Part shown: one piece after another, positions 1 to 64,000 of the stretch | Position numbering within the stretch: position 1 is the first letter of the stretch | Layout: every line of letters starts with the position of its first letter | From: Camelus ferus | Taxonomy: Eukaryota | Direction: 5' to 3' | DNA length: 64,000 nucleotides | Assembly: GCF_009834535.1 (NCBI RefSeq) | Contig: NC_045696.1 | Location: forward strand, 2,916,001-2,980,000 | Made by a program: the position numbers and the translations under genes | Notes under the pieces: generated by a model | Databases searched by the model: none | What the model saw: the letters and a program-made list of their open reading frames with translations, nothing else | What the model was told of the DNA's origin: nothing

Positions 1-922
1 GAACTCGCAGCTCCCACGCACTGACTGGTTGGACATGTCATCGGGTTTACTCGCTAGAAAACACCCCGAGACACAGGCCAGCACAGGCCCTGCCCAGCGG
101 CCAGGCCGGGTGGGGGCGGGGTCTGTGCTTCGCCGGGCTTCCGTGTCCTGGGAGACCACGCGAGTGGAAGTGGGTCCCTGAGGAGATTCCAGGCGACCGT
201 GATGGGATGGCGACCGCTCAGCGAGTAAAGCCCTTTCCTGCGACCTGCAGGGACGTCCACCTGCTGACCTCGACCGAGCGCATGAGTGATCCCGGGGCGG
301 CCGCTCTGTGTCACAGAAAAGCCCATGAGTCCGTAGGTTTTGGTGGCCTGAAGCCCACGCGGAGAGACTTCTTGTTTCTTGGGGTTCAGAAAAGGGGGAG
401 TAAGTGATGTTGTCAGGTAAGAGACTAAACCAAAAAACTCCAGGTTTGGGTTTTCTCGGCAGAAGAGAAATGTTAAAGAACTTTCTTGCTGTAAGAAGCA
501 ACTCTCGGTCCCCGAGTCCTCACTGCCCCTCGTCCGGCCGTGACGCAGGTGCCCATGTCCCCTCGCCTCGCTCTCAGCAGAACCTCCAGTGGAAGCCCCT
601 TCTGGAAATTCTCCCCAATGCGTTGGAGGCCCCCCACCCCCGGGGGGGCACAGCAGCCAGCCTGGGGGTCAGGACATGGCCCTGGGGACGCTCTGGGGAC
701 ATGTGCAGTCAGAGCCCAGGTGCAAGGCCCCTCACCTGCTCCTCGGGTCCGGTGCCCCTTCCTGAGTTCAGGGCCTTCCCGAGCCCACCAGGGGCAGTCT
801 GAATGAAAATTTGGAGAATCACGTTGAAAGAAAAGGAGAGAGGAGAAGCCAAGGAGGAGAGCGACGGGGACGCCCCCGTCTGGTCCCCGAGACGCTGGCC
901 CCTGGGCAGCCCCCTCACTCAC

Positions 923-997
923 CTCGTTGGGCTCCCAGAGCCAGACGTCGAAGGTGGGCTTCCGCAGGGCTTCTATGGTCTCGGGGGAGAGCAGGTA
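923..997 (-). CDS. PDE9A: PDE9A coding exon 10 (75 nt): [25 protein letters not shown], start of catalytic domain
   Basis: cgtcctccccag|TACCTGCTC...CCCAACGAG|gtgagt; phase 0 to 0. Confidence 0.97.
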
Positions 998-2517
998 CTG
1001 GGGAGGACGGGGGAGCGGCGTCAGCCGGCCCTGAGACAAAGGCACGGGTGCCTTCCCCACCCCCCACCCAGGGCACCTGCGCACAGACCCAAAGGTTACA
1101 TCCCACGAGAATTCTGGAGAGGATGAAACTGCGGGGACAGACCTCCCACCCGCGGTGGCCGGGGGCAGGGCAAGATCTCCGGGAATGACCACCCTGGGGA
1201 CGAGGGGACTTTTGGGGACACAGAAAGAACATTTACACCTGACGGTGGGGGAGGCTGCGTGGCCGTGTGTCTGTCGCACTTCACAGCACAGGGCGCCCAC
1301 GGCAGGCGGCCTTTATTGCGTGCTAACGACATCTCGACAAACCTGACTGACAGACGCGCAGTGAAGTGGAGTCAAGGGAACTGTTTTTTACTTGGCATAA
1401 ATTCAAATACTGCCCACGAAGCTATTGTGATGGCTTTTTGGCGGGGGGAGCCTGTCACTGGCTTAGCTATGGGCTCTGACTGCAGTTTGCTGAGGGGGCT
1501 GGAGCCGGGGGAGGTCAGAGTCCAGGCCACACTGTGACAAGAAAGAGCAGATTTTAGACAGAAGACAGTCACAGTGTTTGAGAATTAGATGTATTTGTCT
1601 CTGAGGTCCTTCTGTTTGTTTTTTAAAAAGGGATCTGCAGTGGAGGTTGGGCATCCTTTGTTTGGCCCCAGGCTGGGCCTTGGGACCCCGGACAGGACAG
1701 GGTCCTGAGACGTGGGCCACGAGCTCCTATGGGAAAAGGCTCTGGGGTCCATGTGAAAACCTCGGACGGTATTTAGCTCGTCCTTCACACCTGAGGGGGG
1801 ACACCCTGGCGGGAAGGCTCTGGGGGGCTTTGCTGCTGCAGGGACAGCAGGGGGACCTGCCTTGTGCACGGCCAGGCCCCCGTCTGCAGGGTCCCGGCTG
1901 CCGCGAAGCCCAAATCTGAGCACGAGGGCGCGTCAATCAGTGGGGCTGGGTTCCTCTCAGTCACCGGCTGAAGGCATTGGTGACGGGGTGACCACCAGCA
2001 CCAGACCCTCCTTTTGTAATTGTTTGAAGACCCCTCCCTCAGTTCCCAGGGCGCTGCTGCTTTAACAAGGGCCCGGGGTCCCCAGTAACTGAGAAATTCT
2101 TTGTGACAATAAAGCAAAACTTCTAATAGCTCCATACTGTTCAGGGCCAGGAGATGCAATGAAGCAGATTTTAAATAATTGAGCTAAAAGTGAAAGTTCT
2201 TTAAAGTAACATTTGAGTGTATAAACCGCTGGCCAAGGGGGCGATGGGGGGCTGGGCGGACACCAGCGAGGGGCCATTATCTCTCGGCACAGTCAGCTCT
2301 GGCCTGGGCCACTTTTGCTACACAAACGTCACAGAGAAAATACATTCCACCTAAGAATTACAGGAGGGTTCCACAGCCCAGGGCCCTGGAGGGAGCTGGT
2401 TTTGCAAATGTGCAGACAGTTGGCGGCCAGGAGGCCAGGGTGACTGGGGGGGGGGGGGACCGCGCCCTAGGGCTGCAGACACAGCCCCGTTTCTTCAGAG
2501 GCAGGACCTCATCTTAC

Positions 2518-2599
2518 CTTGGGATATGCGGGGACATCACGTCGAGGCGTCAACTTCTTAGTGCTATCCAAGAAACTGTACTTACAGGGACAGCTGGTC
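2518..2599 (-). CDS. PDE9A: PDE9A coding exon 9 (82 nt): (R)[27 protein letters not shown]
   Basis: cttctctgcag|GACCAGCTGT...TATCCCAAG|gtaaga; phase 2 to 0. Confidence 0.97.
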
Positions 2600-3065
2600 C
2601 TGCAGAGAAGAGCCAAGATCAATTCTGGCGCCACTGCGTCGGCCCTGGTGTTCACCCGGGCGGCGGCCTGTGGGGCTCTCATCGCAACAAGAACAAAAAA
2701 CCCCAAAGCCCAAACCCAGCCCAAACCCCACGAGCCCCTCTGGCCTCGTTTGTTGTGGAAGAATAAGTCATAAAGCCAAGGATGCCGCGTGGCCGAACCG
2801 GGAGCACTCCGCCTGCACCTCCCGAGCAACACTGAGGCCTCGGGAAACCCACCACCTTCATCTCAGAGAAGCTCCGAAAACTCTTTTCAGTGATGCAAGC
2901 AAAACAGTTATTCTAAAAAAATTGAAAAGAAAAGAAATAAAAAAAGTCAGCCCCATCTCACCCACTTCCTTCCTCTGAATCTCACACCTGGAAGTGCCTT
3001 CTGTTAAGTTTTGGAGTCTCCTAGAATTGTGCTCGGCATAGACGCACACGGACAGCCTCTGCGGC

Positions 3066-3185
3066 TTTTGTTGAGGGGGGAAGTAATTAGGTTTATCTAT
3101 GTATTTCAAATGGAGGCCCTGGGGGTGGAACCCAGGACCTCACGCACGCTAGGCACGCGCTCTGCCACTGAGCTCTCCCTTCCCC
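3066..3185 (-). mobile_element. tRNA-derived SINE (camelid Vic-1-like)
   Basis: Reverse complement has A-box-like AGCTCAGTGG, B-box-like GGTTCCACCCC and the AAACCTAATTAC-CCCCCC tail shared by the other copies in the window. Confidence 0.9.
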
Positions 3186-3699
3186 CGCTCCTGGTACTTT
3201 CAACAAGGATGGAACTGCACCAAACTTGCTCTTTGGCAATTTGTTTTTTCCCACTGAACATGCCACCAACTCATTGCTTCTGCCTCAAAGAGCTCAACCT
3301 CACCAAAAAGCAAGTCCTCCTCTGGGCCCCGGGAGGGGTGGGCCGCACGTCACCCACCCCGCCTCCCGCGATGGACTTGCAAGGTGTCCCCAGCTGTCTG
3401 CACTACACATGTTGAGAGATGAATCCACTACCTGACTGCTCTTTGTTACTTAACATCAAGGCATCGCCCACAAGAACAGAACAAAAAGAACCCGGTGGTT
3501 TTAGGGGGATCCACTTCCCGACGTCAGGGGTGAGTGTGCTGGCCTGTGGGTCATAGCATGAGGCTGCAGGTGGGGGCTGCCCCAGACCTGGCACCCCACC
3601 TGGCACCTTAACTGAAGGTGTTCTCCATCCTCCCCTGAACAGGGAGGACAGCAGGGAAGGGGGGTAGGTTCCACACCCGATTCGTGTGAGATTCCCAGG

Positions 3700-4230
3700 C
3701 TGGGGGTGGGACCAGCACAGAAGCTCATGCGGTTTGTAAATACAGCTCCATCTTCCGGAAGAGCAGTTTAATACCATATCATAGCATCCTTTAAGCTGCA
3801 TGTCTCCTCTGGGAAATTTACCTTAAGAAAAGAATTAGATGCAAACCAACAGCGCGAAGGTATTCATCTCTGTGTTATCTGTTGCTGCAAAACCATGAAA
3901 TCAAACCAGAAAGCCAGCAGGGTGTCCCCAAATGGGAAATAGCTGAGACCATTACGGCACATCAGCGAGGTGGACCGTTACGTGGGCTCTGAGACGGTTA
4001 CGAGCACTGTGCGGGGCGAGGGGACTTCAGGTGAAAGGGAAGACTCTTCCTTGTGTACAGTACGTCCTAAAAAGTTGTGCAAAACCATTCGCCAAGACAC
4101 GAGACTAAAAGAAATCAGCTGGCAGATGAAAGCAAGTGCAGACCCCACGGCTTTCTGGACAAACGTATGATGCTGCGGGTCGGTGACATTTTGATCTATT
4201 TATTGCTCACAACGTTGTAAATGAAAAGAG
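3700..4230 (+). mobile_element. Old L1 (L1ME-like) 3' fragment
   Basis: Degenerate motifs such as ctgggaaatttaccttaagaaa; boundaries approximate. Confidence 0.45.
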
Positions 4231-4918
4231 AATACAACACAGTATTTCTTAGCCGTTTGTCAAAACTCGGTGGGACTCTGTTCCTAGAAAAACACCTGGG
4301 AAGCTCAGGACTGGATTCCCGCCGGGAGCGTCGCGGTCCCTGCTGTCACCACGGATTCACCCCCCCATCAGCAGAGGCGGGAGGTTTTACAAGGAGGCTA
4401 CGTGGCCTGACAGACTCGGAATAACACGTCTAATTCCTTTTTGCAAAAAGAGCATTTGGTATTATTTTCTTGGCGTGCTGTTATTCCTTCTCTTGAGCCG
4501 ATGTTTGCAAAAATCATCAGACTTGCTTCATGCGTGGAGGGTCTTTTAAGACAGACGTAGTGAAACAGTGACAAAACCAAGAAAAGGCACCAAGCAAGTG
4601 ATTTCCACGGTCACCCCTGTAAGCGAGAGGAGTCCCGTTTACACACTCCTGAGCAGGGGAACTTGGTCTTAAGAACACGGTGTCGTCATGATTCCTTTTC
4701 TGCTTTTAACCTCTTTGCACACACGCCCACGCCTGGGCTGCCCAGGGAAGTCCTGCTCCTTCCCCGGAGGGCTGTGTAAGCTTTCACCACGCCAGGTGTG
4801 GGAATCCAGCTGCTTCCTCGAACATCCCAGCACTGGGAGCGTCTGCTGGGGCCTGGTGCCTCCTGCCAGGGCCGCCCCACCTCGGCCAGGCGCCCCCCGC
4901 CTGCTCCCTCTGCGCCCC

Positions 4919-4932
4919 GTTGCCATGGGAAC
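4919..4932. promoter_or_regulatory. RFX X-box motif GTTGCCATGGGAAC
   Basis: One mismatch from the palindrome GTTGCCATGGCAAC, in a CpG-rich patch with nearby CAGCTG E-boxes. Confidence 0.55.
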
Positions 4933-6556
4933 CAGCCTCCCCCAGCTGACAGTGCCTTTTCCTTTCATTCTACTTGGGGCTTGTTTTTGCTTTCATTTTC
5001 TGTGCTCCCAGCCTCCCCTCCTCTGGGGCTCCCCGTCCGGTGGTCAAGGTCGTTTATTGGGGATGAAAGTGGCGATTACAGACCCCAGAACCCTCAGATG
5101 CCGCCCTGTGCTCTGCAGCCCCCGCCGGGGTGAGCCAGCAAGCTCCACTCCGTGCAGGCACGTGCTCAGCAAGGCCCGGCCCTGCCCCACATGTGGGCAA
5201 TCACCTTCTTCGTTCATGGCGGAAAACCCAAGAGAGACCCAGGGCATGTGTCTCAGGGGACAGCAGTCTGTTCGGGGGGTGTTTGTGGGTCTGCGCCCGA
5301 CCGGATCACTGACCCCACTCCCCCAGGGCAAGGTGGCCGTGGGCCACTTGGACTCCCAGCTCTGAGGACCCGCTGCGGCATGCTCGTGTGGGCGAAGGTG
5401 GTCCGCACTTAAGGTTTCCTGGCCGCCTGAGTGGGTCCCCCTCCTCCCCGGCCTGGTGCCTTTGATCCCCTCTGGCCACCCCCTGAGGCAGGATCCCCGA
5501 GCAGCTGGGCTGACGTCGTCCCGTGTGATTTCTCCCCCCCCCCGCCCCTGCAGTCTGGGCGAGGTCCCAGGTAACAAGCCTGGTCCCAGGAGGCTGAATG
5601 GCTACACGGCCCCTCCGCCTGATTAAAGCAGAGCCCCGCCGTCAACAGAGACGGAAGAGGCGGTGCAAATGGCTTGTCCTCCATCTGCATCCATTCCTTC
5701 GTGAAGGAGAGGGCACGGCTGTCTGGGCCCCTGGGCCAGGGTCCGAGGTGGCTGCTGTGGGTTAGACCTGAGCCCTGAGACTGGATTTCTTTTTCCCAGC
5801 TGTGTCGCAGTGTGTGAGCTCTCACGCCATTCTGTTTTTGACTGAAGAGTCACAATAACCCGTCTCTCACCTACATGGGATGCTGTAAAAACTGCCTGCC
5901 GAGAACACGCTGCCTCCAGGAGCAGTCAGGGCACTGGGGAGGCTCCTCTCGGATTATTGCGCTGTGAGCTCCAAAAATGTGCTTCCTGGGGGAGCAGGGA
6001 GGAGGCCCTGCCACCGGGACGAGGCTCAGCTCGGCCCGCTCCACCCCCGACGGACACCCGCAGGTGACAGCTCGCCTCCCACGAGCTCTGAAGCTGGGCG
6101 GCTCTTCCCCAGGTGGCGCGTGGCGACCCCCGAGAGTCATGCTGAAGTCCTGGCCCCATGCACCTGCGACGGTGACCTCGCTTGGGGATAGGGTTGTTAC
6201 AAGTGTAATGAGTTCAGACTGGCCATACTGGAGGAGGGTGGCCCCAGACCCAATGTGACTGGTGCCCTTTTAAAAGGGGACATCGTGACAGAGACAGACA
6301 CACACAGAGAAATGGCCCAGGGAAGACGGGGGCAGAGACCGGAGGGGCGCTCTCCGAGCCGAGGGACGGCACGCGCCGCTGAGAACCGCCAGGAGCTAGA
6401 AGAGCGCCTGGGACAGTCTCCCGGGAGCCGGGCCCTCCGGGTGCCCGCGTCAGACCCCTGGCACGCCTCCTGCTTTTGAACCACAAAGCCCTACCATGTC
6501 AGTGCTCCAGTCTGTGCTTTTGTTTTCTAAAGACTTTCTTTTTCACTGTATTACAC

Positions 6557-6665
6557 TTGGGGGGCGGGGGGAGGCAATTAGGCTTATTTATTTGTTTAAT
6601 GGAGGTGGTGGGGACCGAGCCCAGGACCTGGGCACGCTAAGCACGCGCTCCACCACGGCGCTATG
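6557..6665 (-). mobile_element. tRNA-derived SINE (Vic-1-like)
   Basis: gaggcaattaggcttatttatttg...ccaggacctgggcacgctaagcacgcgctccaccac; same family as the other copies. Confidence 0.88.
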
Positions 6666-7364
6666 TTACAGCCGCCACAGGAAACTAGTACCACTTGGGT
6701 GGAAGTTTGTTTTTCCTCTTGCAACCTGCCCTGCGGGGCCAGCGCACACAGGAAACCACACCAGGGGCGCACGTCACCCTGCCCCCGCCCGGCTCCCACG
6801 GAACAGGAGTGGGGGGTGTGCATCAGAGGGGGCCGGTGACACGATGGGGCAGGCCAGCCAGGCGGGGGCTGGCGACTTACCCCTGGCTGCTCTCGATTTA
6901 GTCACTTGGGAAGGTAGGAGAGGCTGCCTTACAAAATGCCTCCTGCTTTTGAACCACAAGGTTGTACCCCTGAAACTGATAGAATACTGTAAATCAACTA
7001 TACCAATCCCCCCAAACCAAACCCCAAACTGCCTCCTGTAAGTGATTTGTGGGCTCTCTGGACACAGCACATCTGCGGGTGAGGCGATCCCACAGAGGGG
7101 GACCTGTGGGGACCGCGGCCCACCAGGCACCACCCTCTCGCCCCAGCGGACACGGCACACGGCTGCGACTGCCAGTATGGGGCTGGTGGCAGAGGGACTG
7201 AGGTAGGGCTTGGCTGACTGGCTTTTCTCCCCCGGGCATCAGGACTGGCCACAGGATGGAGGTCCAGCACGTGGCAGCCGGGGCGCAAGGGCAGCTAGAG
7301 GGCTGAGCCTGAGGGTGACACTGTGACCAGAGGCGTGGTGGCCCCAGCATCCTTGCAGCTTGCA

Positions 7365-7377
7365 GTTGCCAGGCAAC
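7365..7377. promoter_or_regulatory. RFX X-box motif GTTGCCAGGCAAC
   Basis: Two perfect inverted half-sites GTTGCC/GGCAAC with a 1-nt spacer. Confidence 0.5.
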
Positions 7378-7967
7378 TCCAGGGCTCCTCCAGGTTACAT
7401 GAGGGTCTCTCTCCTGACCCCAAACAGCCTCTCACTATGAGGATGCAGGGATGAATCGTTCGCTCACAATTTTCTGTTGTCACAAACTCCTTCACCCAAC
7501 TTCCTCCAAATCGAGTGGACTGAGACATCACGAAATCCAAATTAGCTGACAAGTATGTGGGATGTGAACTCGGCAGTGTCCTGGTAAGTCACACACGGAC
7601 GTGGCTCTGAGCCCGTGAGGCTACTCCCCGGGCCTGCCGCGAGGCCGCCAGCCCCGCCGTACTCCGCTGGGACCAAGCCGCCGCCATCAGCATCCCTGTG
7701 CCTCCGGCCCCGCAGGCCCTTCCACTCGGCCACGCTCCACACGAAGCAGGTTGCTCTCAATTTTTAAAACACAGGGGATGAGCTTCAAGATGTTAGATGT
7801 TCTCCATAGGACAATTTGGTGCATTGGCACAGGGCTTCTCAGGTCCAGTAGTCCCATTAAATCCTCTGAGGTCTGGCTGTAACTGCAGCATCCTTAGTGG
7901 CCCCCTGGATGGTAACCGTGGGCGTGAAGAAGCCCAAGGGAGCAGACAGGTGTGAGCGGGTCCTGGT

Positions 7968-8058
7968 GCGTCCAGCCCCGCACGCTGCAGGTGCTCAATG
8001 CGTGTGCAGCGTCCAGCCCCGCACGCTGCAGGTGCTCAATGCGTGTGCAGCGTCCAGC
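7968..8058. repeat. Perfect tandem repeat, 41-bp unit x 2.2
   Basis: gcgtccagccccgcacgctgcaggtgctcaatgcgtgtgca starts at 7968 and 8009, with a partial third copy at 8050. Confidence 0.95.
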
Positions 8059-8700
8059 ATCATCTTGGCTGACCTTGTGTGTTTCTGTCCTCAGCCTGAA
8101 CATCTGCTTTGGATGTGGCTTTGGTAGAGGGTCCGGCTGTACCCCAAACCTCACTTCTGAGGCAGGGGGCATTTTTTCCATGAGTTTTGGAAACCTGGTC
8201 CACCTCACGCTGGCTCCCCAAGGGCACATGTGGAGGGACCCTTGTTCCGCAGGACAAGTGGTTTCTGTGTCCAGAATGGCTGAACCTCGTGGCACAGTTC
8301 CCCTGACCTGCTGCTCTGTGCTGTGGGGACATCCCCATGGGAGCGGGGCCTCTGGGGCACCCGGACACTCATCCCCTGTAAGCCAAAGGCTGTTCTGCTT
8401 TGATTGCCCGCTTTCTTAAAAAATCAGTGTCAACTTCATTCAAGGAGAGAAGTGAATCCTAACACTGATCTGCAGGAAGGTCATTCTCCCTCCCTGTGAA
8501 GTCATCCTCTTGGCCTCCATCTGCCGTAAACGCTCCTTTATGATAAGAAAGCTGTGTAATCGAAAAGCAAATCCCAGATGGTGCCACCCCAGCCAGAGCT
8601 GAGTCAGACCTTCAGCCTTGCTTCTGGGAAAACGCAGCCCCTCCCACCCCCGTATGTTCACATGGAGCTCTGCCCCAGGCTCATCTGGCGCGGACCTTAC

Positions 8701-8785
8701 CTGTTGCTTCTGGCTGCCAGCTCCTCCCTCATCTTTCTAATATCGCTCTTGCATTTCTCAATCTCCACCACTTTCAGTCCTTCCA
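8701..8785 (-). CDS. PDE9A: PDE9A coding exon 8 (85 nt): (L)[27 protein letters not shown](R)
   Basis: tctctctgtcaccag|TGGAAGGA...AGCAACAG|gtaagg; phase 1 to 2. Confidence 0.97.
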
Positions 8786-11066
8786 CTGGTGACAGAGAGA
8801 AACAACGGGGTCACCATGGATATGCGAGGCCGGTGACTGGGGGCTCCCACGTCCCCCGGGGGTAAGCTGGCCTGGGCAGTGGTTGCCACTCCCTCCAGGC
8901 TGCAAATACTCAGGGTCTCACCCTCAATCAGCCCACCACAGATGACTCACGTGGCGGGTCTGTTCTGTGGCCCAGAGAGAAGCATCGCGATCATCTGTGT
9001 GGCCCCTTGGGAGGGAAGCCCCTTCCCCTCCCATTCCCTGAATCTGAATCTCCACTCTTCCCGCACCCACTTCTCGCTTTCTTTCCATATCCCTGAGCAC
9101 CAGCCTGAGGACACGGGACAGAGAGTCTTTTATCCCCGAAAGGAAAAGGGGGTATGTGTTCTCAGGGCATTAAAATGCAATGAAGGGCTCAGTGGTTGCA
9201 AAACCACAGCCTTCCCAGCAAGGATTAAAATTTCATTAAGATAAGCTTTTAAGTTAAAAAAATTTCATTAAGATAAAAGCTTTGCATTTTAAGGTCCTCT
9301 GTAGAGCAGTTCACCAGGAGAAGTGTTCGCTTGAAATGGATGCGAAATGAACAAACCAGGTTAAGACCAGGCTGAGAGACCCTGGTCTTGGTCTCATCCC
9401 CGGGGTCCTGCTTCGGGGGGGGGGGTCCCCTAAGTCAGGACACTATTTTCATCAAAGGATGGACTGACGCTTATGCCTGCAAGCGAGTATTCAACTCAAG
9501 ACGTTCACCCTCGCAGGTGCACATTTAGCCCAGCAATCCTGCAAGCTTTGGAAAGGCTTTTAAATCAGAGTCAGTTCATAGGAAATAAAAAAAGATTAGT
9601 TTTGTTACTTTGTAATCACCGCTCAATTTTCATGCAAAAAGATACTACCCACAATGCCACTCACTCCGCCTTTTCATCAAGCGTGGCTCTGAATATGGCT
9701 AAAAATAACCTGCGGATGGTTTCTAAAAACAAAGCAACTCAATGACTTCCACTGGTTCCCACCAATCCCCTCCCACCCGGAGGGACTCTCAAGACTCTGG
9801 AGCTCACATCGGGGGAGACGCTTCCTGGTGCCAGGCTCTGGGCAGCCTGGCAGGGACCATAACCTCCCTGCGTGGGTTTTCTGAAGTTTACAGCGTCAGG
9901 GGCCAAGCAGGGGCAAGGCTACAGGAAACCACTGCTTCTTTCTGCCCAAATGGCAGGAATCTGGAGGATCTGGTGTTCAGATCTGGTCCCGGTGATCTGC
10001 GTCTGCGTGCGTGGGATGCTGTGGGAGAGGCCCTTCTGTACCAGGACACGGGACCAGCGAGGTGGGGAAGCACAGGGAACTAGCCCTCTGTACTCTGGGC
10101 TCCCACCAAGAGCCCACGCCCTCCTTCTGGAGCCGGTGCTCTCAGCACTTCTCGGCATCTCAGATCCTGTGAGGAGGTGGATGAAACCACGGGCCTCTTC
10201 TAAGAAAAGACACATCACCATGACCCTTGATGGTTTGCACTGAAACCAGCACACAGCCTCCCAGGGTGCTCCTTGGCCTCGGTCCCACTGCGGGAAGCTA
10301 CCCCCACAGAGGAGGGGGCCACGGCGGGGCTGTGTCTGCAGGGCTGCCGTGGGGACGCTGATGTCAGCAAATGGTACACTCAACATCAGTGGTAGGAAGG
10401 GGCTGGGGAAGGGGCTGTGAACACGTGAAGCGCAGACAGTTTCATCAAGTTGAACATATCCAGGGCAGAGACCTGGCATGTGGCGTAGACTTGGACCCAG
10501 AAGCGAACAGATCTGGGGAAGAGACTGCGCACGCAGTGCGGAGTCCGAGCAGGGTAGCTGCATCCTGCCAGTCAAGGTCCACGGTTACATTTATTACATT
10601 TTGAACACCATTTTTCTAAACACAAAATAACCTGTGATCCTTGCAGAAAATGGAGTTAATACAGAGCATCTCAAAGGTATCTGTGACCCTACTGGCCCAG
10701 AAAACAACTCATTTAATATTATATATATTGATTCCAGGCATTTTTCCCACCCTCGTGCTTTCTAAGTATCTATCTGTCGATCTGTTCTTAATTTTTAAAA
10801 AGACAAAACTGGAATCATGCTGCTGTTTCCCTGTTTGCTCTTTTCCGTCATCAGTTAAGTCAAGGATGCTGTTTCTCTCAGCAGCTGCCTCCAGATCATG
10901 GTTTTTGGTGGGGGCCTCGTGTTTGATTAATTGATGTATTTCAGACTCCTTGGCCACTGATGGCAGGTGATGTGAAGATGAAGCCTTTTGGGCAACATAG
11001 TACCGTATTGCTAATCTGAATCTCAGAGATTCAGAATTTCTGGCAATTAGGTTCATGAAGAGCCTG

Positions 11067-11080
11067 GTTGCCAAGGAGAC
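11067..11080. promoter_or_regulatory. RFX X-box-like motif GTTGCCAAGGAGAC
   Basis: Reverse complement GTCTCCTTGGCAAC fits the X-box pattern. Confidence 0.45.
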
Positions 11081-12496
11081 TGATAGTGAGTAATGAGGTG
11101 GCAGAAATGCATTAATCGATGGGAGAGAAAAGCAATGCGTGGTGGGAATTAAAGAGACAGACCGCAGGGGGAGGCCGGGAGACGGCCAGAGCCACGGCGG
11201 AGTCAGGCACCAGCAGCCCTGGGCCGTGGGCTCCCCGGCCTTGCTGGAGCTGGGCTGCCTGTGGGAAGATTCCCCAGCTGCCCCGCGGGCCATCCCACCC
11301 TGGCGGAGGGAGAAGGCCGCCGGCACTGGGCCTCCCCGCAGGTCCTGCCCCGACAGGGCGACGATGGCTGAGACGCTGTCAGGTTCCTCTGCCAGGGCCC
11401 ACGCATTCCCCTCAAGCTTTAACTGGGCACAGAGCAGATCCCCGAACTAAAGCAGAGGCGCCCCAGTCCCCACCCAGCACTGGAGGCCCCGCTTTATTCT
11501 CCCCATCCAGGCGCGGGCCCCAGGCAGGCTGACTGGCAGAGGTGGCGTCACCTGGACGCCGCTGTCCTCTCTGGGACATTAGAAGGGGCTCTGTGGGCCT
11601 CCACAGGCCACGGCCGCCCTGATGCCGAGAACCTTTAGGAGTGATTTCCTAAGAAGGACGCCGGCTTTGGGGACAGGGCCCCAGACAACAGCACAGCATG
11701 GTCACGGTCACGGTCATGGAGGCAGCTCCATCCACCCTCTTCTCCATCCGCCCCGCCCGGCTCTCCCAAGAGGCCGCCAAGGGCAGGTGGGGCCTGGCTG
11801 GGCTGCAGAGCTTCCAGAGCTGTTTCCAGACACACGAAGGGGGCAGCGTTTCAGTGCTTCCTCCAAAGACTTCAGTAAGGAACCTGCACAAAGCACGCTT
11901 CCCTGGGTGACAAGGGGAAAAGCAAGGTCCGGTCTCAGCCTCGCGTTTTCTGGGTTGTTCGCAGGACCCGCGGTGAACATTGCCCCCGGGGCCAGCTCTC
12001 CAGCATGTGGGTTGTGGGCCAGGCCGGGGCACAGGACAAAGGCTGGAGGCAGAGTCCCTGGCATGGCGGCCCGTGTCCCACAAACAAGGAAGGAAGGGGG
12101 GCCCTGGACGGTCCCCCTCCAACCAGGAAGCCAGGGAGGTCCTGCTTGTCCTGTGTTTATGCAACGGCCTCTAACCTCCACGAGGCCCAGGCTCCTCGCA
12201 GAAGGAAAGCACTATCTGGTAAAAGGAAGAAGAGCTTTGAAGGTGAATTAAGAGGAATGGCGGAATTTATGTTGGATTCCAAAGAATCACATGCTTGAGA
12301 AGGTAAAGAAAAAAAAAGGCAGGAAATTCCACTTAAAACAAGCCGACCAGCGCCCTGTGGTTAACAGATGGCAGCTCTAATGGTGCCTCCTTGAGCAACA
12401 GAAGCAGAAACAGCTCCTAACACAGCAGCTCACACAGGCCAGACAAAGCGTGTGTGAGCGTGTGTGTGGAGGCATGTGCCTGCTCTGTGTGTTTAC

Positions 12497-12522
12497 GTGT
12501 GTGTGTGTGTGTGTGTGTGTGT
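12497..12522. repeat. (TG)n microsatellite with degenerate TG-rich flank from ~12449
   Basis: Direct reading. Confidence 0.95.
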
Positions 12523-13825
12523 CTGTGTCCCCACATCTGGCCGGCTTGCTCCTGACGGCTGTGCAGGGTCAGGACTGGTCTTCTGAGTCGCTGGGATGGC
12601 CAGTTCCCCAAGTGCCCCGAGAGGTCCGATGCAGGACCCCGTCCTACAAAGGCCTCCTCTCTCCACCTCCAAGTCACCTGCCCGTGCTTGTGACCCGCAT
12701 CTTCGTTGAAGGCAGTGACGGCTGTCCCTGGGTGGCCCCTTGGGATTCATACCCCCGGGAGCTCAGCACAGGTGAGGGGACCATGGCCACCTCCACCCTA
12801 AAGGAGAGGCTGCTGGGGGCCGGGAAGGAGTCAGCCCCGAGCACCAGGAGACGGTGCACCCAAAGCCAGGTGGGGTTCACAGAGCACGAGAGCCCCCCGA
12901 ATCACAGCCACCTCCTGGGGGGTGTGAGCCCCCACGGCCATGCTCCTGTGTCTGGCAGGCAGCCAGAAGAAGGTGCGGATGCCGGGGGCTGACGTGGGGA
13001 GAGGTCCCCAAGTAGGGCCGTGGGAGGAACCCACTGCCCGCAGGCCACTCCCCCATCCCGGACCACTGCCAAGTCGCCCTCCAAAGACAGTCCCCTCCTC
13101 CCTCCTACTTCTTAGAAATGCGAGCTCTCTTGACCCACTCTTTCAGTGCCTCGGTCTCCTGTGCTAGAAATTAATCCAACTAGTAAAATCACGAGTGGTT
13201 TTGATCCGGGCAGTGAGCCTGAGCCCGGGGGATAAAGGGGTGATGCCTTCCTCCAGGTGACTTACGCTCATTACACAAGAGCCCTGGGGGAAACGCTTTC
13301 CCTCCCAGGAGCCAGCTGGTTCTGGAAGACTCGGGGGGTGGGGCAGGCCAAGGGAGAAGGTCACCTGGGCTCTGTCCTTTAATGGTCCTCAGTTAACAAG
13401 CTGCTTAAAGGCAAAACAAAAACACCTCACAGCCTGATTGTTGTCTCTGTAGCCAGATACTGGAAGCCTCCCACGTTCAGGTCAACACGGCTCTCCAGGG
13501 GAGCTTTGAAAATTAATTAACGGCCTCTTTAGCTTGCCTGTTTACAAGTAATGGCGGCACTTAAGGTGGCTTCCGAGTGGGGAGGGCAGGAAGGAGCCGG
13601 TGGAGCTGGCGGGGGGGGGGGGTGCACCTGCTGTCCCCCGGCCCCTCCATCTGCCCCCCAGGTGGTGACTGTGCGACTGTCCACCTCCGTAAATGTAGGT
13701 GGTGACTCGGCAGTGAGCATTTTTTGTGTTCTCTATTGGAAACCCTTCCCACGTCTGGAGGGTTCTCTCCCCGATGGGGCTTGGCGGGGATCTGAGCTTG
13801 CCCCCTGCACAAGACGGAAATATCA

Positions 13826-14232
13826 TATGCTCACGGCAGTGAACTGTGCCCCCGAGGAGACAGGCTCACCTCCCCACCCCCAGAACCCATGAGTGTGACC
13901 TTGTGCAGAAAAAATGATCTCGAGGTGCGACCACGCTGGGTTAGGGTGGGCCCTAAGTCCAAAGGCAGGTGCCCTGAGAGGAGAAGGTAGAAGGAGGCTT
14001 GAGACGCAGAGGGGAGGGGAGGGGCCGTGGGAGACGGTGGCTGTCTGGAGCGATGCAGCCGAGAGGCCTGTGGGCAGCACCCAGAGCTAGACTTTCCCCC
14101 AGAAGGACCTGACCCTGCCCACAATTTGATCCAGGACGTCTGGCCTCCGGAGCCACGGAAGAATACGTGTGTGTTGTTTTAAGCCCCTGGTTTGCGGTCC
14201 TTTGTCATGACAGCCGCTGGAAACGGACGCAT
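13826..14232 (+). mobile_element. MLT1-type (ERVL-MaLR) solo LTR
   Basis: Diagnostic motifs gtgtgacctt, gggtgggccctaa.tcca, ctggcctcc.gagcc, tgttgttttaagcc...gtttgcggtcctttgtcatgacagcc. Confidence 0.85.
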
Positions 14233-15755
14233 TCACTTTCTCTGGCCTCCCTTGCAGCGACGGCATGGGCCTGTGGTCCAGCTCTGCCCAGACTCTGGAC
14301 CTGTAGCTGGTGTACGGAGAAGCAGCCTCATGCTGGCAGCAGTGGCCACAGGGCCTGGGGGCCCAAGCACAGGTCCTGTGGCGCGAGGGGAGGTACTGCA
14401 CGTCTGGGGCTCAGATATAAGAGATGGGTGTTCTCATGGCATCAGCTCTATGAGGGCTTTGGGGCACCGGTCCTGCCTCAGACATGCTGAGCCCTGTCTC
14501 TGCACCTGCCCAGCACCCAGGAGGGCTCCCCCAGGTCCCCCGGGGAAAGACCCCCTTTCTGCTTGGTGCAGGCACAACCAGGGCCTGCGGCTGCCCCTGC
14601 GGCGGGCTGCCACTGCATCTTTCTAACCTGCATCCTCCTCGCAGCGGCCCAGCCTCTTCAGCCGACATCAAGAGTGGCCCGGCCGGGGCTGGGTGCTGGC
14701 CCCAGTTTTATTCCCTTTTGCAATTTGCTGAGTGAACTTGAGCAGATCACTTCCTCTCTTGGTGGCTTCTTCGTCACCAACGGGGAAAATAAAACGGTTC
14801 TGAAGCTCCAACAACCACACGGATTTTAAAAACGTCATTGCACTTGGAAAAGTATGACCATGTAAATCATGATTCAAGTTATTTAGGTGAGCTTTTGTTT
14901 TTTAAGAGGATCCTGAATTTTTTGTCTTAGAAAAATCTGAGCAATTCATACAAGATGTGAAAAGTGACCTTCAGTGAGTCCTATGATACGAATCAGCCAG
15001 GCAGAGTCTGGTGACGCCACGACCCTCACTGCTCTCGGGTTTGGATTCTGTGTACTCATCCCGAAGTCAGTGAATGTGGTGCCCATGAACCGGCAACCTT
15101 GGCCTTGACATTGACAGAGCCGTCCTGCTGTGTGCCTAACCAGGAACTACGCGCCACCTGGAATTCAAACATTGTTCCTTATCTTATGGATGGGGACACA
15201 AAGGGTGAGTGACTGGAAGCTGTTTTCCTCCCAGAGTTTTAGCTCCCTGATCACTGAATCAAGACTTGGTGATGATCTCGTAGGCATTTTCCAAAAATTA
15301 CCAAGAAACAACATAAAACCTCATGAAACCAGAGAGGATGGGTCAGCGGCTCACTTATATAAAAAGAGACACACACTGGATGTTCTGCAGAAGGCCGTCC
15401 CTGGAGGGGGCTGGGTCTGGGGGCCTCACGGTTTCACTCTGGGCTCTTCTGCATGGAGGGGACGGGGTGCCAGGCGCCGTCCTACTGTGACATGTACTGT
15501 GTTGCAAGTTATCCCCACACTTACAAACGCCCTGTGTTACTGAGTTACTTTTAAAATAGGATAAAACGCTTTAAGATTAGTCACTGTTCTGGCCCCTGTT
15601 ATCTTCAAAGGTAAATTCCGAGCAGCTCACAAAGAAGAGGCCCTCACCTTCGGCCTCCGCTCCCTGGCCCTCACCACACCCCACTGGGCCCCGTGGTTAA
15701 CTGAAACAGAGGTTAAAAGACGCATCAGGGAAAAGGAAACAAAAACCCCACTCAC

Positions 15756-15826
15756 GTTCGACCCGTTTCTCTAGCACGGCCAAGTGGTTTGCAACTTCAG
15801 CTTTCAGTTCGTTGATTTTAAATGCC
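15756..15826 (-). CDS. PDE9A: PDE9A coding exon 7 (71 nt): (R)[23 protein letters not shown]
   Basis: tttttcctcctcag|GGCATTTAAA...GTCGAAC|gtgagt; phase 2 to 1. Confidence 0.97.
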
Positions 15827-16705
15827 CTGAGGAGGAAAAAAACAAAACATCAATATAACTCACACAATCCTCAAAGTTAAAATGGGTTCAGCCAACGCCT
15901 GCTGGCTCCCTGCCAAGAGTGAGGTCTACAGGAGGCCAGTGAGGGGCGCGCAGGGGAGCTGCATCTGTGGAACTCACGGGGTTGGGGGTGCGGAGGAACA
16001 GGACACACCCTCCAGTTATCTCGAGGGTGCCTTCTCCAAGACGGGGACACGGAGCAGGTGTCTTTACGTCCCCACACCTGAGAGTGAGCAGACGCTCTCC
16101 GGGGGCGGGGGAAGGGGACCCGCGTCCTCTGCTCACAGCTGGCACAACCCAGCCCCCATCCCACCCTGCTGGGCGCAGACCGCCTTCAGGGGACCTGGTG
16201 TGCCCTCTCCAGGCCTCTGAGTCATACAGTTCAACAACTCCTGGGCTTTAAGAAAATACCCTCTGCCCTTTCCCCATTTTAACTACCCCAGGCCGGTTAA
16301 AATGCCAGTGAAGTAGCTAGGGAATGGAAAGCATTTCCTCCAGAACTGGCAGGCTGACTCGGAACGAGAGGAAGCCCCTCCAGCTACATGGGAGCTCAGG
16401 GAAACCCTCCTTTAAAGCTGTCCGCTCTTGTAGGTTCAAGTCCTGGCCCCAGAAAAGCCAGCTGAGAGAATGCTCAGCAACAGGGGCTCTCGTTCTGAAA
16501 GTGCCCCCGTGACACGGCCTGTGGTGCAAGGTGGACGCTTTCTGGCCCCCATCCGAGTCACAGAGCGATGTCACTGGGAAGGGGGCTTCTCAAGTGCTGT
16601 GTTGGAGCCTGGCGGCCAGGACAGCCTCAGAGCAAGGGGCCCAGCACCGCCGCCGAGAGAGGAAGCACCGCGCTCTGGGGACCGCGTGTCGAGGAGATTC
16701 TGCAC

Positions 16706-16760
16706 CTCGAGAACTGCTCGGCCACCTGGGTCAGCACGCTCTGGATCAGTTCTTCTTTCT
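16706..16760 (-). CDS. PDE9A: PDE9A coding exon 6 (55 nt): (E)KEELIQSVLTQVAEQFS(R)
   Basis: tcttgtcatctgcag|AGAAAGAAG...TTCTCGAG|gtgcag; phase 1 to 2, in frame with exon 4. Confidence 0.96.
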
Positions 16761-16857
16761 CTGCAGATGACAAGAGAGAGACTGATGGGAGAAACACTCC
16801 TCGGACCGTCAGGGGCCGCATCTGCATGCTGTGGGCGGTGGTGCTGACGCCGGGCAC

Positions 16858-16998
16858 CTGGAGGGACGCCCTGCCACCTGCCGGCAGCAGGGCCTCACCT
16901 GGGCCTGGGGTCTCCTACCACCTGCAGACGTGCTTTCGCTCCTGGGCTGCTGCTCGGCAGAGTGGCCGGGGCTGTGGTCCCCCTGCCGTTGGCACCAG
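16858..16998 (-). pseudogene. PDE9A: Degenerate pseudo-exon orthologous to human PDE9A alternative exon 5
   Basis: Lies 97 nt upstream of exon 6. Translates AGANGRGTT...GDPRPR*GPAAGRWQGVPP versus recalled human AGVEDKRTT...VEPRPREPQGCYQEGQRIPP. Acceptor reads ttttactg| (no AG); in-frame TGA at 16895-16897; ends CCTCCAG|gtgccc. Confidence 0.8.
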
Positions 16999-17559
16999 CA
17001 GTAAAAGGTGCTCAGGACAGGGTCCCTAAAGCCGGGACTAGTTTTCAGGCAGGGCCCTGGTCCATTTTATGAGGGCAATTACTATGACAAAGCGAGTTCA
17101 AGGCATATTTTAAGTGCAAAACACTGTTCTCGAGGCAGGTCCCAGGGAGGAAGTGGGCCGGGGGGAGCGAGGCTGCCCCTTGGTTGCCTGTCACATGAAA
17201 CCGGGCTGCGTGGCTGGTTTTACAAGGATCAGGCCCCAGGCTGAATACAACCTGCCCGTTTTCCTGTTTCCTGACTGGGCCCAACGCAGGATGCCTTGTA
17301 GGAAGGTGTGGGCTGTGTGGCCCTGTTCCAGCAACTCTGTGCCCTTGGGGAGGGGGAGCTCTTTTCTTGGCTCCGGGGCCCTCGGCTCACACCCTAAACA
17401 CTGAGGACCTAAATCAGGCTTCCTCCTGATTCCATGTTGACCTGAGTGAGGCCTAACCATCCACTAAAACCAACCCAAATCAAAACCAAACCAAGCCTGC
17501 CTAAACAAATAATCTCAATCATCCAATTTGGCAATGAGTCTCAAAAGCTCAGAACGTTC

Positions 17560-17940
17560 ATGTGCTGTGCCCTAATGCCTCCGTTTCTAGGAAACAACCA
17601 CGTGTGTTCACAGAAGATGTTCATCACACTGTTACTTAGCACAGTGAAAACCCTAGCAGCCTATACGTCCATCAAGTGGACATCAAATAAGTGACGGTGT
17701 TTCTACACCATGGGAACATATTCTGCTATTAGACATAATACCTTGGAAAATGCTCATGTCTACTGTTGAAGTAAAAAAAGCCTGTAACACCATGTGACTT
17801 GATTTTTGAAAACACTGGGAGGGTACACTCCGAAATAACAGTAGTAGTTACTTTTTGGTTGTAAGATTATGTGTAAACTTTTCCCTTTATTTTTGTTTCT
17901 CTATATCTAACACATTTCTATGATAAACATAATGTTAATT
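17560..17940 (+). mobile_element. Old L1 (L1ME-like) 3' end
   Basis: aagatgttcatcac..., ctacaccatgggaacatattctgctatt and an AT-rich terminal segment. Confidence 0.6.
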
Positions 17941-18359
17941 CATAAACATGTTTTAAAAGTCAGCCTCTCAGACCCCACCCCTCCACTTGCCAGATGAAAG
18001 GGTGGACCAGATGACCCAAGATTCCCTCTGGCTTCGGCTCTATGACTCAGATGATGAGAAGAAAACCGAAGTCTTGTTGTATCTCTTAGAGCTGTGAGAG
18101 TGAAAACGCCAGCCAGGAAGCACACTGCTGAGCTGATCTGAGCCCTATCCTTCAGAGACGCCCGTACCCACCAGGGAAGGGAATGGCGACCCCACTGATG
18201 AGAACACCCAGTAAGAAGGCTTCACAGGCCTCCCTGGTGAACACAGCAGGATTTTAGACCTCTTATTCTGGAATCTTCGGCAAAAGTAATGGGTCACATA
18301 AGCTTCATGAGTGAGTGATCTACCTCAAAGTCTTGAGATAAATTTATAAGTCCGTCAAC

Positions 18360-18790
18360 AATTAACATTTATAGATTACTCCACTTAACAGTAGGACACA
18401 CATTCTTTTCAGGTGCCCACAAAGCATACACCAAGGCAGACCACATGCTAGTCCACAAAAAAAACCCTCAACAAATTTAAAAGAATTGCAACATATGGAG
18501 TGTGGTCTCTGACCTTTAAGAGAATCGAAGTAGAAACCAGTAACAGAAAGACAGCAGGAACACTGCAAATGCTCTGAAGCTAAACAACACACTGCTAAGG
18601 AAATCTCAAGGGATACAGAAATAGACACAGAACTGAATGAAAATGAAAAATACAACACATCAAAATTTAGCTGTGGGACACAGCCAAAGCAGTGCCGAGA
18701 GGAATATTTATAGCACTGCAATGCTTGCAATAGCAGAGAGGAAAAATCTCAACTCGATAATCTAGAACCTAGGAAACACAAAGCACAGTA
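18360..18790 (+). mobile_element. L1 ORF2 (post-endonuclease region) degenerate fragment
   Basis: cacattcttttcaggtgcccac...agaccacatgctag...ctcaacaaatttaaaagaattg...aatgaaaatgaaaaatacaacacatcaaaa are typical L1M motifs. Confidence 0.85.
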
Positions 18791-18799
18791 AACCCACAC

Positions 18800-19820
18800 A
18801 TTGCTGGTGGGAATAGAAAATGGTTTTCTAGCTACTCTGGAAAATGTTTTGGCAGTTTCTTTTTCTTTTTTTTTTTTCTTTCTTTTTCTTTTTCGTAGTA
18901 CTATAGCTTATATTATTGAAAAAAAACCTGAGCATAAGTGGACCTGCACAGTTCAAACCCATGTTATCAACTATATATATATGTTGATATATATATATAT
19001 CATATATATATATATGAACTAAAATAATTCTTACTTTGTATTGAAGCATAGTCAATTTACACTGTTAGTTTCAGGTATGCAGCAAGACAATTCAGTCTTA
19101 CATACATATGTTTCTTTTCCATTACAGTTCATTACGAGAAACTGAACATAGTTCTCTGTGCTATACAGTCGGTCCTTGTGGCAGTTTCTTTAAAAAAACC
19201 AAATGTGCAACTACCGTACAACTTAGCAATTGCACCCTGGGGCCGAGAAATGACAAGTTATAGTCACACAAAAGCCTGGACACAATGTTCAGAGAGGCTT
19301 TATTTTTAATAACCCCAAACCAGAAACAACCCGGATGCCCTTTGGTAGGTGACTGGATGAACAAACTGTCCAGCCACACCGTGGAATATTACCCAGTAAT
19401 AAAAAGGACTGAACCTGTGATACACGCAACAACCCGGATGCATGTCCAGAGAACTACGCTGAGTGAAGAAAGTCAATCCCCAAACTCACCTACTGGATGA
19501 ACATGATGATAGAACATTCTTGAAGTGACAGAATTGTAGAGATGGAGAGCAGACTCATGATTGCCAAGGGTTGAGGAGGGGTGGGGAATAGAAAGGGCTT
19601 GGCCGAGGCTATAAAAGGATGGCGGCAGGGATCCTCGTGGGGTTGGAATGTTCTGGATCCGGGCTGCATCAGTGTCAGCAGCCCGGTGGTGAGATCTCAC
19701 TAGAGTCTGAAAGACGTCACCACTGGGGGAAATGGGCAGACAGTGTCTCTCTGCATTTTTTCTTACAACTGTGTGTGACTCTGTAACTTTTTTAAAAGAA
19801 AAAATTTAAATAAAAAACTT
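18800..19820 (+). mobile_element. L1MB/MC-like 3' end interrupted by a Tigger-like end (~18900-18972), a (TA)n run (~18973-19015) and an antisense younger L1 3' fragment (~19030-19180)
   Basis: cattgctggtgggaat...; aatgttcagagaggctttatttttaataaccccaaaccagaaacaacc; ataagtggacctgcacagttcaaaccc (Tigger2-like terminus). Confidence 0.75.
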
Positions 19821-20457
19821 AATGTACAAAATGGAAAGAAAAAGAGGAATTTTCCTTTGGACTTTTGAGGTGGGTTCCTTTGAGCATTACAGGATTTTAA
19901 TGGCTAAATTTAATGTCCAGCCCAAGCAATAAGGATGCTTTTCGTCACTGTACCCCATACCTTCCTCCTCCGGCTCTGTCTGCAGCGCGGACATTCGGAC
20001 ATCCGTACTCCGGTCCGTGTCCTAGCTACACCTCACCTGCGTGCCACCCGGGCCAATGTATCTGTAATCCGCAGAAAGGGCACCAGCACAAAGGTGAGGC
20101 TGTAGCGAGGAAGCCCCACCGCCAGGTCGTGGTCCTCCCACTGATGTCACAGAGGTAATCTAGCCCCAGCTGCCTCTTTAGATACTGCACAATCTGCATT
20201 CTTTTCAAGGGGAAAAGAGCAAAAAAATGCCTCTGTGTAGAAGGCCAACCACACCCACACGTCCATAAACAGGGCTTGACCAGGAAATGGGCGCCTCCCC
20301 CGCCCCAGCCAAGCGCACTGGAATTCCTGCCGCGGGGCACTGTTTCCTCCCAGGGGACTTCGGCACTTACGCTGAACTGTGGCTTACTGTGTGCGAACTG
20401 CTCAGGACAGTGCCTGGCCCGTGGTGAGTGTCGCCTGTGAGCTGCTGCTGGTGCTGG

Positions 20458-20607
20458 CGGCGTTATGTCACTCAGGGTCGCCAAGTGCCACAGGAGTTGC
20501 TGTTGCGCCACTGAGGGTCACGGACCGCCACAGGTGGCGTTACGTCGCTCAGGGTCGCCACGGGAGTGTTACTACATCGCTAAGAGCTGCCAAAAGCCAC
20601 AGGCGAC
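20458..20607. repeat. Degenerate ~38-bp minisatellite, about 4 units
   Basis: Recurring ggcgtta(t/c)gtc(a/g)ctcagggtcgcca and gccacagg blocks. Confidence 0.65.
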
Positions 20608-20614
20608 ACCCCTT

Positions 20615-20975
20615 CTGCTTTTTCTAACCCCGTTACTGTGGTGTGGCTCCTGTGCAGTAAACTCCACATACTTCAGGTGTACAGTTTGATGGTTTTGATA
20701 GATGTCCACACCCATGAAACCACCACCGCAATCACGACAGTGAACGTTTCCCTCTCTCCCCAAGAGCTGCAATTTTCGAATTCCCGATTTACCCCTTCCC
20801 ACCCCCTTCACCCCCTGTTAGTTCTCTGTGTCTGTGAGTCTGTTTCTGTTTTGTAGGTGAGTTCATTTGTGCCCTTTTTTTTTTTTTAAGATTCCACACG
20901 TAAGCGATATCGTATGGCAGTTTTCTTTCTCTTTTTGGCTGACTTCACTCAGAAGGACAATCTCCAGGTCCACCT
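20615..20975 (-). mobile_element. Old L1M 3' end (~20615-20760) abutting a younger artiodactyl-type L1 3' fragment (~20770-20975)
   Basis: gtgtacagtttgatggttttga...acccatgaaaccaccacc; tctgtgagtctgtttctgttttgta...gattccacacgtaagcgatatc is the reverse complement of the L1 at 25266-25759. Confidence 0.8.
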
Positions 20976-21889
20976 GACGCCCCTCTTGCTTTGAGCTTCT
21001 CCCGGGTGTCCACACAGCCCCGGGGTGACAGGCTGAGCTCTGGAGGGGACCAGTGTCAGGCTGAGAAGCAGGAGCACCCTCCCCGCAACGTCCCGGAGGA
21101 GCCCTTCCCAGCCCCCGTGCCCCCGCGGCTGCAGACACCCCTGAACCCCGGGCGTGGGGGTGACAAGCAGTTTTCATTCGCAAATGTTAGTCATTCCCAG
21201 CCTTCGTGGCCAAAGCGCTCCCGATCAGAAAACGGATACATGCGGGAACCCCACCGCTTTCTCCTAAATGCCGTGTGGCATACACTGAATTTTAAAGATG
21301 AAAGCGTATTCAAGTAATTTTACTTTGTGAATTTTTAAATAGCTTTAAGAATAACCAGCAGCAACCAGGGATGCTGGCAATTAAGGGCTGGACATGACAC
21401 GGTCTTCAGGGTCCCCTCTGGACCTTAAAGGTTTTCTTTTAGAAAATTGGGAGAGGAGACAAGGCTGAGAGAACGGGAGGCAGCGTGGACCACAGCTGGT
21501 CCATGCGGATGGAGGCTGCCGCGGAGCCAGCCCGTGGTCTCCAGAGAAAGGTCTGCTCCACCAGGGCAGCCGGCGAGTCATTGAGGAGTCGTCCCGGGCC
21601 TGGGGCCGTATGGTGAACATCACTGCTCCATTTCACTGTGAGTCCCTCCTGGGCACCACGGCAAGGTTCGGCCCCCGGGTGATTGGTCGTCACAGCAGGG
21701 CCTCAGGAGGCCCGTCAGCAGCCTCTTCAGGTCTGAGCTGCTTCTCATCTGCTCTCGCCTGGACTGGCCCGGGCAGGCGCTCCCAGGTGCCTGTCCGGGG
21801 GGAAATGCTGGTGCTGGCAGAGTCTCTCACATATTAGAGAAGAGTTTAGTTCCAGGACTGTCTTGAAGTCTGGCAGAATCTGAGTCTAG

Positions 21890-22469
21890 CTTTTTGTTTT
21901 GTTTTGTTTTCTGGGGGGCGGGGTAGGTAATTAGGTTTATTTATTTCAATGGAGGTTCTGGGAATTGAACCCAGGACTTTGTGCAGGCAAATCATGCACT
22001 CTACTGCTGAGCTATACCCTCCCCACCTTAAAAAAATTGTTTTTAAATTGAAGTATAGTCAGTTTGCAATGCTGTGTCCATGTCTGGTGCATAGCATCAT
22101 GTTTCAGTCGTCCACACACAGACACACATTCCTTTTCATATCCTTCTTCACTATAGGTCACTACAAGATATTGAATACAGTTCCCTGTGCTGCACAGAAG
22201 AAACCTGCTGTTTATCTATTTTACATATAGTAGTGTGTATCTGCAAATCTCAAATAGTTTTTTTTCTTATTTTTAAAATGTATTAGTGAAGTGTAGTTGA
22301 TTTACAACGTTAGTCTCAGGCGGGTGGCAAAGTGACTCAGCGACACATATACGTGCATATTTACATTTTCTTCTCAGATTTGTTTTCATTATATGTTATC
22401 ACAAGAAATTGAATAGAGTCCCCTGTGCTATCCAGTAGGTCGTGGCTTTTTACCTGCTTTATACATAGT
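21890..22469 (-). mobile_element. Composite: Vic-1-like SINE (21891-22024) plus two L1 3'-terminal fragments (~22030-22253 and ~22260-22469)
   Basis: SINE A/B boxes; two copies of the gaagt(a/g)tagt...t(a/g)caa L1 terminus; flanked by direct repeat tctgagtctag (21879-21889 and 22470-22480). Confidence 0.85.
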
Positions 22470-23415
22470 TCTGAGTCTAGTTTTAAGGAGGCTGCCAAAT
22501 CTTGCTGTGGGTCTGCACCAGAGCGGCCCCAGGACCCGCTCCTGGAACAGAACTGAGGGGTCTGGAGCCACCCACCCCCTGGAGATGACGGGAGAGCTGC
22601 CTACGGGGGTTTGCAGGCAGGATTCAGCCTGTGGGGTGGCAGGACGGGCACCCTCCCCTGCGGTGTTTAGACAGCCGCCCCGACCAGTAGCCAGGGCAGC
22701 ATCCACCACCCCGACCCCGGGCCGCCCTCCCCGATGCCAGGCTCCGCCTTGGGCTGCTGCGGATGCTTCAAGGAGCCCGCCTCCGCTTCTCCCAGCCCTT
22801 CCAGGAATTGTTTACTTGTTTCAGATAAATCCTGAGTCTCCGTGGCACAGAATGACATAAAACTCTGGTTTAACAGATCGACAGGACAGCTCAACCCTAC
22901 AATTCCCACTCTAAAGACTGGTCTAACACGAGGCGCTGATTCGGTAGGGCCCGCCAGCTGATCGGTGCATCTCCACCCAGCGCTGAACAGAATGGCAGCC
23001 ACGGCCAGTCTTCCACCCTCCACAGCCCTGGGTGGGCCGGGACCCGCACCTTCCCCCACCCCGGGGAAAACGGCCCCTCACAGCCCCAGTAATGTACGGG
23101 CCTCCCACCTGCGCACTGAGGGAGGGCGGCACGGGGACATCCGCACGGGCGTCTGAACCCCAAGCTTTTGACCCCCTCAATGGTGCGAGGAGTAATACCC
23201 TGTGGGCATGCGTGCGGCGCTGGAGTCCGGACGGGTCCCCATCTCTCTGACACGTCTGCAAGTGTTGCACGAGGTTGCTGTTGCGTTTCCGCTGTTCACC
23301 TGATGCTCGGGCTGTTTCACCGTATCACCCTCACCCGGGGACTGAGAGACCGAGCACCCTCCAGCAAATACACAGTCGACTGGCACCCTTCCAAAGCGTT
23401 ACATTTTTCATTACT

Positions 23416-23564
23416 CTTTTTGTTTGTTTGTGTGTTTTCCTTTGTGTGTGTGGGGGTTAGGTAGGTAGTTAGGTCTATTTACTTATTTATTTTTCACTGG
23501 CCGCCCTGAGCCCAGGACCTCGTGCCCGCTCAGCACGCGCTCCGCCACTGAGCTCTACCCTCCC
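23416..23564 (-). mobile_element. tRNA-derived SINE (Vic-1-like) with a partly deleted B-box region
   Basis: cccaggacctcgtgcccgctcagcacgcgctccgccactgagctctaccctccc plus T-rich tail. Confidence 0.85.
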
Positions 23565-25039
23565 GCACACAAAGCATTTTTTAAAAACACAGATATCCCT
23601 TCAGAAAGGGGTGTCCTGCTTTGCAGGAGGGAAAATAACCCACGGTACTTGGGCCCAAAGAGACACTCTGAGGCCCTGAACACCGAGGGTGCATTTGTTT
23701 CCAAGGCTCTGTGTAGGGAGGGGTGCCCTGCCCCCCTCCAGGGAAGGCAGGGCTCACCTCTGCTCCACTTTTGCTCTGCTGGCACCTCCAGCCGAGGATG
23801 TTCTAGCCCAGGGCACAGTCACCGCAATTCACCGTTTATGGCCGTCATAAATAGACGTGCAGGAGGAGGCCATTTCCTACTGACGGGGGCACAGTACAGT
23901 GGTGTGATTAGCAGCGGCCTGGCCTCGCTCCTTAAAGGCACAGGCGCCCTCTCCATGGCCTGTGCTTCCGAGAAGTCACACCCGGCTGACTTGCAGTGCG
24001 ACTTTGCCTAGATGCTTTCGCCTCCTGTTAGACATTCTGCTGTGACAAAGAAAGCAAAGTGCACCGAAGGGCCCGGGCGACCACGTCTGACATCTGGGGA
24101 GTGTCTCGTAACTGTCTTGGCTGAGGACTTGCAGGGTCGCTGCAGACTCACGGCGCCGCGGAGGCAGGAACTGGATTGTTTCTTCCCTCCTTTGCTTTGG
24201 AGCTGGGGTTCGTGCTCTGCGTGGTTGGGTTTGATCTCAGATGTTTGGATACAGATCCTCCCTACACCCTCCCTCAGCTCCCTGGGCTTGGTTTTGGGGA
24301 AGAATGCATCTGAGCGAGTGCCTTCGACAGCTAGCAATGCAATTCTTCTTAATTATTTTAGAGATTGCAACAACCACGACCATCTTTGCTAGGTTTTCGG
24401 CACTGCTCTGGGCGGTTTGCAGAGGTCGACCATGTGGGCCTCCTAAGGACCAAAGTGGCTGCTGATGTGGAGAAAAAGCCTTGTCAGGACATGGCCAGAC
24501 CCATCCTGCTGACCCCAGGCATGTTCCCACACAGGGCTGCAAAGGTGGGCAGTGTTGCCCTGACCTCTCAGGGCAAAGATCTTCTGCACGAGGGCCTCCT
24601 CCCTGAGAACCGCCCCCACCTCCATGGGGTGAGAGGGGCCGTGCCCTATTGAGGGAGGAGGACGTGGGTGTGACAGTCTGTTGAGGATGCCCTCAGGGGA
24701 ATCTGAATTTGAGAACTGGCAGCTGACCGACTGCACGTGCTGGTGGGACTTTGTCCACGACGCGGTAACCTCGTCTGTTTCAGCAACGGGACGCCTTGTG
24801 GGAAAGTTTAATTATGGTAAGCCAAAGGGAGTCAACTCTGGTTCACGCGTCTGGGCTCTGGCAGGGTGTCAGATGACCCCACCAGACCGGCGTCAGGGAG
24901 AAGTCTGTCACGATAAATTCCTATCCAATAAGATGATCAATTACGATACAAACGACAGGAGGACGCTTGCGAAAGTCTATCAGAGACTGAGCCTTCTTTT
25001 GCAAACCAAGGGTTTTAGCTCCCTCTGTGGAAGTCAACA

Positions 25040-26500
25040 TGGTGCATGGCTGGAGAGGCTGCCCAAGGTAAATTAAAAATAAAAAATCCTAGATGACACA
25101 GAGGTTGAAATGAGCAGAACAAGCCTTTCATGCAGCAATTATAAGTAGGTCCAAAAACTAAAGAAAAAGATGTTAGTAAGTAGAAAGCAGATGGAGCATC
25201 TTAAGAGAGAAAACTACAAATAGTATTAGAATAAAATTATTGAACTTAAAAATATATCTGAAATACATTTATACAATGGACTACTACTCAGCCATAAAAA
25301 ATAATAAAATAATGCCATTTACAGCAACATGGATGGACCTGGAGATTGTCATTCTAAGTGAAGTAAGCCAGAAAGAGAAAGAAAAATACTATATGAGATC
25401 GCTTATATGTGGAATATAAAAAAAAAGACACAATGAACTTATTTACAAAACAGAAACAGACTCACAGACATAGAAAACAAACTTACGGTTACCAGGGGGT
25501 AAGGGGGTGGGAAGGGATAAATTGGGAGTTCGAGATTTGCAGATACTAACTACTATATATAAAATAGATAAGCAACAAGTGCATACTGTACAGCACAGGG
25601 AACCATATTCAATATCTTGTAGTAACTTACGGTGAAACAGTATATGAAAAGGAATATATGCATGTTCATGCATGACTGAAGCACTGTGCTGTGCACCAGA
25701 ATTGACACAACACTAAACTGACTATACTTCAGTAAAAATATACACATACCAAAAAAAAAATCTGAAATAAAAAAATTCATGGCTGGGCTTACAGCAATTT
25801 GGAAATTGAGGACAGATCATTAGAAATTACCCAATCTGAGGAGCAGAAAGAAAAAAAGATAAAGAAAAAACAGCAGAGCCAGCCACTGGAGGGACAACAG
25901 CAAACTTCTAACATACACGTACTTGTTCTCAGGGAGAAAGGAGGCAGAATGGCGCACGAAACAGATTAAATGCAGCAGCAGCAGGAAACTTCACAGGTTT
26001 GGTGAGAACAAATGTACGCAGCACGGAAGCTCAACGAGGAGCAGCACGCAGGGCGACAGAAGGAAGACCGCGGCGGGGCCGAAGCGCTGCAGCCCAGGAA
26101 CGAAGGGAAACACCTCGAAAGCGTCCGAGGCGGGTAGAGAGAGACACGTTCCGTGCCGGGGAACAATGACAAAGCAAAAGCCGACTTCTCATCAGAAACT
26201 GTGGGGAAAAAATATCAAACTCTGAAGGCATCATCCTGTACCCTAAAAACCGTACTTCAGAATGAAGGCAAGGTAAAGACAAGTTCAGAGAAGCAGGAAG
26301 CTGACGGAGTTAGTCAGCAGCAGTTCGGCGCTTTAAGAAACGGCAGAAGGGAAAAGAAGTTCTTCCGGCTGGAGGGACAACACGCCGCTCAGGAGTTGGC
26401 ATCTTCAGGAAAAAATAAAAAAGCGCCAGAAACAGCGAACAGGTGGGGAACTACAAAACCTGATCTGTAAGTTTCTTTTCATAATTTCTTCAAAACACAG
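25040..26500 (+). mobile_element. Old L1 ORF1-region remnant, interrupted by the younger L1 at 25266-25759
   Basis: agaaattacccaatctgaggagcagaaagaaaaaag; gacttctcatcagaaac; atcctgtaccc...aatgaaggcaaggtaaagac. Confidence 0.7.
25266..25759 (+). mobile_element. Younger 5'-truncated L1 3' end (camelid/artiodactyl type) with poly(A) and TSD
   Basis: tacaatggactactactcagccataaaa...atggacctggagattgtcattctaagtgaagtaagccaga...actgactatacttcagtaaaaa; TSD atctgaaata at 25256-25265 and 25760-25769. Confidence 0.92.
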
Positions 26501-26559
26501 CTGGCGGTTCGAAGTGGCGACGACGATGCGGCACCAGGCAGTGCCTTCGCCGCCTCCGC

Positions 26560-26830
26560 CTGCTCCAGCGGGCGCCGGCCGGGGCCTCGCCGCGGCGGCT
26601 GCGGCCTGCAGGCCCGAGGTCGCGGCGCCAGCAGACGGGCGTCGGGCGAGGGCCGCTTCCCGGCCAGAGATGGCCGTCTTCGCAGAGCAGGGGGCTGAGG
26701 GGTGCTCTGCGGCCTCTTTTATAAGGGCATTAATCCCATTCCTGACTCACCACCCGAAGTGCCACCACATTGCTGGTTAGGATGTCAACATTCGAACTCT
26801 GGGGGGGACCCAACACCCCGTGTATAGCCC
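26560..26830. mobile_element. MLT1A/MST-type LTR fragment, strongly GC-shifted
   Basis: gatggccgtcttc; cctcttttataagggcattaatcccatt; gttaggatgtcaacattcgaactctgggggggac match the recalled MLT1A consensus order. Confidence 0.75.
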
Positions 26831-26959
26831 AGATGTAGCGTGCACGGCAGCAAGGGCTCAGAGGTTGTGGGGGAGGGACTCTACTGCCGCAAAGTCCTTG
26901 CTTCTTATGCGAAGTGGCACGATATTAACTGTAAATAGACTAAAAAGTTAAGGATGATT

Positions 26960-27935
26960 TAAAAATGGGCCAGTGATCCAGAAAGACACTTCAAGAAAAG
27001 AAGATACAGCAAATAAACATCCGAAAAGATGCTTACTATTCCTAGGGAAACAGGAATTAAGACAGCAACGAGATACCACCACCCACCTGTCGGAACGGCA
27101 AAAACCCCAAACCCCGACGCCACCAAACGCTGGTGAGGACGGGGAGCACCAGGGGCTCTCGCTCAGTGCTGGTGGGAACACAAAATGCTGCAGCCAGTTT
27201 GGAAGATAGTTCCATGGTTTTTAAAAAAATTAAGTGTACAGTCCAGCAATTGCACTCCCGGGTATTTACCCAAAGAAGTTGAAAAGTTATGTCCACACAA
27301 AACCTTCACACAAACGCTCGCAGCAGCTTTGCTCACAATCGCCCAAACGCTGAAACACCCAAGACGCCCTGCGACAGGTGGGGGCTAAGCTACGGCACGT
27401 TCGTGCAGTGGAGCACTAACCAGCAAAGGAAAAGAGCTGTGAAGCCACAAAAAGGCACAGAGGAAACTTCAGTGCACCTAACTCAGTGAAGGAGACCAGT
27501 CTGAAAAGGCTACCCACTATGTGATTCCAACTTTGGACTTTCTGGAAAAGGCAAAACTGTGGAGATAGTAAAAAAGATCCGTGGTTGTAGGGGTTGGGCG
27601 AGAGGGATGGATGGACAGGTGGAGCTCAGAAGATTTTTAGGGCAGAGAATCTTCTCCTCCGGACAACCTTGTGGTGGTGGACACAAATCATCATGCATCT
27701 GTCAAAACCCACAGACTGTGTAACACAGAGAGTGAACACTGATGTAAACTATGGACTCTGCTTGATAACGATGCGTCCGTGTTGGTTTGCTGACCGTAAC
27801 AAACATAAATCTCAAATGGAGGATGTGGATGGTGGGAGAAGCTGCGTGTGTGGGGAGGGAACATGTGGGAACTCTCTGTGCTTTTCACTCAGTTTTGCTG
27901 TAAACCTAAAACTGCTCTAAAAAATAAAGTCTATA
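26960..27935 (+). mobile_element. L1MC1-like ORF2 end and 3' UTR
   Basis: aaaaatgggc...gacacttc; gtgaacactgatgtaaactatggact; tttgctgtaaacctaaaactgctctaaaaaataaagtctat terminus. Confidence 0.88.
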
Positions 27936-27939
27936 ACTT

Positions 27940-30860
27940 TAAAAAGGTTGCGGATGTACAGTGAAATACCTTTAACAGCCAACTAAGAGTAATGCTGCAA
28001 AGTGCAAATAAAGAGCCAACAGAAGGAACAAAATAGAACACAAAAACGGATCCAGTTAACCCAAGAGAAGGCAGAAGAGGAGGAGCTGGAGACCAAACCC
28101 AAGAAAAACCAAAGGGCAACGTGGCAGACCTACCCTCAAGCATATCAATAAACACATTACACATAAACAGATGCAGGAAGAAATAATGCCAGAGCTACAT
28201 AGAGTCTTCCAGAAAACAGAGAAGAAAGGAAACCTTCCAATATGTTTTATGAGGCCAGCATAACCTCACTAGCAAAACATGACAATAACATTCCAAGAAA
28301 AAAGTTACAAGCCAACATTCCATAGGCGCATGGACACAAAAATCCTTAACATATTATTAGGAAATAAACCTAGCAACATATAAGAAGGGAACACATCTCA
28401 CATCAGGGTAGAGGTCCTGTTAAATTTATTCCCAAGTATATCCCAGGAAGGCAAAGTTATTTTACATTTGAAAATCAGGCAGCATAATTCACTATCTTAA
28501 CAAAAAAGGAGAAAAATCACATGATTATCCCAGTAGATGCAGAAAAAACATGTGACAAAAATCTAACACCTATTTATGATTAAAAAAAAGGGTAGAAAAC
28601 TAGGAATAAAAGGAAACTTCTTCAATCTGTCTCAATAGATGCACAAAGAACATCTCATAAAACTTTACAGAAAACTTTTTCAAAGAACACTTTTGACAAA
28701 AATTTCTTAGCAAACTAAGAGAAGAAGGCAGCCCCAGCCTGATAAAGGGCATCGACAAAAAATCTGCAGCTCACGGCACGATCATCAGTGAAAAGGTACA
28801 TGTAGTTAGTTCCCCTAAAGGTGGGAGGTGGTAAGGATGCCTGCTCTTAATTTTATTTAATTGTATTGCAGGTTCAACCAGGGAAGCAAGACAAGGAAAA
28901 GAAATAAAACCCACTGGAATGTAAGAGGTAAAACTGGTGGGCAGGGGAGGGAGAGCTCAGTGGTAGAGCGTGTGCTCAGCAGGCATGAGGTCCTGAGCTC
29001 AACCCCCAGTCCCTCCATCAAACAAACAAACAATTCTAATTATCCCCCCCAAAAGAAGCAAAACGGCCTGTTATCAGAAGATGTGACTGTCTTTACAGAA
29101 AATCCTGAGATTCTGTAACTCCCAGAACTAATGAATGAATTAGTAAGCCATATCACAAGCTGCTATGTCCATACACAAATACCTGTTGTATTTTTATAAA
29201 CGAACGGCAAACAAATGGACAATTAAAAGAGCCCACTGACAACAGCACCAGAAAACAGCAAATGCTGAGGAACAGACTTAACAAAAGACACGCAGGGTCC
29301 CTATCCTGAGAGCTCAGCGCTGTGAGTGGAGGGGGGTATCGTGCTCATGGCTGGAAGACTCAGCATCGCAAAGAGCTTACTGTTTCCAAATGAATCTGTA
29401 CACTGACTGCAACCCCAGTCCAAGTCATAGAAGCCTTTTTGAAAGAAATGGACAAGTTGACTCTTTATTCTAAAATCTGTAGGGAGAAGAAAAGGACTCA
29501 TATAATAATAAATAATAAAAGGACCCAAAACAGGAAAAAAGTACAAATGTGTAAGACTCCCCGATTCCAAGCCCTAGGAATTAAGCCAGCGTGGTCTTGG
29601 TGCGAGGACAAACAGGTCAGTGAACCAAAGGAGGGAACCCAGAAAGGGACTGAGACACACAAAGAAAATTAATTTTCAACAAAGGTACCAAAGTGGTTCA
29701 ATGAGAAAGAAAAGTTCTTCCTAACAAGGGAGGCTGCAACAACTGGATACCTGCACTGGGGGGAAAAGAAAAGACTGCCAACCCCTACCTCACAACACAC
29801 ACAAAGTTAATTTGGAATGGATCACAGATTAAAATACAACAGCTATAACCCTCAGTTTCCTAAAAATGTATCTTTATGACCTTGGGGTAGAGAAAGGGTT
29901 CTTAAAGAAGACACAAAAAAGCACGAAACATAAAAAAACAAAAAAAAAACTTGTTCACTTAACTTCATGAAGTTAAAAGCTTCGCTCATCAAATGACCTC
30001 TTCAAGAAAATGAAAAAGGTGCGTCACAAACTGGGAAAAGATATTGGCTGTACTTACATCTGACAAACGAATTACATCCAGAATATACGGTTTCCCACAA
30101 ACCAGTGTTAAAAACGAACACAACAGTCTGAAAAATGAGAAAAATACTGGGAACAGGCACTTCACCAAGTAAGATACTCACGCATCCAATACGCTCAGGA
30201 AGACACGCGCAACAGTTACGTTATCTGAGAAGCACAAACTTAAAACATAATGAAATATAATTTTTACGCCTATTAGAATGTCTAAAATTTAAAAAGCTGA
30301 GAATGAATGACATCTGGGTCACTCAAAATTGCTGGCGGGAACGTAAAACGGTGAGTTCCCACCTCTAACAGTTCTGCGGTTTCTTATACACATCCAGTAT
30401 CATGAGAAGCAGCAACATCACCCCCACGCATTGCCCAACATAACTGACAGATACGTCTTCAGTGTGACCCGCACAGGATTTACGGTAGCTTAACCCCAAC
30501 CTGGAAATTGCCCCCAGTGTCCACTCACAGGAGAATTAACGGACCAGTTGTGCAGCGCTCACGAAACGGAACACCACCCAGTGATACAGAATAAACGACA
30601 CGCATGAATCTTAAAGACGTGATCCTGGGTGAGAGAACGCAGGCATGAGAGAGCACACGCTGTTCTCATGAAATTTAAGAACAGGAAAAAGCAATCGTGG
30701 TCAAGGGAGGCAGGACAGTGGTTTCTGACGGGAACTGACTTGAACCGACGCACAAGGAACTGCTCTGGGGTGAGGGAAATGTTCTTTGTCTTGACTGGGG
30801 GGTGGCCACCTGCATGAGCACTTTTATCTCAGTTCATCAAACGGAACACTTTTAGAGGGG
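27940..30860 (+). mobile_element. Old L1M ORF2 fragments through the 3' end
   Basis: ttttatgaggccagcataacc; aaaatcacatgattatcccagtagatgcagaaaaa; ggaagactcagcatcgcaaag; caacaactggatac; no intact ORF. Confidence 0.85.
28944..29054 (+). mobile_element. tRNA-derived SINE (Vic-1-like), nested in L1
   Basis: ggggagggagagctcagtggtagagcgtgtgctcagcaggcatgaggtcctgagctcaacccccagt...ctaattatccccccc. Confidence 0.9.
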
Positions 30861-30972
30861 ACCGGATGTACATGTGGGGTGCCTGCTTTTCACAAATGCC
30901 TAGGAGGCAGAGAGGAGAGTTTGAACGTTTGCCTCCTTGGAGTCACGTTCAGATGTCACCGTCTTCACTATG

Positions 30973-31110
30973 CAGCCAGTCCTCGACATGCACAGGGGTT
31001 TGGTTCTAAGACCGCCCCCACCGAGGGTACCAAAATCTGCAGATGCTCAGATCCCTTTGTCGGCCCCCCGCATCTGCGGATGTGGAACCCGGGGAATCCA
31101 TGCACCGACT
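30973..31110. mobile_element. MER2/Tigger-like DNA transposon relic
   Basis: ggggtttggttctaagacc...taccaaaatctgcagatgctcagatccct resembles the recalled MER2 terminus. Confidence 0.65.
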
Positions 31111-32059
31111 GCACGGCGTTCTGTAGTCATCGCGTGCAGGTTTGGTATTCGGGGCTGCGGTTTGCTGCCCACATCCCTGGCAGCGACGCGCTAATGGCTG
31201 CTGTGGTCGCCCAGACCACCCCAGGGGGAGGGTGACCACAAAGCTGAAGAAAACAGAAGTGGAGTAAGCCCCTCAGAGACTTCCCAGGAGAATGGGAGCT
31301 TTTCATTTTATACACCGCACCCGTTTTGTTTTTAAAATAATGAAAGCAAAGATGACTAAGGCTACGATCACAAAGATGTTGGCAATGAAACTGCTCTAAA
31401 AATAGACAATATCATTAAGAAGCCTTATCATTGCTCAGAAGCAACATGTTTGTGCTCAAATCTCAAGCACTCACTTGACTTGCAAGTGGAAATGAAGCCA
31501 GCACTCCACGGGTCGTCTCAGACCTTAGGGAGCACGCCTGTCCTGGTAAGTTCACCAGTTCCAGAGAGAGCGAGCTTCAGCCTGACTCAAACGTGCCCTC
31601 GAGGCCGTTTGAAATGATAGCTATCATTTAGCGAGCGCTCCCCAAGTGGCAGGCACTGTGCTAAGCGCAAATTACTTCATTTATCCTCCTAAGAACCACA
31701 CAGGTACATTTCCTAAATCCTATTTTGAAGGGAAATTGCTGTTTACGGTGGTCACCAGCTTTCCTGTGGCCATCGCACCCGCAAAGACGAGGGGAGAGCC
31801 ACTCCCCCGGCCCCGCTGGGTGCGGAAGCCCAGACTATCCGGCGCTCCTCGTCCGGCCCAGAGGACGGGTCTCGGGGCGTCAGCCCTCAGTGCTTGCGGT
31901 CGGTCCCACCTGGAGGAGCCCACGGCGGGGGGCTTGGGCCACACACATGCTCTCATCTCAGTCCCTCCTCCAAGGGGCTGTGCTCTGCACCCTTTTTAAA
32001 AATTTAAATAGTTTATCTAACCCAACTTGTCTCAGGACAGCTCATGTCGATGTGTATCA

Positions 32060-32500
32060 TTCACATGAAAGTTTGCCCACAAATGTTCACCGCAGCATCA
32101 GTCACACGAGCCAAAAAGCAGAAACCAGCCAAATGCCCGGGGGCTGATGTGGGCAAACCCAATGTGGCCATTCCACAGAATGGGACGCGTGCTAACCTTT
32201 GCTGCAACTCAGGGGGATCCTGAAAACACCAGGCTAAGTGAAAGAAGCCAGGCGCAAAAAGCCACAAATGCCACTATACGACATGCCCACGACGCGCACA
32301 CACAGACATGAGCGGTTGCCGGGGGAGGGGGGAGGGGATGGGAGTCACTGCTGAGCGCGACCGGGCTCCTTTCCGGGGGACAGAAACCCTCCGGCATTAG
32401 GCAGAGGTGACGGCTGCCCAAGAAAGTGAATACACTACAAACCAGTGCATGTGGGCACTTTAAAATTCTGGCTCTGACGCTAACTACGTCTCAGTAAGAG
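32060..32500 (+). mobile_element. L1MB-like 3' end
   Basis: caaatgttcaccgcagcatc; ctaagtgaaagaagccaggcgcaaaaagccaca; gtgaatacactacaaaccagtg. Confidence 0.8.
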
Positions 32501-35500
32501 ACCGCGCAACAGCAACACTGTTCCTGAGCTCCTTACTCTCCCTTTCTCCACCGGGTCTTCAAATGTCGCTGTGTGCTCTGCACCCGCAGCACACCTGCAC
32601 CTGGGCCGTGGCTGGCCTTTGGTCCCCGTGCTCCCCTCCTGGAGGCGTGTGTCCTGGGGGCAGCTCTGGGGTTCCGCCACTGAAGCGCCTTCCAGCTGTC
32701 TTGCTCTGTCCCGCGGAGATTTTAACTGCGACTCAGCCAGAGGGAGCCGCAGGCACTAATCAGGACCTGTCTTTTCTTACGCTTTGGGGCGCAGGTGTGG
32801 GTTCAGTTTCTGAGACCCCAGCAGAGGCAGCACTTGTAGCAAGATACAGATGGGCCCTTCTGGCCTGGCCTCCCAGGGCCCTGAGGCATAAGGACCCCTC
32901 TAAAATAGGGAGGGCGTCTGTAGCGGGCAGCGGGAGCCCCCCACCCCGGAGAACAAGAGCAGGTGTGCCCCGGGGACAGGGCTGCTTGTCCCCTGCTGGA
33001 GTTCTGGGCACCCTTCAATGCACAGCTGGCCCCCCGCCCCTCCAGGCCGGGCATCTGTCACTCTGACTGACAGAAGCAGAAGCACCCGGGCCGTGGGCAC
33101 CCCACGCATCTTCATGCCCACCTCTCATCATCCACCTTGAGAACAAGGACAAGGAAGCTGCTGGAAGCAGGTAGGCTTTGAGTCGCCACGACCCCTGACC
33201 AGAAGACAGGACAGGACAGCCACGCTCAGTGGAGCCGGGCAACGTGGGATGCAGCTGTGTGCCTCCCGACAGGCCGGCTGGCCCAGAGGCCAGCAGAAGT
33301 GCAGCCGGGCAGCGTGCTGGGTGATGAAAGGTGCATTATGGTCCTGGGGAGGCGGAGATGGAGGGGCCCAAGCAGGGTGGACCTCCCCACGGCAGGTGCC
33401 TCTGTCCTAAGGTGGAGGACACTCTCCATCATCAGGCCAAGTGGCTCGGGGCTGAGCACTGCTGTCACCGGAGGACTGTGGGAGAGCGTCAGGCTGCTTG
33501 GGACCCGCGGCTGCCGCAGGCCCTCCTGCCCGAGAACATGGGGTGTGCTCCCCTTTCAGTCCTGGCTCCGGCAAGGAGCGCTGGTGGCCTTTGGTCTAAA
33601 GGAGATGTGGCAGCCTTGACACAGTACGAGGAGCACACAGACCTGGGCCCCCGCCTGCCGTGCCTGGGGGGGCTCGGACCAGAGAGACCGGCCTACTCTC
33701 CAGGGGCCCCTCCTCCCCCTCTGGGCTCTGCTCACGGGGTCCGGTTCATTAACCATCACGACTCTAACGGTTACCTCCCGCGCAGGCTCCCAGCTGGCGG
33801 GGGCACGCCGGCAGGACAGCATCCTGGCTGGCGGCTGAACTCACGAATCCAATAATTAAGAAAAGCTCCCTGTTTGAGTTTGAGCTGCTCCAATCAAATA
33901 AAAATGATGGATGATGCGACGGTTCTCAAAAGAAACAGCACTGTCGTCATAAAGAAGAGGTTTTGTCATTGCTGCGGACTCTGTTTCATTCATAAAGGGG
34001 GAACAGTCTCTCCACATGATTGTCTCCCAGGATGAGGCAAAGAATGCTTTTCTGAAATGGCATTTGGGAGACACACGTCTTTCCTGTTGACGGGGGCCGT
34101 GTGCGCCCTGCGTTCGGGAGGCCGCGGCTGCTCCCCTGCCGACCCTGTGGGGGCTGTTTCTCGCCCCTAAGAAGGTCTGCAGCCCCCAGGGTCCGGGCCG
34201 GGCGCGGACAGGCCCACCCTCCTCTCCCACGAAGAGTCATGGTTTTCACAATCCTCTTCCCTTTACAGTTTCCTAATATTTAAATAGCAGAACAGCAAGC
34301 CCTGGGGGCATTTCTGCATCGCACACCCCACCAGAACCGGCCAGGGGCATTTACTGAAACGTGAGACTCAGGGGATCAGTGAGGAGGGCGGGGCCCCTGG
34401 GAGAGGCCGGGCCCTGGGCCCCCGCAGCTGCGTGGAAGTCTGGGCACAAGGCTCCCGCGGCCTCTGCTCATGTTCTTTTTCCTGCCATTGTGAACGTGGC
34501 CGGTCGGTGGAGGGGAAGTGGGGCTCCTTACAGGCCCTCACTCAGGGCTGCGTGGCCTGGACCAGTGCCTGAGCTGGGGCAGAGGCTGGGAGGCTCTGGG
34601 AGGCAAGGCGGGGCAGTGATGGATGGAGATGAAGAAAGAGAGAGATGAGGTAAAAAGTTCCTCAGGGCGGTTTCCAAAGGGCAGAGATGGAGATCTGCTT
34701 CCTTGCCCGTCTCAAGAAAGTTCAGGCCGTGGGGGTCTCTCTGACACCAACTCTGTCCCGATGCATTTGGAGAAAAGGGGCCACCACACACCCAGAGCCG
34801 AGGGAAGGCAGCGTTAGCCTGACCAGCCCTGTGCACAGAGCGAGGCCTGACCTTCCCTTTCTGGGGGAGGGGGAGGTCTGACGTTGTTGGGAAATGCAGT
34901 GCCTTTGGAGGAAACCCATTCCCTTGTCTGCACAGGGGAGGCATGGGGCCCGCGGGCTGGTTCAGGGGAACAGGACAGCCGGGAGCCTGGGGGGCCGTGC
35001 ACTCAGCTGCCTACTGCCCTGGAAGCGCCAAGCTGCCCCAGCCAGCAGCAAGGGACGCGGCTCTCCTGTCCTTGCAGCAGCAGTAGGTGCCATCCGACAG
35101 CTGTGTCCCAGCACCCGATGTGCGCGAGGCCCGCGGGGCCAGGCCTCCCGAGATTCTCGAGCAGTCCCGCCCCCAGGGCTGCCTTTGCCGCGGCTTCAGA
35201 ACCCGCACCGCCCCCCCCCCCCACGGCGCCGAGCCGCGAGCTGAGCACTTCTCCCCTTTCCTCCCGTCCTTGCGCCTTTGCTCACAACATGGCGACGCTG
35301 AGATACTCGCACGGCCCCCTGTGCTCTGAAGCGCAGTCTGTTATCCAACCTCTTCGTGGCTCCTAGGATCCCAGCTTTGGAGGGACTGTAGAGGTCCCCG
35401 CTCAGCCACCCACAGGTGGTCCCCACCCTTTGCCCCGGGCCCAGACAGCAGCTCTACTTTTGTTAAGTTCTGTTCCCTTAAGGAGTCCCAACCTGTCTCC

Positions 35501-37640
35501 CACTGGTTGTAGTTGGGCCCCCAAGTTACATTAAAAGCCTCTTTCTTCTTCCCCGAGACAATCTTGCGAACAAACCAACACACTGCCACGCCCCCGGGTC
35601 TTCCTCCCCTGAAGCTTATCCCTGGCGCAGCCTCCTGCTCAGCTTGCATGTTTTCCTTTGGTTCTCAAAGGGCTTCATGATTCTGGCCCCTCTGTTCTGA
35701 ATGGTGGCAAGTCGCCAGCGTCCTTCCCAGGGAATCCTGTCCCTGAGTGGGAGCCTCAGGGCTCAGTCCTGGGTCCCCCCGGGGTGAGCGCATCCAACAC
35801 CACCCATACTGCCAGCTCCTTGCTACAGCCCCAGCTCAGGGGGCGCTACCGGCTCCTCTAGGCACGTCGACCCGACACTGATGTCCAACAGGCAAACCAG
35901 GTCCTCCTCACCCTCAGCCCACACCCTCACAAGGCTGCTGTTCCACTCTTCCTGTGGCTCAGGCTGGACCCCGGAGGCTTTTCCCACATCCACCCAGTCA
36001 GGAAATAAGCTTGGTTCGTCCTTCGGAACATGCCAGAATCTGACCACTCTTACCACCTCCATCACCTGTCCCCACACAGGAATCACAGCAGTGACTCCTC
36101 AAGGACCTTCAAGGTCCCACATGACCTGACCCCGCAATGTTCCCCAACCTCATCTCCAAATGTCTGAGCTCCAAAGAGCCGGAGTGAGGAATTCTTGGTG
36201 GTCAGCAGGAATTCGGTGGAGACTCCACAGGGATGGCGCCTCAGCTGCAGGCTAGAACTCCCCCTGGAGCAGAGCTAAAAAAACCATCCTAGCAGAGCTA
36301 AAAAAAAAAGGTCTCGAAGGCATCAAACTGATCCGTACGTCACTTAACTGTCTGCCAGGACGGAGTCCACACTCTTTGATGCAAGAAAACAAAATCTAGA
36401 TGATTCACAACATAACGAAAAATGCAAACAAGGATCTATACAAAAACATGAAGAAAAAAATGCAATTGCTGAAAACAAAAATGACAACAGTGCATTATGG
36501 GGCTTAAAACATACACAGGAGTAAAACGTCCCAACTAAAGCACAAAGAATGAGGCTGGAGAAACAGAAGCACACTGTTCCTAGGGTCTTGCGTTACCGTG
36601 ACGCGGTGCGATGGAATTCAAAGGTGGACTGTGATGAGTCAATGATACGCACTGGAACCAAGAGCAGCCACAGAGAAATAAAAAGAAGTATAGCTCATAA
36701 ATCAAGCGTGGAGAACAATGGGATCAAAACGGGCTCGGCATCCGAAAGCTGTAGAGAGAGAGGAAAATACCAAAAAGAATAATGAGACAAACAGAAAGTG
36801 AGCAGCGAGGTAGTAGATTTAAACCCAACCATATCAGTAATGACGTTGAATGTAAACGGGTTAAAAACTTAATGAAAAAACTGCAATTTCCAGAACTAAC
36901 ACATGCTGCCTGTAAGAAATCCACTTCAAATATAAAGACATTAAGAGGAAAAGCCTGGAAACGGATAAAACCTAGGAGCGCTAAACATTAATAAGGCTGG
37001 AGTGGCTGTATTAATAGGAGGTAAAGAAGACTTTAAAAGCAGAATAGCACCAAGGGTAAAGGGCACATTTTCCTAAGAATAAAGGGGTTGATCCACCAAG
37101 AAGACACGAACAAGTATGTGGCCAGGAAGAGAAATTGCAAATACATGAAGCAAAAACAGAGGGAACTGAGAAATGAAAGAACACAGCCACGACACAGCTG
37201 GAGACCTCAATGTTCATCTTTCAGGCAGAGATAGAACAAGAGACAAAAAATAGGTAAAGATACAGAGAGCGTGCCCTGCACTATCAGCTTGCTCGACCTA
37301 ATCGCCATGTGTGGAATCGCACCCCCAGTTACAACAGCGCACATGCTTTTCAGGAGCGCACAGAGCAGCTACCAGTATGTATCATGCATCCTAATAAATC
37401 GACGAAGACTGAAGTTACACAGTCACGATGGGACGAACAGAAATAAACAACAGAAAGATAACTGGAAAATCCCCAAATATCTGAAAACTAAATAATAGAC
37501 TGCTAAGTAACAAATGGACCAGAAAAGGAGCCACAAGGTAAGTGAGAAAATATTTTAAGCTTAATAAAAATGAAAACACAACACATCGAAATTTGAGATA
37601 CAATAACGTATGCTTAGAGGAGAATCTCTAGCTTTAAATT

Positions 37641-37788
37641 TATTTTTATTTTTTATTTTTTTGGAGGGAGGATAATCAGGTTTTTATTTATTCATATATA
37701 TATTTATTTTTAATGGTGGTACTGGGGATTGAACCCAAGACCTTGTGCATGTTAGGCACATGCTCTACCACTGAGCTGTACCCTCCCC
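37641..37788 (-). mobile_element. tRNA-derived SINE (Vic-1-like)
   Basis: gtactggggattgaacccaagaccttgtgcatgttaggcacatgctctaccactgagctgtaccctcccc; imperfect TSD tctagctttaaatt / tcaagcattaaatt. Confidence 0.92.
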
Positions 37789-39863
37789 ACTCAAGCATTA
37801 AATTATTATATGAAAAAATGAAAGATCTAAAATCAATGACCCAAGTTTCTGCCTTCAGCAACTAGAAAAAGAAAAGCACATTAGATCTGGATGAGTAGAA
37901 ATAAGAGAAGAAAACAATGAAACAGGATGCAGACAAACAACAGAGAAAACCAATGAAACCCCTTTCTTTGGGGGAAAAAATCAATACAATTTACAAATCT
38001 CTGGTTAGACCGATTACCTTTAAAAGAGAGAAGACGTAAATGTCTGATGTCTTGAGTGAAAGGGGGGATTTCACTGCAGGTCTGTGGACCTAAGGAGGAT
38101 GACAAGGACATATTTCAAACCACATCATGCCAACCAAGTCTTAGATAAAACTTAGGAGATGTGGAGACAGCTTCCTAAAATGAATCCCCTGATAAACAGA
38201 AAACCTGAATGCACCTATTAAATCAAATTCATAATTTAAAACCTTCCCACAAAGGAACTCCAAGCACAGGTGGATTCACTAGTGAATTCTACCCAGCACT
38301 TCGGGTAGAAATAATGCCAGCCCTACACAAACCCTTCCGGAAAACAGAGGAGGGCGAAACACTTCCCAGCTCACTTTATGAGGCCAGATGAATATAAGAA
38401 ACTGAAACTATGGACCAATATTCTTCATTAATACAGATGCAAGAATCCTTCACAGAACAGTTGCAAATTTAATCCAAAACAAACAGAAAATATGCCGTGG
38501 CCAAACAGAGACGACACCAGGAATGCAAGCTTAGTTTAATGTTTTAAAATCAATCAGTAAAATTCACTGCTAACAGGAAAGAGGAGAAAAAAAATGATGA
38601 CCTCAGTGCAGGCAGAAAAGCATTTGACAAAATTCAACACTGATTTGTGATTAAAACTCTCAACAAACTAGGAATAGAAATTTTTAAAAAAACCAAATGA
38701 ACTTTCAACCTGATAAAGGGCACCTACCAAAAACCCCTTCCACTGATATCATAATTGATGCTGAAAACCTTCACACGCTCCCTCTGACACTGAGAACAAA
38801 GCAAGAACCTCCACTCTCAGACCTTCCATTCCTCTCCTGTACTGGGCATCCTGGGCAGTGCAATAAAACAAGGAAACAAACAGAAGAAACAGAAAGCATC
38901 AGATTTGAAAGGAAGAAGCAATTCTCTATTCTCTATGTAGGAGATCGCAGGAAATCTACAGAAAATCCACAGAAAGGTACTAGATCTAACAGATGAGTTC
39001 AGCCGGGTCAATACACAAAAGCCAGCTATATTTCTATAAACTAAAAACTAACAGAAATTGAAACTTTATAAAAATCCATTGACGATGGCATTAAAAAATA
39101 TGAAATACATTGTGACACGTTTATCAACAGACATTCAAGAACTTTACCTTCACAACTACAACACATCAGTGAGGGACACTGAAGGAAACCCAGATGAATC
39201 GAGGGAGAGCATATTCACTGAATCAGAAGACTCCACATTCCTAATTCAGAAGTTCTTCCCAAAGTGTACTATATATTTAACATCATTTCAATCAAAATCC
39301 CAGCTGACTTTTTGGGTAGCAACTGACAGACTGATTCTAAAATTTATTTGAAAGTAAAAGGAGCCTGGAGTAAGTAAGACAGTTTTGGAAAAGAATGAAA
39401 CCCAAGGACTTGCACTTCCTGACTTCAAGACTTAACCACGAACTATGGAACCACGACAGTGTGGCACTGGTTTAAGGACAGGCGTGTGTATTAATGGAAC
39501 ATGACAGAGGGTCCAGAAAAAGACTCACATGTACGTGGTCAACTGATTTTTGGAGAAAGGTGCTGTGATAATTCAATGGGGGAAAAGACTGTTTTTTCAA
39601 CAAATGGTGCTGGAACAAATGGGTACCTGTACAGAGAAAGTGAACCTCAATTCTTTCTCCCTTACTGGAAGGCAGGCTGGACTTAAGGACTCGCTTCCCA
39701 AGGACAGAGCAAGAAAGGGGAAAAGAGTAACTTGACAGTGAAGATGTCTGTGGTTCGTGTGGGTGTCACGAACACTGTATTCTCCTTCCAAAAATCCACA
39801 CTCTGAGGCGGATCATGACAAAAGCACCAGACAGACCCAGACTGGGGGGCATCCTACAAGCTC

Positions 39864-39891
39864 TTTTTTTTCCCTTGAATTTATTCATTTC

Positions 39892-39935
<44 letters not shown>

Positions 39936-40030
39936 GCGACGGGGGGAGGTAATTAGGTTTATTTATTTTCTAAGTGGAGGTGCTGGGGATTGAGCCCAGG
40001 ACCTCATGTAGGCGCTCTCCCACTGAGCCG
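39864..40030 (-). mobile_element. tRNA-derived SINE (Vic-1-like) with expanded (TTTA)n tail
   Basis: ggggaggtaattaggtttatttat...gtgctggggattgagcccaggacctc...ccactgagc. Confidence 0.88.
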
Positions 40031-40289
40031 CATTCTGCAGACTCAGAATTTGCCTCGGTCATGACAAACGAGGCAAGTCTGAGACCCCGTCAGGCCAGAG
40101 AAGACCGGGAGAGTTTAGCGACTGAGTGTGGACTGGATCCTGGAACAGAAAAGGGACGCTGGGAGAAACTGAGTGAAGTCTGAGTAGAGCACAGGATTTA
40201 GTCAGTAACAACAACAAAAAGCAATAATTACAAAGTTTATTATCAAGGCAAGGGCTTGATGCAGCTTTTTACGTTGAAAAGTTGTTCGC

Positions 40290-40466
40290 GGGGGGCGGGG
40301 AGAGCTCAGTGGCAGAGTGCGTGCTTAGCACGCACGAGGTCCTGGGCTCAGTCCCCAGCGCCTCCGTTAAAATAGGTAAATAAATACATCTAATTATCGC
40401 CCCCCCAAACCAAAACCAAAACCAAAAAAAAAAAAAAAAAAAAATTTAAAAAGAGAAAGAAAAAAA
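40290..40466 (+). mobile_element. tRNA-derived SINE (Vic-1-like) with long A tail
   Basis: gagctcagtggcagagtgcgtgcttagcacgcacgaggtcctgggctcagtccccagcgcctcc...ctaattatcgccccccc + poly(A). Confidence 0.92.
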
Positions 40467-40779
40467 GGTTTATTATTAAGGCAAGGGCTTGATAAGCTCT
40501 TTATGATAAAAAGTTATTTGCCTACTACAAAAAGTTACAGCACGTATTTCACTCTAACATCTATCATCAAGAGAACTGAATTAAGAGCACTTAGGCATGA
40601 ACGGTACCTAAAGCACCCAGGGCTCCTGTACAAGTGCTGTCACTCAAACACTGCAAAGGGCGGCACTGAGCCATCACTGCCTCACTCACACAACACCCAG
40701 CACGGCATGGGCAGTGTCAAGTTCTCCTCTGCAGCCATCACTCACAAAAATTAAAATTAAATTAATACTACATTTTAAA

Positions 40780-41990
40780 AAGAAAAATAAACCTCAGCTT
40801 TTTCCCCAGGGCATACACAAAAACTAACTTGAAATGGATCGCTGACCAAAATGTAAAAGCCGAAACTATAAAACTCAGAAGAAAACAGAGGAGAAAACTT
40901 CACAGCTACGGGATAAACGAAGATTTCTCAGGACACAGAAAAGTACAAACCATAAAAGGACAAACAGGGATAAATTGGGCCTACTCACAATTTAATTCGG
41001 GCTAAAAGGCATGGTAAGAAAATGAAAGGTAAGTCGCAGACCAGGAGAACATATTTATAACACCTCCCTAACAAAAGGTGCGCGTCCCAGGGACACCAAG
41101 GACACTCGCAATTTAAGAATAAGAAGGAACAGCACCCGCTGCTACGCCACCGACAAATCAGAAAAGACGTGAGCAAGCACTTTGTGAGAGGAGATTTATG
41201 AGCAGCCGGGAGATACTTTAAAGATACTCAGTGTCACTAATCACCAAGGAAATGGAAGTTAAAACCAAATGCAGCAACACTACACACCCAGCAGAACGGT
41301 TAACGTCAAGAAGACTGACCCCACAAGCGCGGCTGAGAATGTGAGGCTGTTGCAACGCGTGCACACTGTGGATGCGGACGCAAGACGGTGCAAAAAACGG
41401 TGGGGCGGTGTGTTCTATAAAGTGAAACGGGTCCTTAGCCACGTGGCCCAGCAAAACCATCCAGCCCCGCCGACACCGAGAGGAAGAAACATCGTGTCCC
41501 CATCAGTGCTTGTACTTGGGTGCTCACTGCCGCCTCGTTCACAAACAGCCCAGCCTGGAAGCAAGCCAGACGTCCTTCCGCAGGAGAATGGGCAAGCGAA
41601 CAGCGGTCCGGCCGCGTCTTGGGACATTACTCACCAATAAAAAGGAATGGATCGTTGACATACACAGCACACAGGTGGGTCTCAGAAACATTAGGTCGAA
41701 TCAGAAAAGAGTGCACACGTTATGCAATTTCTTTTCTATGGAAATCTTGATAAGACAAACCTAGCCTACGGTGTCAGAGAGCAGGCTGGTGGTTGACAGA
41801 GACCAGGAGTCAAGGTGGGGGCAGCGGTAATGTGGGAAGAGACACCAGGGGACTTTTTTAGGTGATGAGAATGTCCCGTCTCTGTTTTGGTGACAGTTAA
41901 CAGGGATGTGTAAAACTTTCAAAGCTCACCAAAATATACACTGAAATGGGAACATTTTATTATGCATAAATGATACCTAAGTAAGGCTGA
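40780..41990 (+). mobile_element. Old L1M ORF2 C-terminal region and 3' UTR
   Basis: catacacaaaaactaacttgaaatggatc; aaatgtaaaagccgaaactataaaac; tttattatgcataaatgatacct terminus. Confidence 0.8.
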
Positions 41991-42348
41991 TTAAAGATGC
42001 AAAAGGAAATGGAATTTTAACAAAACAGCATCTCCAACTGTGCAGGGCATAAGGGCTGGCCGTTCCACCTCGCAGTCTGAGTGGACAGGATAAGGCACTG
42101 GGCCCCGGGAAACAAGAGCAGGGTATCTCCCAGGTCTGCTAAGTGGCCAGGACCGGGTCGTGGGTGGGGCTGGACATCCTGGGACTGCGGGGGGCTGAGG
42201 ACGGCTGCCCCTGCAGCAGTCGGCGCCTTTAGGCTCTGTAACAGGATGGGCTTCCGAGCCAGTGCTCAGCTCATGCATAGTCAATCACAGGGGCAGCCTG
42301 GAGCCCCCTTTTTCTCTTTTAATTTAAAAAACGCTAGCATCGCCTTAC

Positions 42349-42392
42349 CAGAGAGTTGCTTGATGGCCACGGGTCTCACTTTGTAGGGGGTC
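42349..42392 (-). CDS. PDE9A: PDE9A coding exon 4 (44 nt): (R)TPYKVRPVAIKQLS
   Basis: cttctctcttgcag|GACCCCCTAC...CTCTCTG|gtaagg; phase 2 to 1. Confidence 0.97.
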
Positions 42393-42965
42393 CTGCAAGA
42401 GAGAAGGCAGTTTCACTGTGAGATGCTGTCAGAGACCTTCGTGCCCGTCTGGTACGAGACATAAGCGCTCGGGGTGAATTAGAATTCAGCGAATTAGGTC
42501 TTTTAAAAATTAGTTTCTTTGGCTGTTCTGAGATTCCTCATTCAGAAGAACTCTAAATACTTTAAATATATCATTTAAGCGGTGGACCTCCTCTATCATA
42601 TTCATATTTGGTTAATAAAAAAAACTTGTTGAGCGCGGCTGGGATGGCTCAGACTTGCCCTTGTCTGGCCCAACATCTGATGGATGGATGCTGGAGGTGC
42701 CCCCCTCGTGCCTGGTTTGAGCTCCTGGCAACGGCATCACCCAAGGGCACAAGAGCCGAGGTGTCAGTAACTCAGTCGAAAATGCACGGGCACCTTGGCC
42801 ATGTCACCCCCTGCAGTCGTGAGACCCACAGGGGTGGGGAGAAGATACTGGGGACAGACAAAAGGCCACTGTCCCTGACATCCAAGGACCTCCAGCAAAG
42901 GTTGGAGGGAGACAAGGAAGTCGGTGGAAAATAAGCAAAGAACAGGAATAGGCAAGAGTTGATAA

Positions 42966-43097
42966 GGTTTTTTTTTGGGGGGGGGCAATTAGTTTTATTT
43001 ATTTTTTTGTTGATTTTAATGGAGGCACAGGGGATTGAACCGGGGACCTCCTGCATGCTAAGCACGCCCTCTACCACTGAGCTACACCCTCCCTGCT
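42966..43097 (-). mobile_element. tRNA-derived SINE (Vic-1-like) with 12-bp TSD
   Basis: gggattgaaccggggacctcctgcatgctaagcacgccctctaccactgagctacaccctccc; TSD aagagttgataa at 42954-42965 and 43098-43109. Confidence 0.93.
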
Positions 43098-43159
43098 AAG
43101 AGTTGATAACAGTTAAAAAAAAAAAAAGTAAAAAGAGGCACCTCAAGAAAGAGGCACTT

Positions 43160-43255
43160 ACACGAATTATGTATGTGCATGCATGACTGGGACACTGTGC
43201 TGTGCACCAGAGACTGACACATTGTAACTGACGGCACTTCAATCAAAAAAAAAGT
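43160..43255 (+). mobile_element. Short young L1 3'-terminal fragment
   Basis: gcatgactgggacactgtgctgtgcaccagagactgacacattgtaactgac...cttcaatcaaaaaaaaa, homologous to 25670-25740. Confidence 0.8.
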
Positions 43256-46064
43256 GTTTTTTTTTTGTTGTTGTTGTTGTTTTTACACTCAGCAGTCTAG
43301 CAAAATTTTAGCAGCTGGTAACAGGAGTGCTACAAGGCACAGACAATCGTCCTCACCAGCACTGCCGGAGTACACCTTCCCCAGAGGGCTCGCGTGATCA
43401 GGTTCTGGTGGCACAACAGTGAACCAGTCAAGAACGTTCTGCCCTCCTGGAACCCAAGCCCACGGTCAAGTACGTGTCGGAAGGACGCGGTAAGTGCTCT
43501 CAGAGTGGCTAAGGTGTACTCAGGCCCCTCTCCCCCTGGGCTGGATGACATACCAGCTGTTCCGTGAGTGTCATTCGGTTGTTACAAGCTGCGGGTAAGT
43601 GTGCAAGGACTGAGGCGGAGGGTACCCGTGACATGTTATCAGGAGACTCAGCGAGTCACAGAGCCACAGACGCAGAACGAGCTTAGAGCTGGGGAGAAAG
43701 TCAGGGAGTCTGGAAGGATTCACACCAAACACCGAACTGGTAACTGATTCACTGAGGGTGATACCAGTGGTTTAATGGTTACAGGCCACGTGGAAAATTT
43801 TTGACAATTTAAAACACTGATAAAGTATAAAAATAAAAACAGTGTAGCACTATGAATGACAGGCAGACAACCCTGTGGCCATCTAGAGTCCTGGCCTCTC
43901 CCACGAGGGGTCCTGCTGGGCAGAGCGCGTGGAGGAGGGGGTCCACGCCCGCCCATCCCTGCATGAGCACCTGCTTAGTTAGGTTAAGGTCCTCTTCCAA
44001 AGGTCTCTGGAAATTGGTTATTTGGGACTTTGGTTCCTGGCGGAACACCTTACTTTGAATCCATGTGGTTTGAAGTGTGGCCCCACCTGCAGAGCGGGTG
44101 AACCATGGGGGCTGTTGCCCAACTAGGGTGGGGCAGGCGCTCAGCCCATGGTGGTACCGGCTGCCTCGGTACTCACAGTGATGTGCCTGGCAGGGCAAGT
44201 CCATCCTCCCCGAACCCTCCAGGCAGTTGTCAGCCCTGCTAAGCTGCAGGTACGAGGAGAGGAGCCAGAGCTCAGGGCGGGTGGGGCCTCACTGAAACCC
44301 ACCAGCGATGGGTGAGCTGGCTTCGAACCAGACGGGCGTCCAGAGGCCAGACTCTGGGCACTTGTTGGTGCCGCCCAGGAGAGGAGCAGGGTGCTGGGGC
44401 GCCGAGGCAGGGGGTGTGGAGAGCCAAGGTGAGGCGGCCACCACCACCTCTCTCCTCCCTCAGGCTCCTCCCACCATAAGCAGCACTGATGTTGGGGCGG
44501 CGGGTGGAGAGAGGGGAGCACGGGGCCCCCTCCTCGTCCTCACCCCCCGTTTCTCACCCCCCTCCTCTGCGGCCACAAGGACTTTCCTCCCCTCCTCCCC
44601 GCAGGCCGGATGCTGTGGGGAGATGGCGGTGGCGGGGCAGAGGGTGCGGGAGGCGGAGGACAGTGTCGCCTGCACAGGATGGGGAGACACAGAGCTGTGT
44701 CCGGCAGCTCCCGTTAGAGGCGCTGATGACAGTTGGCCCTTCAAGATTATTCCTGGCTCTTCGCTCCTTAATCCTCTTGATTCTGAGCAACAGGATGTTC
44801 TCAGAACCGTATTACTGCTTCCACGATTGACTAAACTCCTGGCTCAGCCTAAATTAAGTTGCATCTTCCTCATTTCTTCCTCGACCACAAAGCGGAGATA
44901 AACCACTCTCCGCCTGCCTGGGACTTCGACTGCATTTGTCTTCTCTCCAAATGTAAGTGCCTGGCTCAAAGGCCTCTTTTTCAGACACATTTAGTGGGAG
45001 CCACGCCAGAACCCGGGGGCACTGCTCCTGAGCTGAGCGGGTGGCCGAGCACGCTGTCCTTGCAAGCGCACGGCCATCTCACCCGGCGAGAGCTTCCTGT
45101 ACCACACCTGAGCTAAAATCAGAAATAAAGGGGCGCTGGTGTTTGTCACGTATGTGCTGTATCATCCTGGCCCCCCACCCACGGGCCCTGCCACGTGCTT
45201 TTCTCATGCTATTTCAGCGTCTGTTTCCCTCCCTCCACGAGGGTCTTGAAGCCGTCGTGGCAGAAACAGAAGGAGTCGTCAAGATGTAACACATTTGTCA
45301 GTAGGACACCGTGGGACCCAGAATGGTCCCCTGACCAGAGGGAGCACCTGGACCAGACGCTCAGTCCCTCTGAGCACGGCCGGAGCAAAGCTGGGATGTG
45401 TCTACGAGTATCTGTTGATCTGCAGGAATCAGGGTTGACGGGCACTCAGTCACCTTCCTTCCCAGCTCCAAAAGGGAGTGGAAGGTACCCGACCCCTTGT
45501 TAGATTATAGCCCCACCGACTTATGTAAGTATGTCCCAGATTATTTTAAAATACCGGTCTGAACGTTCCCTGATTGTAAAGGCAAGAAGTATTTTGAAGG
45601 AAGAGTCAGGAGGTCATGATATTTGGTTTGAAATGAACCAAAAAAATTGGGTATAAGAGATGGGATCCCGACTTCTGATCAGTATCCAGGCAGTCGCAGT
45701 CAAGAGCCCCTGGAACCTGCAGAGGAGGCCGCGAGGAGCCCCTCCTGTGAGTGGGAACTGGGCAGAAAGCCGGTGTGGCGGAGGACCGGCCCCCGCAGAA
45801 CAGTCCCTCTCGTGGGGCGGCTTCTGCGTCTGAGGCTCGGGGGCAGGTGCTGACGAGGCTGCGGACAGAGGGGCTGCCGGTCCTCGGGGGGAGGAGGCTG
45901 AAGGGACACGACCTGATTATCTTCTGGGAAGAAACAAAGCTGATCCGGCACTTTTCGAGAAGGGGAACCCCGTGCCTGGCGGCGTGACCTTCCGGTCGCT
46001 GAAGGACTGACGAGGCACCAGCCTGGGCTCAGGAGGAGCTGCTTGGGTTTTCCCCACTTTACAT

Positions 46065-46230
46065 CGGTGACTCTCGCCCGGGCCGCACGTCAGAATCACC
46101 TGGTGAGCTTTAGAAACATCCCCCCAAATCCGCAGGCATTCGGTCCCAGCGGGTGTCTGGGCGCTGGCGCCGTTTGAAGGAAGGTCCCGGGGGTTTCAGC
46201 CTGCGGGCAGGGCTGCCAGCCGCTGATTGG
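46065..46230. mobile_element. MER5A-like hAT/Charlie relic
   Basis: gcacgtcagaatcacctggtgagcttt matches the recalled MER5A core. Confidence 0.55.
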
Positions 46231-48159
46231 GTTGGACTGGTTTATACTGCGTGTTTAGAAGTGGGGGACCCACGGCAGCTGGAAATGTGGACGGAGCAGA
46301 CGGGAGGCTTTGCTGGGGCTCAGGTAGCACACGGGAGGGCGAGGTGAGCGGGCTGGCGGGAAAGCTCGGAGAACGTCACCTTTCACGGGCCGAGGGTGGG
46401 GAAAGCAGGCACAGATGGGAGAAGTCGGTGGAGGGGGCAGCTCCCCAAATGGAAAAAGGTCGATGGTCGCAAATGCAGGGAGCAGACAAAGGGAGAGGAG
46501 GGGAAGCCCAGGGGTCGGAACACCGATGAACGGGATCTGGGACGCCCGGCAGAAATGCCAGTTCCGGGCCCCCATCCCAAGGCGCAGCCTATCAGACTAA
46601 GGGTGCGGGGGTGGGGGGGCGGGAGGGGGCCATGCTTCAGCCAGCCCCTGGGGTGCACACGACCTGCTGGGTTAGGAGGTTGACGGCTCTGGGAAGACAA
46701 AGGGGGCGGACCACACACACCGGTTCTCAGCCTCGGCACCACAGACACTTTTGGGCAGGTGAGTCTTGGGCAGGGCCGTCCCGGGCACCGTGGGACCTGT
46801 GGCAGCCCTGGCCTCTGCCCACTGGATACCCGCAGACACTGCCCCCTGTTGCAGAAGACTTCGCCAAGTGTCTCCCCGGGGACAAGACGGCCCCCTGCTA
46901 GAAGCTGGCACGGACTAAAGTGCCAAGCCAGACATGAAGAAGGGACAAAACGGGAACAAACTACAAACTGTTGAAATTAACTCAGGAAAAGTGCGGTTTT
47001 GCACCATCAGAGGCCGGCTTGTACAACGGGGGGCTTCCCCTCTGTCGACAGCATTTCATCTTTTGTATGCCGAGGGTGACAGGTCGCCTGTGACTTCCTT
47101 ATGAATAAAGATCCGGGTCAGGTCGGAGCTTGTGCCGTAATTTATAACACTCTCACTGGAGTGTCTGTGGATTCAATCAGCATGGCTCCTTCCGGGGCCC
47201 AGAACCCATAATCTGAGCATCATCAGAGCCAGAGCTTCAGGGCAGAAGCTCCTGATGACGAAATTAAAAATTCAGGAGACTGACAGGCGCAGTGGGAGGG
47301 GAGGAGGCCTGGCCGAGGCCCGCGGGTGCAGCGGGGAAGGACACTGCTCCCGCCCACCGCCGAGCTCCAAGGACAGCGGAGGCTGCTGCAACGTCCTAGG
47401 GTTTGTGGCTTGCCTGGCTTTACCCGCTGAAGCCTGGCAGTCCTCCTGCGGTCTTGTGCCCTTGCCCGGGCGGGGAATCCCACACCCAGCCTGGCGAGGA
47501 TGGCTGACAGCAGCTTCCAGGGGCAGCGGAAGGAGAGCAGGTGCCCATCCCAGGTGCTCAGGGGCACACACACCTGGGTGGGGGACCCTTCTGGGCGACT
47601 ACAGCAGAGGTCCCAGGCCACCGCATCACAGAGAGCCCAAATGTTTCCCTGCTGCCCTTAGGCAGCCAGGGCCCCTCAGTGGCTGGGACGTGTAGGGGCC
47701 TGCCTGGTGCACGCCTGCTCTGCGGGGGCAGCTGGCCTGGTGCAGCTGGGCAGCACAGCCCGATGGCCGGACTGACTCGTGTCCCCAGAGCGGGGTTCAG
47801 GGAGAAGCGGGAGGGGCACCCCACCCCCAGCCATGCCCTGCCCCCGGCCTTACAGAGGACCCCGTCTGGGTTCTGCCGGCCCAGCTGTAAGTATGAAGGG
47901 GACCGCAGGGGACCTCGCGGGCGGCCGAGCAGAGGGGCCAGGCACCCACTGGAGTCCTTGTCCTTCCTCCAGCTACATATGGCTGGGTTGGTTTCACACA
48001 CATTCACAGAAGAGTTTACTGCCCGAGCCTCTCGCCCGCCAGGCCTCCCCCGGTTCTGCTCCTCGGGCCCCCAGCCCCCCCTCCCTGTCCTGGGCAGGGC
48101 AGCTCCAGGACTGGCCCCCGTGGGTCGCCCAGGGGGTCTGCTCAGGGAATCTCCTGCAG

Positions 48160-48250
48160 CCCTTTCTGATGGGTGGTGGGACAGCTCACTCAGTGCCTCA
48201 GTTTCCCCATCTGTAAATGCCTCCTAGGGCTCTTGCTAAGAACCAAACGT
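48160..48250. mobile_element. MIR SINE fragment
   Basis: tcactcagtgcctcagtttccccatctgtaaatg core. Confidence 0.7.
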
Positions 48251-48491
48251 GGAGCCCTTGGGGAGGTCCCTGCCCGTCTTGTAGCTGCTACTTTCTTGGA
48301 AAGGGATGAGTTCTGCAAAGGAATCAACAGCCACCTTCACAGAGCCCCCCAGCCCCACCCTCCCATATTTGGTTAAATTCAGATCTTCCTGCAGCCGCAA
48401 ATTAAAGAAACACCACAGAGACCCTCCCACGTGGGCAGGGAGGCGAAAGACACACCACGAGCGTGAGCGGGCTGTCCCGCCGGCCGCTTAC

Positions 48492-48569
48492 CGTTCTGAA
48501 TTGGCGGGCATGGTGGGGTCAATGGAGACCATGGCGTCGTCCGTGGTCAGGAGGGAGATGGTTGTGTTC
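48492..48569 (-). CDS. PDE9A: PDE9A coding exon 3 (78 nt): (R)[25 protein letters not shown](R)
   Basis: ctgtcttccag|GAACACAACC...TCAGAACG|gtaagc; phase 2 to 2. Confidence 0.97.
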
Positions 48570-49889
48570 CTGGAAGACAGGGAGAGCCGGTGTCTTCACC
48601 CTGTGGCCATCCCCTGGGTGCACACTCGACTCTGGGCCTCCCGCAGGTAGGCGCTGGGCACCAGGCCCGCCCCATCCAAAGGGCCGCGAGGAGGTGTCCC
48701 CAAGACGCCAGCACTCCACTTGGAGGCAAAGGCAAGTGGCTGTGTGCCTAACTCTGTCAGCACGTGGGTCATTAAGATGGGAACTGGAGAAAGTCCAATT
48801 TGTTGATTTGGGAGATTAAATAAAACTGTAGTAAAGTAGAAGTGACTATTTCTATCAGCCAATGACGAATTCAGGGTCTGCCTTCCTCCTCCATTCCCCG
48901 TGGGAGCCCCACCAAAACAGGCATACCCTCTCCCGCAGGGCAGTTTCCATGGAGAGGCTGAACCTGCCTCCGCCCTCGTCCCTGGCGGCCTCTCCTACGA
49001 GGTGTCGTCGTCCCCACGTGACTTAGCTCTCGCGTCTTCAGTTGTGGGTTTAAAATCTGTGCACTGGGGGTGACACCTGAATCCCAGGCTGGTCTACAGA
49101 GTCATACGTATTTATTTCTTAAAATAAATGCTTAATAAAAGATGCCCCAAGCTGTAGGCTGTGTCTTGTGGCTATGAACTGACACCTGCTGTGATTTCAG
49201 ACTGGTCATTTCATCCCTGAGTCTCCTTCTTCTCAGCCGACTCTGAAAGCCTCCTGCTGTCCTTCCCTCTCGTTCTCCTGACCTGGAGCATAACTTTAAA
49301 GTTAACTGCAGGCCGAAGCTTCTCCGGGTCACCCTCTAGAGCTGGGAAGTTAGGAGAGAAAATCTATTTGCTTGAACAAACTGCTGATTTGGGAAGATAA
49401 CTCCTCTGGAATTCTTATGGTTCTGTAAGGTAGATTCCTGGTCTTTTCAACCTAATTTCTGACATTGGTCTTTTCTTAAACGTTGATCTGTGATGACTCT
49501 ACGCCTCGCTGAGATAGAAAAGACCCCTGCTGGATGGTTTGGGGCTGAGGGACCAGAGCCCAAACATCACCACCCTCCTTTATGCTTTGTCTCAAACCAA
49601 AGGAATAATTGAAAGAAAGAAAAAAGATACTCTTAAGACTAGTTTCTGCCTAATTCCGTTCCCTCCACGTGGCACAGGCTGTTGGCGGGCAGGGGGCAGC
49701 TGTGGCCAAAACCTCCGGGGTCTCATTCACCAGTTGCAAAGGTCCCACGTGCAAGGTGGGAGCTGAATGCACTGGGCTCCTCCCCACTGCTCGTCCCCTA
49801 GAGTCAGCAGCTCGTCTCCCAGGTACCTTCCCCTCAAGGTGGATGTGAAGGTGTCTGTCCCCCTGGCGGGGACGCCGCCGGGCACTCAC

Positions 49890-49960
49890 CGAGGCAGGCC
49901 AGTGGCGATGCAGAACAGGTCCATGATGTCGCTGGAGTTGCAGTACTTGCTAAAGACCAC
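49890..49960 (-). CDS. PDE9A: PDE9A coding exon 2 (71 nt): VVFSKYCNSSDIMDLFCIATGLP(R)
   Basis: Minus strand ttttgtag|GTGGTCTTT...CTGCCTCG|gtgagt; peptide matches PDE9A; phase 0 to 2. Confidence 0.97.
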
Positions 49961-52900
49961 CTACAAAACAGAAGCAGCAGGCCGTGAGGAGTGGCAGAGC
50001 GGGGCAGCCATTTCCACGGTGATCTCAGATTCTAGAGCTTTCTCCCTGGGCCCGACTGACCTGCAGGTTAATTTTTACAAGACAAAACAGAAGAGCTGTG
50101 GGCACTGAAATGTTACACACCTTCCCACTTCGCTGATTTACACAGGTTGAGAAACCTTCATGCTTTTGTTCACTGAAAAGAGTCGTGAAAAACAGAGCTG
50201 TTGCCCACGTAAGTGCACCCGCAGGTGTGGACACTGGGGCCCCCCGTCCACCGTGGTGACGTCTGACGCACCGCTGACCACCTCGGCTGAATGATATCAT
50301 ACCGCTGGGGGGCTCAACAACCTCTGGGGGCCATTGCGTTAAAAATATTTTAAGGTCATTAGCTTAAAAAGATTGCCTTTTAGGATTTGGGGCTGAGGTT
50401 GTCCGACTGAATCAGAGGGAGTCACAATGAGAAGCATCCAGTGTGGCCTCCGGGCTGCACGGTGAACTGACCTCACAGGTAGCTGTGCGCACGGCCGGGG
50501 TGTCCAGTCCTGGCCGGACAGGAGGCACACGCGTTTGTCTCAGCATCCTTTGTCCAAGGGGCCCCGACTGTGAGTCTCGGCTCGGGAAGCCCTTCCTGGG
50601 AGAGGTTTCAAGCATGGTGAGGGGCACTGGCCTCCAAGGCCGGGCAGCACTGGGGACGGTCCACGCCAAGGCCCCACTTTCCGTCACAACAGACATTTCC
50701 CTTTCCTGGGCTAACTGCCGTACGGTCCCTCTCTGCTCAGTCAGCAGGACTCCCTGGGTGTGGAAGAGCCAAGCCCGAGGAGAGCGGTTATTTCTCAGTG
50801 CCCAGAGCACCGTGTTCTCAGTGAAGATCAGTTTGCATCGTTTTTTTTTTTTTTTTAAACTGGAAACGGTGAAACAGAGCCAGCAGACATTTCCCCGGCA
50901 AATGCAGCCTCTCCCTGACTACCGCCGCCTCCTGTGTGCGGCTGGGCTGGCAACGCCGGGACGCCGCCAGCCCGCCCCCAGGCCTGCGCGCGTTCTCCCC
51001 GTGGAGCCCTGCACCCTCCGTGATGGTCTGCACCGGCCGCCCCGCAGCCCGGCCTGCCTCCGCAGCTGGCCCCGCCCGGCTCCCAGCCTCGCCCCAGCAC
51101 CCAGCCTCGGTTTCCAGAACTCAGACCTGGTTGGGCGTTGCTCGCCCACAGGAGAAGGCCCACCTCCTCGTGGGCACTTGAGGCTCTGGGGTTTGTCCCT
51201 GGAGCATGTGACCCCCCAGCCCCCCCCAGGTTCACTCCAGTCCAGGGGTGCCCCTCCCGGGCCCTCAGCTCTGCACCCTGCTCAGAGGTCCCCCTCCCTC
51301 TGTCCTCTGGCAGCTTCTCTGCAGAGCACCCCCCCCCCCACCAGCCAGAGGCGCCTTCCTTCACCCGACCTCTCCTCTCACGCCTGCGTTTTCAGGGCAG
51401 CGCACCCCCAGCACATCAGCACAGACCTCAGCTCCCCCCTGGGCTTTCTGGGCTGTGCCCGAGAAGGGGCTGGTGTGGGGTCCTGGCCACGCACCCACCG
51501 CTGTGAGGCCGTTTCTGACTTTCCCACTTGAACGTTAGTGAAGTTCATTTCGACTTGGTGCGGGTTGGCTCTGCGGGTTTATCACAGACCCCAGTAAAAG
51601 GCAGGGGTGGGCCAAGGGGGAGGGCAGGAGAGCTCTGTGAACACTCTTGATCTGCCCCGAGACTTCCAGAAAAGGGTCAGGTGGCTGCAGGTCACCACCA
51701 GACATGGAAGATGCTGAGCGTGACGACAAGGCCGGGGGACTGCCCTGGAACCTGGCCCCCAGGTGTCCAGCCGTCCGGGTGGGAAGAAAGGCCAGAGGGT
51801 TGGAATATTCTGGGGCCTTGACAAGAGATGAGTTTGCCCACATTTGTAAGCACTGGAGATGAAACCTGGAGGAGAGCCTTTTGTAATGACTTCTTAGCCT
51901 CGGGACACCAAATAATAGATGCTTTAAAAAGTCCAATTATGGAGTCTTGCAGCCGAGCAAGCCCAGGAGGGCCCACGGGCTGGCCAGCACGCTTGCCGCC
52001 TGGTGTAACCGAGCCGGCCAAACCCAGCGGGGCCAGCCTCCCTCCTGACCCAGGACAGCCTTTCTTTGAGATTAGCTTTGACGACAGGCTGGGGGCTGCA
52101 AGGAAACTGGGAACAAGCAGAAAAGACGACACGGGTGTCTTTCATCACAGCGGAGAACCACGCTGTGTCCGTCTGTAAATCCGAGCCGACATTCCTCTAC
52201 TGCACAGAAATGTAGGTTCTTTGATTTCTCTTTTGAACTGGTTGTAAATCTTACTGGCGCCCTTGTTCAGCTGACAAGCTAGGTAAAAAGATCTTTGACG
52301 TGTGGCCATTTTCTGTCTGTGAGAGTCACACCTTTGTCTTATTTATCTAGTTAGTTCGTGAGCCTTTGTTAGGGCCAGCCCGGTGAGGAGCTGGAGGGGC
52401 GACACCGGGGCCCTCGGTGGGGAGCGCCGGGACCGCCCAGGTCTCCGCCGGCGTCAGCAGTGGGAAAGCAGCCCCTGCAGCACAAGTGCCTGGTGGGCCC
52501 GGGAGGACCCCACGGCAGCCTGGTCCGGAAGGCACAAGGCTTTTTGTTTACAGGCTGAATCATTTTGCAAATCCTTATCCAGAACCAAAGACTGGGGGTG
52601 GGGGGAAGCGTCAGTGAAATGATATTTAAACGGGAGACGTGGAGACAGCAAGATTAAAGGAGAAACACAGATTTTGTATGGCCATCCAGCCGGAGGCGAA
52701 GCGGGCTGGGGCTCATCAGCAAGCAGAGCGGACCCCCCGACGTCCTCCATGTGTGCCGACTGGCAGCGCCGTGGCGTTAAAACAAGACAAAGGAAACAGA
52801 TGGGAACCAAGGCCTGCTCTCTGCTGGATGTTAATGTTTCCTCACAGTCAGCGGGGTCTCTGAATGTCGGAGGGAACTTGAGCGTCTGGAACCTTCCTGC

Positions 52901-55900
52901 TGCGCGCATTGCTGGATGAAGGATGCTCACGGGGCACCAGCCACCCACCCAGCCCGTTCTGAGGGCTCTCCATGACGAAACAGGCACACGGAGTGTCCGG
53001 GGCTCCCAGGGGCCAGGAGTGAGTGGTCAGGAAGACAGCCTTGCATCCCAGGCCTCCCTCTGTCCAGCGTCTACCCATCACCGAAACAGCTCCGACTCCC
53101 GGGCTTTGCACGGTGTGTAATGTCTGTATTCAAACCAGCCTCTAACAGCGATGGTGTCGGGGCAAGTGTGGGGGTCCTGTGCCTCACCTTGTCCCTGGTC
53201 TCCCCCTGCTGCCCGCTGCCGTGGGCAAGCCCATCACCACCCGAGGCCTCGGTTTGCTTTTCTGTAAAGGGGGTCCATCACGTCAGCTCCACCTGCCCCT
53301 CAGGGCCGAGATGAGCAACATGTGAGGGAAACGTGTCTGAATAGAGCACTCAGGACACTACCCCTTTAGCACAAAGTTCAGTTTCACACCATCGCAGCCG
53401 CCTGTGAACCTCAGTCCCTGCTGGCTCTAAAATCCTGACTGGGGATGGACGTCTCCAGGGGGCTTTCAAGTTGCCAAATACACCCAAAATGACTTTTGGC
53501 CACACTGTGGCGTCCAGTTTTATATTAGTAGGACTTCCAATTTACAGTCTGCAGGGTTTACAGAGCTTGAAGAAAGACAGGTCTAACCCAGCTCCTTCCC
53601 TTGCCCTGTTTCTTGGTGGGCGGGGAACACCTGACTCCAGAAAGGCAGGGACGGAGGCCAGGGCTGGGGCTCCCAGGCTGTGCGGCCACAGCCCACAGCA
53701 GGACGGGCCTGGGGCTTTGCAGGAGGCCGGCGGCAGGCAGGCCAGGCCGGGGAGGGAGGTGAGCATCGCCAGAGCACACCTGGTGCCTGGACCTTCTGGC
53801 TTAGCACACGGTTGGGACCGGCCTTGACCCATCCCCGTGGGGCAGCCCAGGACGCGGGACCCAGGGCTCTGGTCAGGGCTGTGCCCTCCCAGCCAGACTG
53901 CTGGGTGGGGACCTTTCTGAAAGACGTCCTCTAGGCCTGTCCTTACAGGTGGGGATTCAGGAGTGAGACCCGGGGACTGCAGTGGCCAAGCCACACCCCT
54001 CACAGCACAGGAAGCCTCCACCAGCTGGCTGCTCCGCACGCTCTCTAGGGCCCTGGCCCTCCCCGCTGCCCGACCTACGACTGTCCGGCCAGTACACATT
54101 CACCTTGCCTCCTGAGAAATTTACTGAGCGACTCAGAACTGGTGGCAACTGGAGTGAGCTGCAGGGTCACGGGGAGGCTGCCCTGGGCTGACTGCCCTGG
54201 GCCACCCACAAGGGACAGCAGTGGGGGGGGGGGACTGTGGGAGGGAGGGGAGCAGCGGGCAGGAGAGCCTCTGGTCTGGAGTTGGCACAAGCATGTTTCT
54301 GTTTCTTGGTATCAAAAGCACCTCCAAACAAAAAAAACCTTAAAAGTAAAGGAAAAAAACAAGAAGAAAACAGAAAAAGGAAAAAGGAAAATAACACCAA
54401 CAAACTAAAACAAACGCAGCTCCGCCAACACACGCGGTGAAGCAGGGCTGGTGACTGGGGAGCAGATGGTCAGAGCGCCGCCCCCCACGGCCAGGCGGCC
54501 TTGGGGCTAAAGAGACAGGACGGCAGCTTCTAGAGGCCCGGGAGTGACTTCTCGTCCATCCTGAGTCCAGAGGCCTCTGTCAGGGATGAGATTCTACTGC
54601 TTCCCTCTCTCCCCTGGACGCCCAGTTCAGAGGCTCATGGAGGGAGGAGGATGCAGAAATCGGCCCCTGAGGTCCCGTGGTCCAGCCACACGCTGCTGTC
54701 TGCGTGTGGAAAGGCAGGAGGACGGATGGCCTCCAGGCAGCTCCAGGTAATCGAGTTTCCCGTTACGAGGTTAGAGGATGGAGATCTGATCACCGCCGAG
54801 CCAGGTCTCCTGGAGGGCAATCTGAGGTCTTCCCGCAAACCCAGCCAGGATAAAAGGGTTTCCATGCTCCTTGGGAGAGATTTCAAATGGGACTTTAGGC
54901 CAGGAAACACAGCTGCGCGTTTCAGCGTGAGGACATCGTGCAGGGAGAGGAGACCTGCGTGAATAGGGGGCGGCTGAGATGTTCTGGAGTGGAAACCGAT
55001 CCCCGAGGGGCGTGCCCTGGAAGGGAAGTAGGGCACAGGCCACGCCAGCAGCGGCAGGGCCGGGGCTCCAGGCTTCAGCGGGACCAGCGGAGGCCCCGAG
55101 GTGTTCCCCACAGACAGGGGCAGCCCCCCACTTCTGACCTTTTCTGGGAGGGTCTCCCACCTCCTGAGAGTGCCCTGCATCCTCACCATCGGCCCGTGGG
55201 GCGCTGCCAGGGCCGCTTAAATCCGTTTCCCAATTCAGGCTGCGACCTAGCTCATGTGCCGTGTTTTGGGGAACCTGAAAAGTGCAGAATTAAGCCCGAC
55301 GCGTCCCATTTTTCAGTTTGGAGGGACTGATCCAGTGATATACCTCTGGTGACTAATTCTTCAATTTGGCAGCAAACTCTGTTGCAGGGAAGCTGCTGGA
55401 CTGGGGTGCACAGGGGCTTCCCGCAGCTCAGGCCCCACCGCAGGCCTCAGGAGGGAAGGGCTGGTGTGCACCTGGTCCCCAGCGTCCCGACTCCACTCCC
55501 AGCCGTCCTCCGTGCGTCCCTGACCATGGTACGTGGCCAGCCAGTGCCTGCTTCCATGTCCACCCACGATGGTTGTGGCTAACTCCCTGGTCAGTGTCAG
55601 CCCCAGAGTCAAGTCTTGCTCTGTCCCTATGCCCAGAGCCTGGGGCAGCTGGCCAGGGTCGGAACACTGGCTGACGGTGCAGAGACGCTGTTTCCATCTC
55701 TGCCAGGTACCAGTTCTGAGTTCTGTAGCACACACTTGAGGATTAAGCCCCCGACACACACGCCTTGATAGTCATGGGCGAATTCACACAGGTGGAAACT
55801 ATTAACAAGAAAGTGTCAAGACATGCTGGTCTTAATGCTCATCACCTGCTGTCCTTTGGCTTCTGGCCTCCCCCTCTTTTAGGCGGGGCACCGAGGAGCC

Positions 55901-57409
55901 GTGGGGGTGGCCGCCAGTGCCGGGCCTCCGTGGTCCAGGCACAGAACGAGCCTGGCTGCGGGGAGAGGGCCGCCCTGGGGATGCTTGGACATGAGAAAGA
56001 TTGGGTATAGTGTCCTTTCATGTGGGCTCCACCTGTGAAAACAGCTCCTCATGACCCCGGCCCCGTTCACTCTGGCCGTTTCCCGTCTATTCAGCCCAGA
56101 TGTGGTTGGTAGTGGCTGCAGAAAACATGACTTCCTCCTCTGAGTAACTGGGAGCCTGTGCGGGACGGTAGTAGTCAGAGCGGAGCCCCAGCCTCTAAGC
56201 GCCGGGGCCGGGATGAGCGCCCCTCCCCAGCTCGGTGCCTGGACGCAGAGAAGAACCCGCGCTGGGTTTCCTATTTCTGTCCCAGGCACTTCCTTGCAGC
56301 TGTGGAGAGCACTCTTGCTGGGTTTGTGGGATTCGAGTTTGGCCTGGCACGAAGTCAGCGACCACGGAAACGGCAGCTTTCTCACGCAGATCTTTGTGGC
56401 GCTATGTTGGGAAGTGCTCCCCGTCCTGGACAAGTAAGGTAACAGAGTGGCAACTTAGGTTTGGGTTGGGATTTGCAGGCTGGGAAAGACAAGAGCCACC
56501 ACTATCACAGAGGCCAAGTTCAGTCTGTGGGTGTCGGGAGGGACCAGAGACCAGCAGGGTGGGGACGACTGAGGCTGCTCAGAAAGCCGTGTGTCCTGGG
56601 GACTTTTCTCTGCGGGGCTGGCTACGATCTTTTTCACCAGGGAGATGTCTCATGAAGCTGGTCAACCAGGATGGCACGATTTCCCTTTCAAGATCACAGA
56701 AAACATGTGTTCCTTTTCCACATCATTGAAAGCTATCCGTGTCAGGTAAGCTGTGCTGCTGGCTTGGCTGTTGTAAAACACGCAACTACGGTCGTTGTCT
56801 TGCTGATTCTGCTCACACCGACTGTGAGATTTTTTATTCAACTGCCTTAGCAACGACGTTCACAGAGCATCTCTCAACTTGGGGTGACAAAACTCGGGTA
56901 AAAATGTCCTCATTATAATTCTTCTGCGATCTTTCCCTAAAGTGATTTTAAATGGTGACAGCTGAAGGTGGCAGCCTGGTGCTGTAGACACCGGGAGGCT
57001 GAGGTCCCAAAGGAGGAAGGGTAGGGAAGCACTTTTCTTCCCCATCCAGCTTCCTTCCCGCGGAGACATGGCGGGTTCTGTTCCTCCATGTGGGGACCTG
57101 GCTCTGTCTTCCTTCCTCTGGAGACTAGAACTGGACTCCAGTGATGTCCATTCTGGCCCCCTCCTCGCTCTGTTCATGGTGGTTCTTGATTTCAGCCCCC
57201 TGAGCATCTTAAAACCTCAGCATTAACACTTCTTCATCCTTTTGCTTCCTCTTATGACGTGATGACGATGACGGTTCATTATAAATGCCAAGCTGACAAC
57301 AGGAACCTCCACCCAACGAAAATAGGGCACTGACATCTCAAAATCACCCTATTGGCCTCCTAGAAATTGAAAGCAAGTAATCAAATTGGCAAGAATGAAA
57401 AAGTGATGG

Positions 57410-58000
57410 ATTGCCCAAACCTGGAAGCAACCCAGATGCCCTTCAGGAGGTGAATGCTAAACAAACTCTGGTCCGTCCACACCATGGATGAGTCACTGAG
57501 CCAAGAAACAGCCGAGATGGGTCTGAGGGATTTATGCTGAGTGAATAAAAGCCAGTCCCCAAAAGGCTACATCCTGTGCGGTTCCATTCACACGACATTC
57601 CTGAAATGGCACGATTTCAGAGATGGAGAACAGACAGCGTAGGGGGCCGGGGTGCGCGAGCACGGGGTGGGTGGAGGAGGAGGTGGGCGTGGGGACAGAG
57701 CGGGTGGAACTGTTCTCCACCGTGCCCATGACCACGGCGGTGGACACGAGATGCTGCATGTGCGATTAAGCTGTACAGAGCTCAACGGACACACTCCAAT
57801 GAGCACAATAGAACTGGACAGTCTGAATGAGGTGGAGGACGGGGCTCATGGTAACAGCCTGGCAGCTGTCCTGCACGGAGGTTTTGCAGGACATTACGTG
57901 GGGGAGACAGGGTGAAAGGTGACTTGACCTCTCTGTGGTACTGTTCACAACTGCATGCTAATCCCCAGGGACCCCAAGAGCGTATCTGAATAAAGTGAAG
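57410..58000 (+). mobile_element. L1MC/MD-like 3' end
   Basis: cccaaacctggaagcaacccagatgcccttcagg; atgctgagtgaataaaagccagtccccaaaaggctacat; ctctgtggtactgttcacaactgcatg. Confidence 0.8.
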
Positions 58001-60914
58001 TCACCAACTCTGGCTGGGGGATGGGGGAGACGCTTGAGAGAGAAAGTGTGCCCATGGGGCCCTGCTGGGAAGCCGTGTGGCCAAAGTTGTGCCCTTTGAC
58101 CCAGAATCCCGTTTCCTGGAACTGCTCTTAAGAAAATAATACCAGCAAACACAATGTAATAAGAGCAGTTAGTAAGTGCCAGGCAGAGTTCCAGGCACCT
58201 CCCGGCTTCAGGCCCAGACCATGGCCCCGCACGGCCAGCCACTTTGCGAGCAAAGAGCTGGGCCAGGCGGTGGGGGTGGGGTTCCCTCTTCTCTTAGTTA
58301 CTGCAGAGAAGTGGAATTAAGCTAAATATCTCAAAATAATGAAATGATTGCATCTTAATAGGTCTCCATGCTGGGACGTTATATAGGCACTGGAATCATG
58401 TTTGTGAACGCTGCTGATGCAATGAGTGGAAATGATCAAAATAAAAGATTACGTACAAGAAAGCTATTCCCTCTCTCTCCCCGAAGACAACACCGGGAGG
58501 GGAAGTCGGGAAACACAAGCGTGGGGCCCCCGTCTGGTGGGGTTGTGGGTTCCTTTCTTTTCTACACTGCTCTGTACTTTTCAAATATCCTGCGACGAAT
58601 ATGCAGGGCTTTGCAACCCAGAAAGGCGCTGTCTCGATCTGGAAGCTGAGGTTAGTAACTGACACAAGAACTACCTTAGGAACATGCCCTTGAACGGCAG
58701 GCAGAGCTGCCTTTCCATCGAATCCCTACGAGAGGGGAAAAGAGGGCCTTTACTGTTTTTATTTGGAAAGAATACTCTTTAGCATTCAGCCAAGTGATGA
58801 GAAAATGAAGCACCAGTTAACCAGAGGACAAAAATCAGAATTTAAACAGCATCTGCCTGGGAGCTGGGGGAGGGGAGCATGAGCAGGAGGCGGGGGGGGG
58901 GGATCATCAGAGCGGGGGGGGGGGCAGAGATGTGCGGGTGGAGGGACGGCGCCTCCAGGCATGGACACGGACACAGCCCCCACGGGCCCGTGCGCTGCAG
59001 GGACACAGGCCGAGCCGCTGACCGAGGACGGGGCTGGAGGGCTCCACCGTGGCCCCGAGGGGGCCGAGGCCGTGCAGACCGAGGGCGGCAGGGAGGCCGC
59101 TCCCACCCGCAGTCCTGCTGAGTCTTGGGCCCGCCATCCACGTGCCGGGGCTTCCTGCTAGAGGGACGGCTGTTAAAGGCTGTCTGCAGCTCCAGACCTT
59201 AGCTGAATGCCCTTCGGACCCACGCATCTTCCTGACCCCTCCAGGAAGGGTGTGGAGTCCTCCCGAGGGGGCTGCAGAGAGCCTGGCAGGGGCCCTGTGG
59301 GGTCCAGACCGGGAGGCGGGGTGAGACCAGCTGGGGAGGGGGAGGGGAGCTGCGCCCCAGACTTGGGGAGGGAGTTCTGGTCGACCAGCGCTGCCCTGGT
59401 CAGGTGGGGGTGGTGGTCTGCCAGCCCTGGGTTCAGATACCCTCTCTTTAAGTAGATTCACGCGTACACTCTTTTAGGCACTAATGATAAAGCGAGTACT
59501 CAGCTGTAATGACCGAACTATCAACACATTTGAGAAGGGACACGGCATCTCAGGGGACAGGTCCACCTGGTCGGCACCCAGACGGCTGCCCATGACTGCT
59601 GTCCTGAGCCCTGAGTGTCTCGCCCATGGCCACGGGCCGGGGCAAGCCAGGGCCCTCCTCGGGCAGCGTTCGGGAGACCAGTACAACAAACCGAGGCTGA
59701 CTGATGCTGAGGCCGACGTGAGCCTGCGGCTGCCCCCCTGAACCCCCAATTTCAAACTCAGTGCTCACACAAGGACCCTGTCTGTTCCCAGTAATTCTCT
59801 AGTGGGCGCTACAAATTTGAATGTATAGAATAGCAGGGTACAAAGACATGCCACTTAACTGTGTGTAAGCGTTACATATTCGGGTTGTATGTGAAAATTT
59901 TTGAGGAAAAAACAGGTCAGTTGCTAAAATTGTGCAAATTACTACACTAACTCTTTGGCCATCAGGGCACGGGGGGCCTGGAATGAGGATGGTCAGCACG
60001 CTCACCTCGGGAGTGGCTGCTCTTAGCGGCTCTGTCTGCCTGGGTGGGCCCTGGGGTGGCTGGAGCCTGAGGGGTTCCCACTGTCTCACAACCCCAGGGT
60101 CGCCCTTGGCTGGTGTCAGGGTTGTGCGCTGCTCAAAGCATGAGCAGGGTAGAGGAGTGGGTGGGGAGGAGCCAGGGAGCTGGGTTTACTTTCAGCCTCC
60201 CCTCTTGCCAGCGTGACCCAGAGCAGGTTTCTTAGTCTTTCTGAGGCTCTGACTCTTCACCTGCAGAGTGAGGCCGCTCAGGGTTTTAGGAGGATTCACC
60301 CTGACATCCAGAGCCCTGGGGTGCATGAGGTGCTCGGTTAAGTGGCAGCTGAGATGACAGGAGGGGCTCTTCGAAACTCACGGGTGTCCTCCCTGGAGAC
60401 AAGGAGGCTCCTCCTTGACCCCTCAAAGGCCATGTTCACAAGCAAGAGGCACTGAAGACACGCGGCCTGAACTTCAACACGTGATCACCTCTGGGTGGTT
60501 CACGTGTTCGGACACGGGGACATATAACTTGGGATGGCCGTCGCAAAGCACAAACTCACATAGCTCCGATCGCTCTAACCGACCTCCCTGTATTGGTTAC
60601 CAGCCACGTCCAGTAACATCCGAAGTGCAGTGAAAACTGGGGTCGCATCAGTATAAATGCGTACCAGCTAACAGGATCGCCACGCAAGGTTTCAAACACT
60701 TTGATAGGTGAAATGATCCATTTGATCTCACTCGGACATGGAGGGAAGCCTTTGGAAGGCGAGGTCCTCGTGGGCAGGGCCTAGGGCAGCTTCTCTGTGC
60801 TCCAGCCGCGAGCACAGGACCTGTCCATCAGATCAGGGGACACCAGTGCCCAAGCGGCCTCCTGGGTGAACAAGCTGAGGCTGAGCTCTGCATCTCTGGT
60901 TTTAGGCTGCACTA

Positions 60915-61032
60915 CCCGCCGCCTCCGCCATGACCGCCGTGATCCACTTCCACCGCAGCCACCTCCATGAACACCAACACCACCGCCGCCACAATCACCT
61001 CTGTCAACACGGCCGCCACCACCTCCACCAAC
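60915..61032. repeat. Degenerate (CAC/CGC)n low-complexity trinucleotide tract
   Basis: ccgccgcctccgccatgacc...caccaacaccaccgccgccac... Confidence 0.75.
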
Positions 61033-61634
61033 TGAGGTTGAGCCCACGCGTGGGCCAGAAGCTGAGCCAAGCGCCTTATACCCTGCGACCCTGGGTCCTT
61101 GTAAGAACCTCACTGGTTGGTGTTATCATCATCCCCATCACAAATGAGGACTCTGAGCCAAGAGAGCGAGCCTGGCCTGGCCAGGTCAGCGTGGCTCTGG
61201 ATACAACCTCGAACTACTTCGCTCCAAGCCCAGAGACGCGCGCAGTGCCTGAAAGTTGAAATCAGGCTTTCAGTGGTGATCTGGATGGGAAGCAGCGGTG
61301 GTCTCTTGGCCTCTCCACCACTGTCGCTCCCCGTAACGGTGAACAGTCTCTGCTTTGTTCTCAGACTACTGGTATTTCCGACTGCACACTTGGAATGAGG
61401 ATCGATTCAGACTGCCCCCACCCAGCAGAGAATAAACCAATCCAAGTTCCTTTCCCTTTGTCTATCAGACCATGATTCATTTTTTATTGCTTTTACATTA
61501 GCCTCTGTAAGCTTTTATAAGGCTTTGTCTGCCCTCAAAGCAAACCAGAGTATTTCAGTCTGGCACCTGGTTCCTGTGCTCCAGCTCTGTGGGTTAGAAC
61601 CCACCACACCAGCCGTCAGAACAGCCAAACTCAT

Positions 61635-61745
61635 CCCTCCACCCCCCCCTCCCTCCCTCCCTCCAGCCATCCATCCAGCCCTCCATCCATCCCTCCACCC
61701 AGCCCTCCCGCCCTCCACCCATCCATCCATCCAGCCATCCAGCCA
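61635..61745. repeat. (CCCT)/(CCAT)n simple repeat
   Basis: Direct reading. Confidence 0.85.
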
Positions 61746-62473
61746 CGTAATTCATCTGCAACTCACCTCTAATTATAAATGATATGTATAAATGTGAATA
61801 TATGGTTCATCCCGTCTTGCCCCTTGTTTTTGGAACACATAACAATGTCACACTCAGACAGATCACAGATAACCACCAGGCAGGCAATCACTGCCTCTTT
61901 GTTTGCTTAGATAAAAATCTGTATTAGGCCTCATTTCTCTTTCCAATTTAAGAGGTATTTTTTTCTGGTCACCTTGTTTGAAAAGAATATAAAATAATAA
62001 CAAAATTGCCACATACTCCTATGAGTCCGACACATTACATACATTTGCTGAGAAAGAAAAAGAGCGTCTGTGTGATGGAGACACCGAAACACGGACAACA
62101 GCACAGGCACAGCGTGACGGAGCCCCTCCCTCCCTCCCTCCCGGCTGTCAGCGCGAGACCCAGCCTGCTGTCTGTGCCCGACTCCTCCCTCCACTGGGGT
62201 TATTTTAAAGTTCGTTCTAGACATCATCTTACTTCTTATGGTTTAAGACAGCCAGTGTGCCATTGTCACGCAGGAAGGAAACTGACAACAATCTCATTTC
62301 TCAGACTCACATCTACCCTGAGGGCGTGTTCTGACGATCAGAAGTAATCTGTCTTCTTCGACAAATAAACTGGCAAGGAACGTAAAGGGGATGGACATAC
62401 GGACAGAAAGAGACCGAGGGAGACGGCAGCGAACGCAACGTGTGGGTCTTGTTGGGATCCTGACTTGAAAACA

Positions 62474-62476
<3 letters not shown>

Positions 62477-62528
<52 letters not shown>

Positions 62529-62529
62529 G
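62477..62529. repeat. Compound (TG)n(AG)n microsatellite
   Basis: Direct reading. Confidence 0.95.
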
Positions 62530-62589
62530 GTGGTCCCCTTCTCTTTTCTTGCCATTATTTGTTGAAAAACACGTGATCTTTGGTGCTGA

Positions 62590-62690
62590 AAGCAAGCTCT
62601 ACAGGTGGGGGTCATTAGTCCTATTTTGTGGATATTAAGGCTCAGAGGGTTGAGGAGTTCTTCCACGGTCACACAGCACCTGAGGGGAGT
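62590..62690. mobile_element. MIR SINE fragment (further MIR-like pieces near 5770-5890, 31610-31860, 60215-60360, 61110-61200 and 63200-63330)
   Basis: cctattttgtggatattaaggctcagagggttgagg...ccacggtcacacagc core. Confidence 0.6.
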
Positions 62691-64000
62691 GAAAAGGGAA
62701 GGTGGCTGTGAGCCCAGCGGAGGGTGACGGTCAGCATAAGGGACGGGGTAGTGGGGGGCTTGGCGGGCCAGGCTGTCGTGAGACGATGCGGGCAGGTGCG
62801 GGGACCGCTGGCAATGACCGACACGGCCCAGGGCAGCGCACGCAGAGCCTCCTGGAACTGTGGGATGGTCAGTTTGGGGGAAATACCAAGAGAGGCCCCT
62901 GAAGACCATTCTCCGACCCTGCAGAGCTTGGAAGGTCATGATGGACCGGCTGTGGAAAGGCTTCTGAGCGGGGGCTCCGGGACCTGGCTCTGCTCCTTCT
63001 CTAGGAACCGAGGGGCCCCAGGCGGGTCTCCTGGCCTCTCCAGGTCTCAGATGGCCCATCCTCAGAGTGTGGATGATGCCAGCTTCACCTGCTGCCAGGC
63101 GCCGTTTCCGCCCTGAGCCCCAGATGCTGGAATGACCACCTCAACCCTCGGCAAGGGGCACGTGCACATGGCGCCGGGGAGCCCGGGGCCTCCTGGTTCA
63201 ACGCCCGGCTCTGCCTCTCACGGACTCTGGGACTGTGGGCAAACCCTTCCCCTCTTCACTGCATACTGTCCTCATCTGCAGCACAGGGAAGAGACTGGCA
63301 GCCTCCATAAAATACTGACAAAGGTGTCTGGTATCTGGTATCCGAACATCCGCCAGCAGGTACCATCCCATCTGCAGGTGAGGAAACAGGCCCGCGATCA
63401 CACAGCCAGCATACACGGCCCTGCTGGGCGCAAACCCCAGAATGCTGGCTCCAGGGCCGCTGGATAAGCAACCGAGGGGCTAGGGGGGCAGGGGCGGTGG
63501 GATGACCTGAAGCCCACCAGGGCCCCCGAGATTCACCTCTCTCCATTACGCACTTTCTCTTGGGTCCAGCGCACAGGGCGCCCTCCAGGAACGTCTGTCA
63601 GGTGAAAGGGGCTGAGAGGCACGTTTGCCAAACGGGGCCTGGGTTAATTCAACCAAAATGCACAGCAAGCTCTGGCCAGGGAGTCGAGGGGTACCTAAGG
63701 GCCCCCGACCCCATGATGTGTAGCGGGCGGCCGAGGAGCTGGCGATGTCCACAGCACACGGGAGAACAAAGGCAGACGGGGCACCTCTGTGAAAGAGTGC
63801 TGCCCTGGAGGGGTGGGGGGCCGCGGGAGCAGGGGCCTCGGGCCGAAGGTGAAGGGAAGGGCGAGCCCCTCACTCTGTCCCACCCGCGCTCCAGACCCAC
63901 TGTCCTGCTGGGTTTAGGGCACAGCGACCACGTGAGAGCAGCCTGTGCAGCTGAGGGAACGTGGCGCAAGCTGCGGCCAGAGCACGTTTACAACCAAGTG

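What the first reader, a model, noticed from the sequence alone, without database searches (positions are those of the whole stretch)
16858..16998. Dead orthologue of PDE9A exon 5, missing the segment that encodes the human nuclear localisation signal
Seen: a 141-nt minus-strand segment 97 nt upstream of exon 6. It begins ttttactg|CTGGTGCC (TG where AG is needed), carries an in-frame TGA at 16895-16897 and ends CCTCCAG|gtgccc. Its ends translate as AGANGRGTT... and ...DPRPR*...QGVPP. Recalled knowledge: human exon 5 (180 nt) encodes AGVEDKRTT...RPLRDRRVVGL...EPRPRE...QRIPP, defines the long PDE9A1 isoform and contains the reported pat7 NLS PLRDRRV; mouse Pde9a lacks this insert. The RPLRDRRVVGL-coding part has no counterpart here. 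Inference: this species cannot make the nuclear PDE9A1-type isoform. The remnant could show whether the exon was gained in primates from pre-existing intron sequence or lost repeatedly.
Basis: partly seen in the sequence, partly recalled or inferred. Interest (0 to 1): 0.72.

Follow-up and report, generated by a model that had tools for sequence, protein, structure and literature searches.

The report
Camel counterpart of primate PDE9A exon
This stretch of a camel intron is the same DNA that monkeys, apes and humans splice in as an optional exon of the enzyme PDE9A; the camel does not appear to use it, and it is more likely raw material that different mammals recruited separately than the corpse of an ancient exon.

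Summary
The window is PDE9A of a Camelus species, probably dromedary. The 141-nt segment is orthologous to human exon 5: a profile scores 43.2, against maxima of 22.9 in 632 tiles and 23.2 in 500 shuffles. It lacks the acceptor and has a 33-nt deletion of the PLRDRRV block plus five small frameshifting indels. Three RNA contig sets show no splicing from it.

'Dead exon' is not shown. The human-frame insert was found only in catarrhines and diverges at about the neutral rate (7/60 versus 5/533 residues, human-macaque). Predicted isoforms of pinnipeds and alpaca use the same DNA with other acceptors and other frames. The 'TGA stop' lies inside the donor that the alpaca model uses.

Best reading: a proto-exon with latent splice sites, recruited separately in several lineages and closed in camel. 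The nuclear-isoform inference is weak. The signal is disputed in print and lost in 4 of 10 catarrhine variants. No DNA of other mammals was available, and the alpaca and pinniped exons are predictions.

The parts
16858..16998 (-). Orthologue of catarrhine PDE9A exon 5 (proto-exon); not coding in the human frame; 72% GC
   Evidence: alignment and controls; GC; unspliced contigs across it
16999..17000 (-). TG at the position of the catarrhine acceptor; pinnipeds have GG here (Met codon then Ala in their model)
   Evidence: read-through proteins P0215, P0221, P0167, P0042
17026..17027 (-). AG at the position where the pinniped predicted exon starts, 27 nt upstream of the catarrhine site; human has GG there; in camel a TGA follows at 17014-17012
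16899..16985 (-). Counterpart of the 87-nt, 29-residue cassette in alpaca RefSeq models X1-X3, in a different frame from human; closed in camel by GG at the acceptor position (16987-16986) and TAG at 16917-16915
   Evidence: (27 of 29 residues match)
16893..16901 (-). Donor CAG|GTGAGG at 16899|16898, which contains the reported TGA; strongest U1 pairing of 18 GT sites in the region
   Evidence: -11.6 kcal/mol; ten reference donors -5.9 to -11.6
16951..16952 (-). Site of the 33-nt deletion that removes the PLRDRRV-coding block; the sea lion insert keeps most of this block (25-nt gap against camel)
16852..16860 (-). Donor CAG|GTGCCC at 16858|16857, the position used by catarrhine exon 5 and by the pinniped models
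   Evidence: (-6.8 kcal/mol)
16761..16857 (-). 97-nt counterpart of human intron 5 (120 nt, from 40 read-through codons in P0215)
16706..16760 (-). PDE9A exon 6, intact and spliced to exon 7
42349..42392 (-). PDE9A exon 4, intact, phase-1 donor; joined directly to exon 6 in most Camelus protein models

Best explanation
The segment is intronic in camel and is skipped. It descends from a GC-rich block near the 3' end of PDE9A intron 4 that already carried a usable GT donor about 100 nt before exon 6 in the ancestor of primates and laurasiatherians. It becomes an exon only where an upstream AG and an open frame happen to coincide. Catarrhines use an AG that gives the 180-nt exon 5; pinniped models use an AG 27 nt further upstream (198 nt, partly another frame); alpaca models use an acceptor 13 nt downstream with a camelid donor (87 nt, wholly another frame). 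Camel has no good acceptor and has stops in the catarrhine, pinniped and alpaca frames. Inserts are tolerated because the exon 4/6 junction lies in a flexible linker. Shown: orthology, the camel lesions, lack of detected splicing, the discordant frames in protein models. Inferred: the ancestral state, the direction (gain), the alpaca acceptor sequence, and that the alpaca and pinniped models are real transcripts.
For: Profile search with the inserts: 47 hits among 4199 candidates, being 44 named catarrhine proteins, 1 unnamed protein identical to the human insert, the sea lion cluster and alpaca; no New World monkey, strepsirrhine, rodent, bat or other ungulate. Of 236 proteins held, 208 had both anchors: 131 no insert, 57 catarrhine type, 3 alpaca type, 2 pinniped type, 15 other. 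Saimiri, Aotus, Cebus and Nycticebus proteins seen lack an insert. The catarrhine AG is absent in both laurasiatherian lineages seen. Human-macaque: 7/60 differences in the insert, 5/533 elsewhere (p 4e-5); a neutral simulation at 5-8% divergence gives 5.8-9.0 (the divergence range is recalled). RNA: exon 6-7 joint at depth 47-61, remnant at 3-4.4 like other intron, no joint from it. Candidate acceptors have pyrimidine fraction at most 0.71 against 0.76-0.94 for nine reference sites. Insert is coil with pLDDT 25-30 between the N-terminal domain and a helix starting at 147.
Against: The block is somewhat better conserved than the next intron: 82% at fixed positions against 74% (human, p 0.37) or 65% (macaque, p 0.04). 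Eight residues upstream of the human acceptor translate identically in human and sea lion. The donor position is shared by catarrhines and pinniped models and has a GT in camel. Much of the pinniped insert is in the human frame (44% identity). Absence from a word-indexed protein database is weak, and only 120 of 454 hits were listed. No DNA of another mammal was obtained. Low pLDDT also follows from a shallow alignment (36 rows).
Confidence: 0.65

Rival explanations
1. True dead exon: an alternative exon existed in the boreoeutherian ancestor (probably from the upstream AG to the shared donor), survives in altered form in catarrhines and pinnipeds, and was lost many times, including on the camel line.
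For: Shared donor position; upstream AG in camel at the pinniped start site; pinniped insert 44% identical to human with both ends in frame; exon block 82% against intron 65-74%; the 33-nt gap is a camel-line deletion because sea lion keeps the block.
Against: Needs many losses (New World monkeys, rodents, bats, most ungulates and carnivores in the proteins seen); the pat7-coding bases are in different frames in human and pinnipeds; near-neutral divergence in catarrhines; pinniped models could be projections from the human protein (inference).
Confidence: 0.22
2. The segment is still used at low level in camel, through the strong 16899 donor, as a stop-containing (poison) cassette or a short open cassette, or as part of a regulatory element that explains its conservation.
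For: Donor at 16899 pairs with U1 as well as the best real donor; alpaca models use it; 8 of 41 in-frame acceptor-donor pairs are open; one wild-camel model (P0008) draws an exon here in a third frame.
Against: All 5 in-frame pairs ending at 16899 carry a stop; acceptors are weak; no joints in three contig sets. Contigs drop rare forms and the one raw-read run gave only 2 reads, so low inclusion is not excluded.
Confidence: 0.11
3. Chance resemblance of a GC-rich intron stretch to human exon 5.
For: Local methods give weak or no signal.
Against: End-to-end score about twice the best of 1132 controls, ends at the right splice positions, same place before exon 6, and independent matches to sea lion and alpaca inserts.
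Confidence: 0.02

Closest known systems
Human PDE9A exon 5 (isoforms PDE9A1, PDE9A17, PDE9A18; pat7 motif PLRDRRV; PMC1647287)
   Same: Orthologous DNA, same position before exon 6, same donor position, both end peptides recognisable.
   Different: No acceptor, 39 nt shorter, six indels, pat7 block deleted, no splicing detected.
Proto-exons of species- and lineage-specific mammalian exons (bioRxiv 10.1101/009282)
   Same: Unique intronic sequence, alignable to a lineage-specific alternative exon, with a splice-site dinucleotide one change from consensus.
   Different: Here the exon is coding, and the same block appears as an exon in gene models of three lineages with different boundaries and frames.
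MAPT exon 4a, prototype versus independent-exonization debate (PMC13511027)
   Same: Fast-evolving optional insert in a disordered linker; the same gain-or-drift question.
   Different: Much shorter, length not conserved (29, 60, 66 residues), and the lineages use the same orthologous DNA rather than different DNA.

Membership tests
Orthologue of human PDE9A exon 5 | Significant end-to-end similarity at the syntenic position | tested here: met
   43.2 against maxima 22.9 (632 tiles) and 23.2 (500 shuffles); via back-translated protein, not human DNA
Functional PDE9A1-type exon | AG acceptor, GT donor, open frame | tested here: not met
   TG acceptor, TGA, six indels
Functional PDE9A1-type exon | Spliced into mRNA | tested here: not met
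   no joint from the segment in 3 contig sets (two look like one data set filed twice); raw-read run had 2 reads, so rare inclusion is not excluded
Functional PDE9A1-type exon | Encodes a pat7 motif | tested here: not met
   block deleted; no pat7 in pinniped or alpaca inserts either
Dead (lost) exon | An ancestor of this species spliced it as a coding exon | tested here: inconclusive
   distribution and frames lean against; shared donor and modest extra conservation lean for
Dead (lost) exon | Frame and dN/dS conserved among lineages that keep it | tested here: not met
   frames differ among catarrhine, pinniped and alpaca inserts; catarrhine divergence near neutral by residue counts; no true dN/dS without DNA
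Proto-exon | Intronic sequence alignable to a lineage-specific exon elsewhere, itself not spliced | tested here: met
Proto-exon | Outgroups lack the exon by genome alignment and RNA-seq | not testable with these tools
   no mammalian genomes or their reads available; only protein models seen
Proto-exon | Derived from unique sequence rather than a transposon | tested here: inconclusive
   no self-BLAST or tandem-repeat hit over the segment; no repeat library was searched for it

The most novel reading that the evidence does not exclude
One orthologous intron block in PDE9A has been turned into a real, translated cassette exon three times independently (catarrhines, pinnipeds, alpaca line), each time with different splice sites and reading frames, while camel, the alpaca's close relative, has it closed by single-base differences. 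The insert would then matter as a spacer, or not at all, and the human 'nuclear signal' would be an accident of frame. Camel against alpaca would be a two-species natural experiment on exon birth.
Probability: 0.3. Interest if true: 0.55.

Novelty: new member of a known kind. Interest (0 to 1): 0.3.

Why it matters
PDE9A is a drug target, and recent reviews propose aiming at the pat7 motif of PDE9A1 (PMC11688560, PMC13270117). If exon 5 is a catarrhine gain that evolves neutrally and loses the motif in several lineages, that idea rests on a young, unconstrained peptide that rodent and livestock models would not have. The camel-alpaca pair would also give a compact test of which base changes create an exon. 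The camel segment alone is ordinary.

Tried and rejected
Own genome: none held. Plain tblastn and local nhmmer were too weak to show orthology and were replaced by an end-to-end profile test. Buffalo P0012 has the human isoform's length (593) by coincidence and no exon 5 insert. Search of 50%-identity representatives gave 2 hits: one catarrhine-type read-through fragment and one weak repeat-like hit not followed up. The single-cell raw-read run gave 2 reads, too few to count junctions; the exon 4-exon 6 junction lies outside the 1.7 kb laid, so it was not observed. Earlier findings of the scan: nothing. No paper on this exon's evolution was found in searches; the library lacks most subscription journals. 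Bird, turtle and bat inserts at the same junction do not resemble exon 5 and were set aside. In one search the script snapped the exon 6 reference acceptor to 16758 instead of 16760.

Full report
Setting. The window holds PDE9A on the minus strand; exons 2, 3, 4, 6, 7, 8, 9 and 10 were located. Joined, they give an open frame of 187 residues, identical to dromedary and wild-camel models, 1 residue from Bactrian and 2 from alpaca models. A wild-camel model differs from the window at one residue inside the segment, so dromedary is most likely. No whole genome is held, and a metagenome scan gave no other mammal's DNA. All cross-species comparisons below therefore rest on proteins.

Observation. 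The TG, the TGA, the donor and the 97-nt distance are as described. Human exon 5 was taken from fetched protein P0040. Local searches barely see the likeness: tblastn showed no human hit on the segment in the visible output, a local frameshift-aware score tied the best of 193 tiles, and nhmmer gave E 0.064 at best. An end-to-end profile alignment is clear: human 43.2, macaque 49.1, sea lion 45.5, with 0 of 632 tiles and 0 of 500 shuffles reaching these. Against human the camel has indels of -1, -33, -2, +1, -5 and +1. The 33-nt gap removes the RPLRDRRVVGL codons. Sea lion keeps most of that block, so the gap is best read as a deletion on the camel line.

Is it used in camel? Four runs were laid on 15700-17400. 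In three contig sets the exon 6-7 joint has depth 47-61, the segment has 3-4.4 like the neighbouring intron (2.4-5.4), contigs cross it unspliced, and no joint leaves it. Limits: X6 and X7 look like one data set filed twice and their RNA label is a guess; X2 may contain DNA; contigs drop rare forms; the raw-read run gave 2 reads; exon 4 was outside the stretch. No candidate acceptor reaches the pyrimidine content of the reference sites (at most 0.71 against 0.76-0.94). Of 41 in-frame acceptor-donor pairs 8 are open, none at the strongest donor.

What other mammals do with this DNA. Of 236 proteins held, 208 had both flanking anchors: 131 without insert, 57 catarrhine type, 3 alpaca type, 2 pinniped type, 15 other; 28 lacked an anchor and were left out of the count. 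A profile search with the inserts returned 47 proteins: 44 named catarrhines, 1 unnamed human-identical read-through, the sea lion cluster and alpaca. Alpaca RefSeq models X1-X3 carry 29 residues that match window 16985-16899 at 27 positions, in another frame than human. In camel that frame has TAG and GG at the acceptor position; the alpaca AG is inferred from the protein junction. Sea lion and fur seal models carry 66 residues that start 27 nt upstream of the human site and end at the human donor; a grey seal model starts inside it. The same camel bases read GHSAE against human and PLCR against sea lion and alpaca. Read-through proteins show the acceptor states: the catarrhine site is AG in catarrhines (inferred from use), GG in pinnipeds, TG in camel; the pinniped site is AG in camel and GG in human. 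All non-primate inserts are predicted models whose RNA support I did not see. The alpaca one cannot be a projection of the human protein, since the frame differs; the pinniped ones could be.

Constraint. Human and macaque differ at 7 of 60 insert residues and 5 of 533 others (p 4e-5); simulated neutral change at 5-8% gives 5.8-9.0 (the range is recalled). Of 10 distinct catarrhine insert sequences, 4 lack pat7: two gibbons, vervet and colobus. Against this, the block is 82% identical to camel at fixed positions and the next intron 65-74% (p 0.37 and 0.04), and eight upstream codons translate alike in human and sea lion, so some older constraint is not excluded. A model of human PDE9A1 puts the insert in coil with pLDDT 25-30 between the N-terminal domain and a long helix (mean pLDDT 59, shallow alignment). 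Among 8 solved-structure sequences matched, the full-length constructs are the 533-residue form without the insert.

Mechanism. Most likely (0.65) the block is a proto-exon: a latent donor near exon 6, an acceptor that appears at different places in different lineages, and a linker that tolerates inserts of any frame. Camel has no working acceptor and stops in all three used frames, so the block is skipped. The rival (0.22) is an ancestral exon lost many times; low-level or regulatory use in camel gets 0.11; chance 0.02.

The nuclear claim. PMC1647287 (parts 1 and 2 of 4 read, plus passages) places pat7 in exon 5, states that mouse and rat have only the PDE9A2-like form, and reports PDE9A1 excluded from the nucleus, contrary to Wang 2003. 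PMC11688560 and PMC13270117 (passages) repeat Wang's nuclear result and propose the motif as a target. PMC13095499 (two passages) cites Patel 2018 for PDE9A6/13 moving to the nucleus in brain. Wang 2003 and Patel 2018 were not seen. Lacking exon 5 therefore does not show that camel lacks nuclear PDE9A.

Comparison with what is known. New mammalian exons mostly arise from unique intron sequence that is alignable in relatives (bioRxiv 10.1101/009282, passages; PMC2592719, abstract). The camel segment fits that kind. The gain-or-drift question parallels tau exon 4a (PMC13511027, passages). Searches found no paper on the evolution of this exon; no supplements were opened, and exon-age tables in such supplements may already list it.

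Verdict. A real feature, correctly seen, but over-read: an ordinary non-coding orthologue of a probably young primate exon. What lifts it slightly is the apparent reuse of the same DNA in three frames and the camel-alpaca contrast, both awaiting junction reads. Interest 0.3; novel case probability 0.3, interest 0.55 if true.

Noticed in passing
window 19961 to at least about 20200, minus strand: An upstream exon ending AAG|GTATGG at 19961 is spliced straight to exon 6 in contigs of X6 and X7 (depth 5). It has an ATG at 19994 in frame with exon 6, so it may be an alternative first exon giving a PDE9A without the N-terminal domain. Bat models also start just before exon 6.
   Followed up: partly
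window 38018-38089, minus strand: 72-nt open cassette with AG and GT, used in Bactrian camel models P0004 and P0007 between exons 4 and 6; identical in the window.
   Followed up: partly
window 27088-27197, minus strand: Matches, with a frameshift, the 37-residue cassette of emballonurid bat models (E 7e-5). It looks like an antisense L1 fragment (recalled label), so the match may be to a repeat copy and not to the orthologous site.
   Followed up: partly
window 37660-37785 and about ten related copies (e.g. 39940-40017, 40290-40420, 42966-43093): tRNA-derived SINE family; resembles the camelid Vic-1 SINE (recalled). ARAGORN calls one copy tRNA-Val.
   Followed up: no
proteins P0002, P0005, P0006, P0007 (after exon 10, beyond the window's low end): Camelus models carry a 21-residue insert after exon 10, at the start of the catalytic domain, absent from alpaca and other models seen.
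   Followed up: no
window 16761-16830, minus strand: The short intron before exon 6 has two ATGs in frame with exon 6 and no stop; catarrhine read-through of the same intron is also open.
   Followed up: no
window 15918: One contig of run X2 shows A>G at depth 2.4; allele or error.
   Followed up: no
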